Virus record (IMG/VR): IMGVR_UViG_2690316105_000023
Coordinates: 1-6,797 of that record
Length of the DNA: 6,797 nt
DNA from: a virus
Lineage: Duplodnaviria; Heunggongvirae; Uroviricota; Caudoviricetes
Strand: one strand, 5' to 3'
Part shown: piece by piece, positions 1-6,797 of the stretch
How positions within the stretch are numbered: the first letter of the stretch is position 1
Layout: each line of letters begins with the position of its first letter
Notes under the pieces: model-generated
Databases searched by the model: none
What the model was told of the DNA's origin: nothing
Seen by the model: the letters and a program-made list of their open reading frames with translations, nothing else
Translations under genes and position numbers: made by a program

Positions 1-315
1 TCATGATTCCACCTCTCCGGTTTTAACGTTGATGGTTGTTACCTGTTCCGCTTCGGCAATCTCCCGTTCTGTCAGCGTGGCAAAGTTTGCAGCTGCCGTT
101 GTCATGAATGCGCTTATCAGTTCGGGATTCTCCTTCGCGTATCCTTCCCGTGTGTGGCGGTCTATAACTTTGATTGCCACCTTTAGGGAAAGCTCTGTCA
201 TGTCTAACGCTTTATATTTTTGCTGTGTTCTGTCTCTGCGCATTTTGGTCATTTGTCGCCCCTGATTCATGTTTTCGGTCGGCATGTTTGTTAAGTGATT
301 TTGATGTATGCACAT
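1..315 (-). CDS. Hypothetical protein, 5' portion only (runs off the left edge)
   Basis: Open frame with two candidate starts: ATG 315 (GGGGG SD, 9-nt spacer) or ATG 252 (AGGGG SD, 6-nt spacer; MTKMRRDRTQQKYKALDMTELSLKVAIKVIDRH...). No stop within the window. Function unknown. Confidence 0.5.
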   Translation of the reverse strand: MCIHQNHLTNMPTENMNQGRQMTKMRRDRTQQKYKALDMTELSLKVAIKVIDRHTREGYAKENPELISAFMTTAAANFATLTEREIAEAEQVTTINVKTGEVES

Positions 316-361
316 TTATTTTTACCCCCTCGTTTAAAAAGTTTTAGGTTGTGGTGCACCT

Positions 362-587
362 CCTCTACCTCTCTACCTAATCATCTTTCAGGTCAGTAAT
401 GGCGCGGCTTTCAGATGGGTAGAGGGCTTTCGTGGCCCTCTACCCATCATCTACCCGCCCCTCACAAACAACCTTAATCATGGTGGAGGGGGTAGAGGGC
501 TTTTATTTGCCTTCTACCTGCCCCTCTACCCACTTATCATATTGAATAATTTATATTTATTTTCTTTAGGTAGAAGAGGTAGAGGGC
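362..587. repeat. Iteron cluster, putative origin of replication
   Basis: At least nine copies of the 7-bp core CTCTACC / GGTAGAG in both orientations: 363-369, 371-377, 418-424, 438-444, 450-455 (partial), 492-498, 512-518 (variant), 524-530, 569-575 (variant), 578-584. Includes the inverted pair GGTAGAGGGC-N7-GCCCTCTACC (418-444) and an AT-rich stretch at 532-567. Starts right after the primase stop. Confidence 0.7.
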
Positions 588-599
588 TTTTGTCTAAAA

Positions 600-2354
600 T
601 TATAAAAACGCGTCGCAATCCTCTGTTGTTGTCACATTGGTTTGCGTAAGTCCTTTAACCCTGCGCGTTATATATTCACATCCGTAAACTTTTGCCGCTG
701 GCTTCATGGCCTTGCTGAAATCAGCCACGTTTAGCGGCTTGCTTCTTCCTGCGTATGCCATAAACGCCAGATAGACGCGGTAAAGGCTGTTTCTGGTCGT
801 GTACTTCACTGAATCGCCACCGCCACCCATCATCAGGCCGCGCGCTTCCTCCAGAAAATTCAGGAACTGGCAAAACTCAATAACCGGATCCGTCTGTTGC
901 TTTATTGCCAGTGCTTCATCACCGTCACGCTGTTCCAGTAGTAAAGCCCGTGCCTTCTCAGGGTCGGCAAAGTTCGCCAGTAATCGGCGGATAATCACAG
1001 GGATTTCAGCCGCGACCTTCTCCGGCAAATCCTTGTCCTTTTCTGCCTCGCTAACGATATTGTCAAAGCGAAAAATAACCCGACGACGTGCCACGCCTCC
1101 GGCCCGTTCGGTGAATATCATCGGGTTGTTGTTGGTCGTCAGCACCACCGCCCTGATTACCGCCGTGAAACGCTTTTCATATTTCGGGTTAATTTCCACG
1201 GGGTCGCCGCCCGTGATTTTCTTGATGCCCGTTCCTTCGCCTGTATATTTCGGCTGGTCTGCCAGGACGATAAGACGACTCCCGACAACCTGCGCACGTC
1301 CACCAGCATCATCAAGCGATGTCATTTCAGCGCTTACCGTGTTCTGTTTCCCTGCCAGAAGGCTGGCTATGTGCGTGAATGTACTTTTACCGCTTCCGCC
1401 GTCTCCGGTGGCCTCAATAAACATCTGCCAGTCGTACCGGTTCGCCATAATCATGTACAGCGCGGCACATATACGCATCATCTTGCGCGGGTCTTTTCCG
1501 GCTGCGTGCTCAAGCCATTTATGAAAATTTGGCGCGTTATCGCGGATGTTCTCCCCTGGTGCTGGTGGCGTGTACTCAATACCGTTGTGCGTGGTGATCC
1601 AGTTCTCCGGCGTGTGCGGGGAAAATTCCCCCGTTTTCAGGTCAAGCGCACCATTGGCGAACGGCAACAAATCGCCGGACGGCTCGCCCATTGGTTCGGC
1701 AATAACTTTTAACGCTTCCACGGCGTTATTGATTACGCGCTTGCTGAAAGTGGCCCTGTGCTCTGAATAGATCGCCACCATTTCGCGGCTAAGTTCCATT
1801 GTGCTGACCGGACACCATACCCCGCCGCGCCATACGTGAACGATTTCACTTTCAGGATGTACGCAAACGCCATCAAAGCGATCGGCAAGCAGCTGCGCGC
1901 GCTCACTGTCCGCCATCTGCGAAAGTTGCGCCTTTTGCTTTACCGGAAGCTCAATGACCAGACCATCAGAAAGATTCTGGCGCTCACGGGCCAGATATTC
2001 GCGCCAGTTCTCCACCTTCTGACCGTGCATACCATCAGGGTAAAAATTTGCATCCTGTACGCCTGCCGCCGCCAGCTTCTGGCCAATCGCCTTTATCATT
2101 ACTGGCGCAAGATATCCGGCCCTGAATATGCGCACGGATTTTCTGCCTTCCGGCACAATTTGCAGCTTATCCAGTTCTGATAACTGCTGCTCCCCAAGCC
2201 ACACAGGAGGCTCATTATCTCCGGCCATACGCGCATCATGTTCCTGCCATTGTTTCGCGTGTGCCCAGGCATCACTACCCGCAAAAATAATGACTTCTGT
2301 TCCTTTGTGTTTTATGCCGCGTGACTGCTGTTTTACGTTCGGTGCCAGTTTCAT
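600..2354 (-). CDS. Primase/helicase-type replication initiator (P4 alpha-like / PICI Pri-Rep-like, SF3 P-loop NTPase)
   Basis: 584-aa ORF with AGGGG SD 6 nt upstream of the ATG. Walker A motif GDGGSGKST and Walker B-like RLIVLADQ are present; the gene sits directly upstream of an iteron cluster. Confidence 0.9.
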   Translation of the reverse strand: MKLAPNVKQQSRGIKHKGTEVIIFAGSDAWAHAKQWQEHDARMAGDNEPPVWLGEQQLSELDKLQIVPEGRKSVRIFRAGYLAPVMIKAIGQKLAAAGVQDANFYPDGMHGQKVENWREYLARERQNLSDGLVIELPVKQKAQLSQMADSERAQLLADRFDGVCVHPESEIVHVWRGGVWCPVSTMELSREMVAIYSEHRATFSKRVINNAVEALKVIAEPMGEPSGDLLPFANGALDLKTGEFSPHTPENWITTHNGIEYTPPAPGENIRDNAPNFHKWLEHAAGKDPRKMMRICAALYMIMANRYDWQMFIEATGDGGSGKSTFTHIASLLAGKQNTVSAEMTSLDDAGGRAQVVGSRLIVLADQPKYTGEGTGIKKITGGDPVEINPKYEKRFTAVIRAVVLTTNNNPMIFTERAGGVARRRVIFRFDNIVSEAEKDKDLPEKVAAEIPVIIRRLLANFADPEKARALLLEQRDGDEALAIKQQTDPVIEFCQFLNFLEEARGLMMGGGGDSVKYTTRNSLYRVYLAFMAYAGRSKPLNVADFSKAMKPAAKVYGCEYITRRVKGLTQTNVTTTEDCDAFL

Positions 2355-2650
2355 TTTTTACCCCTGAATCCGTTAATCATGGTTTTCAGCTTCTGGATGT
2401 TTGCCCGTGCCCTGGCGTTGCTGGTGGGCACGTTATGCGGCGCGGTCTGTACCAGAGAAAAATCACGCCGGAACTGATAAACAGGCATCACGCAATCATA
2501 TTCGTAACCTTCACGGCGGTAGGTTACGCGCCGTTCTTCCACGCCCTTAATCATTACCGTGCCGCCGTACTGGTCGCGGTAAATATCACCGCGCGTAAAT
2601 TTAGGGTGAGTGTTGCCACTGGCAGTTAAGCCAGAATATTTAAGTTTCAT
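2351..2650 (-). CDS. Hypothetical protein, 99 aa, translationally coupled to the primase gene
   Basis: GGAG upstream of ATG 2650; its TGA stop overlaps the primase ATG (ATGA). No family recognised. Confidence 0.7.
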   Translation of the reverse strand: MKLKYSGLTASGNTHPKFTRGDIYRDQYGGTVMIKGVEERRVTYRREGYEYDCVMPVYQFRRDFSLVQTAPHNVPTSNARARANIQKLKTMINGFRGKK

Positions 2651-2655
2651 TATTT

Positions 2656-2889
2656 TTATTCTCCGGTGTGCTGTTCTTTATATCTGTCGTGCAATAGATC
2701 TATTTCTTGCAGTTCCATTATTACAGGCTCAAGAAGCGTTATTAATGCCGTGGCAATTCTTGATTTTTGTTTGTCGCGTTCATTGTCGCCAAGTGTTTCA
2801 AGCCATATGCGCAATATTTCCAGCATGTTTTCACTGTGAGAAAGTGCAAGAAATGCGCGGTCTATTGTTTCGAGGTAAATATCACGCAT
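2656..2889 (-). CDS. Hypothetical protein, 77 aa
   Basis: GAGGATG SD about 6 nt upstream of ATG 2889; the gene start overlaps the preceding gene's stop. No family recognised. Confidence 0.65.
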   Translation of the reverse strand: MRDIYLETIDRAFLALSHSENMLEILRIWLETLGDNERDKQKSRIATALITLLEPVIMELQEIDLLHDRYKEQHTGE

Positions 2890-3328
2890 GGCTTACATCC
2901 TCAGGAAATTTTCTTCTGTAACGCGCCTCTGCCACATATTCCGCATAATCGGCGGCGATATTCAGTACATCAAGTCCCGTTGATTTATATTCTTTCGTGG
3001 AAAGTAAGAAAAAAGCCGCTCTAATAAGTTCTGGCATTGACGAAAGCGCATCAGCCGCATCATCAGGAACGCCGGAAAATTCCTGTTTCAGGGAATTAAA
3101 ACGATCATCACGCATAACCCCCCCATTTTCACAATCAGCAACAAGAATATTTTTAGCGTCATTCAGCGACCGCGTAGCGGTGTATCGGATATATTCCAGG
3201 GCTAACGTTGTCCGGTCTTTCTGTTCTTCTCCCTGCGCAAGCTCTGCCGTGCATTCAATATCAATAAGCGCGTGCATCAGCGTAGTGAGTGCGGCTGCTG
3301 CGTTCGGTGTGGTTTTATTCTGCAACAT
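2882..3328 (-). CDS. Hypothetical protein, 148 aa
   Basis: GGAG 7 nt upstream of ATG 3328; stop overlaps the next start (ATGCGTGA). No family recognised by eye. Confidence 0.7.
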   Translation of the reverse strand: MLQNKTTPNAAAALTTLMHALIDIECTAELAQGEEQKDRTTLALEYIRYTATRSLNDAKNILVADCENGGVMRDDRFNSLKQEFSGVPDDAADALSSMPELIRAAFFLLSTKEYKSTGLDVLNIAADYAEYVAEARYRRKFPEDVSHA

Positions 3329-3533
3329 ATCTTAACTCCACTGAACTTACGTATTTACACGGGTTTCCTTTTACCTGTCGCACACGGTAGGAATCGTTTT
3401 TAATCACTTCCGCTATTTGCCCAAACTTTTTTACCGCTGTACGGCGGCTCTTGTAGCGGTAAGTGTTTATCTCCCTTCTGCTCATTACCGCTTCATTGTG
3501 ATATCTGGTTATCACTATCAGCACTTCAAACAT
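3315..3533 (-). CDS. Hypothetical protein (72 aa from ATG 3533; ORF track starts at a TTG at 3563)
   Basis: AGGGGG 6 nt upstream of ATG 3533; product MFEVLIVITRYHNEAVMSRREINTYRYKSRRTAVKKFGQIAEVIKNDSYRVRQVKGNPCKYVSSVELRYVAE. Its 3' end overlaps the next gene start by 14 nt. Confidence 0.6.
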   Translation of the reverse strand: MFEVLIVITRYHNEAVMSRREINTYRYKSRRTAVKKFGQIAEVIKNDSYRVRQVKGNPCKYVSSVELRYVAE

Positions 3534-3696
3534 GACGCACCCCCTGACGAATACGGGCGACAAAAATCAGATGTGCGTGCGGCAACTGGGCGCGGGCTTC
3601 GCGTTCAGTGGCTGCGGTAACGGTGTAAATATCAATGCTGCTGTGGTGGCACTGCATAAAGCGCCAGACAAAGTAAGGGCGTGCGGATACAGCCAT
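3526..3696 (-). CDS. Small protein, paralog A1 (56 aa), unknown function; may instead be the C-terminal part of a longer ORF 3526-3990
   Basis: GGGAG 8 nt upstream of ATG 3696; product MAVSARPYFVWRFMQCHHSSIDIYTVTAATEREARAQLPHAHLIFVARIRQGVRHV, paralogous to A2. The stop overlaps the ATG of the next gene (ATGTTTGA). The same frame stays open upstream to 3990/4032, so a 154/168-aa fusion is an alternative. Confidence 0.5.
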   Translation of the reverse strand: MAVSARPYFVWRFMQCHHSSIDIYTVTAATEREARAQLPHAHLIFVARIRQGVRHV

Positions 3697-3861
3697 GTGA
3701 AAGGCTCCCAATTTAATGTTAAGGAGTCTCACCACTACGCTGCTAAACGGGGTGGCGAGACGTAACAGGGTTAGCAGACTGGCAAATTGGGAAACCAGCG
3801 AGCGCAAAGGCTCCCCCGTTACGCCCCGCCATAATGCGGGTATGGGTAGGTTTACGGACAC

Positions 3862-3985
3862 AAAAAAACCGCTTATCGGATATGGGCGGCTGTCCGCCAA
3901 TTTATTCAGGCTGCTAAACCCGGTCGCCATGTGGGCGACGGGTGAAGCATACAGCCCCGTGATAATTTTTTGCAAGCGGTTTTTA
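3862..3985 (-). ncRNA. Candidate structured RNA element between the two paralogs (speculative; possible immunity/attenuator RNA)
   Basis: On the minus-strand transcript a long-range helix (AAAAACCGCUUG pairing with AAGCGGUUUUU) encloses three local hairpins: GGCUG/CAGCC, a 10-bp ACCCGUCGCC/GGCGACCGGGU stem, and GGCGG-ACAG-CCGCC. It ends in a U7 run. It overlaps an open frame (MSKNRLQK...), so a coding interpretation is not excluded. Confidence 0.2.
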
Positions 3986-4180
3986 CTCATGATGTGACCC
4001 CTGACGAATACGAGCGGCAAATACAGCAACACAACCTGACGGGCAACGGCTACGCGCTTCGCGTTCCGTCCAGGCGGTTACGTGGATGATTTGAGATTCT
4101 CCGGCACTCAGGGCCAGAAAACGCCACACAAAGGCCGTTTGTGTGTGTACAAGGTGTGTTATATGATTTACGGCAACCAT
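3983..4180 (-). CDS. Small protein, paralog A2 (65 aa), unknown function
   Basis: AGGAG 5 nt upstream of ATG 4180; product MVAVNHITHLVHTQTAFVWRFLALSAGESQIIHVTAWTEREARSRCPSGCVAVFAARIRQGSHHE. Shares FVWRF, VTAxTEREAR and ARIRQG with A1, and the nucleotide differences in the conserved core are mostly synonymous in this frame. The stop overlaps a downstream ATG (3988-3990) in an ATGAGTAA arrangement. Confidence 0.55.
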   Translation of the reverse strand: MVAVNHITHLVHTQTAFVWRFLALSAGESQIIHVTAWTEREARSRCPSGCVAVFAARIRQGSHHE

Positions 4181-4209
4181 AACGGCTCCTAGTTTACGTT
4201 GTTGGTTAG

Positions 4210-4253
4210 AAGCCCTGCGAGTGGTAATGACACTTGCGGGGCTTTGCTTTTTT
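4210..4253 (+). terminator. Plus-strand intrinsic-terminator-like hairpin inside the 5' leader of the leftward operon
   Basis: 14-bp stem AAGCCCTGCGAGTG / CACTTGCGGGGCTT (4210-4223 / 4231-4244, two G-U pairs), 7-nt loop, then TGCTTTTTT (4245-4253). On the minus-strand transcript the same sequence is a 5' UTR hairpin preceded by an A-run. Confidence 0.45.
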
Positions 4254-4269
4254 AAGTGCTCTTGTGTTA

Positions 4270-4321
4270 AGGTGACCACCTAACAATAGAAAGGCTAATT
4301 CAATAGGTGACCACTTGTCAA
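4270..4321 (-). promoter_or_regulatory. Candidate leftward operon promoter with two direct-repeat operator-like sites (AGGTGACCAC)
   Basis: Minus strand: perfect -35 TTGACA (plus coords 4316-4321), 18-bp spacer, -10 TAGCCT (4292-4297). Identical 10-mers AGGTGACCAC at 4270-4279 and 4305-4314, each containing the GGTNACC palindrome, lie in the spacer and just downstream of the predicted start site. Confidence 0.4.
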
Positions 4322-4506
4322 CAATCAAACGCGATAAAAGCCCTAAAGGGGACGGGCAATCCCCACAATTCAGAATGCGAATTTCTCCAGAGCTAAAAGA
4401 GCAATTCGATAAAGAAGCACAGAGCGACGGCATAAGCCTAGCCAACTGGCTTAAAGAGTTGGGGCGTACTGAACTAAAGCGGCGCGGTATAGAACCCAAA
4501 GGATAA
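4315..4506 (+). CDS. Putative ribbon-helix-helix (CopG/Arc/MetJ-like) DNA-binding protein
   Basis: Segment RMRISPELKEQFDKEAQSDGISLANWLKELGRTEL fits a beta-strand / helix / helix RHH pattern. Start is uncertain: TTG at 4315 (AGGTGA 4 nt upstream) or ATG at 4375 (no clear SD), giving 63 or 43 aa. Confidence 0.45.
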   Translation: MSTIKRDKSPKGDGQSPQFRMRISPELKEQFDKEAQSDGISLANWLKELGRTELKRRGIEPKG

Positions 4507-4563
4507 AAACTATCAGCGCCGTGGTGTGAGGTATTACGGCGCATTGCTATGCAGGACAACACA

Positions 4564-4737
4564 ATGACCGATAAAGAATTGACCAAAACATTATCACCGG
4601 CACGGAAAAGACGGCGCAGAAAGATAGAGCATGAATCAGAAAGATTCGCGCCATGTGCTTTTGCCCTTGAGCAATTCCTTAAAGAGTACAGGGAAAAGCG
4701 CTCATTGCAGGTATGGCAACGAACTGAACCAGACTGA
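4564..4737 (+). CDS. Hypothetical small basic protein (57 aa from ATG 4564; ORF track starts at 4549)
   Basis: ORF MTDKELTKTLSPARKRRRRKIEHESERF... with AGGA 8 nt upstream of ATG 4564 and a KRRRRK basic patch. No family recognised; kept as low-confidence because it is co-oriented with the RHH ORF and followed by the 4833-4860 terminator. Confidence 0.3.
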   Translation: MTDKELTKTLSPARKRRRRKIEHESERFAPCAFALEQFLKEYREKRSLQVWQRTEPD

Positions 4738-4832
4738 TTGCATTGCCCACCAGCCTGATAGCGGCTATCATCCCCGTGCTTATGTTTGGGATCACACACA
4801 CAAACGGCGCAGCGTGTTATCTGTTCAGAAAG

Positions 4833-4860
4833 GCGGCTCCATTTCGGGGCCGCTTTTTTT
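4833..4860 (+). terminator. Rho-independent terminator ending the short plus-strand unit
   Basis: 8-bp GC-rich stem GCGGCTCC / GGGGCCGC (4833-4840 / 4846-4853, one G-U pair), 5-nt loop ATTTC, then seven T (4854-4860). Confidence 0.65.
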
Positions 4861-5006
4861 ATGCCTGAAAAACCCCAATTTTGTGGTTTTCCAGTCTCAC
4901 CAGGGCGAACGAATCCCCGCCCACGTTCTGGCGTATATTCAATCTTCATGGTTATAGCTCTGTGTTCAGATGATTGATGTGTGGCGGCTGTGTGCCGCCA
5001 GCGTGA

Positions 5007-5195
5007 TTAATGAACTGCCTTGCAGCTATCCTTCCAGGCCAGAACCTCGGATAAAGACCAGCCAACGGAACGACCGCCAAGTTTACGACGTGATGGGAAT
5101 TGTCCGGCCTTTTCCAGGCGGTAGCGGCATGAGCGGCTAAGGCCTGTTAGCTTTTCGCATTCTTTTTCACGTATAAACCGATCAGTGCTTAACAC
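5007..5195 (-). CDS. alpA: AlpA-family phage transcriptional regulator (excisionase-like HTH)
   Basis: 62-aa ORF with the AlpA signature EKLTGLSRSCRYRLEKAGQFPSRRKLGGRSVGWSLSEVLAW. GTG start preceded by a strong SD (AAGGGGG, 5-nt spacer). It sits immediately downstream of int, as in CP4-57-type elements. Confidence 0.85.
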   Translation of the reverse strand: MLSTDRFIREKECEKLTGLSRSCRYRLEKAGQFPSRRKLGGRSVGWSLSEVLAWKDSCKAVH

Positions 5196-5256
5196 TATTG
5201 CCCCCTTTCGTTTCTTAAAGAGTTATTTCGTGTTCTATTGCGTTGGGATGTGTCTG

Positions 5257-5285
5257 ATTGTGTCAGGATGATTCAGAGTTGGCAA
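5257..5285 (-). promoter_or_regulatory. Candidate sigma70 promoter for alpA
   Basis: On the minus strand: -35 TTGCCA (plus coords 5280-5285), 17-bp spacer, -10 CACAAT (5257-5262), about 55 nt upstream of the alpA GTG. Consensus matching by eye only. Confidence 0.3.
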
Positions 5286-5354
5286 ATGTTGAGGTCGTAT
5301 GGTTTACAGAAACAGGAATAATCAGGATAAAATCATTTAAATTCATGTTAATAC

Positions 5355-5386
5355 AAAGGCATAAAATATTGTTTCATGCCTTTTTT
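5355..5386. terminator. Candidate bidirectional intrinsic terminator between int and alpA
   Basis: Perfect 8-bp stem AAAGGCAT / ATGCCTTT (5355-5362 / 5376-5383) with a 13-nt loop, followed by T-run 5381-5386 on the plus strand and by a T-rich TTGTATT on the minus strand. It lies about 200 nt downstream of the int stop on the int strand. Confidence 0.4.
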
Positions 5387-5495
5387 CTCGCTATTTAAAG
5401 AGTGATTCGCTAGTGTATAAAAAACCAGTAACACATTAAAAATCAGCTACTTATAAATCCGTACACTTTTTCGTCTCTTGTTCGTAGTTGTTCCG

Positions 5496-5525
5496 CATTG
5501 TTGCTCATTGTTGCTCATTGTTGCA
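5496..5525. repeat. Tandem 10-bp direct repeat CATTGTTGCT x3 (third copy CATTGTTGCA) in the int 3' region
   Basis: Read directly from the sequence: cattgttgct cattgttgct cattgttgca at 5496-5525, flanked by further TTGTT-rich sequence. Confidence 0.6.
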
Positions 5526-5579
5526 TGTTGTATCTGTTCGCATATCCAGTATGCGCATACTGAAAAAACACGAAAAAAA

Positions 5580-6797
5580 TTATTTTCTTCTGGCTACTGG
5601 TAGCGTGGTTACGTTTTCATGTGTTCCCGCCAGTATCCCTAACCGCTCCATCCACATATCCAGCGCATTGCGTTTAGCATCCAGATAACGGGAATGATTA
5701 TAAACTCGCTGAATTCCTGGCATCTGATGACCTGTAAGCTGCTCCACGACATGCGGATCAACGCCTAAATCGTTCAGCATGGTTGTAAAGGTGCGCCGGA
5801 TGTCATGCAGTGACCAGTGAGGATGATTAAGCCTCCTGTGCGCTAATCTTCCATACTGCGATACGCTGGCCTCCTGTTTCACTTCCCCCAGCAATAAGCC
5901 CGTGTGCCTGTTCTGCTCCACCAGCTGCGTGACGAACGGCAGGATCGCTTCCGGTATGGGCCGGAATATTGCGACCTTCGTTTTGCTGTGCTCCTTCGGA
6001 ACGGTCCATAGCATTTCCGTAAAATCCCACTCCCCGATCTCCGATAGCCTCAGTTCTACCGTCCTGGCTCCGAAGACAATCAGGAGGCGGATTAACGCGA
6101 CGTAGTAAGGGGAAAATATTTTTTTGTCCAGTGCCTGCAATAATTCGCCAAGTTCTTTGTTACTTAAGACACGTTCGCTTATATCCGGTTTTTTCCCAAC
6201 GTCCGCCACGTTCAGATCGTCCAGAACGTTGCTGATTGCATAGCGCCGCCTACGGCAGAACTTAAGCGCCTGTTTGCACGCCTGTAGCACGAATCCGGCA
6301 GTAACAGGCGTTCGCTTTGCCACCTGGTCAAAACAGGCCAGCCAGTGCCGTAGCTCGCATTTATCCAGCGGCATAGCACCAATCTGCTGTATTACGTGAT
6401 TATTAAGTCGCCTTTTCAGGGCGATATAATCCACGCGGTTTTCCTTTACGTAATACTCAAGCCAGTAGGTGAGCGCATCGCCAACCGTTACGGGCTTTAA
6501 CGCTTCCTGTACGGTGTAATTCATCTCATGACGTGGATTTTTCCCCTCAGCCAGCCATGTGCGACACTGTGCGGCTTTTTCCCTGGCTGCTTTCAGGCTC
6601 AGATCAGGATAACTTCCCAGCTTAATGCGTTCGGGTCGTGTCTCCCTTCCCGTTCCGGCCCTGTATGTGAAATACCAGGTCAATTTCCCTGATGTTAAAT
6701 ATTTCACGCTCAGGTTTCCGCCATCACTATAAAACGTGTTTTTCTCCGCTGGCTTACCATGAAGTTTCCTTAGCAAGGTATCGCTCAGTTTGTTCAT
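5580..6797 (-). CDS. int: Tyrosine recombinase / site-specific integrase, P4-type
   Basis: 405-aa ORF. N-terminus MNKLSDTLLRKLHGKPAEKNTFYSDGGNLSVKYLTSGKLTWYFTYR is typical of the P4-integrase arm-binding domain; C-terminus has the catalytic-core signature (HDIRRTF ... HQMPGIQRVYNHSRY). The ATG lies on the last three bases of the window, so the upstream RBS and promoter are not visible. Confidence 0.93.
   Translation of the reverse strand: MNKLSDTLLRKLHGKPAEKNTFYSDGGNLSVKYLTSGKLTWYFTYRAGTGRETRPERIKLGSYPDLSLKAAREKAAQCRTWLAEGKNPRHEMNYTVQEALKPVTVGDALTYWLEYYVKENRVDYIALKRRLNNHVIQQIGAMPLDKCELRHWLACFDQVAKRTPVTAGFVLQACKQALKFCRRRRYAISNVLDDLNVADVGKKPDISERVLSNKELGELLQALDKKIFSPYYVALIRLLIVFGARTVELRLSEIGEWDFTEMLWTVPKEHSKTKVAIFRPIPEAILPFVTQLVEQNRHTGLLLGEVKQEASVSQYGRLAHRRLNHPHWSLHDIRRTFTTMLNDLGVDPHVVEQLTGHQMPGIQRVYNHSRYLDAKRNALDMWMERLGILAGTHENVTTLPVARRK

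Follow-up and report, generated by a model that had tools for sequence, protein, structure and literature searches.

The stretch of DNA analysed here (the window, 6,797 nt of the caudoviricete virus record IMGVR_UViG_2690316105_000023) carries on its minus strand an integrase gene (5580-6797), an AlpA regulator gene (5007-5195), small ORFs, a DUF4222 gene (2351-2650) and a 584-aa ORF (600-2354). The latter is annotated as a 'DNA primase family protein' and corresponds to the Pri-Rep replication initiator of PICIs. The packaging module and the att site fall outside the window and are present in relatives that are 92-96% identical to it. The closest complete relative, L001, is a ~15-kb island inserted in tqsA and 96% identical over window positions 1-4094, in which the repeat cluster described below is followed downstream by ssb, perC, a capsid gene and genes for a protease, a portal, HNH, TerS and TerL. 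Such a set of genes is characteristic of capsid-forming PICIs (cf-PICIs) of the EcCIEDL933 kind. We infer from this relative that the window element belongs to the same class, since the packaging genes lie beyond the end of the window and none of the complete E. coli genomes, where the best match is ~95% identical, includes an exact copy of it. Parts of the window nevertheless match 1765 of 5426 such genomes, its origin region matches 565, and the region of the repeat array is found in hundreds of E. coli chromosomes, each time beside a gene for a 'DNA primase family protein'.

At the opposite end of the gene block, positions 1-315 (minus strand) hold a small ORF that matches PHROG 1231 (function unassigned) and is followed by ssb in related elements. 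Its true start is probably M22 (250-252), since the PHROG match covers residues 22-104 only. Related islands contain two alternative 5' versions of this ORF, one of them with ~60 nt extra starting ATGTGCATACATCAAAATCAC, and these versions are independent of the iteron dialects discussed below. On the same strand, upstream of Icd-like ORFs, we found a C4 antisense RNA (3748-3836; Rfam RF01695, 74 bits for a gathering score of 45, E 1.6e-13) together with the a1/b1 target repeats of C4 RNA (3903-3952; RF03163, 44.4 bits, slightly below the gathering score); the corresponding annotation in L001 is that of frameshifted icd-like and ash pseudogenes. These features belong to a c4-icd immunity cassette of the P1/P7/P4 type within the island.

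A gap of 12 nt separates the repeat array (362-587) from the stop codon of the 584-aa ORF (600-602), and the array thus lies directly 3' of the gene, as the preliminary description had placed it. It consists of ten GGTAGA/TCTACC hexamers in 364-583, including seven exact GGTAGAG, and of one degenerate copy, GGTGGA (482-487). The exact 7-mer occurs seven times in the window, each time within 363-584, for an expectation of 0.25, and none of 200 shuffles reached that number. The hexamer occurs 11 times in the window, with ten copies in 364-583, for 1.54 expected window-wide and a shuffle maximum of five. The initial count of nine or more CTCTACC/GGTAGAG cores therefore stands if the last base is allowed to vary (GGTAGAA twice and GGTAGAT once in the array), but as exact 7-mers there are only seven. 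A longer 10-mer, GGTAGAGGGC, is repeated exactly at 418-427 (+), 435-444 (-), 491-500 (+) and 578-587 (+).

Read from the initiator gene outward, the array opens with a tandem iteron pair, GGTAGAAGA and GGTAGAGGGC (569-587, plus strand), whose hexamers are invariant at this place in related loci. It is followed by an AT-rich tract (532-568), which we propose as the DNA unwinding element, and, on the far side of this tract, by a second tandem pair on the minus strand (509-530; hexamers 513-518 and 525-530). The degenerate iteron and the GGTAGAGGGC copy at 491-500 come next (482-500, plus strand), the latter forming a near-palindrome with 509-518 across an 8-nt spacer. Beyond lies the segment 418-455, in which GGTAGAGGGC (418-427, +) and GCCCTCTACC (435-444) make up the perfect inverted repeat of 10 nt with a 7-nt spacer that had already been noticed, joined by a minus-strand iteron at 450-455. 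A non-iteron block of 21 nt in gene sense, CTGAAAGCCGCGCCATTACTG (394-414, minus strand), and a distal tandem pair on the minus strand (364-377; hexamers 364-369 and 372-377) complete the array. The distal edge of the origin is marked by a conserved leader (316-345, minus strand) that carries the Shine-Dalgarno sequence AAAACTTTTTAAACGAGGGGGTAAAAATAAA of the next gene.

The AT-rich stretch pointed out from the outset reaches 89% A+T (532-567), and no other 36-mer of the 6.8 kb is as unstable as 533-568, which has a nearest-neighbour dG of -33.5 kcal/mol for a mean of -49.5 (sd 3.9), about 4 sd under the window mean in stability. As in PICI origins, this tract is flanked by iteron pairs (509-530 and 569-587), and these pairs point away from each other. 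In addition, the iteron centres are phased at ~10.7 bp (R 0.84, a value reached by 18 of 5000 random sets), which places the sites on one side of the helix. The whole differs from the iteron origins of theta plasmids (17-22-bp direct repeats, a WH1-WH2 Rep and usually DnaA boxes), since the repeats are 6-10 nt long and lie in both orientations, the scan for DnaA boxes in the origin stayed at chance level without any excess, and the initiator is an SF3 helicase.

The initiator protein displays D5_N and DUF5906 domains, the latter with an SF3 helicase P-loop, and a C-terminal Pox_D5/winged-helix region. Its residues 194-432 match the SaPI5 primase-helicase 7OLA. At the C-terminus, where the Pfam Pox_D5 match is weak, residues 488-579 align with residues 2-92 of PDB 1KA8, the origin-binding domain of P4 alpha (phmmer E 2.7e-7), and codons 488-579 (618-893, minus strand) are thus predicted to encode a winged-helix origin-binding domain homologous to that of P4 alpha. 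In the study of 1KA8, the P4 domain was reportedly proposed to bind DNA in an RFX1-like manner, leaning heavily on the wing, which counts against the role of helix alpha3 considered below. P4 alpha unites a primase of the DnaG type with an SF3 helicase and, at its C-terminus, a winged helix whose helix alpha2 contains two conserved tyrosines (PMC2777425). These tyrosines correspond to the motif LYRVYLAF of the window protein, so that the next helix, residues 543-556 (687-728, minus strand), would be alpha3, the canonical recognition helix, which holds A544 (723-725) and S547 (714-716). A single-sequence AF2 model, of low confidence as a whole (pLDDT 58, ~80 for helix 543-556), agrees with these boundaries, and the placement of residues 544 and 547 in alpha3 is accordingly a prediction from homology and from this low-confidence model. 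The homologue search made for winged-helix modelling returned proteins that were all 97-98% identical and hence no deep alignment.

The gene had been called a primase, which agrees with its annotation. However, Pfam finds neither the Zn-ribbon nor the Toprim domain in the window protein, not even when the threshold is relaxed to E <= 1 for residues 1-150, while both are detected in P4 alpha and in the Morganella homologue presented below. As far as domain searches can tell, the label thus has no backing from a recognisable primase domain, in contrast to the situation in P4 alpha. Residues 1-150 (1905-2354, minus strand) match only PHROG 2850 (function unassigned), and they are the most variable part of the initiator among alleles (46-100% identity).

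Integrase, alpA, DUF4222, initiator gene and array succeed each other on one strand, in keeping with the pri-ori arrangement of PICIs that had been proposed for this locus, and the array is collinear with the intergenic region of EcCICFT073 (NC_004431.1, 1377000-1390000), an element whose origin has been tested. The 288-nt intergenic region of EcCICFT073 aligns end to end with window positions 316-599 at ~70% identity and with the hexamers in register, and the initiators of both elements are 97% identical. When the published primers are mapped, the pri-delta-ori plasmid of EcCICFT073 ends 4 nt past the stop codon and the pri-ori plasmid extends to the next ORF (PMC6092414); the tested 'ori' is therefore the exact homologue of the window array. 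With a temperature-sensitive plasmid at 44 degrees C, deletion of rep abolished maintenance, and deletion of ori reduced it significantly, with fewer colonies although not to the point of abolition (PMC6092414, Fillol-Salom et al. 2018, ISME J). In the same work, a plasmid could be maintained with nothing more than the cloned pri-ori fragment (PMC6092414). In both elements, the origin starts a few nt past the stop codon of a 584-aa initiator, and has the same length and hexamers at the same 10-11 positions. The invariant block of 21 nt, the AT tract and the leader located downstream are common to both as well. The two elements differ in the bases that follow the hexamer (RGG(C) in the window versus YAG in EcCICFT073), in one iteron group (two forward and two reverse copies versus one and three) and in two initiator residues (A544/S547 versus N544/G547). 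Their genomic context is also distinct, since, among complete elements, the one closest to the window is a capsid-forming PICI in tqsA, whereas EcCICFT073 is a lambda-cos PICI located between roxA(ycfD) and phoQ.

A second point of comparison is phage P4, for which an iteron of another octamer had been indicated. This proved correct, as NC_001609 annotates TGTTCACC as 'ori type 1 repeat'. P4 contains 11 exact copies of it and no GGTAGA, while the window has no exact copy and only four one-mismatch matches, all outside the array. Nonetheless, the contrast drawn between the two iterons has to be tempered, because the motifs are close relatives, as illustrated by the related 9-mers GGTGAACAG in P4, GGTAGACAG or GGTAGATAG in EcCICFT073 and GGTAGAGGG in the window. 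The distinct origin specificity that had been deduced from this contrast is plausible, given the homology of the C-terminal domain to the P4 origin-binding domain. P4 resembles the window in its homologous SF3 helicase with C-terminal winged helix (39.7% identity over residues 141-580), in its short iterons in both orientations and in the presence of a cluster (crr in P4) directly 3' of the initiator gene. It differs by its two iteron clusters, ori and crr, located 4.5 kb apart, where PICIs have one, by a terminator between alpha and crr that is not seen in the window and by another arrangement of the crr cluster. Homologues at 35-55% identity in Serratia (L015), in Morganella (L016), in the 'phage' KppS-Ant (L018) and on IMG/VR contigs keep the same layout of stop codon, two tandem iterons, ~37 nt of A+T and inverted iterons, with the motifs GGTGAACA, ATGAACA, GGTATACAT and GGTGTTCAT. 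The AT tract is equal in length and place in the CFT073, Serratia, Morganella and KppS-Ant relatives.

The SaPI5 primase-helicase 7OLA is distantly related to the window helicase core (E 4e-15), but SaPIs have no detectable DNA homology to the window and differ in their iterons and origin-binding domain. In SaPIs, Rep and ori pair in a sequence-specific, cognate manner. The core origin of SV40 resembles the window by its inverted short binding sites beside an AT-rich element. As in the window, origin recognition and SF3 helicase are united in one polypeptide in SV40, in papillomavirus and in the archaeal plasmid pRN1, although none of their origins is related in sequence to the window and the viral origin-binding domains are of a different fold. 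In pRN1, an essential cis region lies 3' of the replication gene, according to PMC4234260 and PMC2777425, and no iterons were found (PMC2777425).

A comparison of iterons among homologous elements, as had been advised, was carried out on 90 related loci representing 61 distinct ori sequences; the scan of genome contigs gave three loci only and the useful diversity came from IMG/VR scans. The hexamers occupy the same 10-11 positions in the 90 loci while the spacers vary, and in the 61 ori sequences the mean column entropy is 0.257 in the hexamers versus 0.642 elsewhere, a difference matched by one of 10000 random placements. The conserved unit is the hexamer GGTAGA, the GGGC extension being confined to one allele group. 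Besides the hexamers, the 21-nt block CTGAAAGCCGCGCCATTACTG is invariant or nearly so across both dialects in the 61 ori sequences, the more divergent L009 and L010 showing two substitutions. In connection with this block, the sequence CTGAAA is also present 3' of an iteron in P4 crr and in KppS-Ant. In the complete elements L001, EcCICFT073 and the Nissle PICI, GGTAGA forms one cluster, 3' of the initiator gene, and apart from it int contains at most a single isolated hexamer.

This comparison also disclosed two iteron dialects in E. coli, GGTAGA-RGG (window type) and GGTAGA-YAG (CFT073 type). Position 8 of the 9-mer is a G in the former and an A in the latter (8-11 of the 9-11 copies per element), and copies in the same orientation change in concert. 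In the 585-column protein alignment, only two columns split the dialect groups, A544/S547 versus N544/G547, both in the first turn of alpha3, and the dialect matches these residues in 89 of the 90 loci. The exception, L023 (also L102; IMGVR_UViG_3300029303_000153), associates a window-type A544/S547 helix with a CFT073-type origin through a clean junction near codons 553-558; coming from a metagenome, it may be either a natural recombinant or an assembly chimera. A search of full-text literature for GGTAGA together with 'iteron' gave nothing relevant; the iterons of PMC6092414 are displayed as an image (Fig. 2a), which falls outside the coverage of such a search.

Synonymous SNPs from codon 543 to the stop (block 543-575) are linked to the dialect as well, with a normalised mutual information of 0.7-0.9 in the block that falls to 0.45 and 0.16 within 30-66 nt upstream. 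The data show that a co-inherited block spans alpha3 through the origin. Since residues 544 and 547 sit inside this block of linked synonymous SNPs, physical linkage alone could produce their association with the dialect. We have therefore dropped covariation as a proof of residue-DNA contact and regard the association as suggestive only. That said, it is probably the first turn of alpha3 that recognises the bases following the hexamer, and the 544/547-dialect pattern fits a specificity switch while falling short of proof. Along the same lines, an invariant Phe precedes Gly547 in P4 and in all other relatives that have a ...CA... motif, and a Ser or Ala at that place goes with different motifs.

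A broader proposal, on which we would place somewhat less than even odds, is that the last 42 codons of the initiator (alpha3 onward) and the adjacent origin make up a portable specificity cassette. The substitutions N544A and G547S would then retarget the protein from GGTAGA-YAG to GGTAGA-RGG and define a separate replication-specificity group among E. coli PICIs, and the P4-alpha family would have diversified likewise into at least six iteron types (GGTGAACA, ATGAACA, GGTATACAT, GGTGTTCAT, GGTAGAYAG and GGTAGARGG). We also observed that the initiators of the IMG/VR contigs L170-L175 and L177 are 96% identical overall and 86% in their last 110 residues. Their iterons are GGTATACAT and GGTGTTCAT, respectively, and the residue equivalent to 547 is Ala in the former and Ser in the latter. 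Judging from these alignments, they appear to be a second case of a C-terminal domain and an origin swapped together.

Dialect-specific megablast searches located the window type at 92 places in 83 genomes, with at most three per genome, and the CFT073 type at 314 places in 306 genomes. Some complete E. coli genomes hold 2-4 origin copies, including copies of the same dialect. Mutual exclusion of co-resident origins of the same dialect was considered and rejected, as genomes with two or three such origins exist. This co-occurrence gives no support to a diversification driven by incompatibility.

Could the inverted repeats form hairpins, in RNA or as a cruciform, that serve as an attenuator, a terminator or a processing/stability element between the initiator gene and the ssb/perC/capsid genes? 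Transcribed from the minus strand, 330-602 folds much more stably than its shuffles (-111 kcal/mol, z = -9.3) and RNAalifold reports 12 pairs changed on both sides, but a strong fold is the automatic outcome of inverted copies of one motif, and the seemingly compensatory pairs coincide with the dialect positions. These positions also vary in copies of the same orientation, which are unable to pair together. The covariation term of RNAalifold is small (-1.48), and the rearranged arm of CFT073-type alleles (one forward and three reverse copies) breaks the hairpin while the number of motifs is kept. Moreover, none of the hairpins consists of a stem followed by a U-tract, no terminator-like site appeared in the scan of positions 1-1000, and no Rfam family obtained a meaningful score in the origin. 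We hence consider a role as hairpins very improbable. The same scan of 1-1000 revealed no sigma-70-like promoter, which speaks against operator sites (for AlpA or PerC as a regulator of the late operon), a reading for which the location of the array just upstream of the next gene block could be invoked. The repeats could equally be taken for a cos or pac site of the small terminase, since cosB and pac sites also comprise short motifs repeated in both orientations. Yet the array accompanies the initiator allele whichever of three unrelated packaging modules is present (a ClpP-capsid fusion, a lambda-type capsid/decoration module or an HK97-type one with HNH-TerS-TerL), which argues against a packaging or late-operator function. 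In EcCICFT073, cos1 and cos2 are lambda-like cosQ/cosN sequences that were tested in separate constructs (PMC6092414 supplement). Finally, from genus to genus, the family of motifs varies along with the winged-helix domain, and operator or packaging sites are the least credible of the readings that we weighed.

An alternative closer to replication is that the initiator binds the array as an enhancer or copy-control site, in the manner of P4 crr, and that initiation takes place at a separate origin in the island. It is in P4, after all, that crr and not ori is the cluster directly 3' of alpha, and the ori deletion of EcCICFT073 lowered colony formation without abolishing it (PMC6092414). Nevertheless, the single GGTAGA cluster of L001, EcCICFT073 and the Nissle PICI leaves no second iteron site for an ori, the array itself holds the least stable DNA of the window between diverging iteron pairs, and the EcCICFT073 pri-ori fragment sufficed on its own for plasmid maintenance (PMC6092414). 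This alternative is unlikely in our view.

We conclude, with a probability of about 85%, that a PICI of the EcCICFT073/EcCIEDL933 family has its vegetative replication origin in 362-587, where the 584-aa initiator would bind the GGTAGA iterons and melt the AT tract. The anatomy of the array, its homology to a tested origin, the homology of the initiator domains to those of P4 alpha and the conservation pattern all converge on this interpretation. After induction and excision of the PICI, the 584-aa protein, an SF3 helicase with a winged-helix origin-binding domain of the P4-alpha type, would bind the iterons through this C-terminal domain. The iterons would be presented on one face of the DNA, in tandem pairs of alternating orientation, with the pairs 509-530 and 569-587 bracketing the AT-rich tract of 37 bp. 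Initiators bound on both sides could then assemble into helicase rings, melt the tract and unwind outward. As the protein has no known primase domain, primers may be supplied either by host DnaG or by its N-terminal 150 residues. Should alpha3 read the RGG bases, the window element would fall into an origin-specificity group of its own. From the alignments, the window origin appears as an allelic relative of a described and tested PICI origin and as a cousin of the P4 iteron system; its variant repeat dialect may be new, and it is otherwise an ordinary PICI origin.

To conclude, our analysis places the origin of the window island, and of ~160 E. coli islands of the same dialect, in a segment of 230 bp that is homologous to the one tested PICI origin of Gram-negative bacteria, and it designates residues 544 and 547 of the initiator as two candidate specificity determinants. 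Avoidance of co-resident copies does not seem to be the purpose of the dialects, as some genomes contain two or three origins that share one dialect. Several satellites do share one cell, as complete E. coli genomes attest, and should RGG and YAG prove not to be interchangeable, these dialects would decide which satellite initiator fires which origin in such shared cells.

Follow-up and report, generated by a model that had tools for sequence, protein, structure and literature searches.

The window analysed here is a stretch of viral DNA of 6,797 nucleotides. Its genes and features follow each other in the order int, alpA, a YlcI-like gene, Icd-like ORFs, a C4 RNA, g72, g148, g77, rgdR, pri and ori. 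According to Pfam and NCBIfam, int (5580-6797), alpA (5007-5195) and pri (600-2354) are co-oriented, all on the minus strand. The alpA product matches the Pfam family Phage_AlpA (E 5e-18), the PICI early-gene activator. The product of pri is a Pri-Rep primase-helicase of 584 aa with D5_N and DUF5906 domains and a P4 alpha-like C-terminal part. Nine GGTAGAGGG iterons are found at 361-586, just past pri, where 0.78 would be expected by chance. One end of the window falls within int and the other a short way past pri, and the packaging end of the element lies outside it.

The preliminary description of this DNA had listed four minus-strand ORFs of 72, 148, 77 and 99 aa ahead of the primase, and these are indeed present at the coordinates it gave. 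The first, g72 (3315-3533), encodes a basic protein (pI 10.0) of 72 aa when read from its ATG; starting at a TTG further upstream would lengthen it to 82 aa. The product of g148 (2882-3328) is acidic and all-helical and consists of two domains (residues 1-70 and 72-148), between which the gene carries a poly-G tract of seven G (3118-3124, minus strand). The product of g77 (2656-2889) is likewise acidic and helical. The product of the fourth gene, g99 or rgdR (2351-2650), belongs to DUF4222; its residues 20-22 form an RGD motif, its core is a Tudor/KOW-like beta-barrel, and a basic helix follows at the C-terminus. Upstream of g72, and also on the minus strand, there is an Icd-like leader ORF of 56 aa (3526-3696; NCBIfam NF033153, E 5.5e-15), which forms the C-terminal part of an ASH/Eta-like ORF of 168 aa (3526-4032).

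The four genes had been described as a chain running into the primase gene with overlaps of 4 to 14 nt. Three of the junctions agree with this in the sequence, namely g72/g148 (14 nt), g148/g77 (8 nt) and g99/primase (4 nt, ATGA), but g77 and g99 do not overlap and are separated by a 5-nt spacer (TAA-AAATA-ATG). The chain also begins one gene before g72, as the ATG of g72 is overlapped by 8 nt by the stop of the Icd-like ORF (ATGTTTGA), which makes this leader the first ORF of the coupled chain. A Shine-Dalgarno-like motif lies 7-13 nt 5' of every one of the four starts. All four products match PHROGs (g72 phrog_9805, E 1.5e-22; g148 phrog_2512, E 3.8e-64; g77 phrog_2196, E 1.1e-40; g99, E 1.1e-32), and dN/dS against diverged orthologues ranges from 0.16 to 0.58 across the four genes. 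Together, these observations argue that the four small ORFs are genuine genes and not chance ORFs. Promoter-like matches were no commoner than chance, and we therefore make no claim on internal promoters.

Identity of the element

The element is an enterobacterial (E. coli-type) PICI, or phage-inducible chromosomal island, whose ordinary early, rightward operon consists for the most part of the four small genes. The earlier P4-type framing is not borne out: int, alpA and pri mark the island as a PICI, and the genes downstream of the primase in close relatives are PICI/cf-PICI capsid or packaging genes, not sid, psu or delta. The relatives at 90-95% identity are the cf-PICI-like island L001 and EcCICFT073-type islands; they measure about 10-15 kb and possess att sites as well as a module for packaging or capsid redirection. 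As the window does not contain the packaging end, we do not assign it to either the classical or the capsid-forming PICIs. A comparison of the whole window with phage genomes gave no match. For EcCICFT073, AlpA-dependent activation of the downstream genes has been described (PMC6092414), and both EcCICFT073 and EcCIEDL933 are known to be induced by a helper via AlpA and to transfer at high frequency (PMC6092414; bioRxiv 10.1101/2022.09.08.507074). The stretch can be relabelled as a standard PICI early operon, in which there is no demonstrated anti-phage or helper-control function.

In its helicase/C-terminal part, Pri shares 40% identity with P4 alpha (440 aa; alpha residues 324-762). Pri scores 108.5 against TIGR01613, for which the cut-off is 108.7, and its N-terminal ~140 aa are unrelated to the alpha primase domain. 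The N-terminal ~125 aa are 63-83% identical in DUF927-type and RepA-type PICI initiators, and are the sole part that the three PICI initiator types have in common. This domain has no PDB sequence match below E 0.4.

RgdR and the replication genes

The preliminary description had called all four small genes uncharacterised, which is wrong for g99. The protein matches Pfam DUF4222 (PF13973) over residues 16-68 with 85.7 bits (cut-off 27). It is 93.9% identical to C1493 and 80.8% identical over 99 aa to ECs1581, which lies within the range that the source paper used for orthologues (>77% over 99 aa against ECs1581; PMC3378721). By sequence, g99 is RgdR, a member of a published family, and its orthologues ECs1581 and C1493 are tested regulators of type III secretion and motility. 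The RGD motif (residues 20-22) and K35, both reported to be important for RgdR activity (PMC3378721), are present as F18-T19-R20-G21-D22 and K35, and R61 is also kept. In the wider DUF4222 family the motif is not kept and reads PGD, and RGD therefore defines the E. coli subgroup only.

In the literature RgdR is treated as a regulator of virulence and host physiology, which would make it a bacterium-serving 'moron' with an incidental place next to the primase. This view builds on published phenotypes. When ecs1581 is deleted, LEE expression, type III secretion and adherence all fall, strains that lack the whole island (OI-51) are shed less from sheep, and expression of ECs1581 or C1493 activates LEE1 and represses motility (PMC3378721; PMC10877973). 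RgdR has accordingly been counted among the PICI accessory virulence genes (PMC6092414). However, 1,459 of the 5,426 complete E. coli genomes carry RgdR, strains without LEE included, and the RGD motif is replaced by PGD in the wider family. The protein is a pleiotropic regulator whose DNA binding is non-specific (PMC3378721). Its distribution is furthermore the pattern of a core gene, as RgdR is found in every related island, coupled to the initiator, with five initiator families and also in lambdoid phages. We therefore consider it unlikely that RgdR is primarily a gene in the service of the bacterium.

The position of the gene is nearly constant. In about 80 loci with enough upstream sequence, RgdR starts at -296 or about -284 from the primase, with the exception of one locus (L054) where an insertion splits rgdR. 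The initiator that follows can be of a different kind. In two loci (L088 and L091) the DUF4222 gene overlaps a RepA/AAA_25 helicase gene by 4 nt, and in Sakai it precedes a DUF927 protein. Of 80 lambdoid IMG/VR loci, all 80 have a DUF4222 ORF of 59 aa that runs into the start of an O-like initiator gene; by sequence these initiators form three clusters, one with Pfam HTH_36 and two with Phg_2220_C. DUF4222 adjoins five unrelated initiator families across PICIs and lambdoid phages. Since RgdR lies directly 5' of the replication gene in all loci examined, it belongs to the replication module, which suggests that it is a core gene of this module and not a virulence accessory. If RgdR is indeed such a core gene, the effects on type III secretion in EHEC would be a by-product of satellite/phage replication biology. 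In our view its most probable partner or target is the replication initiator. Homology to replication accessory proteins was named earlier as the result that would speak against helper-related functions of the four genes; g99 comes close to this, being invariant and coupled to initiators.

Comparing the fold of RgdR with the PDB and viral models using Foldseek returned generic small-barrel matches only. A scan of genome contigs with RgdR found 2 loci only, the family-wide DUF4222 alignment is too diverse as a scan seed, and scanning distant DUF4222 members (P0145, P0139, P0136) against viral contigs and phage records gave nothing. A similarity of RgdR to the N-terminus of P4 orf151 was rejected, as its E of about 0.03 in a six-protein database is non-significant and Pfam detects no DUF4222 in orf151. 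We also observe that adjacency of RgdR and initiators could arise from linkage within a recombining module and not from function.

Variable and conserved genes ahead of rgdR

The survey of 78 related loci revealed at least 15 architectures. The earlier question of whether gene content varies at this position has a positive answer for the 5' half, where g72 is found in 3 of the 78 loci; g99 is invariant, and the g77 family is present in 72 of 78.

The rarest of the genes is g72, which was found in 13 of 5,426 E. coli genomes and in only 4 clusters in 5.8 billion proteins. Its dN/dS is 0.34 against the L091 gene. In the window, in three loci (L001, L007 and L091) and in the phage PhiR49_2 it stands directly after an ASH/C4 ORF, and its relatives, with neighbours of the ASH/Rha/AntA type, are always found either there or beside an AntA antirepressor. 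The context indicates that g72 is a rare cargo of the immunity module, at the position of P4 epsilon and P1 ant.

The two halves of g148 match separate PHROGs (phrog_5146 for the N half, phrog_24341 for the C half) and also occur at different frequencies, with the N domain in 41 and the C domain in 28 of the 78 loci. In CFT073 the gene is present as two 73-aa ORFs, both halves being intact and coupled. At 22 related junctions the poly-G tract is G7 and in frame in 6, G8 in 9, G9 in 2, G11 in 1 and interrupted in 4, and homologues have GG or GGG at this point. The length of the tract decides whether g148 is fused or split. The dN/dS of g148 is 0.58. The gene is a swappable, variable two-domain helical cassette. 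The AF2 model of its product is all-alpha with a pLDDT of only 57, which is too low for a structure search.

The g77 family, by comparison, is always the last gene before rgdR. The protein is 88% identical to its CFT073 orthologue and 28% to Sakai ECs1580, and its dN/dS is 0.16-0.38. With its family in 72 of the 78 loci, g77 is a near-core gene.

Remote homology and structure searches, which the preliminary description had proposed, identified g99 as RgdR and returned no known family, solved structure, epsilon or defence match for the other three. For g72, g148 and g77 nothing was found in Pfam, NCBIfam or PADLOC, and the PHROGs are families of 'unknown function' only. None of the four proteins has a PDB sequence match below E 0.4 or a match to the PADLOC-DB protein models at E up to 1. 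At E up to 0.1, PF25738, the family of P4 epsilon, finds no counterpart among the proteins of the window, whereas epsilon itself matches it at E 2.9e-50. BLAST and phmmer detected no significant similarity of the four proteins to epsilon, orf151 or cnr, and hhalign gave a probability of 1.2% for g72 and epsilon. Within the set of cassettes (g72, h76, g148N, g148C, g77 and ECs1578) hhalign revealed no hidden homology, and they are therefore not paralogues of one helical unit.

These results bear on the idea that all four genes are accessory cargo directed at the helper, which they would sense, derepress or disturb in the manner of P4 epsilon or of satellite interference and defence genes. Their place between the C4/CI immunity region and the primase is that of epsilon in P4, islands differ strongly from one another in the 5' half of the block, g72 relatives adjoin antirepressor-type genes, and the PICI early operon is turned on only in the presence of a helper (PMC6092414). 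For the block as a whole we nevertheless find this quite improbable. As g99 is present in 100% and g77 in 92% of related loci, these two are not variable, and g99 is also found upstream of the initiator in lambdoid phages, which need no helper. None of the four proteins matches the epsilon family, a defence model or a solved structure, and the cf-PICI prototype, in which rgdR and a relative of g77 are present, causes no interference with its helper (bioRxiv 10.1101/2022.09.08.507074). Of the four genes, only g72 and g148 might have a part in helper manipulation. Genes that interact with the helper can now be sought in a smaller region, the variable slot immediately after the C4 immunity RNA, where g72, g148 or their alternatives lie.

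One might also ask whether some of the small ORFs, g72 and g148 in particular, count mainly through being translated, as coupling or leader ORFs that maintain ribosomes along the transcript and avert Rho-dependent polarity, with functionless products. The tight start/stop overlaps along the whole chain, the freely swapped cassettes and the tolerance of g148 to a poly-G split would all fit, and in P4 transcripts do not terminate upstream of the same operon when Eta is translated (PMC10111431). Such a role seems very unlikely to us when the dN/dS values of g72 and g148 (0.34 and 0.58) and their membership of protein families conserved across elements (PHROG E 1e-22 and 1e-64) are considered. The split g148 moreover keeps both halves as intact coupled ORFs.

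Antisense control and comparison with known systems

In P1, a C4 antisense RNA targets the icd ribosome-binding site, and the downstream genes are translationally coupled to icd. The window carries a C4/CI-type antisense immunity RNA at 3748-3836 (minus strand), which matches Rfam RF01695 at full length with 74 bits (gathering score 45); the CI RNA of P4 itself scores 74.9 bits. With this RNA and the Icd-like ORF immediately upstream of the four genes, in the same order as in P4, the positional analogy with P4 drawn earlier is upheld. The scaffold of C4 is conserved between elements and the recognition loops differ. A predicted a2 target site (3702-3716, minus strand) covers the GGGAG Shine-Dalgarno of the Icd-like ORF, and the predicted a'-a2 duplex of -15.8 kcal/mol is equalled by 0.7% of shuffled targets. 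The C4 RNA is predicted to mask the ribosome-binding site of this ORF, which would explain why the genes of this chain are coupled. Further upstream, at 3862-3952 (minus strand), there is a candidate a1/b1 target and isrK/seqA-like element with a terminator hairpin, for which the Rfam matches are below threshold (c4-a1b1 44.4 bits, gathering score 46.7; isrK 37.6 bits, gathering score 50). The predicted b'-b1 duplex is -13.8 kcal/mol and is equalled by 1.3% of shuffles, and b2 pairing alone is no better than in shuffled sequence. C4 and isrK matches in Gram-negative PICIs, as well as the Eta/CI mechanism of P4, have been reported (PMC10111431).

The explanation we favour, and hold to be probable, is an early PICI operon organised as a C4-gated coupled chain, with a three-part mosaic composition and a replication role for RgdR. 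The analysis shows how the region is built, which homologies and what conservation pattern it has, and that a C4 RNA with a predicted pairing is present; repression through coupling, the replication role of RgdR and any role of g72, g148 and g77 are inferred. In the quiescent island, a P1/P4-type C4 RNA would pair with the ribosome-binding site of the Icd-like leader. Because each downstream start lies within a few bases of the prior stop, a translation block at this one site and the resulting polarity would silence the whole chain, primase included. Once the helper switches on AlpA, the chain would be transcribed and translated as one unit. The mosaic consists of g72, which goes with the immunity module at the place of P4 epsilon and P1 ant, of the swappable two-domain helical cassette g148, and of a conserved replication module made up of g77, RgdR and the N-terminal domain of Pri. 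RgdR, a small, basic, Tudor/KOW-like protein, would most likely act with or on the initiator, as Cnr by position in P4, and the changes in type III secretion, motility and Congo red binding that have been published for it would then be side effects or a second role. The C4 gate is not the general reason for coupling, since EcCICFT073, Sakai Sp7/EcCIEDL933 and two further loci (L005 and L088) have the same tightly packed chain and no C4 RNA at the Rfam threshold; as a universal reason it is ruled out by CFT073 and Sakai Sp7.

A bolder joint reading, which is possible but which we put forward only tentatively, takes DUF4222 as a general initiator partner and the slot from C4/Icd to g77 as a diversifying effector slot. 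DUF4222 would then serve initiators of the P4-alpha, DUF927, RepA helicase and lambda O-like types, and would act on the initiator or on host transcription/nucleoid machinery at the origin. This would explain the hns-like phenotype of RgdR expression, with LEE up, motility down and Congo red binding up. The slot would be the equivalent of P4 epsilon and P1 ant, with g72 as an ASH/C4 immunity companion and g148 as a poly-G phase-variable two-domain effector, both acting on the helper or the host.

Among known elements, EcCICFT073 and EcCIEDL933/CP-933C/Sakai Sp7 have the same backbone of int, alpA, Icd-like ORF, small coupled genes, rgdR and pri. CFT073, a classical Gram-negative PICI, is closer, with a primase 97%, RgdR 94% and g77 88% identical. 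In the capsid-forming PICI Sakai Sp7, RgdR is 81% identical and ECs1580 is a distant g77 relative. The C4 RNA, the second Icd-like ORF and g72 are present in the window and absent from CFT073 and Sp7, where the g72 slot is occupied by the h76/ECs1579 and ECs1578 families. The published RgdR (ECs1581) has the same length of 99 aa and the same place upstream of a PICI primase; the allele described here is known by sequence, and the published work does not address the replication role proposed for it.

The P4 left operon (eta/kil, CI RNA, epsilon, orf151, cnr, alpha) resembles the window in its order of CI RNA, Icd-like ORF end, 8-nt overlap, small genes and primase-helicase. Epsilon overlaps the Icd-like ORF by 8 nt, as g72 does here, but epsilon, orf151 and cnr share no sequence similarity with the four proteins. 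In P4-like elements cnr is found just upstream of alpha in 90% and a second family of 75 aa in 61% (PMC8628076), which parallels the conservation of rgdR and g77. The immI region of P1 and P7 (c4, icd, ant) likewise has a C4 target over an icd-like ribosome-binding site, predicted in our case, followed by coupled genes, which here are g72 to the primase instead of the Ant antirepressor. In lambdoid phages such as vB_EcoS-733R5 and Klebsiella phage 1 LV-2017 the DUF4222 ORF lies upstream of O and overlaps the initiator start. It encodes the 59-aa barrel only and lacks the segment before it and the helix after it that RgdR has at its N- and C-terminus, and the initiators are unrelated to the primase of the window. 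The phage PhiR49_2 combines these features in one coupled series of isrK, C4, an ASH-Rha ORF, a g72-like gene, a 74-aa ORF and O.

The block of four small genes upstream of the primase is a mosaic, in which g72 is the companion of an immunity module, g148 is a cassette that can be swapped, and g77, RgdR (g99) and the N-terminal domain of the primase together make up a conserved replication module. The preliminary description had proposed all four genes as candidate cargo for manipulating a helper phage or for anti-phage activity. This was half right: judged by their distribution, only g72 and g148 fit variable cargo, whereas g77, found in 72 of 78 loci, and RgdR are conserved. Part of the picture was already known, as g99 has been published as RgdR and the gene arrangement matches a satellite family described before.

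Gene order and identity of the element

The genes lie on the minus strand in the order integrase (5580-6797), alpA (5007-5195), two Icd-like ORFs (3983-4279 and 3526-3696), g72 (3315-3533), g148 (2882-3328), g77 (2656-2889), g99 (2351-2650) and the 584-aa primase-helicase (600-2354). The preliminary observation is essentially right, and the sizes it gave for the four small genes agree with the sequence. A Shine-Dalgarno-like motif precedes each of their starts, every product has a PHROG match (E 1.5e-22 to 3.8e-64) and dN/dS against diverged orthologues is 0.16-0.58, all of which indicates that these are real genes. The chain of overlaps said to run into the primase was read from the sequence at g72/g148 (14 nt), g148/g77 (8 nt) and g99/primase (4 nt, ATGA), but g77 and g99 are separated by a 5-nt gap. 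The coupled chain also begins one gene earlier than g72, because the downstream Icd-like ORF overlaps g72 by 8 nt.

About one in four complete E. coli genomes contains segments 90-98% identical to the four-gene block. In L001, the best of the full-length relatives, the island carries int, alpA, ash/icd, small genes, primase, SSB, PerC, capsid, protease, portal, HNH and terminase, which is the layout of the capsid-forming PICI type (bioRxiv 10.1101/2022.09.08.507074). EcCICFT073, the prototype classical PICI, has the same small genes and a primase 97% identical to that of the window, and no match was found to the phage genomes of the collection. Taken together, these results identify the element as a Gram-negative PICI. 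Its kinship with P4 consists only of distant AlpA, Int and primase homology (PMC6092414).

Just 3' of the primase stop, at 361-586, the iteron GGTAGAGGG occurs nine times, with copies in either orientation, where 0.78 would be expected by chance. The array adjoins AT-rich stretches, and the region is probably the origin of replication of the island. Downstream of it, a minus-strand ORF at 1-315 (104 aa, or 83 aa from an internal start) matches phrog_1231, of unknown function, and is the counterpart of a hypothetical gene preceding SSB in related islands.

RgdR and the replication initiators

None of the four products had been recognised initially, and for g72, g148 and g77 this stands: they have no match in Pfam, NCBIfam, PADLOC or the PDB. 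It does not hold for g99, which matches Pfam DUF4222 (85.7 bits) and has 80.8% identity with ECs1581 and 93.9% with C1493. By these similarities we identify g99 as RgdR. Both of those proteins have been shown to activate LEE1 as well as type III secretion, and to repress motility (Flockhart et al., PMC3378721). The same study took the family name from the RGD motif (residues 20-22) and detected DNA binding of a non-specific kind only (PMC3378721). The window allele retains R20-G21-D22, K35 and R61, while distant DUF4222 members have PGD in place of RGD. Of 5,426 complete E. coli genomes, 1,459 carry rgdR. In the AlphaFold model residues 20-68 form a confident core (pLDDT above 90), a predicted SH3-like barrel of five strands, after which comes a basic helix at the C terminus. 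The phenotypes known for RgdR, with LEE up, motility down and Congo red binding up, resemble a loss of H-NS function, which we regard as a lead only. Five tandem DUF4222-like stretches are present in each of two larger proteins, P0141 (797 aa) and P0165 (1352 aa), and the barrel is thus used as a repeat module of large proteins as well.

To describe the position of rgdR we used about 80 IMG/VR loci and reference islands with a common primase, and scored those with enough upstream sequence. In all scored loci but one, rgdR starts at -296 relative to the primase ATG (about -284 in shorter variants); the exception is L054, where an insertion splits the gene. In two other islands (L088 and L091) rgdR overlaps a RepA/AAA_25 helicase gene by 4 nt, and in the Sakai island Sp7 it precedes a DUF927 replication protein. 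These three PICI initiators (D5/DUF5906, DUF927 and AAA_25 RepA) have in common only the N-terminal ~125 aa, at 63-83% identity, and their helicase parts are unrelated. In the window this domain (residues 1-~125; 1980-2354, minus strand) matches phrog_2850, of unknown function, with no match in Pfam or the PDB. It always follows rgdR, and may be the partner domain of RgdR. The g77 family, whose product is acidic (pI 4.8) and helical, is always the last gene before rgdR, and occurs as close or ~40%-identical variants, including Sakai ECs1580.

A similar arrangement is seen in lambdoid phages, where the initiator is preceded by a 59-aa DUF4222 ORF, which itself follows a cII-like gene and overlaps the initiator start in 80 of 80 lambdoid IMG/VR loci. 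The initiators concerned fall into three sequence clusters, one with the Pfam domain HTH_36 and two with Phg_2220_C, and GenBank labels their representatives 'replication protein O' or 'primosomal protein I'. In phage PhiR49_2 (locus L172) a 74-aa ORF at 4183-4407 occupies the slot of the DUF4222 ORF and overlaps the O gene by 4 nt. It has no Pfam match, looks beta-rich judging by its sequence only, and may be an analogous small partner.

From its gene neighbourhood, RgdR behaves as part of the replication module. It would cooperate with the initiator or act on it, or else act at the origin on the transcription and nucleoid machinery. In P4, the copy-number control gene cnr immediately precedes alpha (PMC8628076); it is a positional analogue of RgdR, not a homologue. 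We suggest that RgdR/DUF4222 as a partner of replication initiators is a testable idea and the most useful by-product of this analysis.

The variable genes g72 and g148

Comparison across islands bears out that the gene content at this position varies, with at least 15 architectures and a cassette region of 224-1,867 nt. The slot of g72 is filled in other islands by unrelated families (h76/ECs1579, ECs1578, F4, F6 and F7), and hhalign found no hidden homology among the cassette families, nor between g72 and epsilon, the P4 product that derepresses the helper prophage. The g72 product is a basic protein (pI 10) and is rare, being found in 3 of 78 loci, 13 of 5,426 E. coli genomes and four clusters of a 5.8-billion-protein collection. 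Wherever its gene was found, it comes directly after an ORF of the ASH/C4 region, as in the window, L001, L007, L091 and PhiR49_2; in the latter, an ASH-Rha fusion containing isrK and C4 precedes the g72-like gene. In HEMP4 a g72 relative adjoins an AntA antirepressor gene.

The g148 product is acidic and modelled, at low confidence (pLDDT 57), as two helical domains, a hairpin at the N terminus (10-67) and a bundle at the C terminus (89-145), which occur in 41 and 28 of the 78 loci respectively. In CFT073 its counterpart is two coupled 73-aa ORFs. Exactly between the domains lies a poly-G tract (3118-3124, minus strand), which is G7 and in frame in the window and G7, G8, G9 or G11 among related islands. 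Because of this varying length, g148 exists either as one fused gene (148 aa) or as two coupled ORFs of ~73 aa, with the break at the tract. The tract could be a phase-variable site, or the differences could partly be sequencing error in some assemblies.

P0123, a 90-aa protein from an ENA metagenome contig, consists of a g72-like sequence fused to the last part of the g148 N domain ('...IIADCENGG'). By its sequence this is a natural chimera, indicating that the cassettes recombine.

The C4 RNA and the comparison with P4 and P1

A full-length C4 antisense RNA (3748-3836, minus strand) scores 74 bits in Rfam, against a gathering score of 45 and 74.9 bits for P4's own CI RNA with the same model. 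Upstream of it, a1b1 and isrK/seqA-like elements (3862-3952, minus strand) are sub-threshold matches, and C4 segment b' is predicted to pair with b1. The predicted target of loop a' (3702-3716, minus strand) covers the GGGAG Shine-Dalgarno of the Icd-like ORF, with a duplex of -15.8 kcal/mol that is equalled by 0.7% of shuffled targets. A block at this one ribosome-binding site would silence the coupled chain down to the primase. C4 and isrK matches have been reported in Gram-negative PICIs (PMC10111431). The RNA gate is nevertheless an addition found in some islands rather than what generally causes the coupling, because CFT073, Sakai Sp7, L005 and L088 have no C4 RNA at the Rfam threshold and are still tightly packed.

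The two Icd-like ORFs are in tandem and 46% identical to one another, and the upstream member shares 95% identity with Sakai ECs1577. Compared with islands of the CFT073/Sp7 type, the segment with a1b1, C4, the downstream Icd-like ORF (icdB) and g72 has the look of a second immunity unit that was inserted. L001 and L091 have two C4 copies apiece. Further upstream, a 247-aa Cys/Ser-rich ORF (4206-4949, minus strand; ECs1576 in the Sakai annotation) overlaps a 63-aa Arc/HicB/YlcI-like gene on the plus strand (4315-4506). The 247-aa ORF is probably spurious, since newer RefSeq annotation retains the short plus-strand gene.

The C4 scaffold is kept across elements, while in its recognition loops the window differs from P4, PhiR49_2 and other islands, a pattern that immunity specificity would lead one to expect. 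In P4, translation of an ORF over the RNA prevents termination (PMC10111431). The C4/Icd-like arrangement has the same design as P1 immI (c4, icd, ant) and P4 (eta/kil, CI, epsilon). In P4 the end of the Icd-like ORF and epsilon overlap by the same 8 nt as the Icd-like ORF and g72 do here, and g72 thus occupies exactly the position that epsilon has in P4.

Follow-up and report, generated by a model that had tools for sequence, protein, structure and literature searches.

Two icd-like genes and a predicted P1/P4-type C4 antisense-RNA switch between them in the immunity region of a putative PICI-type phage satellite

Introduction

Does a phage satellite silence its replication operon with small proteins, with an antisense RNA, or with both? 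The question is raised by positions 3526-4253 of the window (the whole 6,797-nucleotide stretch of caudoviral DNA analysed here), in which two diverged small open reading frames (ORFs), icd1 and icd2, stand ahead of the replication genes on the minus strand. A first-pass annotation, made from the letters alone, described them as tandem protein modules with a degenerate third copy in between, and proposed a protein-based or mixed variant of a satellite immunity switch, at the position that kil/cI/eta occupies in P4 and c4-icd in P1.

We arrive at a different reading, to which we give a probability of about 0.8: the region would be a PICI-type phage satellite's module for immunity and early control, in the family of P1/P7 immI (c4-icd-ant) and P4 (seqA-CI-seqC-kil), acting by the mechanism set out in the Discussion. 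The window carries int, alpA and primase genes, and capsid genes are present in close relatives. Sequence comparison identifies the two ORF products as genuine paralogues of Icd, the cell-division inhibitor of phage P1, and places a predicted P1/P4-type C4 antisense-RNA switch between their genes.

Results

Two minus-strand ORFs were found at the places claimed for them, icd1 at 4180-3983 (65 amino acids; ATG 4180-4178, stop 3985-3983) and icd2 at 3696-3526 (56 amino acids; ATG 3696-3694, stop 3528-3526). Their surroundings also agreed with the first-pass annotation: Shine-Dalgarno (SD) sequences lie at 4190-4186 (AGGAG, icd1) and 3709-3705 (GGGAG, icd2), both within a predicted hairpin, and an ATG overlaps each stop (ATGAGTAA at 3990-3983 and ATGTTTGA at 3533-3526). 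When aligned by BLASTP, the products were 46% identical (25/54 residues, E = 5e-13), with FVWRF, VTAxTEREAR and ARIRQG common to both, and the suggested profile search matched both to NCBIfam NF033153, "host cell division inhibitor Icd-like" (64.7 bits for icd1 and 55.1 bits for icd2; curated cut-off 25). An alignment of the two with P1 Icd contains invariant F, WRF, V, A, TE, EAR, P, F and AR; icd2 scores 109 against P1 Icd, and icd1 73. The homologues of icd1 form 111 clusters, nearly all from E. coli or Shigella and named Icd-like.

The synonymous-codon argument for selection was sustained in part. The codon pairs that had been listed are real (9 of the 25 identical residues use differing codons), but the signal is weak over the whole paralogue alignment, in which 57% of the nucleotides are identical, the differences fall 22/21/25 over the three codon positions, and the Nei-Gojobori dN/dS is about 0.68 with dS close to saturation. 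Purifying selection was clearer among orthologues than between paralogues: in 8-9 related loci the frames are kept, pN/pS is 0.33 for icd1 and 0.44 for icd2, and variable sites by codon position number 15/11/27 and 16/17/29, respectively. Together with the NF033153 matches, these values bear out the claim that the ORFs encode real, selected and paralogous proteins.

The position at the head of a replication operon was likewise borne out. A 72-amino-acid minus-strand ORF (3315-3533; phrog_9805, E = 1.5e-22) overlaps the icd2 stop through ATGTTTGA, and we read the two as translationally coupled; further minus-strand genes follow at 2882-3328, 2656-2889, 2351-2650 (DUF4222) and 600-2354 (primase), the last two assigned by Pfam/NCBIfam as DUF4222 and as a D5_N / P4-family primase.

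An exact 10-mer, GGGAGCCTTT, occurs at 3709-3700, over the icd2 SD, and again at 3815-3806; with at most one mismatch allowed, the chance expectation was 0.42 matches, and two or more turned up in 8 of 200 shuffles. The second occurrence, previously taken for a degenerate third copy of the module, is no degenerate ORF module; it is hairpin 1 of a C4 RNA, the equivalent of the P4 CI RNA, of about 89 nt at 3748-3836 on the minus strand. This segment matched Rfam RF01695 with 74.0 bits (gathering threshold 45; E = 1.6e-13) over model positions 1-87 of 87, and its minimum free energy fold (-45.2 kcal/mol) reproduced the model's outer stem and both of its inner hairpins. The first-pass annotation had named a clean Rfam hit as grounds for regarding the repeats as pure RNA elements, and this is what was found for the intergenic repeat; the two ORFs are still coding.

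The complementary element that had been reported as missing is present. The C4 b' loop, UCCCAAUUU (3792-3784), pairs over 9/9 nt with b2, AAAUUGGGA (3714-3706), across the icd2 SD GGGAG; this pairing is inverted repeat I5, with a duplex energy of -12.3 kcal/mol (z = -3.1). The a' segment, CUGCUAA (3777-3771), pairs over 7 nt with a2 (UUAGCAG, 3746-3740), which together with b2 makes up the minus-strand target region 3705-3746. A second target element, a1/b1 (3897-3952, minus strand), the equivalent of P4 seqA, holds a1 (UUAGCAG, 3917-3911) and b1 (AAAUUGG, 3903-3897), which offer 7 nt each to a' and b'; it forms inverted repeat I1, and its duplex with a' is predicted at -16.0 kcal/mol (z = -2.8). 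Duplex z-scores for the C4 targets were -3.1, -2.0 and -2.8. Against Rfam RF03163, a1b1 scored 44.4 bits (E = 6e-9), 2.3 below the gathering threshold of 46.7, in the right place and orientation; orthologous copies scored 42.7-48.5 bits.

Downstream of a1b1, a terminator-like hairpin with a U-run (3862-3890, minus strand; a weak fold, z = -1.4) is collinear with P1 and would form the 3' end of an IsrK-like unit at 3939-3862. This unit scored 37.6 bits against the isrK model RF01394, below the gathering threshold of 50, and the first modules of tandem relatives (see below) pass that model with 63-66 bits. Directly upstream of a1b1 lies a candidate immunity promoter, TTGCAA-18 nt-TATGCT (3946-3975, minus strand), presumed functional; it matches at 8/12 positions, below the scan threshold, and its TATGCT aligns with the -10 TATAGT of the annotated P1c4 promoter (P51b) of P1 and with TATAGT of P4. 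We infer the processing of C4, and likewise the promoters and terminator of this island.

Co-variation argues for these pairings. The loops of 122 C4 copies, from P1, the window and 120 viral-contig loci, fell into 21 combinations, and the four targets fit their own loops in nearly every copy. P1 differs from the window in b', b1 and b2 together, and likewise in a', a1 and a2. Three or four specificity sites always change together, even between 96%-identical islands; in one such island, L001 (related loci are numbered with the prefix L), b', b1 and b2 were switched together.

A complete RNA switch with co-varying targets between the ORFs leaves little room for the earlier proposal that the small proteins themselves are the switch, as a protein-based or mixed pair of regulators, for example repressors acting on the operon. 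The two proteins are conserved, and PHROGs labels two matching families (phrog_1743 and phrog_6196) "transcriptional repressor". That label, however, probably derives from the P4 record, in which a legacy "cI gene product" CDS, annotated "transcriptional repressor", spans the CI RNA. The family itself is curated as the cell-division inhibitor Icd, and there are relatives that function with a single icd and lack C4; we consider a protein switch very improbable.

The two modules had been treated as equivalent, and in this respect they differ. Duplex energies pick out the icd2 leader and a1b1, not the icd1 leader. For icd2, an SD under the b2 target of the adjacent C4 is combined with a stop that overlaps the next start, as in P1; the stop of icd1 also overlaps an ATG as in P1, but its SD has no C4 target. 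The leader box at the b2-equivalent position of icd1, GTAAACTAGGAG (4186-4197, minus strand, including the SD AGGAG), has two mismatches to the b' loop of its own island, and its duplex with the C4 loop is predicted at -4.5 kcal/mol (z = +0.2), against -12.3 kcal/mol (z = -3.1) for icd2. The same box stands unchanged in the window, L127, L001 and L126, although b', b1 and b2 changed in L001.

It could be argued that the box, GUAAACUAGGAG, is a live target for a C4 of other specificity, supplied in trans by a co-resident helper phage or satellite, so that icd1 would take part in cross-element immunity. The icd1 leader is built like an a2/b2 leader, with a hairpin and then a box overlapping the SD; by eye it is similar to the icd1 leaders that C4(A) controls in tandem loci (CAACGTTACAGGAGG versus CAACGTAAACTAGGAG), and xxxCTAGGA boxes occur in other specificity types. 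A C4 with the complementary loop (GGTTTCCTAGTTT..GCC) was nevertheless not found in IMG/VR, in which the 16 pattern matches were unrelated sequences. No a2-like box lies upstream of icd1, and the box of L144 differs (GTAAAGGAG), also with no C4 nearby. Control in trans is accordingly hard to credit.

Upstream of icd1, a strong hairpin followed by a T-run (4209-4253, plus strand) resembles an intrinsic terminator, and on the minus strand is the 5' leader hairpin that had been assigned to the icd1 module. Its stem is a perfect 15 bp on the plus strand (-26.8 kcal/mol, z = -7.6) and is retained through compensatory changes in L127, L026 and L144; it makes a better plus-strand terminator than minus-strand structure, and the C4 model leaves it unexplained. 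Beyond it, a divergent control region (4254-4330) contains two operator-like inverted repeats, AGGTGACCAC(C/T)T (also written AGGTGACCACCT), at 4270-4281 and 4305-4316 (direct repeat D4), and presumably the promoter of the icd1 operon. This region is identical in L001 and L126 and replaced by another promoter/operator in L127 and L026. A scan of 3450-4600 for sigma-70 promoters returned no site of at least 9/12 and no good consensus.

Divergent from the icd operon, a plus-strand gene at 4315-4506 (likely ATG at 4375) encodes an Arc-like, ribbon-helix-helix repressor (phrog_228, Arc-like repressor, E = 5e-7; Pfam HicB 20.4 bits, gathering score 21), which we assume binds the operator-like repeats. 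A second plus-strand ORF follows at 4549-4737 (phrog_21027, E = 1.6e-15). The 247-amino-acid minus-strand ORF at 4206-4949, annotated by PGAP in some relatives, is probably a shadow ORF: it has no Pfam or PHROG match, and the overlapping plus-strand ORFs do. Weak Rfam matches to MIR2617 (507-588) and rnk_pseudo (4133-4253) were set aside as chance or generic terminator matches.

Relatives of the island differ in how many modules they hold. Five loci carry two complete isrK-C4-icd modules in tandem; the O157:H7 island L126 has the same control region and icd1 with no C4; and L144 has a single icd1N/icd2C chimera, with its crossover in GAACGCGAAGC, again with no C4. As icd1 and icd2 are direct repeats spaced about 460 bp apart, and relatives have two tandem C4-icd modules, icd1 alone, or the chimera, the paralogues appear from these comparisons to act as recombination handles for the gain, duplication and loss of the RNA cassette. 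In the closest relatives, L001 and L127, genes for a major capsid protein, head decoration protein, prohead protease and portal lie downstream of the primase gene, which points to a capsid-forming (cf-PICI-like) satellite by gene content; psu, delta and sid, the genes for capsid size and late control of P4-like satellites, are absent from the window, whose far end lies shortly beyond the primase.

Of 5,426 complete E. coli genomes, 69 cover at least 80% of icd1-C4-icd2, and 53 carry copies of the whole window that are about 95% identical; the satellite occurs in roughly 1% of such genomes, STEC lineages included. An Icd-alignment scan of genome contigs gave one locus, L004 (Shigella flexneri, icd1-only type), and back-translated patterns proved too specific.

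These relatives also bear on the possibility that an upstream module has decayed and left icd1 behind without function, drifting towards loss. Its own C4 has been lost, unlike in the tandem loci, and truncated and chimeric icd1 copies occur among relatives. Against decay, icd1 and its SD are intact in all loci examined, the orthologues keep the low pN/pS and third-position excess given above, 111 protein clusters are of the icd1 type, and O157:H7-type islands have no other icd gene and begin the operon with icd1. We therefore regard a drifting relic as improbable; icd1 may be a functional Icd, a leader cistron, or both.

The ATG within ATGAGTAA (3983-3990, minus strand) overlaps the icd1 stop, and the frame that starts there crosses a1b1, the terminator-like hairpin and C4 and joins icd2 in phase. 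In L001, PGAP gives this frame as an "Icd-like" protein of 155 amino acids. Ribosomes leaving icd1 might re-initiate at this ATG (3990-3988) and read the 381-nt frame, melting the terminator and C4 and so reaching icd2 without use of its C4-blocked SD; icd1 would then be a C4-independent override, firing once the Arc-controlled promoter is derepressed. Double-icd loci have, in 9/9 cases, both the overlapping ATG and a frame open as far as icd2; among them, two lineages differ by a compensating +1/-1 pair of indels, in the terminator loop and the b' loop, which changes the peptide and restores the frame. The five tandem loci likewise have an open frame across C4(A) into icd1, and P4 has one across seqA and CI into the Icd-like ORF. 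An experimental precedent exists in the Salmonella isrK locus, in which orf45 is translated across the C4-like STnc1160; translation of orf45 is required for that of anrP, by AUGA coupling, and the nucleotide sequence is conserved while the peptide is not (PMC4825925).

Across 60 distinct C4-icd regions, however, the frame was open through C4 in only 19, and about one third is what random phasing predicts when a conserved RNA has one or two frames free of stops; an open frame through C4 was therefore rejected as a general selected feature. The nine double loci share descent, the ATG is readily explained as a remnant of coupling of the kind that L126 has (ATGCTTAA), and in L127 PGAP treats the frame as a pseudogene with a frameshift. 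Such read-through is in our view unlikely. Were it real, a repressor-controlled promoter could defeat the RNA immunity lock in cis, like orf45 in the Salmonella isrK locus, and the tandem-module relatives would chain two RNA locks of different specificity.

Discussion

The plausible idea of a new, protein-based satellite immunity switch gives way here to classic P1/P4 C4/CI antisense-RNA immunity in a satellite of apparently capsid-forming PICI type. The canonical C4 RNA between the ORFs, with the a1b1 element upstream, takes the place of a protein switch, so that the locus is a rearranged version of a well-known system, with a variant architecture, and no new kind of switch.

In the mechanism we favour, the minus-strand transcript would contain, in order, icd1, a1/b1 with its weak terminator (IsrK/seqA-like), C4, a2/b2, icd2 and the coupled replication genes. 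C4 would be cut out of this transcript, by homology to P1 and P4, and its b' loop and a' segment would pair with b2 and a2, masking the icd2 SD. In the C4 family the mature molecule is a repressor RNA of about 77 nt, released from a longer transcript. With icd2 untranslated, the replication operon would be silent, because the downstream genes are expected to depend on icd2 translation through overlapping stop and start codons and Rho polarity. On the same RNA, or on a short terminated one, a1/b1 would compete for C4.

Work by Schuster and by Ghisotti and Deho on P1 and P4 reportedly describes C4 processing, the translational block, coupling and Rho-dependent polarity. For this island, these steps are extrapolated from that work, from the notes in the P1 GenBank record and from PMC4825925. 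The known C4 mechanism itself is unchanged by our findings.

The uncommon part is icd1, an extra icd gene between the Arc-like-controlled promoter region and a1/b1, outside C4 targeting. It would be a paralogue left upstream of the cassette through modular recombination. Because icd1 lies downstream of the operator-bearing region by the Arc-like gene and is not targeted by C4, the island may join a protein-controlled entry and an RNA lock in series.

Some relatives hold two cassettes of different specificity in tandem, others one, and others only the icd1/icd2 chimera that its deletion leaves; this series indicates how satellites swap or lose immunity, and the specificities form a combinatorial code of at least 14 b' loops and 2 a' variants. 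Public annotations of these islands miss the RNA: PGAP already labels the gene pair in E. coli satellites "host cell division inhibitor Icd-like protein (x2)", but its records omit the C4 RNA and its targets and often stretch icd2 to a 155-amino-acid ORF across C4 or list it wrongly as a frameshifted pseudogene. No description of double icd genes or tandem C4 modules was found in the open-access literature.

When compared with P1/P7 immI (a1 b1 - c4 - a2 b2 - icd - ant1/2), the window has the same order and spacing of a1, b1, C4, a2, b2 and icd. The interval 3927-3738 is 75-81% identical in DNA to P1/P7 c4, the invariant 18-nt block TTTTTGTGTCCGTAAACC included; in both, b2 overlaps the icd SD and the end of icd overlaps the start of the following gene, and the candidate -10 of the window aligns with that of P1c4. 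The specificity differs, UCCCAAUUU / CUGCUAA in the window corresponding to a loop ACUAAC with a' UC in P1. So does the cargo, a satellite replication operon (DUF4222, primase) in the window and an antirepressor in P1/P7. Upstream control lies with the Arc-like repressor region in the window and with the C1 operator Oc4 in P1/P7, and the window has the extra icd paralogue between its upstream control region and a1b1.

The Salmonella Gifsy-1 locus isrK - orf45/STnc1160 - anrP resembles the window in its first unit, a1b1 with its terminator being IsrK-like (RF01394), in having a C4-like RNA downstream (processed in Salmonella), and in an ORF that crosses the RNA and is coupled to the next gene. 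The window copy scores below the isrK gathering threshold, and its downstream cistron is Icd-like, not an antirepressor.

For P4 (PLE - seqA - CI RNA - seqC - kil/eta - epsilon - alpha), the CI RNA scored 74.9 bits on the same Rfam model as C4, and seqA matches isrK/a1b1; the order isrK/seqA, C4 and an ORF with an Icd-like motif is shared, as is a controlled operon that ends in a P4-family primase, in a satellite with int and an AlpA-type regulator. The analogy first drawn with P1 c4-icd and P4 cI/kil proved literally right: both ORFs of the window are Icd-like, and in P4 the first ORF beyond CI shows, by eye, the same pattern of Icd motifs and overlaps epsilon, as icd2 overlaps its next gene. 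P4 has one icd-like gene and a promoter directly upstream of seqA, whereas the window has two icd genes; and the window is without psu, delta and sid, while its close relatives encode their own capsid, protease and portal.

icd1 and icd2 encode Icd-like proteins

The minus strand carries two genes, icd1 and icd2, with a divergent control region on one side of them and the replication operon on the other. icd1 extends from an ATG at 4180 to a stop at 3983 (65 aa; Shine-Dalgarno sequence AGGAG at 4190-4186), and icd2 from an ATG at 3696 to a stop at 3526 (56 aa; GGGAG at 3709-3705). Aligned over 54 residues, the two proteins show 46% identity (E = 5e-13) and have the motifs FVWRF, VTAxTEREAR and ARIRQG in common. 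The first-pass annotation had described these ORFs, their motifs, stop/start overlaps and synonymous codon pairs, all of which were confirmed on the sequence, and had proposed a profile search of both peptides; against a curated cut-off of 25 bits for NCBIfam NF033153 ("host cell division inhibitor Icd-like protein"), icd1 scored 64.7 and icd2 55.1 bits. When P1 Icd was aligned with both proteins, the residues F, WRF, V, A, TE, EAR, P, F and AR were invariant. A database search with icd1 returned 111 clusters; nearly all belong to E. coli or Shigella, where the name Icd-like is already in use. The two paralogues fall into distinct clades; P1 Icd scores better with icd2 than with icd1, and the icd2 type is also found in single-icd satellites.

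Selection had been claimed from the synonymous codon pairs of the two paralogues. These pairs are real, but the whole alignment (57% nucleotide identity) carries a weak signal, with differences per codon position of 22/21/25 and a dN/dS of ~0.68 at a dS close to saturation; the paralogue comparison alone is thus a weak test. Among orthologues in related islands, pN/pS was 0.33 for icd1 (9 distinct sequences; variable sites by codon position 15/11/27) and 0.44 for icd2 (8 distinct sequences; 16/17/29), third positions holding most variable sites in both. Together with the profile scores, these ratios uphold the view that icd1 and icd2 are real, selected proteins.

A C4 antisense RNA and its complementary boxes separate the two genes

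An Rfam scan, likewise proposed earlier, gave three minus-strand matches in order between icd1 and icd2: an a1b1 target element at 3952-3903 (RF03163; 44.4 bits, gathering score 46.7), an overlapping IsrK-like unit with a U-run at 3939-3862 (RF01394; 37.6 bits, gathering score 50), and a full-length C4 antisense RNA at 3836-3748 (RF01695; 74 bits, gathering score 45, E = 1.6e-13). What had been taken for a third, degenerate copy of the repeated motif is hairpin 1 of this C4 RNA, and the inverted complementary elements reported as not found are present. The b' loop of C4, UCCCAAUUU (3792-3784), is the 9/9 complement of the b2 box, AAAUUGGGA (3714-3706), which overlaps the icd2 Shine-Dalgarno sequence, and is also complementary to the upstream b1 box, AAAUUGG (3903-3897); the a' segment, CUGCUAA (3777-3771), complements the two UUAGCAG boxes, a1 (3917-3911) and a2 (3746-3740), all on the minus strand. 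Relative to shuffled controls, the predicted duplex between the b' loop and the icd2 leader (-12.3 kcal/mol) had z = -3.1, and that between the a' segment and a1b1 (-16.0 kcal/mol) z = -2.8. The C4 RNA and its boxes contradict the idea of a protein-based variant lacking antisense elements.

Two further sequences were observed here. A 10-mer, GGGAGCCTTT, is present twice on the minus strand, at 3709-3700 and 3815-3806; the two identical copies (GGGAGCCUUU), one on the icd2 ribosome-binding site and one within C4 hairpin 1, are of the same sense and non-complementary, and the pair is borderline relative to chance (8/200 shuffles) and mirrored only in part in P1 (GAGGC). An 18-nt block, TTTTTGTGTCCGTAAACC (3852-3869, minus strand), between a terminator-like hairpin and C4, is the same in P1 and the window, even though identity in the DNA around it is only ~75-80%; the block may serve in processing or in protein binding.

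Loops and targets co-vary across C4 copies

Scanning IMG/VR with a pattern for the second C4 hairpin identified 120 loci (L005-L124), which with P1 and the window made 122 copies. At least 14 different b' loops and 2 a' variants are represented, the b' loop and the a' dinucleotide being paired in 21 ways, and in nearly every copy b1, b2, a1 and a2 match its own loops. In E. coli JNEC-KY203, whose island (L001) has 96% identity with the window, b', b1 and b2 (L001 6560-6830) have switched together and the icd1 leader is unaltered. Such co-variation, and the joint switch in this island, argue strongly that C4 pairs with the four boxes and that these set immunity specificity. A combinatorial specificity code of b' loops and a' variants is evident in the C4 family.

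icd1 is an extra gene upstream of the cassette

P1, P4 and 86 of the 96 loci with adequate flanks have a single detected icd, placed after C4, and in the cases inspected a promoter is directly upstream of a1b1. Only seven C4 copies, the window included, have an icd upstream of C4 as well. In five of these (the viral contigs L024, L047, L066, L087 and L100) icd1 has a full module of its own, with isrK (63-66 bits), a second C4 (75-79 bits) and matching a2/b2, such that two complete isrK/a1b1-C4-icd modules stand in tandem, the first some 480 nt ahead of the downstream C4. The two C4s of each tandem locus differ in loop specificity and each has matching targets; the tandem islands therefore contain two antisense-RNA locks in series. 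The first C4 is missing in the window, L001 and two other related islands, L026 and L127. The icd1 leader of the window resembles the hairpin-plus-box leaders of the tandem loci, yet its box, GTAAACTAGGAG (4197-4186, minus strand), has 2 mismatches to the resident b' loop, forms a duplex at background level (-4.5 kcal/mol, z = +0.2) and shows no co-variation with C4 loops; icd1 is excluded from C4 pairing.

The paralogues also appear, from comparison of islands, to be recombination handles for the RNA cassette. Several protein clusters (P0064, P0074, P0078, P0094 and P0096) are chimeras of an icd1 N-terminus and an icd2 C-terminus, with the crossover in the common GAACGCGAAGC (TEREA) block. 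In the one chimera context examined (L144; GCA_019700725.1, 3001-3195), a single chimeric icd occupies an otherwise similar island without C4, the product expected of recombination between the icd direct repeats, deleting ~460 bp of the RNA cassette. O157:H7 strains have an island (L126, strain 8368, 4001-4376) that matches the window in its control region, hairpin and icd1 (97-99% identity) but has neither C4 nor icd2; it departs from the window straight after the common CGTATTCGTCAGGGG block, its icd1 being coupled directly to downstream small ORFs and a DUF927 primase. L066 carries a truncated window-type icd1 fragment before its two full modules. In the open-access papers searched we found no description of an orphan icd before the cassette, of tandem cassettes or of chimeric deletions.

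An open frame crosses C4 into icd2

An ATG at 3990-3988 overlaps the icd1 stop and begins an open frame of 381 nt, along which ribosomes might read across a1b1, the terminator-like hairpin and C4 and on, in phase, into icd2. This frame is open in 9/9 double-icd loci, including two lineages set apart by compensating +1/-1 indels, and Salmonella orf45, which is translated across a C4-like RNA and is required for downstream coupling, offers a precedent (PMC4825925). The nine loci are, however, related to one another, and of 60 distinct C4-icd regions just 19 are open in the icd frame, about the chance expectation. We consider such read-through unlikely, and less likely than C4 acting as an RNA lock, though the more interesting of the two. 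PGAP/RefSeq takes the frame for an Icd-like protein of 155 aa in L001 (6531-6998) and for a pseudogene with a frameshift in L127 (7191-7655); neither record carries a C4 RNA annotation. The PHROG label "transcriptional repressor" (phrog_1743, phrog_6196) probably goes back to the legacy CDS "cI gene product" of P4, which spans the CI RNA.

Control signals and the proposed mechanism

Upstream of icd1, two operator-like AGGTGACCAC(C/T)T inverted repeats 35 bp apart (4254-4330) adjoin a divergent Arc-like repressor ORF (4315-4506; phrog_228); a second plus-strand ORF (4549-4737) belongs to phrog_21027. Another promoter/operator replaces this control region in L127 and L026, and at this spot the regulator of related islands is another one (YlcI/YnfO, DUF3950), as is the operator. 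A 247-aa minus-strand ORF (4206-4949), annotated by PGAP in O157:H7 and JNEC-KY203, matches no family and overlaps the plus-strand ORFs, and is probably a shadow ORF. On the plus strand, 4209-4253 folds into a hairpin with a perfect stem of 15 bp and then TTTGCTTTTTT (-26.8 kcal/mol, z = -7.6), which reads as a strong predicted intrinsic terminator; on the minus strand the stem contains two C.A mismatches. Compensatory changes maintain the stem in L127, L026 and L144. No plus-strand gene ends at this hairpin, and we ask whether it stops a transcript antisense to icd1 and C4. Right after the icd1 stop, TTGCAA-18 nt-TATGCT (3975-3946, minus strand) aligns with the annotated P1c4 (P51b) -10 element in P1 and TATAGT in P4, so C4 may have its own weak promoter here, a candidate constitutive immunity promoter.

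C4 processing, a translational block, Rho polarity and the promoter roles are familiar from the work of Schuster and of Ghisotti and Deho. By homology to P1 and P4, C4 would be cut from the transcript and then pair with a2/b2, blocking icd2 initiation. The icd2 stop overlaps the start of a phrog_9805 ORF (ATGTTTGA), followed by DUF4222 and the primase; the replication operon would be silent because these downstream genes are coupled to icd2. a1b1, perhaps as a short terminated IsrK-like RNA, would compete for C4. We infer processing, block, polarity and promoter roles from work on P1, P4 and IsrK (annotated P1 record; PMC4825925).

The host island compared with P1 and P4

The window contains int, alpA, the control region, the C4-icd module and a P4-family/D5_N primase. 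Since ~95%-identical relatives in 53 E. coli genomes run on into capsid, protease and portal genes, gene content indicates a capsid-forming PICI-type satellite rather than a P4-type one. icd1-C4-icd2 was covered at ≥80% in 69 of 5,426 complete E. coli genomes, the pair being annotated "Icd-like (x2)"; satellite surveys treat Icd-like genes only as accessory genes or leave RNA immunity undiscussed. Systems of the C4/icd kind are long known and the orphan-icd architecture is a variant, of modest significance.

The positional analogy to P1 c4-icd and P4 cI/kil drawn in the first-pass annotation proved literally correct, as both layouts are collinear with the window. DNA identity between window 3927-3738 and the c4 region is 75-81% for P1, P7 and relatives, and in the annotated P1 record the order and spacing of a1, b1, c4, a2, b2 and icd are alike, whereas loop and target boxes differ in a coordinated fashion. 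P4 likewise has isrK/a1b1 (seqA), C4 (CI RNA, 74.9 bits), an Icd-motif ORF and, last, the alpha primase; the ORF, whose stop overlaps epsilon, shows the Icd motif pattern by eye, unscored on the HMM.

Follow-up and report, generated by a model that had tools for sequence, protein, structure and literature searches.

Antisense-RNA immunity has been described for phages P1 and P7 (C4) and for P4 (CI). The a1/b1 targets of the C4 antisense RNA are represented by the c4-a1b1 model (RF03163) (Weinberg et al. 2010, PMC2864571). For P4, the logic of the eta/kil arrangement, in which translation of eta from an upstream promoter overrides CI-dependent termination, is summarized in PMC10111431. IsrK of Gifsy-1 was described as a structural homologue of P4 seqA (Hershko-Shalev et al. 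2016, PMC4825925). IsrK has its own promoter and a Rho-independent terminator that was shown experimentally and permits partial read-through; read-through gives a longer RNA with complementary sequences and a small ORF, and the short IsrK RNA activates orf45-anrP translation in trans (PMC4825925). In the present work, an interval (positions 3862-3985) within a 6,797-nt stretch of DNA (the window) was analyzed. This interval had originally been predicted to encode a closed, multi-helix RNA on the minus strand, and all features below lie on that strand unless stated otherwise. Our analysis indicates that the interval very probably serves as the 5' control region of an immunity cassette, based on a C4/CI-type antisense RNA, that is carried by a P4-like satellite prophage of E. 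coli. As an RNA element the interval is genuine, but its kind is already on record for P1/P7 (C4) and P4 (CI).

When the window was compared with P1/P7 immI by using blastn, positions 3927-3738 were found to be 75-81% identical (E = 2e-36 to 2e-23). The Rfam search that accompanied the original prediction as a proposed check returned c4-a1b1, isrK, and C4, all on the minus strand. The C4 model (RF01695) matched at 74 bits (gathering threshold, 45; E = 1.6e-13). The c4-a1b1 model matched over its full length (1-53) at 3952-3903 with 44.4 bits (E = 6.1e-09), below the gathering threshold of 46.7; this shortfall is marginal and common to a bona fide member, because the seqA region of P4 scored 44.1 bits and the near-identical copy in L003 scored 45.5 bits. 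The isrK model (RF01394), which represents the Hfq-binding RNA IsrK, also matched over its full length (1-77), at 3939-3862, with 37.6 bits (E = 1.6e-05) against a gathering threshold of 50; P4 and the upstream cassette of L003 scored 60.8 and 63.7 bits, respectively, and the window fell below threshold owing to 11 nt inserted in the terminator loop and a deletion of 4 nt. A covariance model built in this analysis (R1) scored 100.6 bits on the leader. In P4 (NC_001609), the Rfam matches lie in the same order as in the window, with C4 scoring 74.9 bits. Elsewhere in the window, matches to MIR2617 and rnk_pseudo were weak, far below threshold, and were rejected.

The locus resembles the P1/P7 immI leader in that promoter, hairpin 1, hairpin 2 with a1, b1, GC hairpin/terminator, c4, a2, b2, and icd follow one another in this order. 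The a-site allele of P7 is the same as that of the window (UUAGCAG), whereas the b-site specificity differs (AAAUUGG in the window, GUUAGUG in P1, and GAUUGUG in P7). The surroundings differ as well. The host element is a P4-like satellite rather than a P1-type phage-plasmid; upstream of the leader are an Icd-like gene and a long ORF, where P1 has the C1 operator and promoters; and downstream of icd are a small ORF and replication genes instead of ant1/2. With P4, the window shares a promoter-like pair of hexamers, equally 18 nt apart and internal to a long ORF, an Icd-like gene (Kil in P4) nested in frame at the 3' end of that ORF, coupling of the long-ORF start to the preceding gene's stop codon (in P4, through an ATGA overlap with ORF88), and a satellite context of integrase, AlpA-type regulator, and primase. 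Unlike P4, however, the window has C4 encoded 25 nt downstream of the leader (∼107 nt in P4), a second Icd-like paralog as the upstream coupled gene (an AlpA homologue in P4), and a primase that is D5-type and shorter than that of P4. The likeness to IsrK lies in two 5' hairpins and a U-tract, with a predicted promoter assigned in the window by positional conservation and a candidate terminator whose stem is 6 bp. In contrast to trans-activation in Gifsy-1, a canonical C4 sits between the leader and the Icd-like gene in the window, and the expected logic is therefore repression by C4.

The predicted leader RNA, of the a1b1/seqA/IsrK type, is ∼78 nt long (3862..3939, from the predicted start to the U7 end). 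Sequence diversity for comparative analysis was obtained from two DNA-pattern scans of viral contigs; an Icd-alignment protein search of genome contigs found one locus only, a Shigella copy. In the model-based alignment A4, which was fitted to the structure being tested, 94.3% of cells were paired over the leader as a whole, 19 of 21 pairs showed compensatory changes, and none of 500 shuffles equaled this result. Hairpin 1 (GUCGCC/GGCGAC, 3939-3934 with 3928-3923) showed compensatory changes at all seven model pairs among 72 distinct sequences; in A4 the two outer pairs of the window-type hairpin 1 are mis-registered, which inflates the "not paired" class at columns 10/38 and 11/37, and in the MAFFT alignment A3 the hairpin is mis-registered between window-type and P1-type sequences. 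In L095 and L113, both strands of hairpin 1 are changed, to GUCACC/GGUGAC, and two codons of the long ORF discussed below are altered as a result. The 10-bp stem that had been proposed here comprises this covarying 6-bp core and a 4-bp extension (ACCC/GGGU); the 5' strand of the extension lies upstream of the predicted start, and the extension competes with hairpin 2, which itself covaries. In hairpin 2 (CGGG/CCUG, 3922-3919 with 3910-3907), 99.6% of cells were paired and three of four pairs showed changes on both sides. Its loop holds the target site a1 (UUAGCAG, 3917-3911), an exact complement of C4 a'. The second target site, b1 (AAAUUGG, 3903-3897), is complementary to the C4 b' loop, and its final GG opens the next hairpin.

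The C4/CI-type antisense immunity RNA itself was located at 3748..3836, where the window aligns with the annotated c4 of P1/P7. Folding of 3836-3748 gave a minimum free energy (MFE) of -45.2 kcal/mol and reproduced the family fold, with a long closing stem, two internal hairpins, and single-stranded a' and b'. The recognition loops are b' CCCAAUUU (3791-3784) and a' CUGCUAA (3777-3771). Downstream of C4, complements of a' and b' recur (3705..3746) as a2 (UUAGCAG, 3746-3740) and b2 (AAAUUGGGA, 3714-3706), and b2 overlaps the Shine-Dalgarno sequence GGGAG of the next gene, A2 (3709-3705). These sites are placed as are the a2/b2 sites of P1, whose annotation reads "repression of icd ant translation"; for a1/b1, the P1 annotation gives the function only as "putative". 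Pairing between C4 and its targets was scored by exact-complement matching; plain RNAduplex predictions of C4 against the leader consisted of long non-specific duplexes and were discarded. In all 68 sequences, representing 25 a'/b' combinations and about 19 different b sequences, the leader and the downstream ribosome site each contained stretches exactly complementary to a' (over 7 nt) and b' (over at least 7 nt). The predicted leader is a target/decoy RNA, as are a1/b1 of P1/P7, seqA of P4, and IsrK of Gifsy-1, and not the immunity RNA. The suggestion that P4-type RNA immunity might be housed here was correct as to the system; the immunity RNA, however, lies outside the flagged interval.

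Beyond the two target sites, the leader can form alternative structures. Hairpin (i) (GGCGG/CCGCC, 3898-3894 with 3889-3885), a candidate anti-terminator identified by folding and covariation, has a predicted energy of -8.9 kcal/mol and a probability of ∼0.99 in the free leader; in the alignment, 87% of its cells were paired, and its outer pair was U-A in 21, A-U in 13, and G-C in 11 cases. Terminator hairpin (ii) (AGCCGC/GCGGUU, 3891-3886 with 3872-3867) overlaps the U-tract (U7, 3868-3862) and excludes hairpin (i). Double changes were seen at five of five model pairs of hairpin (ii) and 93.6% of its cells were paired, in a sample whose collecting pattern fixes the terminator 3' arm. Hairpin (ii) is weak, with 6 bp and a 13-nt loop, weaker than its counterpart in P4, and in the window it is the MFE structure only when b1 is blocked. 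P4 timm is a Rho-dependent site, whereas the window displays an intrinsic-type hairpin followed by U7. When b1 was blocked, the terminator replaced hairpin (i) as the MFE structure in the window, and the same shift was predicted for 21 of 37 distinct leaders; in the other 16, the terminator was predicted with or without blocking, and none of the 37 lost it on blocking. A b1-dependent switch between hairpin (i) and the terminator is therefore, as modeled, not universal in the family. A further helix (iii) (CGGACA/UGUCCG, 3896-3891 with 3860-3855) encloses the terminator and U-tract and would be possible only after read-through; 95.5% of its cells were paired and four of five pairs showed double changes, its 3' arm being part of the sequence-collecting pattern, and its counterpart in P4 is GCGACA/UGUCGC. 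The original prediction had counted three local hairpins: hairpin 1, hairpin 2, and the GC hairpin/terminator pair do covary, but the third, GGCGG/CCGCC, and the terminator hairpin are mutually exclusive. The U7 end of the predicted fold was borne out. Where a processed small RNA or attenuator had been pictured, the interval contains a structured leader that ends in a U-tract and has attenuator-like alternative hairpins, predicted to be ∼78 nt long and of target/decoy type.

It could be argued that the interval is simply an intrinsic terminator of the upstream gene A1, possibly bidirectional, with no role as a regulatory RNA. The terminator scan made no call at terminator hairpin (ii), and it reported a plus-strand terminator-like site at 3885-3898. 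That site, together with the strong folding of the plus strand (see below), the minus-strand U7, and the pairing of an A-run with the U-run, would suit such an element. However, a mere terminator leaves unexplained why a1 and b1 remain complementary to C4 and co-vary with it across 25 specificity types, why hairpins 1 and 2 covary and the promoter is conserved, and why the region is homologous to the leaders of P1/P7/P4, where there is no gene upstream that would need a terminator. We consider this explanation extremely improbable.

A σ70 promoter is predicted just upstream of the leader (3946..3975), with a -35 box TTGCAA (3975-3970), an 18-nt spacer, a -10 box TATGCT (3951-3946), and a predicted start at ∼3939. 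This call was made from positional homology and from a more permissive pattern search, for which shuffled sequences served as control. The position aligns with that of the annotated P1 promoter P51b (P1c4), and a matching hexamer pair occurs there in P4, L011, and L009; the P4 pair, as read in the sequence, we take to be PLE. Of 58 distinct upstream regions, 55 carry the pattern TTGNNN-N16-19-TANNNT immediately before hairpin 1, compared with 5% of shuffles. With 8 of 12 positions matching the consensus and an 18-nt spacer, the two boxes are weak, and a stricter consensus promoter scan of 3400-4600 called nothing.

Folding of the flagged interval was carried out for both strands, as had been proposed. 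The 124-nt minus-strand RNA (3985 to 3862) had an MFE of -48.7 kcal/mol, compared with a shuffle mean of -32.3 (z = -4.66; none of 200 shuffles equaled it). Given that the plus strand folded nearly as strongly (z = -3.98), the strand is not identifiable from folding energy alone; the minus-strand assignment rests on the Rfam matches, and a plus-strand RNA, having no Rfam match, was rejected. The 12-bp closing helix of the original prediction (3984-3973 with 3874-3863) did form in silico. It was present in the MFE and centroid structures, with an ensemble probability of ∼1.0 in the isolated 124-mer, and its 5' arm AAAAACCGCUUG (3973..3984), which is thermodynamically strong, pairs with 3874-3863. 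Comparative evidence pointed the other way. Among 23 distinct homologous junctions, no compensatory change was seen in this helix and every observed change broke a pair: 8 of 12 pairs were invariant and 4 varied by mismatch only. U11-A115 was paired in only 9 of the 23 junctions, and CCGC was changed to CAAC in L044 and to CATG in L009/L010, with the 3' arm GCGG the same in each. The covariation that had been called for as a test thus supported the local hairpins and not the closing helix. The 5' arm of the helix begins 4 nt past the ATG at 3990, coinciding in part with the -35 box and with codons 3-6 of the long ORF. This arm lies upstream of the predicted start at ∼3939 and is therefore missing from the leader RNA of that promoter.

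These data bear on whether the interval yields a discrete, processed RNA of ∼124 nt, bounded by the closing helix and ending at U7, or whether the helix serves transcripts of the upstream gene as a long-range terminator or attenuator that is melted by ribosomes starting at ATG 3990. The folding z-score, the near-certain formation of a helix that abuts U7, its retention in 20 of 23 distinct junctions, and the position of its 5' arm, which initiating ribosomes would cover, are all in keeping with such a unit. Nonetheless, the helix lacks compensation, its CCGC being lost in L044 and L009/L010 with GCGG intact and U11-A115 being mismatched in 14 of 23 junctions; it is missing from P4, L011, P1, and P7, which have a promoter at that position; GCUUG is the conserved -35 region and the 3' arm is already constrained as terminator; and a 95-nt multi-branched "loop" would be an unusual terminator geometry. 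We regard these proposals as unlikely. As a unit, the closed ∼124-nt RNA did not hold up, since half of its closing helix, which has no comparative support, is promoter DNA. Most likely, the helix is incidental, its arms being supplied by the A-run that follows the stop codon, by GCTTG from the -35 region, and by the terminator 3' arm together with U7. A clade-specific version is similarly doubtful: the helix would act as a translation-sensing long-range terminator, in which the A-run/CCGCUU arm pairs with the terminator 3' arm, so that transcripts from the upstream Icd cassette stop at U7 when ATG 3990 is untranslated and read through when A1-coupled ribosomes cover the arm. If this were true, a third input (upstream translation) would be added to the C4-controlled switch between hairpin (i) and terminator (ii), and two tandem immunity cassettes would be linked.

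The interval is also spanned by open reading frames. A1 (3983..4180, 65 aa, stop TAA at 3985-3983) is an upstream Icd-like paralog (NCBIfam NF033153 phage_ICD_like, 64.7 bits), named by PGAP in relatives "host cell division inhibitor Icd-like protein". A long "eta-like" ORF of 154 aa (3526..3990) starts at ATG 3990-3988, 2 nt before the A1 stop (ATGAGTAA overlap), with an SD-like AGGGG at 4002-3998, 7 nt upstream, that is conserved in relatives. It spans promoter, leader, C4, and a2/b2, and A2, an Icd/Kil-like gene (3526..3696, 56 aa; NCBIfam Icd-like, 55.1 bits), is nested in it in frame; the stop of A2 overlaps the ATG of the next ORF (ATGTTTGA). P4 Kil scored 76.1 bits on the NCBIfam Icd-like model. 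The family link between A2 and P4 Kil rests on this shared model, because BLASTP of the two gave no alignment; BLASTP of the long ORF against P4 Eta likewise showed no significant similarity (E = 1.6). The long ORF runs for 97 codons without a stop, whereas the other frames contain 7 and 6; of dinucleotide shuffles, 1.7% were open (p ∼0.017). Its ATG was conserved in 31 of 31 variants, although two bases between the ATG and the stop codon vary, and the frame was open in 29 of 31 distinct variants. The central ∼40 aa were read in two different frames from nearly identical DNA. Paired +1/-1 indels hold the total length constant, which could reflect a spacing constraint rather than selection on the reading frame. 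Both P4-like clades keep the frame open over at least 339 nt; in most P1/P7-type phages, it closes 66-75 nt before the FxWRF motif that is conserved in icd.

PGAP annotates the long ORF as an intact "Icd-like protein" in L004-L007, which raises the possibility that the interval is plain coding sequence of a 154-aa protein and that its RNA structure is incidental. The 97 open codons and the conserved ATG and AGGGG speak for this view. Against it, the Icd-like model matches only the last ∼50 aa (residues 107-149), the central part is read in two frames among variants, in-frame stops occur in most P1/P7-type homologues, and two codons are altered by the compensatory changes of L095/L113. Three Rfam models match the same DNA, with three-way covariation involving C4. 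Moreover, variable columns in the leader fell 9/6/3 on codon positions 1/2/3, figures that are noisy and were used lightly but that show no third-position excess; A2 counts of 42/45/47 were set aside, as A2 is mosaic and its set includes deleted variants. Codon-level conservation of a simple 154-aa protein was thus not apparent, and this explanation is very unlikely. The alternative of "RNA or ORF" in the original prediction proved to be a false one: the same DNA carries promoter, targets, terminator, and C4, and the long ORF is probably real in the P4 eta/kil sense, that is, translated from upstream transcripts and not conserved as a protein.

Returning to the control region of an immunity cassette as the preferred reading, we find along the minus strand of the interval the A1 stop overlapped by the coupled ATG 3990, a predicted internal constitutive promoter (as P4 PLE and P1 P51b), and the predicted ∼78-nt leader, whose a1 and b1 complement the two C4 loops. 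On this basis, we propose the following mechanism. In the free leader, hairpin (i) would form and leave U7 without a terminator stem; transcription would then enter C4, which would be processed out of the transcript. By pairing with a2/b2 over the A2 ribosome site, C4 would block translation of A2 and, by polarity, expression of the downstream replication genes, as in P1/P7. Nascent leaders would be bound by C4 as well, at a1/b1. Since b1 and the 5' arm of hairpin (i) share bases, this pairing would free CCGC for the AGCCGC/GCGGUU terminator beside U7, and transcripts from the internal promoter would stop at U7, yielding a short IsrK-like RNA; the result would be negative autoregulation, as in CI/seqA-dependent termination of P4. 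Transcripts from upstream promoters, which carry ATG 3990, would be crossed by A1-coupled ribosomes through the leader, C4, and a2/b2, and both termination and C4 control would be overridden, as by P4 eta.

Annotation treats this stretch only as a gene for an "Icd-like protein", sometimes as "frameshifted"; here it appears as a leader that supplies promoter, targets, and terminator to an RNA immunity switch. By analogy with P1/P7 and P4, the cassette would decide the expression of the satellite's replication genes and of an Icd/Kil-like gene, whose family name is host cell division inhibitor. The family constitutes a natural experiment in RNA-RNA recognition, in which two 7-9-nt sites occur in 25 a'/b' combinations with perfect three-way co-variation among C4 loops, leader targets, and ribosome-site targets, and the folding models suggest a concrete route by which binding at b1 could convert an anti-terminator to a terminator. 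Among 5,426 complete genomes, 91 were found to carry the interval at full length; the element in E. coli 2015C-3121 (NZ_CP027340, 4022824-4022994) is 98.8% identical. Taken together, these findings leave the known picture of P1/P7/P4 immunity unchanged and extend it to a widespread chromosomal element of E. coli.

The window is a P4-like satellite prophage, in which genes for an integrase (5580-6797), an AlpA-type regulator (5007-5195), a D5-type primase (600-2354), and a DUF4222 protein all lie on the minus strand. The surrounding region was up to ~98% identical to E. coli chromosomes; the flagged interval (3985 to 3862, minus strand) was present at full length in 91 of 5,426 complete E. coli genomes, and hundreds of P1-like plasmids carried shorter matches to it. 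The minus-strand genes upstream (A1, 4180-3983) and downstream (A2, 3696-3526) both matched the NCBIfam family 'host cell division inhibitor Icd-like' (64.7 and 55.1 bits, respectively), in agreement with their description as paralogs. When the window was scanned permissively with Rfam (sub-gathering matches included), the minus strand yielded c4-a1b1 ('a1, b1 targets of C4'; 3952-3903, 44.4 bits, below the gathering threshold of 46.7), isrK (3939-3862, 37.6 bits, below the threshold of 50), and C4 antisense RNA (3836-3748, 74 bits, gathering threshold 45, E = 1.6e-13). As shown by blastn against phage genomes, immI of P7 and P1 was 75-81% identical to window 3927-3738 (E = 2e-36 to 2e-23). 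The matching stretch of the annotated P1 genome contains promoter P51b, 'putative a1', 'putative b1', c4 RNA, a2, b2, and icd, with a2 and b2 annotated for 'repression of icd ant translation', and in a three-way alignment with P1 and P7 the window was collinear with all annotated P1 elements. P4 (NC_001609) has the same layout, with isrK at 8692-8615 (60.8 bits, above threshold), c4-a1b1 at 8705-8653 (44.1 bits), and C4 (= CI RNA) at 8507-8420 (74.9 bits). The Rfam profiles C4 and isrK pick up CI and seqA relatives in satellites (PMC10111431). Given the order of the Rfam matches and the collinearity with P1, the flagged interval is recognizable from sequence as the leader of an RNA-based, P4-type immunity cassette; the suggestion that it is such an element thus holds for the leader, but not for the immunity RNA itself, which lies just outside the flagged coordinates, at 3836-3748.

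What argues most strongly for a functional C4 target in the interval is the joint variation of three sites, in C4, in the leader, and at the ribosome site of A2. In the window (minus strand), the C4 recognition loops are b' (CCCAAUUU, 3791-3784) and a' (CUGCUAA, 3777-3771). The leader contains a1 (UUAGCAG, 3917-3911), an exact complement of a', and b1 (AAAUUGG, 3903-3897), with an exact complement in the b' loop; downstream of C4 are a2 (3746-3740), again an exact complement of a', and b2 (AAAUUGGGA, 3714-3706), a complement of b' that overlaps the SD sequence GGGAG. Homologues were gathered from E. coli genomes and, by means of two DNA patterns, from viral contigs. When ten E. coli copies were aligned, leader b1, C4 loop b', and b2 at the A2 ribosome site varied jointly, as did the a sites. 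The collected sequences held 25 distinct a'/b' combinations, drawn from two a alleles and ~19 b sequences. In 68 of 68 sequences, a' had its exact 7-nt complement in the leader and the b' loop an exact complement of 7 nt or longer; the region downstream of C4 matched both loops just as exactly, again in 68 of 68. The window shares its a allele with P7, whereas its b allele differs from those of both P1 and P7. Recognition sites were also seen to reassort, in that the window's b' was paired with CTGCTAA and with CTGTCAA in different loci (one b' loop with both a' alleles), and all four P1/P7 a'/b' combinations were present among P1-like elements.

Folding of the minus-strand RNA (3985 to 3862) recovered in silico the proposed 12-bp closing helix, internal hairpins, and U7, with an MFE of -48.7 kcal/mol (shuffle mean, -32.3; z = -4.66; 0 of 200 shuffles as good), and the closing helix was retained in a 311-nt context. 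The plus strand folded nearly as well (z = -3.98), so folding energy by itself cannot assign the strand. Covariation was assessed with our own covariance model, R1, which comprises hairpin 1, hairpin 2, the terminator hairpin, and an outer helix (76 matches aligned, 72 distinct). The alignment was fitted to the tested structure, and its sequences had been collected with a pattern that prescribed the 3' arms of the terminator and outer helix. In it, 94.3% of cells were paired and changes on both sides occurred at 19 of 21 pairs; these values were reached by 0 of 500 column shuffles, and slid controls were only 28-56% paired. Hairpin 1 (GUCGCC/GGCGAC, 3939-3934 with 3928-3923) covaried at 7 of 7 model pairs, hairpin 2 (3922-3919 with 3910-3907) was 99.6% paired, and the terminator (AGCCGC/GCGGUU, 3891-3886 with 3872-3867), with its 3' arm so fixed, also covaried. 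Hairpin (i), a candidate anti-terminator (GGCGG/CCGCC, 3898-3894 with 3889-3885), was 87% paired, with U-A (21), A-U (13), or G-C (11) as its covarying outer pair. Covariation in homologues supports three local elements: hairpin 1, hairpin 2, and the hairpin (i)/terminator pair. The outer helix (CGGACA/UGUCCG, 3896-3891 with 3860-3855) covaried as GGACA/UGUCC versus GGGUA/UGCCC, subject to ascertainment bias because its 3' arm was in the search pattern; P4 has an equivalent, GCGACA/UGUCGC. Since it brackets the terminator and U-tract, this helix would form only after read-through, and a processing element or a stability element of the read-through RNA are both possibilities. A more distant leader class, found in ten loci via the terminator pattern and matched weakly by R1 (24-52 bits), has a promoter, a single hairpin, and then GCGG-N-CCGC...GCGGTTTTTTTGTG(T/C)CCGT; these are probably related C4-type cassettes with another leader architecture.

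The closing helix (3984-3973 with 3874-3863), the most eye-catching feature of the original prediction, was the least supported. Among 23 distinct A1-leader junction sequences, 0 of 12 pairs showed a compensatory change; 8 were invariant and 4 departed by mismatch only, pair U11-A115 being formed in just 9 of the 23. The 5' arm changed from CCGC to CAAC in one homologous locus (L044) and to CATG in two others (L009 and L010), each with an unchanged 3' arm, and alignments and sequence comparison found no closing helix in P4, P1, P7, or locus L011. Moreover, the 5' arm overlaps a minus-strand promoter (-35 TTGCAA, 3975-3970; 18-nt spacer; -10 TATGCT, 3951-3946) predicted by alignment to homologous promoters, and the helix is most likely incidental. 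The window's promoter pair aligned with annotated P51b of P1 (TTGACC/TATAGT) and with TTGCCT-18-TATAGT, read from the P4 sequence and taken as PLE; L011 and L009 carry equivalents. Of 58 distinct upstream regions, 55 carried such a pair immediately before hairpin 1, versus 5% of shuffles. The predicted start, G3939, is 7 nt past the -10 box and is the exact first position of the isrK match; RNA from this promoter would therefore lack both the closing-helix 5' arm and the ACCC strand extending the proposed 10-bp stem, of which only the core GUCGCC/GGCGAC is supported by covariation.

Hairpin (i) and the terminator draw on the same CCGC, so only one of them can form at a time. Folding of the free leader (3941-3862) gave hairpin (i) as the dominant structure (-8.9 kcal/mol, P ~0.99), with no stem next to U7; when b1 was made unavailable, the MFE structure became the terminator hairpin that immediately precedes U7. 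Of 37 distinct leaders, 21 were predicted to switch in this way and 16 (mostly P1-type) to form the terminator with or without the block; folding predicted loss of the terminator upon the block in 0 of 37. In P4, b1 likewise overlaps a short anti-terminator stem, as read from its sequence. For IsrK, regarded by its authors as a structural homologue of P4 seqA, a Rho-independent terminator forms the 3' end and is bypassed in a fraction of transcripts (PMC4825925).

The interval also lies in a long ORF (ATG 3990 to the A2 stop, 154 aa), which had left the choice between RNA and protein ambiguous. The 97 codons before A2 contained 0 stops (the two alternative frames had 7 and 6), and were open in only 1.7% of dinucleotide shuffles. 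The ATG, 2 nt before the A1 stop (ATGAGTAA) and with an SD-like AGGGG upstream, was kept in 31 of 31 distinct variants, and the frame was open in 29 of 31. The protein sequence, however, is not conserved. Owing to indels after hairpin (i) (+1) and in the C4 loop (-1), ~40 central residues were read in two frames between variants with nearly identical DNA; compensatory hairpin changes in loci L095 and L113 recoded two codons, and variable leader columns fell over codon positions 1/2/3 as 9/6/3. In both P4-like clades the frame stayed open over at least 339 nt, whereas in most P1/P7-type phages it was closed by an in-frame stop 66-75 nt before the FxWRF motif conserved in icd. The arrangement is that described for P4 eta/kil, in which, as Forti et al. 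reportedly found in 1999, Eta translation from upstream prevents termination. On the P4 sequence, the long ORF (8812/8767-8168) runs across both Rfam matches (isrK and C4) and has an ATGA overlap with the ORF88 stop, and its last 65 codons (Kil) match the Icd-like model (76.1 bits). Eta holds the constitutive promoter, seqA, and CI, with Kil as its in-frame truncated form; full-length Eta is made only when transcription starts at a late promoter farther upstream; its translation is coupled to the preceding gene and blocks termination (PMC10111431). With such nesting, RNA and ORF are no true alternatives, and most likely the same DNA serves as both, the ORF being selected for being translated and not for its sequence. 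In the PGAP annotation (L003, L008, L009), the long ORF is called 'Icd-like protein, frameshifted' in strains with the window-type allele and 'intact' in strains with the +1/-1 allele, and these loci carry no annotated ncRNA feature; the 'frameshift' is spurious and comes from treating an RNA-dense leader as a protein gene. The long ORF is broken in two natural variants, L143 (2659-2782; T6 instead of T7) and L140 (internal deletion), which are potential natural tests of the need for an open frame.

The closest relative, L003 (E. coli 2015C-3121), whose positions 4189-4865 were compared with window 3983-4330, carries two complete tandem cassettes, the first with isrK (63.7 bits), C4 (77.6 bits), and Icd-like A1, and the second with a1b1/isrK, C4 (74 bits), and A2. 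Weaker R1 matches ~470 nt upstream were present in seven loci; in the window and L004-L007, the A1 gene is the sole remnant of the upstream cassette. In the window, a divergent small plus-strand ORF (4315-4506; YlcI/YnfO family in relatives) replaces that cassette's leader and C4, and its product matched Pfam HicB (E = 4.9e-4). Upstream of A1 on the minus strand are two direct copies of GTGGTCACCT, ~26 nt apart (~4270-4316), the first directly after a TTGACA hexamer; they may be operator sites for this small RHH/HicB-like protein. A strong 15-bp hairpin (GAAGCCCTGCGAGTGG...CTTGCGGGGCTTT, 4209-4245) between A1 and the divergent ORF was called terminator-like on the plus strand, followed by GCTTTTTTAA; read on the minus strand, it would lie in the 5' UTR of A1. 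The A1 ribosome-site context (4181-4200, AAACUAGGAGCC...AUG) is similar to that of A2 (AAAUUGGGAGCC...AUG) and has two mismatches to the resident b' loop, so A1 probably escapes repression by the window's C4; this context may be a relic of the lost cassette's own specificity. Downstream, the ATG of a 72-aa ORF (3315-3533), matched by no family in our searches, overlaps the A2 stop (ATGTTTGA) with the ATG-NN-stop geometry of the A1/long-ORF junction, resembling the icd/ant1 overlap of P1.

The interval is a well-supported RNA regulatory element, but its family is already known, as is its neighbour; new relative to that family are the b-site specificity and the Icd paralog coupled upstream. Combining the predicted b1 switch with what is established for P1/P7, namely that C4 prevents translation of icd at a2/b2, we propose that C4 would repress A2 and the downstream genes and would feed back on its own leader via a1/b1, with pairing at b1 making this site unavailable and favouring the terminator hairpin before U7. 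Translation arriving from upstream would override both repression and feedback. To judge from the alleles, the recognition sites look like a combinatorial heteroimmunity code common to P1-type phage-plasmids and P4-like satellites.

Follow-up and report, generated by a model that had tools for sequence, protein, structure and literature searches.

Does a terminator-like hairpin on the strand opposite to a gene start end a short antisense RNA directed against that gene, or has it another role in the mRNA of the gene, at the neighboring promoter region or in the DNA itself? This question is raised by a hairpin with a U-rich tail in a viral DNA of 6,797 nt (the window, i.e., the whole stretch that was analyzed), situated just ahead of the first gene of a leftward operon.

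The hairpin and its surroundings

On the + strand, positions 4209–4245 fold into a G+C-rich hairpin of 15 bp, followed by GC and U6 and ending at 4253. The stem (4209–4223 with 4231–4245) runs from the pair G4209–T4245 down to G4223–C4231 and includes 8 G-C and 3 G·U pairs, the 7-nt loop (4224–4230) reads GTAATGA, and the tail consists of G4246 and C4247, then T4248–T4253. Among the terminator-like sites of the window this one ranked first. Folded as + strand RNA, it reached -26.8 kcal/mol (z = -6.2), a value equaled by none of 200 shuffled sequences, which bore out the initial annotation, where a strong + strand hairpin with a U-rich tract had been described at 4210–4253. As − strand RNA the same segment was weaker (-16.3 kcal/mol, z = -4.5), because three G·U pairs turn into A·C mismatches. 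The G+C-rich stem with a short loop on the + strand, and a U-rich tract directly 3′ of the stem on this strand only, are the features of an intrinsic terminator, and a bidirectional terminator was rejected: on the − strand the stem is followed by the conserved UAACCA, and this side is U-rich in none of 60 clusters of related loci (defined below). The distance to the leftward gene, named A2 in the initial annotation, had been misjudged: instead of about 45 nt from the ribosome-binding site, the base of the hairpin lies 20 nt from the Shine-Dalgarno sequence (SD) and 29 nt from the start ATG (4180–4178). BLAST homology with many E. coli islands either ends at 4252 or begins at 4197, i.e., at the hairpin edges, so that the hairpin is also a module boundary.

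The window belongs to a phage satellite, of which it covers the end with the regulatory and replication genes. The int - alpA - ... - primase order is that of the Gram-negative phage-inducible chromosomal islands (PICIs) of the EcCICFT073 type, and both the gene order and the neighbors match EcCICFT073 (strain CFT073) and Sp7/CP-933C of O157:H7; by this regulatory end, the element is an EcCICFT073-type PICI. AlpA acts as an activator in EcCICFT073 and is the sole known regulator of the Gram-negative PICIs; whether these have a global repressor at all has been described as unclear, and an island that replicates without control is harmful to its host (Fillol-Salom et al., 2018, PMC6092414). CI and seqA homologues have been noted in PICIs (PMC10111431), and this satellite literature contained nothing on the position considered here. 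The genes and signals around the hairpin are as follows.

600–2354, − strand, leftward operon: D5-type primase (D5_N domain match)
2351–2650, − strand, leftward operon: DUF4222 protein, RgdR-like
3983–4180, − strand: gene of an Icd-like protein of 65 aa (NCBIfam NF033153, 64.7 bits)
4209–4253, + strand: stem-loop 2, intrinsic-terminator-like (fold, covariation, strand asymmetry)
4270–4286 and 4305–4321, no strand assigned: two operator-like direct repeats AGGTGACCAC... (repeat search)
4292–4321, − strand: leftward promoter P_L, predicted and unmapped (best site in a PWM scan)
4315–4506 and 4549–4737, + strand: two small genes (open reading frames), the first of them divergent, 63 aa from TTG, YlcI/YnfO/HicB-like (Pfam HicB, 17.7 bits, below the cut-off)
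5007–5195, − strand: AlpA (PF05930, 65 bits)
5580–6797, − strand: integrase

The leftward replication operon is opened by the Icd-like gene, a homologue of cell-division inhibitors, with the SD GGAG at 4189–4186 (complement 4186–4189), and continues with small ORFs, the DUF4222 protein and the primase. In the relatives the hairpin-adjacent gene is annotated as Icd-like and is always the first gene of the operon. P_L combines a -35 TTGACA (4321–4316), an 18-nt spacer and a -10 TAGCCT (4297–4292); its predicted transcription start near 4285 would place the complement of the hairpin in the 5′ UTR of the leftward mRNA. The two AGGTGACCAC repeats, 17 nt each and 35 bp apart, flank P_L, and the relatives carry, at these same two places around the TTGAC -35, repeats whose sequence is particular to each of them, the GTCAA(C) = TTGAC element beside these type-specific repeats being itself conserved. 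Relatives of the divergent gene at 4315–4506 are annotated as YlcI/YnfO or HicB antitoxin; its product is probably a ribbon-helix-helix (RHH) protein and a candidate repressor. A possible promoter of this RHH gene (TTGCTT 4244–4249 / TG-TAAGGT 4268–4273, +) begins in the tail of the terminator and would start the mRNA near 4280.

The predicted antisense RNA and its relatives

Upstream of the hairpin on the + strand, a promoter and a second structured element were predicted, which together with the hairpin delimit a short RNA:

4139–4144, + strand: predicted -35 TTGTGT of the antisense promoter P_as (PWM scan; a weak signal by itself)
4162–4167, + strand: predicted -10 TATGAT of P_as (fixed offset in the family)
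4173–4253, + strand: predicted cis-antisense RNA of about 80 nt (covariance model R1, fold, family length)
4175–4207, + strand: stem-loop 1 (fold, covariation)
4203–4210, + strand: conserved TGGTTAGA motif (E. coli BLAST loci, motif-independent set)

In the PWM scan of both strands of 4080–4400, TTGTGT-17-TATGAT (4139–4167, +) was the second-best sigma-70-like site, after P_L and ahead of the possible RHH-gene promoter (4244–4273, +), and its 17-nt spacing recurs in the E. coli relatives. The -10 falls within codons 5–7 of the icd-like gene on the opposite strand. For the weak TTATAT-like site that the initial annotation had suspected near 4160, TATGAT at 4162–4167 is the best reading. With an inferred start at 4172–4175 and a 3′ end in the U-tract, the computationally predicted promoter lies opposite to the target and upstream of the terminator, and the RNA spans CAT (4178–4180) and CTCC (4186–4189), the complements of the start codon and the SD. 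The two-hairpin fold of the whole predicted RNA (81 nt) gave -35.5 kcal/mol (z = -5.5), and its control duplex -159.8 kcal/mol. In stem-loop 1, positions 4175–4184 pair with 4197–4207 around a 12-nt loop (4185–4196, GCUCCUAGUUUA), so placed that the anti-SD CUCC (4186–4189) is in the loop and the start-codon complement CAU (4178–4180) in the stem; as modeled on the aligned sequences, the loop carries the anti-SD as CUCC/CCUC. The UGGUU of the TGGTTAGA motif pairs with AACCA (4175–4179) at the base of this stem in the predicted fold.

The 15 E. coli loci found by BLAST share one order of elements on the + strand: TATGAT or TATGCT just inside the icd start, CAT, the SD complement, TGGTTAGA and the hairpin, whose stem sequences differ yet remain complementary and are followed by a T-rich tail. 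The TGGTTAGA motif is near-invariant and was present in all of these loci. Pattern scans of viral and metagenome contigs added 240 further loci, and 160 unique instances in 60 clusters were left once each locus had to show, on the other strand, an ATG preceded by an SD and opening an ORF of 40 aa or more; the pattern included TGGTTAGA and the stem base, and these positions are therefore biased in most of the wider family. With the stem bounds fixed by the motif, the more stable fold belonged to the + strand in 49 of the 60 clusters and to the − strand in 7, G·U pairs numbered 102 on the + strand vs. 16 on the − strand, and a U-rich tail after the stem, by a strict terminator rule, occurred on the + strand in 45 clusters and on the − strand in none. 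A TAnnnT box was found at -16, -15 or -10 from the C of CAT in 58/60 clusters (background 0.0075 per position), beginning 16 nt upstream in 38 clusters, 15 nt in 11 and 10 nt in 9. Opposite to this box the encoded residues are variable, and in many cases the proteins downstream have no relation to one another. The median length of the predicted RNA in the family is 79 nt. These strand-specific signals argue that selection maintains a + strand RNA.

A motif-independent set was assembled from icd-like loci fetched by protein similarity alone, with identities down to about 40%. The module, scored as an opposite-strand R1 match that keeps its distance from the ATG, was present in 117 of these 119 loci, the two exceptions being a locus lacking upstream sequence (L340) and a truncated protein match (L378). 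Among the 67 unique sequences, TGGTTAGA was exact in 60, with TGGTCAGA, TGGTAAGA and TGGTTATA as variants, and the hexamer TATGMT occupied -16 in all 67; within the icd-like subfamily this -10 overlaps conserved His-Thr codons, and there alone protein constraint could explain its conservation.

The secondary structure is conserved, with covariation. The cleaner test was a MAFFT-only alignment of 26 diverse sequences, from which R1 was also built: 86.9% of the cells in the two-helix structure were paired vs. 72% in shuffled alignments (0/500 reached the observed value) and 38–49% in slid controls, and changes on both sides of a pair were seen in 5/5 modeled pairs of stem-loop 1 and 8/15 pairs of the terminator. 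A model-fitted alignment of 62 distinct sequences, which leans towards the model, gave 91.4% paired vs. 70% in shuffles and 270 compensatory cells vs. 85. The loci selected by protein similarity, likewise fitted to the model, reached 92.9% vs. 82% in shuffles and at most 45% in slid controls, with 10 pairs changed on both sides vs. 6.2. R1 matched the window once, at 4173–4255 on the + strand (66.1 bits, E about 5e-13), and EcCICFT073 once, at NC_004431.1:1380770–1380853 on the − strand; in O157 Sakai the predicted RNA falls at about 1597425–1597507 of NC_002695.2, likewise on the − strand. The proposal of the initial annotation that a + strand RNA is antisense to the SD and start codon of A2 thus gained comparative support: -10 box, hairpin, tail and stem-loop 1 are all conserved.

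No Rfam 15 family corresponded to the cassette when the window was searched at E<=1, and at the gathering threshold the cassette also remained unmatched in 13 diverse loci. An overlap with rnk_pseudo was rejected as a chance match (27.3 bits, where the gathering score is 55; E = 0.19). BLAST of 3700–4330 against 50,697 phage records returned the C4 segment alone, which is treated in the last section. The cassette looks like a candidate new family of structured antisense RNA, of a mechanistic kind already known, and would be a new structured-RNA family for Rfam. Published detection of this RNA by RNA-seq, start-site mapping, Northern blotting or CLIP was not found in the accessible literature, and the study of Pichon et al. 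(2012) proved unrelated. Cis-antisense RNAs are usually Hfq-independent. O157 Sakai carries the same cassette in Sp7, and the Hfq-CRAC list of its sRNAs (Tree et al.) has no entry at Sakai 1596–1598 kb, an absence that counts as weak negative evidence against the RNA.

The genes behind the cassette include at least two unrelated classes. According to Pfam and NCBIfam scans, the 56 first-gene proteins taken from the cluster representatives were Icd-like in 21 cases and of homing-endonuclease types in at least 16 (HNH_3 in 10, HNH in 3, GIY-YIG/group I intron endonuclease in 3). At the nuclease loci, a co-oriented gene for phage structure or packaging (a Mu F-like head protein, a terminase C-terminus or a tail terminator, for example) comes to its end 6–22 nt past the hairpin. 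Many distant loci have a convergent gene that ends so close, which leaves room for no + strand transcript other than a short RNA. In 17/60 clusters, all of distant types, the U-rich tail is at the same time the complement of a TAnAAT -10 box of a sense promoter, so that the two promoters would stand face to face about 85 bp apart. The genes behind the cassette are potentially toxic, which would fit a tight post-transcriptional lock.

Proposed mechanism and alternatives

From this combination of structure, strand bias and position we consider it rather likely that the + strand RNA exists and represses the first gene, and that the hairpin is its terminator. The most likely mode of action is cis-antisense repression of translation, as known from P22 sar, SymR and IS10 RNA-OUT. 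A constitutive sigma-70 promoter within the first icd-like codons (4139–4167) would drive a + strand RNA of about 80 nt, starting approximately 4 nt before the start-codon complement, presenting the anti-SD in the loop of stem-loop 1 and ending at the Rho-independent terminator formed by the hairpin and U-tract (4209–4253). Since the leftward mRNA contains its full complement in the leader, the two should pair, probably beginning with a loop-loop contact at the SD. In the duplex, the SD and the AUG that belong to the icd-like gene would both be hidden, and RNase III would find a substrate. The untranslated icd RNA may then be subject to premature termination, by which the downstream replication operon, i.e., the small ORFs, the RgdR-like DUF4222 gene and the primase, would be held down by polarity in the quiescent island. 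Upon strong activation of the leftward promoter, the RNA would be titrated out by the mRNA and P_as would suffer interference from transcription running across it, so that the arrangement could behave as a switch.

The first alternative is that both structures act only in the leftward mRNA and an antisense RNA is not made, the G+C-rich hairpin stabilizing the 5′ end and the second hairpin, whose stem includes the AUG and whose loop includes the SD, throttling a toxic first gene. We regard this as unlikely. In its favor, Watson-Crick helices form on both strands, the hairpin still folds on the − strand (-16.3 kcal/mol, z = -4.5), and T4-type phages control free-standing homing-endonuclease genes by hairpins in which the ribosome-binding site is sequestered. 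Moreover, in the 17/60 distant clusters with a TAnAAT box, this box precedes the hairpin by 4–5 nt on the − strand, and an mRNA made there would have the hairpin at its very start. Such an mRNA would, however, contain A·C mismatches where the + strand RNA has its excess of G·U pairs (102 vs. 16), the U-rich tail is restricted to the + strand (45/60 vs. 0/60), and a + strand -10 box at a fixed offset across unrelated coding sequences would be left unexplained. In addition, the fold of the whole leader of the window on the − strand was no better than that of shuffled sequences (z = -1.2 to -1.5). The possibility raised in the initial annotation that the hairpin serves solely as a 5′ UTR structure of the leftward mRNA is probably true in part: its complement would be transcribed there and does fold, more weakly, and the leader complement of both helices probably contributes, with the AUG in a stem and the hairpin 5′-proximal.

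In the second alternative, the hairpin is not the end of a regulator: it would serve as a + strand insulator keeping stray antisense transcription out of the divergent promoter/operator region, or as an attenuator in the leader of the RHH gene (4315–4506), whose mRNA would then start at TATGAT. Its position, right at the border of operon and switch region and where the homology blocks end, suits such a role; furthermore, the RHH start codon overlaps the -35 of P_L, and the RHH promoter itself is only predicted, with a -35 overlapping the U-tract. Nevertheless we find it quite improbable, since at the nuclease loci the hairpin is followed not by a + strand gene but by the end of a convergent structural gene, while the long-type E. 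coli loci have a separate, clear promoter (TGTGTATACT) for the + strand gene further to the right and the locus L007 has TTGATT-16-TACAAT directly after the hairpin. An insulator alone would also need neither a promoter at a fixed distance nor an anti-SD stem-loop. A mainly DNA-level feature, i.e., a recombination or module junction or the end of a mobile cassette with incidental RNA features, is very doubtful even though the homology with many E. coli islands breaks at the hairpin edges (4252 / 4197) and the cassette moves with unrelated genes in unrelated phages, since compensatory changes preserve both helices despite sequence drift, a bias in G·U wobble pairs is characteristic of RNA, and a junction role is compatible with an RNA function without replacing it.

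Extending antisense repression beyond this element is a more tentative step. It is possible, rather than probable, that a hitherto undescribed, widespread and portable antisense-RNA cassette (promoter, anti-SD stem-loop, UGGUUAGA and terminator) locks the translation of dangerous genes of mobile elements, and that its targets comprise the Icd-like gene of Gram-negative PICIs along with the free-standing homing endonucleases that phages of many bacterial groups carry. If this holds, the cassette would contribute a key element to the quiescence control still missing from islands without a known maintenance repressor; the antisense RNA, the operator-flanked promoter and the divergent gene of DNA-binding type make up a testable candidate for the silence of the island. 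The link to HNH and GIY-YIG nucleases suggests a general mobile solution for the safe carriage of toxic genes. RgdR, encoded in the Sp7/CP-933C operon of EHEC O157:H7, activates LEE type III secretion (PMC3378721). Because the operon behind the EHEC cassette also encodes this activator, the RNA could influence virulence-gene expression, and the cassette, if it works as proposed, would gate RgdR as well.

Known systems and the C4 module of the same leader

The closest parallels are found among cis-antisense RNAs that cover a ribosome-binding site. In the immI region of P22, the sar RNA of about 69 nt is transcribed from an opposite-strand promoter, covers the ribosome-binding site of ant and works beside protein repressors. 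The predicted RNA resembles it as a short cis-antisense RNA over the ribosome-binding site of a gene that needs to stay off; it differs in that no sequence similarity was found (3700–4330 against the 50,697 phage records), in that the target is the first gene of an operon instead of an internal gene, and in that the cassette is portable across unrelated genes. In SymR/SymE and IS10 RNA-OUT/RNA-IN the opening codons of the target hold the antisense promoter, the start site of the RNA is only a few nt away from the start codon, the RNA is complementary to SD and AUG, and the targets are potentially harmful proteins; in IS10 the promoters face each other at a short distance, and pairing begins at a stem-loop. 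The location of P_as within the first codons and the coverage of SD and AUG are thus shared, whereas SymR and IS10 are single lineage-restricted loci, in contrast to at least two unrelated classes of target genes here, and the predicted RNA is built of two hairpins, one with the anti-SD in its loop and one of the classical terminator type; Rfam gave no homology to either.

Type I toxin-antitoxin systems (hok/sok and similar) likewise direct an antisense RNA against a small growth-inhibiting protein on a mobile element. Their toxins are small hydrophobic membrane proteins, while Icd-like proteins are not hydrophobic membrane peptides (the longest hydrophobic run of the 65-aa protein, read from its sequence, is about 12 residues, and none has transmembrane length) and the target here heads a long operon. 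The initial annotation had compared the arrangement with phage lambda OOP, P22 sar and type I antitoxin logic. The PeSLs of T4-type phages are sense-strand cassettes of a terminator and an early promoter, which flank mobile or novel genes and mark recombination junctions. According to this general description, they share with the present cassette the character of short conserved stem-loop-plus-promoter units flanking mobile genes; we know of no antisense RNA or anti-SD loop described for them.

The C4 RNA of P1/P7 and the CI RNA of P4 (RF01695, clan CL00128) also block the ribosome-binding site of icd. In the immI of P1, C4 acts in this way on icd and, by polarity, on the downstream genes (icd/ant). 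These RNAs are processed from the sense transcript and act on short a/b sites, unlike the predicted RNA, which is encoded on the opposite strand and fully complementary. A real C4 copy is present in the window, 400 nt further down the same leader:

3526–3696, − strand: second icd-like gene (NF033153, 55 bits)
3748–3952, − strand: second, independent RNA control layer (Rfam matches)
3748–3836, − strand: C4 antisense RNA (Rfam C4, 74 bits)
about 3862–3898, − strand: isrK-like terminator (Rfam isrK, 37.6 bits)
3903–3952, − strand: a1/b1 target sites (Rfam c4-a1b1, 44.4 bits)

The C4 region of the window is about 80% identical to the c4 region of P7/P1. This P1/P7-type immunity module inside the leader is absent from EcCICFT073 and Sp7/CP-933C, and many relatives lack it. 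A link of the hairpin with the C4/P4-CI system was rejected, since R1 had no match in P4 or in the immI region of P7 and many relatives have the cassette without a C4 module. The C4 covariance model (RF01695) did not match 4173–4255. A role of UGGUUAG as a mimic of the C4 target was discarded as well, the predicted antisense RNA and C4 giving no duplex signal (z = -0.5). The search of contigs for Icd-like proteins also brought up at least one locus, in E. albertii, whose icd stands behind a C4-type structure.

Two icd copies in one island

The cassette (+ strand, 4173–4253), predicted to encode a cis-antisense RNA, shares its leader with a second regulatory element, and the first icd-like coding region carries a hairpin of its own:

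3748–3952, with 3526–3696, - strand: complete immunity module of the P1/P7 type, inside the same leader as the cassette
4125–4145, tail to 4115, - (sense) strand: terminator-like hairpin CACACAAACGGCCTTTGTGTG, followed by GCGTTTTCTG
2351–2650, - strand: DUF4222 protein of 99 aa, with RGD at residues 20–22

Besides a second icd-like gene, the P1/P7-type module comprised the a1/b1 target sites, an isrK-like terminator and a C4 antisense RNA (74 bits), and it matched the P7 c4 region at about 80% identity. Sakai Sp7, although otherwise near-identical, lacks it, as does EcCICFT073, so the module is a mosaic insertion in the island of the window. Its presence in the leader of the predicted cassette means that this island has two icd copies, each behind its own RNA lock (that of the cassette being predicted), in succession. 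The predicted antisense RNA was also partly complementary to the second icd copy around its ribosome-binding site (3680–3760, - strand), the stretch common to both sites being GGAGCC...AUGG. The duplex had a z of -3.1 and was equaled by 2 of 300 dinucleotide shuffles, which weakly points to a possible trans effect on this copy.

The sense-strand hairpin lies 35–65 nt into the first icd-like coding region, where it overlaps the -35 predicted for the antisense promoter; its sequence was kept in the closest E. coli relatives and not in other icd N-terminal types. If icd translation were blocked, the hairpin could stop transcription of the operon and so work as a translation-coupled attenuator. 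The operon headed by this gene, which the predicted antisense RNA would gate, contains further downstream the DUF4222 gene. The product of the latter is the orthologue of ECs1581/RgdR, which is encoded on CP-933C/Sp7 and has been published as a positive regulator of LEE type III secretion (PMC3378721).

Module boundary and switch-like region

The hairpin edges at 4197 and 4252 coincided with starts or ends of BLAST homology blocks in hundreds of E. coli islands, and this break marks the cassette as a putative recombination or module boundary that separates the replication operon from the immunity-type-specific switch region. Two further features of this part of the window are:

4244–4506: switch-like region
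4206–4949, - strand: ORF of 247 aa, annotated as ECs1576 in Sakai

The predicted leftward promoter was flanked by two direct repeats of 17 nt each (AGGTGACCAC...), 35 bp apart; related islands had their own repeat sequence in each case at unchanged positions. Its -35 was overlain by the start of a divergent gene for a 63-aa YlcI/HicB-like protein, probably of the ribbon-helix-helix (RHH) type. The 63-aa product is thus a candidate maintenance repressor, of which none is known in Gram-negative PICIs. The 247-aa ORF is probably not a gene: it overlaps the RHH gene and a 62-aa ORF on the opposite strand, has an odd, Ser/Arg/Cys-rich composition, and pieces of it were called pseudogenes by PGAP in several genomes.

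Related loci

The int-alpA RNA (RF02996) reached the Rfam gathering score in two related loci, L080 (7532–7600, - strand) and L217 (1663–1725, - strand); none was found between int and alpA of the window (Rfam, E<=1). In metagenome and IMG/VR loci (L049, L059, L063, L151, L189, L235 and others), the same cassette was present upstream of HNH or GIY-YIG genes, which were free-standing, of the homing-endonuclease type, and had inserted downstream of a phage head, terminase or tail gene. A sense-strand TAnAAT -10 adjoined the hairpin in these nuclease loci, giving predicted face-to-face promoters about 85 bp apart.

Follow-up and report, generated by a model that had tools for sequence, protein, structure and literature searches.

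We found that a small plus-strand gene beside the replication operon of a Gram-negative phage-inducible chromosomal island (PICI) encodes a protein that is predicted to fold like the Arc repressor of P22. This ribbon-helix-helix (RHH) protein probably acts as an Arc-like repressor on two short dyads and shuts off both of the overlapping divergent promoters located there, the leftward PL and the rightward PR.

The window, i.e. the whole stretch of 6,797 nucleotides that we analysed, carries, by its sequence, the regulatory core of such an island and includes the interval from alpA to the replication operon. The markers of Gram-negative PICIs (int, alpA and primase) were all found with the ORF list, Pfam and NCBIfam, and all point in one direction on the minus strand. 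They are a tyrosine integrase gene (5580..6797), recognised as an ORF and from the integrase annotation in matching records, alpA (5007..5195; Pfam Phage_AlpA, 5e-18), the published induction activator of this island family (PMC6092414), and at the end of the leftward operon the replication gene for a P4-family primase/helicase (600..2354; Pfam D5_N, DUF5906 and Pox_D5; TIGR01613). The primase gene is preceded by a DUF4222 gene (2351-2650, minus strand), the last of a run of small genes. Positions 3998-4800 share 99.4% identity with ‘prophage Sp7’ of E. coli O157:H7 Sakai and with the same island in EDL933. Genes for capsid, protease, portal and packaging are found on the Sp7 island, which corresponds to EcCIEDL933, the prototype of the capsid-forming PICIs (bioRxiv 10.1101/2022.09.08.507074). 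Induction by helper phages and packaging have been shown experimentally for EcCIEDL933 and EcCICFT073, which are other copies than that of the window (PMC6092414; bioRxiv 10.1101/2022.09.08.507074).

The small plus-strand gene and the predicted fold of its product

The RHH gene (4315..4506, plus strand) was delineated from its ORF together with comparative and fold data; it starts with TTG and specifies 63 amino acids. A coding test was performed on 79 distinct relatives with 42 alignable codons. The plus-strand frame contained stop codons in none of the 79 relatives, pN/pS was 0.29, and the entropy at codon positions 1, 2 and 3 was 0.65, 0.52 and 1.60, respectively. This comparison indicates that the ORF is a real gene. 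Translation must start at the TTG at 4315, because the ATG at 4375 is located within the β-strand of the protein; in relatives, the codon at the TTG position is ATG or GTG. Homologues of 63-64 amino acids occur in Enterobacterales and carry the NCBI name ‘HicB family antitoxin’. The family is small, with 139 representatives at E ≤ 1e-3 among 1.84 billion.

On the opposite strand the gene is overlapped by a 247-amino acid ORF (4949..4206, minus strand; ECs_1576), to which Sakai and many PGAP records assign a ‘hypothetical protein’. That this ORF is the true gene and the small ORF its shadow is hardly conceivable, since the minus-strand frame is interrupted by stops in 36 of the 79 relatives within the 42 codons tested. 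Moreover, it is without family matches, in locus L006 PGAP lists it as a pseudogene interrupted by a stop, and at the same place PGAP calls plus-strand genes in L003-L007, L089 and L090. This corrects the annotation of O157 genomes, in which ECs_1576 and its PGAP equivalents mask the RHH gene.

When the family profile was compared with the PDB, P22 Arc was the best match (E 0.009), followed by Mnt (E 0.13), and the protein matched PHROG 228, ‘Arc-like repressor’, at 5e-7. A single-sequence search of the PDB retrieved Arc at an E value of 0.2 only, and a Pfam scan at E ≤ 0.1 gave no Arc match for the 63-amino acid protein. The Pfam HicB model scored 20.4 bits, below its cut-off of 21, and aligned with residues 17-47 only. 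An AlphaFold2 (AF2) monomer model had a pLDDT of 82.9 overall and above 90 over residues 21-60. It shows an extended stretch at residues 17-24 (β-strand PQFRMRIS) followed by helices at 25-37 and 42-56. In Foldseek, the top matches to this model were all Arc (TM 0.91, rmsd 1.0 Å over 44 residues, 27% identity), and among the 50 matches listed nearly all were RHH proteins, with CopG, AmrZ, NikA and RHH antitoxins following Arc. The predicted fold is thus RHH and nearest to P22 Arc. The original prediction had noted an RHH-like pattern in this ORF and had proposed structure prediction as a check; the model obtained, Foldseek, the profile search and the PHROG match agree on the RHH fold, and pN/pS supports translation.

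The strand PQFRMRI aligns with PQFNLRW of Arc, so that Gln18, Arg20 and Arg22 correspond to Gln9, Asn11 and Arg13 of Arc. Gln9 and Asn11 are DNA-contact residues in Arc, and their counterparts are residues 18 and 20. Along Q-F-R-M-R-I, outward-facing polar and inward-facing hydrophobic residues alternate; residues 18 and 20 vary among relatives and residue 22 is an invariant Arg. The protein would be a further Arc-like repressor, and an RHH repressor with two operators on the leftward promoter is well supported by the sequence comparisons.

Two dyads on overlapping divergent promoters

There are exactly two copies of the 10-mer AGGTGACCAC in the window; both are on the plus strand, at 4270-4279 and 4305-4314. 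These are the two identical 10-mers of the original prediction, and their placement was confirmed: the second falls into the leftward promoter's spacer, next to the -35, and the first just past its inferred start, as expected of sites for a repressor. As a control, 500 dinucleotide-shuffled versions of the window were searched, and 143 of them contained an exact 10-mer repeated within 60 nt. The single-sequence statistic is thus weak, and the repeat is convincing because of its position and the comparative data.

We extended both copies to 12 bp and designated them putative operators O1 (4270..4281; AGGTGACCACCT, arms AGGTGA and CCACCT) and O2 (4305..4316; AGGTGACCACTT, arms AGGTGA and CCACTT), on the basis of the exact repeat and of their changes in concert among relatives. 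The consensus of the 12-bp dyad is AGGTGn/nCACCT, and relatives contain perfect palindromes in the same register (AGGTAC/GTACCT and AGGTGT/ACACCT). Each 10-mer had originally been read as carrying a GGTNACC palindrome. This is not the relevant symmetry: the family-wide symmetry axis runs between bases 6 and 7 of the 12-mer, and GGTNACC is therefore incidental. O1 overlaps the -10 element and start of the rightward promoter and covers about +5 to +16 of the leftward one. O2 is located in the leftward spacer and abuts the -35 element; its left arm AGGTGA doubles as a Shine-Dalgarno (SD) sequence, and the right arm extends as far as the TTG start codon. Because the AGGT of O1 and O2 also serves as -10 and SD, respectively, part of the repeat conservation has other causes. 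The two dyads are 35 bp apart from centre to centre (33-35 bp in relatives). This distance corresponds to 3.3 helical turns and disfavours cooperative binding to O1 and O2. Overall, it is well supported by these comparisons that the two repeats behave as operators of the RHH protein, and the dyads and their co-variation indirectly support an RHH dimer on palindromic DNA.

The leftward promoter PL has the perfect -35 element that had been predicted: the minus strand reads TTGACA at 4321..4316 (TGTCAA on the plus strand, 4316..4321). This element overlaps codons 1-3 of the RHH gene (M-S-T). TGTCAAC is nearly invariant among 42 distinct relatives, and TTGACA is also retained in cassettes of the YlcI type, where it is non-coding; the invariance of M-S-T is thus explained by the service of TGTCAAC as a minus-strand -35 element. 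The proposed -10 of PL is a weak TAGCCT (4292..4297, minus strand) behind an 18-nt spacer. In the alignment of 42 distinct sequences its columns conserve T-A-n-n-n-T, the sigma-70 -10 signature, and the spacer around it is free to vary. For PR, we infer an extended -10, TG-t-TAAGGT (4265..4273, plus strand), which is conserved as TGnTAAgGT in 42 distinct relatives, and a -35-like TTGCTT is found at 4244-4249 (plus strand). Neither PL nor PR was called in a sigma-70 consensus scan, since both -10 hexamers match the consensus in only 3 of 6 positions. Transcription would start near 4285 leftward and near 4280 rightward.

In addition, the terminator scan detected a G+C-rich hairpin with a T-run at 4209..4255. 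It reads as an intrinsic terminator on the plus strand; on the minus strand, the leftward operon contains it as a hairpin within its 5′ leader. Relatives have other stem sequences here, and the T-run is missing in Pectobacterium-type loci. The region also contains a putative cis-antisense RNA unit (4162..4255, plus strand) with a -10 TATGAT at 4162-4167, a start at about 4174, an end at about 4255 and two hairpins, which spans the start codon and SD of gene 1 in the leftward operon. In 72 distinct loci, a conserved TAnnnT motif is found 11-16 nt ahead of the CAT of gene 1, and two hairpins fold in each. In hairpin 1, compensatory changes occur at five pairs, and 33 of 35 have a G-U pair that is valid on the plus strand only. 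RNAalifold recovered hairpin 1 in the leader region and did not recover hairpin 2, the variable stems of which misalign; taken singly, every sequence does fold hairpin 2. An Rfam search of the hairpin region (4133-4253) at a permissive threshold returned nothing credible, the sole match being rnk_pseudo (E 0.19). A permissive Rfam match to MIR2617 at 507-588 was put down to chance.

Downstream of the promoters, the two-gene rightward unit continues with orf62 (4549..4737, plus strand; PHROG 21027, 1.6e-15), which is co-directional with the RHH gene and encodes 62 amino acids with a basic KRRRRK stretch. A near-identical copy is present in EcCICFT073, and in most relatives orf62 is missing or replaced. 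We considered it as a HicA-like toxin and rejected this, as it has no Pfam match and is absent from most relatives. The unit is closed by a strong intrinsic terminator read from the sequence (4833..4860, plus strand; stem GCGGCTCC/GGGGCCGC followed by T7). This terminator was absent from the terminator-scan output, and its reverse strand forms a weaker hairpin towards alpA. Further towards int, a 10-bp tandem repeat (5496-5525) had no copy in any other locus compared.

Operator classes and cassette exchange

The comparison covered 10 loci from E. coli and 80 from other species, with the start codon as the common reference point. In almost every locus there are two copies of the 12-bp dyad, 33-35 bp apart, the second of which ends in the start codon. 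In the 83 loci with a recognisable β-strand the same core is found in both dyads, and the core differs by class. It depends on x1 and x2 in P-x1-F-x2-(M/I/V)-R, the two variable outward-facing residues of the strand. With Q and R at these positions the dyad is AGGTGACCACCT (core GTGACCAC), with Q and K AGGTGGCCACCT (core GTGGCCAC), with P and H AGGTGTACACCT (core GTGTACAC) and with T and Q AGGTACGTACCT (core GTACGTAC). Two dyads were found for each of the other classes: GGTGTGTACC and GGTACACAC for A and Q (core GTGTGTAC), GGTATAGACC and GGTCTATAC for M or L and N (core GTATAGAC), and GTATGGACC and GGTCCATAC for I and S (core GTATGGAC). The outer GGT of the dyad and Arg22 never change among the loci, and the 23 bp between the dyads drift while both dyads change together.

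The operators and the gene are adjacent, and some co-variation is expected from linkage by itself. Residue 18 has 1.52 of its 1.61 bits in common with the operator class and residue 20 has 1.32 of 1.36 bits, the highest ratios of any protein column. From linkage alone, an even signal in all variable columns would be expected. At least seven natural pairs of protein and operator, which are distinguished by two residues and by two to four bases, form a compact data set on RHH recognition, and the series is a possible source of orthogonal repressors. Hetero-immunity as the driver of class diversity was weakened by islands of the same class that reside together, namely three in Pectobacterium fontis (L053, L067 and L082) and the pairs L051/L054 and L059/L063; the diversity is therefore not simply a matter of hetero-immunity.

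The cassette was present in all nine E. coli loci examined, the window included. The best E. coli matches to the whole window, from O103:H2 and related islands (96% coverage, 94.8% identity), differ from it exactly at the cassette, where they carry an RHH gene of the YlcI/YnfO type and other repeats. In the alignment with L090, identity extends to about 4250, just past the leader hairpin, and resumes with ACTATCAGCGCCGTGG at about 4508, just after the stop codon. Islands that are 95% identical elsewhere thus have a different RHH gene together with different repeats, and alpA, int and primase stay the same. The sequence comparison shows that operators and RHH gene are exchanged as one unit with breakpoints at about 4250 and 4508. 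In sister islands, among them EcCICFT073, this slot is taken by YlcI/YnfO-type proteins (DUF3950), which belong to a different family (PHROG 949/6522 versus 228). The repeats of the exchanged cassettes are TGTCAGCCAC in three copies (L003), TGTAATG/CATTACA (L004), GTAAGAC/GTCTTAC (L005) and AGGTGTGGCCCAC in two copies plus one (EcCICFT073, L089). In all four, one site is located in the spacer by a retained TTGAC(A/G) and another just after the -10.

RNA immunity, mode of action and known systems

The leftward operon begins with an Icd-like gene for 65 amino acids (3983..4180, minus strand; SD AGGAG at 4190..4186; NCBIfam NF033153, 63.5 bits). On the same strand follow an a1/b1-type C4 target (3903..3952; RF03163, 44.4 bits, gathering score 46.7) and, overlapping it, an isrK-like match with a terminator (3939..3862; RF01394, 37.6 bits, gathering score 50). 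A full-length C4/CI-type antisense immunity RNA is found at 3748..3836 (RF01695, 74 bits, gathering score 45), with the b-type target GTTTAGCAGC on both sides; the target recurs at 3745..3736 before a second Icd-like gene (3526..3696), which is located 3′ of the C4 RNA and has an ATG and an SD (NF033153, 51.8 bits). With C4 RNA, flanking targets and Icd-like genes all found, RNA immunity of the P1/P4 type is present. The operon had originally been described as not an obvious P4 arrangement, which these matches overturn; likewise, the RHH ORF is not the sole DNA-binding candidate nearby, as had been stated, since AlpA is encoded at 5195..5007. Among the nine E. coli loci examined, the C4 RNA was found in three (the window, L002 and L004), and the module is absent from EcCIEDL933, EcCICFT073, L003 and L005-L007. 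Matches to C4 and isrK in Gram-negative PICIs have been noted before (PMC10111431).

In our preferred reading, one RHH dimer would bind each dyad and contact it through its two-stranded β-sheet, in which the invariant Arg22 would recognise the equally invariant outer GG, and residues 18 and 20 the inner bases. Occupancy of O2 in the PL spacer and of O1 over the first transcribed bases would block PL, and this block would silence the series icd, C4 RNA, icd, small genes, DUF4222 gene and primase gene. Since O1 extends over the start and the extended -10 of PR as well, the protein is expected to limit its own synthesis. From the geometry of O1 and O2 on PL and PR, repression of both promoters is thus predicted; in addition, the two promoters would overlap too closely for RNA polymerase to occupy both at once. 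The cassette would in this way set a resting state in which PL is off and the level of the repressor is limited. Further layers would act downstream, namely the probable cis-antisense RNA over the ribosome site of gene 1 and the C4 RNA, the latter in the window's island and not in all relatives.

Induction would most likely not proceed through the RHH protein, with the helper phage turning on alpA instead. Helper phages are known to switch on alpA (PMC6092414). AlpA is the activator required for induction, and overexpressed AlpA by itself is enough for excision and replication when no helper is present (PMC6092414; 10.1101/2022.09.08.507074); the study of capsid-forming PICIs confirmed the alpA requirement for EcCIEDL933 (bioRxiv 10.1101/2022.09.08.507074). 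AlpA-dependent leftward transcription from upstream could cross the cassette, bypass PL and run antisense to the repressor gene. An AlpA homologue of Pseudomonas aeruginosa is a processive antiterminator (PMC7969949, PMC9371919). As a lead from this literature, and if antitermination applies, polymerase modified by AlpA could pass the terminator at 4860-4833 into the genes from icd to primase.

The original prediction went further and saw in the RHH protein a possible master switch that keeps the operon silent until a helper phage is induced. A switch of the Stl type, in which the RHH protein alone silences the island and a helper-phage protein removes it, would agree with the operator positions and with the divergent repressor beside the replication operon, which is the layout of Gram-positive PICIs (PMC6092414), and the conserved tails KRDKSPKG.G and GIEPKG could be contact surfaces. 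We nevertheless consider it unlikely, as alpA is required for EcCICFT073 and EcCIEDL933 to be induced, with overexpressed AlpA sufficing without a helper (PMC6092414; 10.1101/2022.09.08.507074), the protein of 63 amino acids has no separate sensor domain, the C4 RNA and the probable antisense RNA are further blocks downstream, and RHH homologues or partners are few in phage genomes (5 records). Less probable still is that the protein, similar to an antitoxin or CopG, only autoregulates the rightward unit of itself and variable cargo and leaves the leftward operon uncontrolled. The name ‘HicB family antitoxin’ of the relatives and the HicB score, the overlap of O1 with the PR -10 and start, and the variable cargo behind the RHH gene in some loci would fit this, and the finding would then be an ordinary one. 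In every class, however, O2 is located within the PL spacer and touches the -35, and the YlcI-type cassettes keep two sites on PL and add a third on PR. The protein also lacks the N-terminal domain of HicB, and its gene has neither HicA nor another fixed partner. Because it is monocistronic in most loci, with variable cargo elsewhere, a toxin-antitoxin role is unlikely.

It is very improbable that the repeats are no sites of the RHH protein, i.e. that they are bound by AlpA, integrase or primase (as iterons) or owe their identity to chance or to constraints on -10, SD and start codon. A repeated 10-mer alone is not rare, as the shuffles showed, and AGGT has its double use. Yet the variable inner bases have no role in promoter or SD, change identically in both sites and track residues 18 and 20, and sites and gene are swapped as a pair while alpA, int and primase stay unchanged. 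The swap boundaries and the residue-specific co-variation thus make binding by another factor unlikely.

Repression of PL and PR by the Arc-like protein therefore stays our preferred reading. Transcription in Gram-negative PICIs has been described as unidirectional, a global repressor as ‘unclear’ and the difference from Gram-positive islands as ‘a mystery’ (PMC6092414). In that work, AlpA was reported to be an activator and no repressor was found (PMC6092414), and our literature search found no paper on this RHH protein. A conserved divergent repressor cassette on the promoter of the replication operon bears directly on this ‘mystery’ (PMC6092414). The field's model has no repressor there. 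Tentatively, and with odds that we see as somewhat against it, we propose that Gram-negative PICIs including EcCIEDL933 and EcCICFT073 have a divergent repressor in the form of a swappable cassette of a tiny RHH gene and its operators. It would have been overlooked, being unannotated or hidden under a spurious antisense ORF, would use a two-residue code, would keep the genes from icd to primase off at rest and would be overridden or bypassed by AlpA. If true, this would bring the designs of Gram-negative and Gram-positive islands closer and provide a set of orthogonal mini-repressors. The cassette can be tested in existing strains, since it is present in both experimental model islands.

Among known systems, P22 Arc is the best match in sequence and structure, falls into the same size class and has a PQFxxR strand with the DNA-reading residues at equivalent positions. 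In the immI region, together with Mnt, Arc acts at the overlapping divergent promoters Pant and Pmnt and represses both. Arc uses one 21-bp operator as a dimer of dimers, whereas here two separate 12-bp dyads are 35 bp apart; and arc is the first gene of the operon that it represses, whereas the RHH gene is divergent and has its start codon inside the -35 of its target. In plasmid pMV158, the RHH repressor CopG acts on the promoter of the replication operon and the counter-transcribed RNA II on a downstream ribosome site. The combination proposed here is similar, with a small RHH protein on the replication promoter and an inferred antisense RNA over the ribosome site, but copG is co-transcribed with repB and the RHH gene is divergent from its target. 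Stl and Rpr are helix-turn-helix proteins of much larger size and have a domain to which helper proteins bind, in contrast to the RHH fold of 63 amino acids with no known helper partner. These repressors of the Gram-positive SaPIs, elements of the same kind, are also divergent from the replication operon and have intergenic operators (PMC6092414), a layout that is also seen here. The documented trigger in Gram-negative islands is AlpA and not derepression. RNA immunity of the P1 immI/P4 CI type is present in the window's leftward operon in the order a1b1, C4, b2 and icd, and this RNA-based layer is optional and separate from the RHH cassette, about 450 nt downstream of the promoter. The likeness to HicB is confined to the β-strand and two-helix region (17-47), and no HicA partner is found here. 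MetJ binds 8-bp palindromic metboxes that are tandem and adjacent, and needs a corepressor for binding. The sites described here are 35 bp apart, in contrast to metboxes, and by analogy with MetJ one RHH dimer likely occupies each dyad of 8-12 bp.

Overlapping signals between the divergent genes

The RHH family has an invariant M-S-T at its N-terminus, and in the window (positions 4315-4323) the codons for it overlap the −35 hexamer that serves the divergent promoter on the opposite strand. The same DNA is therefore constrained as a start codon, as codons 2 and 3, as a −35 element and as the edge of a predicted operator.

When comparing the related loci L008-L087, the start of the first leftward gene was found at a near-constant distance of ~130-143 nt to the left of the RHH start, although the genes themselves belong to unrelated families. 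These encode an Icd-like protein, a ~96-aa protein (MADSHSTPD...GKWLREAGF) that may be SymE-like, a 176-aa protein or peptides of 32-40 aa. The opening codons are alike in all types (MA..S/T..). The near-constant distance of the start and the similar first codons, shared by otherwise unrelated families, suggest that the 5′ end of the first leftward gene is part of a conserved regulatory module, while the remainder of the gene is exchanged.

A cis-antisense RNA of ~80 nt probably covers the SD and start codon of this first gene (4162-4255, plus strand). In 72 distinct loci a TAnnnT motif is kept 11-16 nt ahead of the complement of the start codon, and two hairpins are located downstream of it. 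Hairpin 1 shows compensatory changes, with a G-U pair valid on the plus strand only (33/35). Hairpin 2 also forms a plus-strand terminator, the T-run of which is missing in Pectobacterium-type loci. In Rfam, no family matched this candidate RNA.

RNA immunity module in the leftward operon

Furthermore, the leftward operon of the window harbours a P1 immI/P4-like RNA immunity module (3526-4180, minus strand). Its order is an Icd-like gene, an a1b1-type target, an isrK-like terminator, the C4 RNA (74 bits), a second b-type target and a second Icd-like gene. In E. coli, L002 and L004 are the only ones of 8 related loci with the module, and both EcCIEDL933 and EcCICFT073 lack it.

The region from the RHH gene to int

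Most loci have nothing between the RHH gene and alpA, and in others this slot is occupied by variable cargo. The window and EcCICFT073 have orf62 there (4549-4737; PHROG 21027), L006 and L007 encode a SWIM zinc-finger protein, several Pectobacterium loci a 128-aa protein, and L081 carries a 500-aa ATPase-like ORF. The slot may be a hotspot for accessory or defence genes that are expressed together with the repressor.

Between orf62 and alpA we found a strong intrinsic terminator on the plus strand (4833-4860; an 8-bp G+C stem followed by T7). Read as the reverse complement, the same sequence folds into a weaker hairpin with CTTTCTG after it. This minus-strand hairpin could act as a partial stop for leftward transcripts coming from alpA, and it would be a natural target for antitermination.

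The 247-aa 'hypothetical protein' annotated on the minus strand (4206-4949; 9209-9952 in L001) was rejected as a gene; it is merely the antisense shadow that the RHH gene and orf62 cast. This ORF corresponds to ECs_1576 in O157 genomes and to its PGAP equivalents. Its frame is interrupted in 36 of 79 relatives, and in L006 PGAP marks it as a pseudogene.

Between int and alpA, a 10-bp unit (CATTGTTGCT) occurs three times head-to-tail (5496-5525), the spacing of the copies equalling one helical turn. This array could provide sites for a Xis/AlpA-type protein. The exact repeat sequence was found in none of the 89 other loci searched.

Co-resident islands of one RHH class

In several genomes, two or three islands are of the same RHH class and have identical predicted operators (GTACGTAC), namely L053/L067/L082 (Pectobacterium fontis), L051/L054, L059/L063 and L060/L066. 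Since class and operators are the same within one genome, a single repressor pool would act on every co-resident island. This speaks against RHH class diversity being driven simply by hetero-immunity.

Follow-up and report, generated by a model that had tools for sequence, protein, structure and literature searches.

Recombination directionality factors (RDFs) are small excisionase-type proteins that bind DNA cooperatively and bend it; their operators are degenerate direct repeats, spaced 10–11 bp apart, that are found both at att and in a regulatory region (PMC7498355). Those of Apl (coliphage 186), Cox (P2) and Vis (P4) consist of short degenerate direct repeats with this 10–11 bp spacing, one set being located at att and a second set in a regulatory position, and in each of these systems one small protein is both the excisionase and a transcription regulator (PMC7498355; PMC3936717). 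Adjacent RDF sites next to Int arm-type sites, overlapping the int promoter, are also found in attL of prophage KplE1, where TorI has five sites with a GTTCG core (PMC2951348), and in phage lambda, in the form of the Xis sites X1-X1.5-X2.

In phage-inducible chromosomal islands (PICIs), AlpA triggers excision, replication and packaging (PMC6092414; 10.1101/2022.09.08.507074). The AlpA protein of EcCICFT073 activates its own promoter, PalpA (the extent of the PalpA fragment is not given), and induces excision and replication, and it is without effect on Pint (PMC6092414), whereas an alpA mutant of EcCIEDL933 is not inducible (10.1101/2022.09.08.507074). Neither repeats nor an AlpA binding site is described in the publications on EcCICFT073 and EcCIEDL933 that we consulted (PMC6092414; PMC11773190). 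Furthermore, helper-embedded PICIs carry a doubled attP motif at 81 and 132 bp, for which four integrase arm domains have been suggested as the binder (PMC10111431). Here, we analyze a repeat array between int and alpA in a stretch of 6,797 bp, hereafter the window, which comprises positions 1 to 6,797 of the IMG/VR record IMGVR_UViG_2690316105_000023.

The int-alpA spacer and its decamer array

The window is the int/alpA/replication arm of an Escherichia coli PICI, from an island family that includes the experimentally studied EcCICFT073 and EcCIEDL933; the int-alpA regions of both these islands contain a homologous spacer with an equal phased array. All genes are on the minus strand, in the order int, alpA, small open reading frames (ORFs) with a P1-type c4 antisense RNA, a DUF4222 gene and a D5_N/DUF5906 primase-helicase gene, the same layout that is known for Gram-negative PICIs (PMC6092414). 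Over the replication arm, the window shares 95% identity with an island of E. coli O103:H2 FWSEC0007, which further encodes capsid, protease, portal, connectors and terminase and is therefore a capsid-forming PICI. The int gene (5580–6797, minus strand) encodes a P4-type tyrosine integrase with Arm-DNA-bind_3 and Phage_integrase domains; because the integrases of relatives are 409 aa long, the real start is probably located 12 nt past the window end. The alpA gene (5007–5195, minus strand, GTG start) encodes a small DNA-binding regulator of the AlpA family (62 aa; PF05930, E 5e-18) that matches a solved homolog, PDB 8c3t (E 1.6e-16), for which we found no describing paper. Compared with the AlpA proteins of the two studied islands (95–98% identity), it shows 95% identity to that of EcCICFT073 and a single residue change relative to that of EcCIEDL933.

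In the region of the small ORFs, the C4 antisense RNA maps to 3748–3836 on the minus strand (Rfam, 74 bits; gathering score 45), and an a1/b1 target element of this RNA, scoring just below the threshold (44.4 bits), was found at 3903–3952, with an overlapping isrK-like match. The segment 3748–3952 (minus strand) corresponds to a P1/P7 ImmI-type c4-icd module within the region of ORF 3526–4032, and relatives carry Icd-like and AntA/AntB annotations at the c4 region.

The spacer between int and alpA is 384 bp long and has a GC content of 34.9%, compared with 48.9% for the whole window. The first-pass annotation had described this region as an unusually long, AT-rich intergenic spacer, which holds for its context, length and composition; however, 384 bp is above the norm of the family, in which the spacers of relatives measure 364–377 bp, the excess coming in part from an extra decamer and from a second 10-bp indel at 5270–5279. 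The spacer is present in 731 of 5426 complete E. coli genomes, and diverged versions were found in islands integrated at roxA, ilvL/yifB and abgR.

Three head-to-tail decamers had been reported at 5496–5525, 55 bp downstream of int, and the sequence is exactly as described: CATTGTTGCT (5496–5505), CATTGTTGCT (5506–5515) and CATTGTTGCA (5516–5525). Tandem Repeats Finder delimited a repeat of period 10 at 5488–5524 (3.7 copies, 92% matches, no indels, score 60). The TTGTT-rich sequence that had been noted on either side proved to be in the same register, with TTGT starting at 5478, 5488, 5498, 5508, 5518 and 5528. The feature is a six-decamer array (5478–5537) in exact 10-bp register, TTGTTCGTAG TTGTTCCGCA TTGTTGCTCA TTGTTGCTCA TTGTTGCATG TTGTATCTGT, that begins 43 bp past the int stop codon, with the start of alpA about 300 bp downstream of it. 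Its core, TTGT(T) on the plus strand, reads AACAA on the sense strand of int and alpA, on which the family consensus of the array is roughly RAACAAYGTG. Runs of at least four TTGT/ACAA cores at 9–11 bp spacing occurred in none of 300 first-order Markov simulations of the window.

The spacer contains several further elements. A perfect 16-bp palindrome, CAGTATGCGCATACTG (5547–5562), is located 17 bp past the int stop codon, between the stop codon and the array; spacers of the window type (tqsA and roxA islands) carry it with hardly any change, and it is part of a 21-bp insertion that is absent from EcCICFT073-type spacers. In type-2 islands, which are discussed below, a different hairpin, ACGGCTGT..ACAGCCGT, is found at the position of the palindrome. 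As RNA, the segment 5530–5585 can fold into a composite hairpin (−12.2 kcal/mol, z −2.3) that is not followed by a U-tail. Between the array and the promoter-like sites of alpA, there is a conserved AT-rich hairpin (5355–5383; minus strand, −12.9 kcal/mol, z −3.7; plus strand, −9.3 kcal/mol, z −2.4), which has a T6 run on its plus strand, shows a weaker U-tail in the gene-sense direction and is a candidate int terminator on the minus strand or a candidate bidirectional terminator.

Downstream of this hairpin, in a conserved part of the spacer, lies a sigma-70-like candidate promoter of alpA (5324–5351, minus strand; TTAACA, 16 nt, TATCCT), which matches the consensus, the count of such matches being not above the shuffled expectation. 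Another promoter-like site (5285–5257, minus strand) overlaps a second, weaker 10-bp array near alpA, TTGCGTTGGG ATGTGTCTGA TTGTGTCAGG ATGATTCAGA (5238–5277), which gains and loses whole units (TTGTGTCGGA twice in CH4799 and TTGGGTTGGG twice in E21845; CH4799 versus F6321). Additionally, a 20-nt direct repeat, TCGNTNTTTAAAGAGTNATT, occurs at 5208–5227 and 5388–5407, the two copies being 180 bp apart and bracketing the hairpin and the promoter-like region, and an element TTTAAGAG occurs twice in type-2 spacers. An antisense-int transcript starting from the array was also considered and rejected, with no plus-strand promoter found after the array.

Core conservation and copy number

We compared the core and spacer positions of the array over about 75 loci. 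In these alignments, islands at five integration sites share the array, but of each unit the TTGT core alone is kept while the other positions vary. Among the 12 distinct five-unit haplotypes, the TTGT positions show three singleton changes only, compared with 11 variable columns at unit positions 6–10, mostly common polymorphisms, with two singletons. The roxA, ilvL and abgR islands, with about 75% spacer identity, keep six TTGT units, the remainder being changed, and EcCICFT073-type spacers read TTGTTCCATT TTGTTCCTTG TTGTTCGTCG TTGTGTCTCG TTGTTTCACG TTGTCCGCAT. This pattern of conservation is footprint-like, with a core of 4–5 bases repeated along one helical face. The AlpA protein of the window is found, in exactly this form, with both tqsA-type and roxA-type integrases, and we considered such natural AlpA/Int recombinants as a means to tell the possible binders apart; however, the two integrase types are too alike to decide. 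A genome-wide search with the AlpA protein returned three loci only, and no phased arrays were found at the two distant ones among them (in an alphaproteobacterium and in Geobacter).

In these comparisons, the perfect triple of the window emerges as the least conserved aspect of the feature. The spacer of the window is the 14EC001 spacer save for one 10-bp unit, and the spacer of O157:H7 DEC4E, which represents a different haplotype, is that of strain 9000 save for the same decamer unit; the extra unit is thus present on two haplotypes and therefore arose at least twice. Three copies are possible in just 8 of 541 E. coli genomes (three copies being at least 95% identity to a 140-bp query, with match length read for 60 genomes). 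The 60 sampled genomes included 59 with two copies, in which the 140-bp query matched over 130 bp, and these belong to the 533 of the 541 genomes that have no extra unit. Two copies were also found in all 10 contexts of the exact AlpA protein, in all 43 tqsA-type arrays from the AlpA scan of IMG/VR loci, and in each of the at least 29 genuine arrays among the matches listed from variable-gap pattern scans of metagenome and viral collections, where the matches listed were for the most part chance matches. Altogether, the perfect triple was absent from about 80 other loci, the pattern-scan share of which refers to the matches listed, and EcCICFT073 and EcCIEDL933 carry the unexpanded array.

Judged by these spacer pairs, the triple is a rare gain of one 10-bp unit by replication slippage, from five to six sites with the helical phase unchanged, and it is probably recent and near neutral. 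The proposal that the repeats form a copy-number-variable tract thus receives some weak support from rare one-unit gains, and strain comparison did reveal one-unit differences between otherwise identical spacers; however, free variation is contradicted by a copy number almost fixed at two, and the broad spread in close relatives that is characteristic of contingency tracts was not seen among the 541 genomes. Gains and losses of whole units are likewise tolerated in the second array, close to alpA, and in the array that type-2 islands carry at the equivalent position, as expected for sites that are read along one helical face.

Recurrence at att arms and upstream of the capsid gene

We searched for phased ACAA/TTGT runs in four complete relatives, namely, 14EC001 (L001/L107), EcCIEDL933 (L108, 32 kb), FWSEC0007 (L110, 27 kb) and EcCICFT073 (L112). 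These runs are confined to the int-alpA spacer, both att arms and the capsid upstream region, and none were found in 27 kb of flanking chromosome. The window ends at the int start, and the possibility that the motif recurs near att sites outside it had been raised; it does so on both arms in all four complete relatives. One att arm, between the int start and the chromosome junction, reads, for example, GTGACTACACCAGTGACTACACC..CACAAAGGGC TACAACGTGA AACAAGCTGG AACAAGG, and the opposite end of the island carries an equal module in equal orientation to that of the int-side arm. In the three capsid-forming islands, another array of 3–5 AACAA units is located just after a terminator hairpin, about 200 bp before the major capsid gene (L001, 3583–3650; L108, 9783–9850; L110, 9591–9640). 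A 25-bp block, AACAACGTGGAACAACCACGAACAA, is found in this capsid-upstream array and, in the opposite orientation, in some variants of the int-alpA array. Compared with the other three arrays, the one between int and alpA has an inverted orientation; the arrays of the islands comprise three to six sites.

On both att arms, the phased arrays adjoin a doubled, co-oriented element, ACTACACC, with 12-bp spacing (L108, 2159–2178 and 17387–17406; L110, 2279–2298 and 17990–18009; L112, 6885–6904 and 18104–18123). On one side, about 80–92 bp separate the doublet from the att identity block, and on the other, 126–141 bp; the doublets resemble the motif of helper-embedded PICIs, tgTGTATTGCantgTGTATTGCa, in being co-oriented on both arms and in their comparable distance from the crossover (PMC10111431). 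The helper-embedded PICI motif thereby matches the neighbor of the AACAA arrays, not the decamers, and its proposed binder is itself only suggested. From its sequence and placement, the ACTACACC doublet is probably the integrase arm-site set. In the L104 island, in which Int is 68% identical (N-terminal domain, about 65%), the doublet is replaced by two copies of TGTGTGGTCAG, and the TTGTTCG arrays are unchanged. The doublet changes with Int and AACAA does not, which would leave AACAA for a different protein.

The type-2 islands, in which AlpA is 55% identical, keep AACAA/CGAACAA arrays on both att arms, and L105 also has a CGAACAA array just downstream of alpA. In the int-alpA spacer of type-2 islands, a phased AATATC motif (sense strand) takes the place of the TTGTT array, again with unit indels. 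The AATATC array comprises 3–4 units (L016/L109, 20101–20162; L098, L100, L101 and L105, with one fewer in L101 and L105; AlpA 55–64% identical), and L104 has two GTGATATCAC palindromes (GATATC) upstream of its type-2 alpA. Since AACAA persists at the att arms of type-2 islands, there is no simple correspondence between the motif and the type of AlpA. Either both AlpA types may read AACAA, with AATATC then being for something else, or AACAA may be read by Int or an outside factor. By analogy with lambda Xis, we infer that the two AlpA types would share their base-contacting residues.

Candidate binders and proposed function of the array

We consider the array to be most likely an operator for a cooperative RDF-type protein, with AlpA as the best candidate, an assignment that we hold with about even confidence. 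The RDF-type reading is favored because the conserved core, the recurrence at the att arms and the phased direct repeats match RDF operators. Specifically, the array consists of six cores repeated head-to-tail at 10 bp, that is, about one helical turn apart; the sites are degenerate around a short conserved core; the motif lies beside the putative integrase arm-type sites on the att arms of relatives; and the island has, in alpA, a gene for a small DNA-binding protein of the excisionase/AlpA type. The first-pass annotation had suggested cooperative protein binding, for example by AlpA or at integrase arm-type sites, and comparison among islands strongly favors cooperative binding; an arm-type site at this position is another matter, given its distance of about 1.3 kb from the att junction. 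We infer protein binding, the identity of the protein as AlpA and a regulatory effect from the array and its conservation, recurrence and copy-number distribution, all of which were directly observed.

That the decamers are instead sites for the N-terminal arm-binding domain of Int outside attP, where they would titrate Int or regulate int and alpA, appears unlikely to us. The phased AACAA motif does occur on both att arms, where arm-type sites are expected, the att-arm arrays persist where AlpA is 55% identical but Int is 68–75% identical, and lambda P'1–P'3 are adjacent direct repeats as well. However, arm-type sites are expected within about 150 bp of the crossover, and the array is beyond the int 3' end, about 1.3 kb from the att junction and outside the recombination complex, in which it thus cannot act. 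Six or seven contiguous sites are also more than an Int tetramer needs, whereas the ACTACACC doublet has four half-sites, is co-oriented on both arms and has the spacing seen in helper-embedded PICIs (PMC10111431). Furthermore, it is the doublet that varies with the N-terminal domain of Int in L104 (TGTGTGGTCAG), AACAA remaining the same, and an Int site upstream of the capsid operon is without obvious rationale. Also improbable, in our assessment, is that the array is read by an outside protein, such as an OmpR/PhoB-type response regulator of the host, a nucleoid protein or a protein of the helper phage, for example, its excisionase; in the helper case, the array may be the entry point for alpA induction. 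The motif persists in islands with two AlpA types and three Int variants, as a shared outside factor would explain. Regulators of the OmpR/PhoB type bind 10–11-bp direct repeats, with TorR boxes CTGTTCATAT and ArcA TGTTA repeats resembling the decamers, and the lambda Xis sites X1 and X2 are, like the TTGT-cored decamers, TGT-rich direct repeats. Helper phages induce alpA by an undefined route (PMC6092414), and excisionase cross-talk between PICIs and helpers has been demonstrated (PMC11773190). Nevertheless, the 27 kb of flanking chromosome contains no phased runs, these being restricted to island control points, and the helpers of these islands (lambda, phi80, HK106 and HK446) have differing recombination modules.

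An array without any function, be it a slippage-prone AT-rich tract or a drifting contingency locus, is very unlikely. A difference of one unit between otherwise identical spacers, observed twice independently, and the whole-unit indels in neighboring arrays would fit such a tract, but the conservation pattern in the alignments largely refutes it: copy number is almost fixed (533 of 541 genomes without an extra unit, and about 80 other loci alike, partly as matches listed), TTGT is kept while the remainder diverges to about 75% identity, and the motif recurs at three other defined positions. Still less plausible, and in our view highly improbable, are two further readings. Phased short direct repeats in AT-rich DNA are typical of replication origins, and the P4 alpha protein binds TGTTCACC repeats, so that the decamers could be taken for iterons of the island origin; however, islands with arrays that are the same or nearly so differ in their replication protein, which is a RepA-family helicase, a DUF927 protein or a D5_N primase, three proteins unrelated to one another. 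In E. coli PICI origins, two iteron sets flank an AT-rich core immediately 3' of pri-rep (PMC6092414), and the array has neither this position nor a tie to the initiator. In the window, the canonical PICI origin position directly 3' of the D5_N primase gene, at about 340–590, is occupied by CTCTACC/GGTAGAG(GGC) iterons on both sides of an AT-rich core (541–570), and this segment is probably the replication origin. The origin reading of an array located between int and alpA and shared with three unrelated initiators was thus rejected. Alternatively, the tract could act as RNA in the int 3' untranslated region or encode a small plus-strand peptide: it follows the int stop codon and precedes the first terminator-like hairpin, is probably cotranscribed with int and is overlapped by the plus-strand ORFs 5478–5603 and 5488–5688. 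However, the tract is unstructured as RNA (z +0.5), no Rfam match was found for the array, the motif is found in either orientation and also at the att arms, and the 10-bp unit by which otherwise identical spacers differ would shift any frame, which rules out coding.

In the phage systems, binding of Apl and Cox has been demonstrated, whereas the decamer array is a putative operator. The Apl arrays, with five and seven sites, are similar in size to the PICI arrays, with three to six, which are present on both att arms as opposed to one arm in the Apl and Cox systems. Apl and Cox repress or switch face-to-face promoters, whereas the array described here is located far upstream of alpA, behind a hairpin, and is inverted; moreover, AlpA is unrelated in sequence to Apl and Cox. 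The GTTCG core of the TorI sites (PMC2951348) is similar to the TTGTTCG/CGAACAA units of the islands, although the TorI and lambda Xis sites, unlike the island arrays, are confined to att. Comparison of TorI to the AlpA and HTH_17 families gave matches below threshold only, and the relation between TorI and AlpA is an analogy or, at best, distant homology. Antitermination as described for AlpA of Pseudomonas aeruginosa was also considered, in view of the order array, promoter, hairpin and alpA. That AlpA, with at least 142 residues, has a Q-like fold and recognizes one GGGACG element within the promoter (PMC9371919), whereas AlpA of the window is a 62-aa PF05930 protein; because the two are unrelated, the argument from homology was rejected.

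The position of the array is awkward for a simple activator site: it is about 160–220 bp upstream of the nearest promoter-like site, with the terminator-like hairpin in between. Also against AlpA, an array is located just upstream of int in EcCICFT073, and yet Pint does not respond to AlpA (PMC6092414). The positions of the arrays nonetheless match the AlpA phenotype of self-activation, excision and replication. We outline how AlpA might use them. A small DNA-bending protein of the excisionase type would polymerize cooperatively on the repeats, each decamer taking up one monomer on the same helical face. Upon helper induction, AlpA would accumulate and polymerize on the decamer arrays. At the att arms, AlpA, together with Int bound to the ACTACACC doublets, would favor excision, and on the arrays of the int-alpA spacer and the capsid upstream region, it would remodel DNA and raise transcription. 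Through the related arrays, one protein would link excision to its own amplification and to the expression of late genes, a coupling also seen with Apl, Cox and Vis in their phages. More tentatively, and with somewhat less than even confidence, we propose that the decamers are one of four AlpA-box operators (two at the att arms, one ahead of alpA and one ahead of the capsid operon), such that AlpA would be a dual excisionase and activator coupling excision, self-amplification and capsid expression; the array might also be the first site of a helper-phage factor that switches the island on.

To conclude, the array is a real conserved cis-element of a known general kind, and the operator is not described in the PICI publications that we consulted. 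The natural five-unit and six-unit alleles are a ready pair for the study of array-length effects. AlpA is the known self-amplifying master activator of Gram-negative PICIs, and a conserved decamer at four control points provides a handle on how helper phages switch these islands on and on whether AlpA may also be their missing excisionase.
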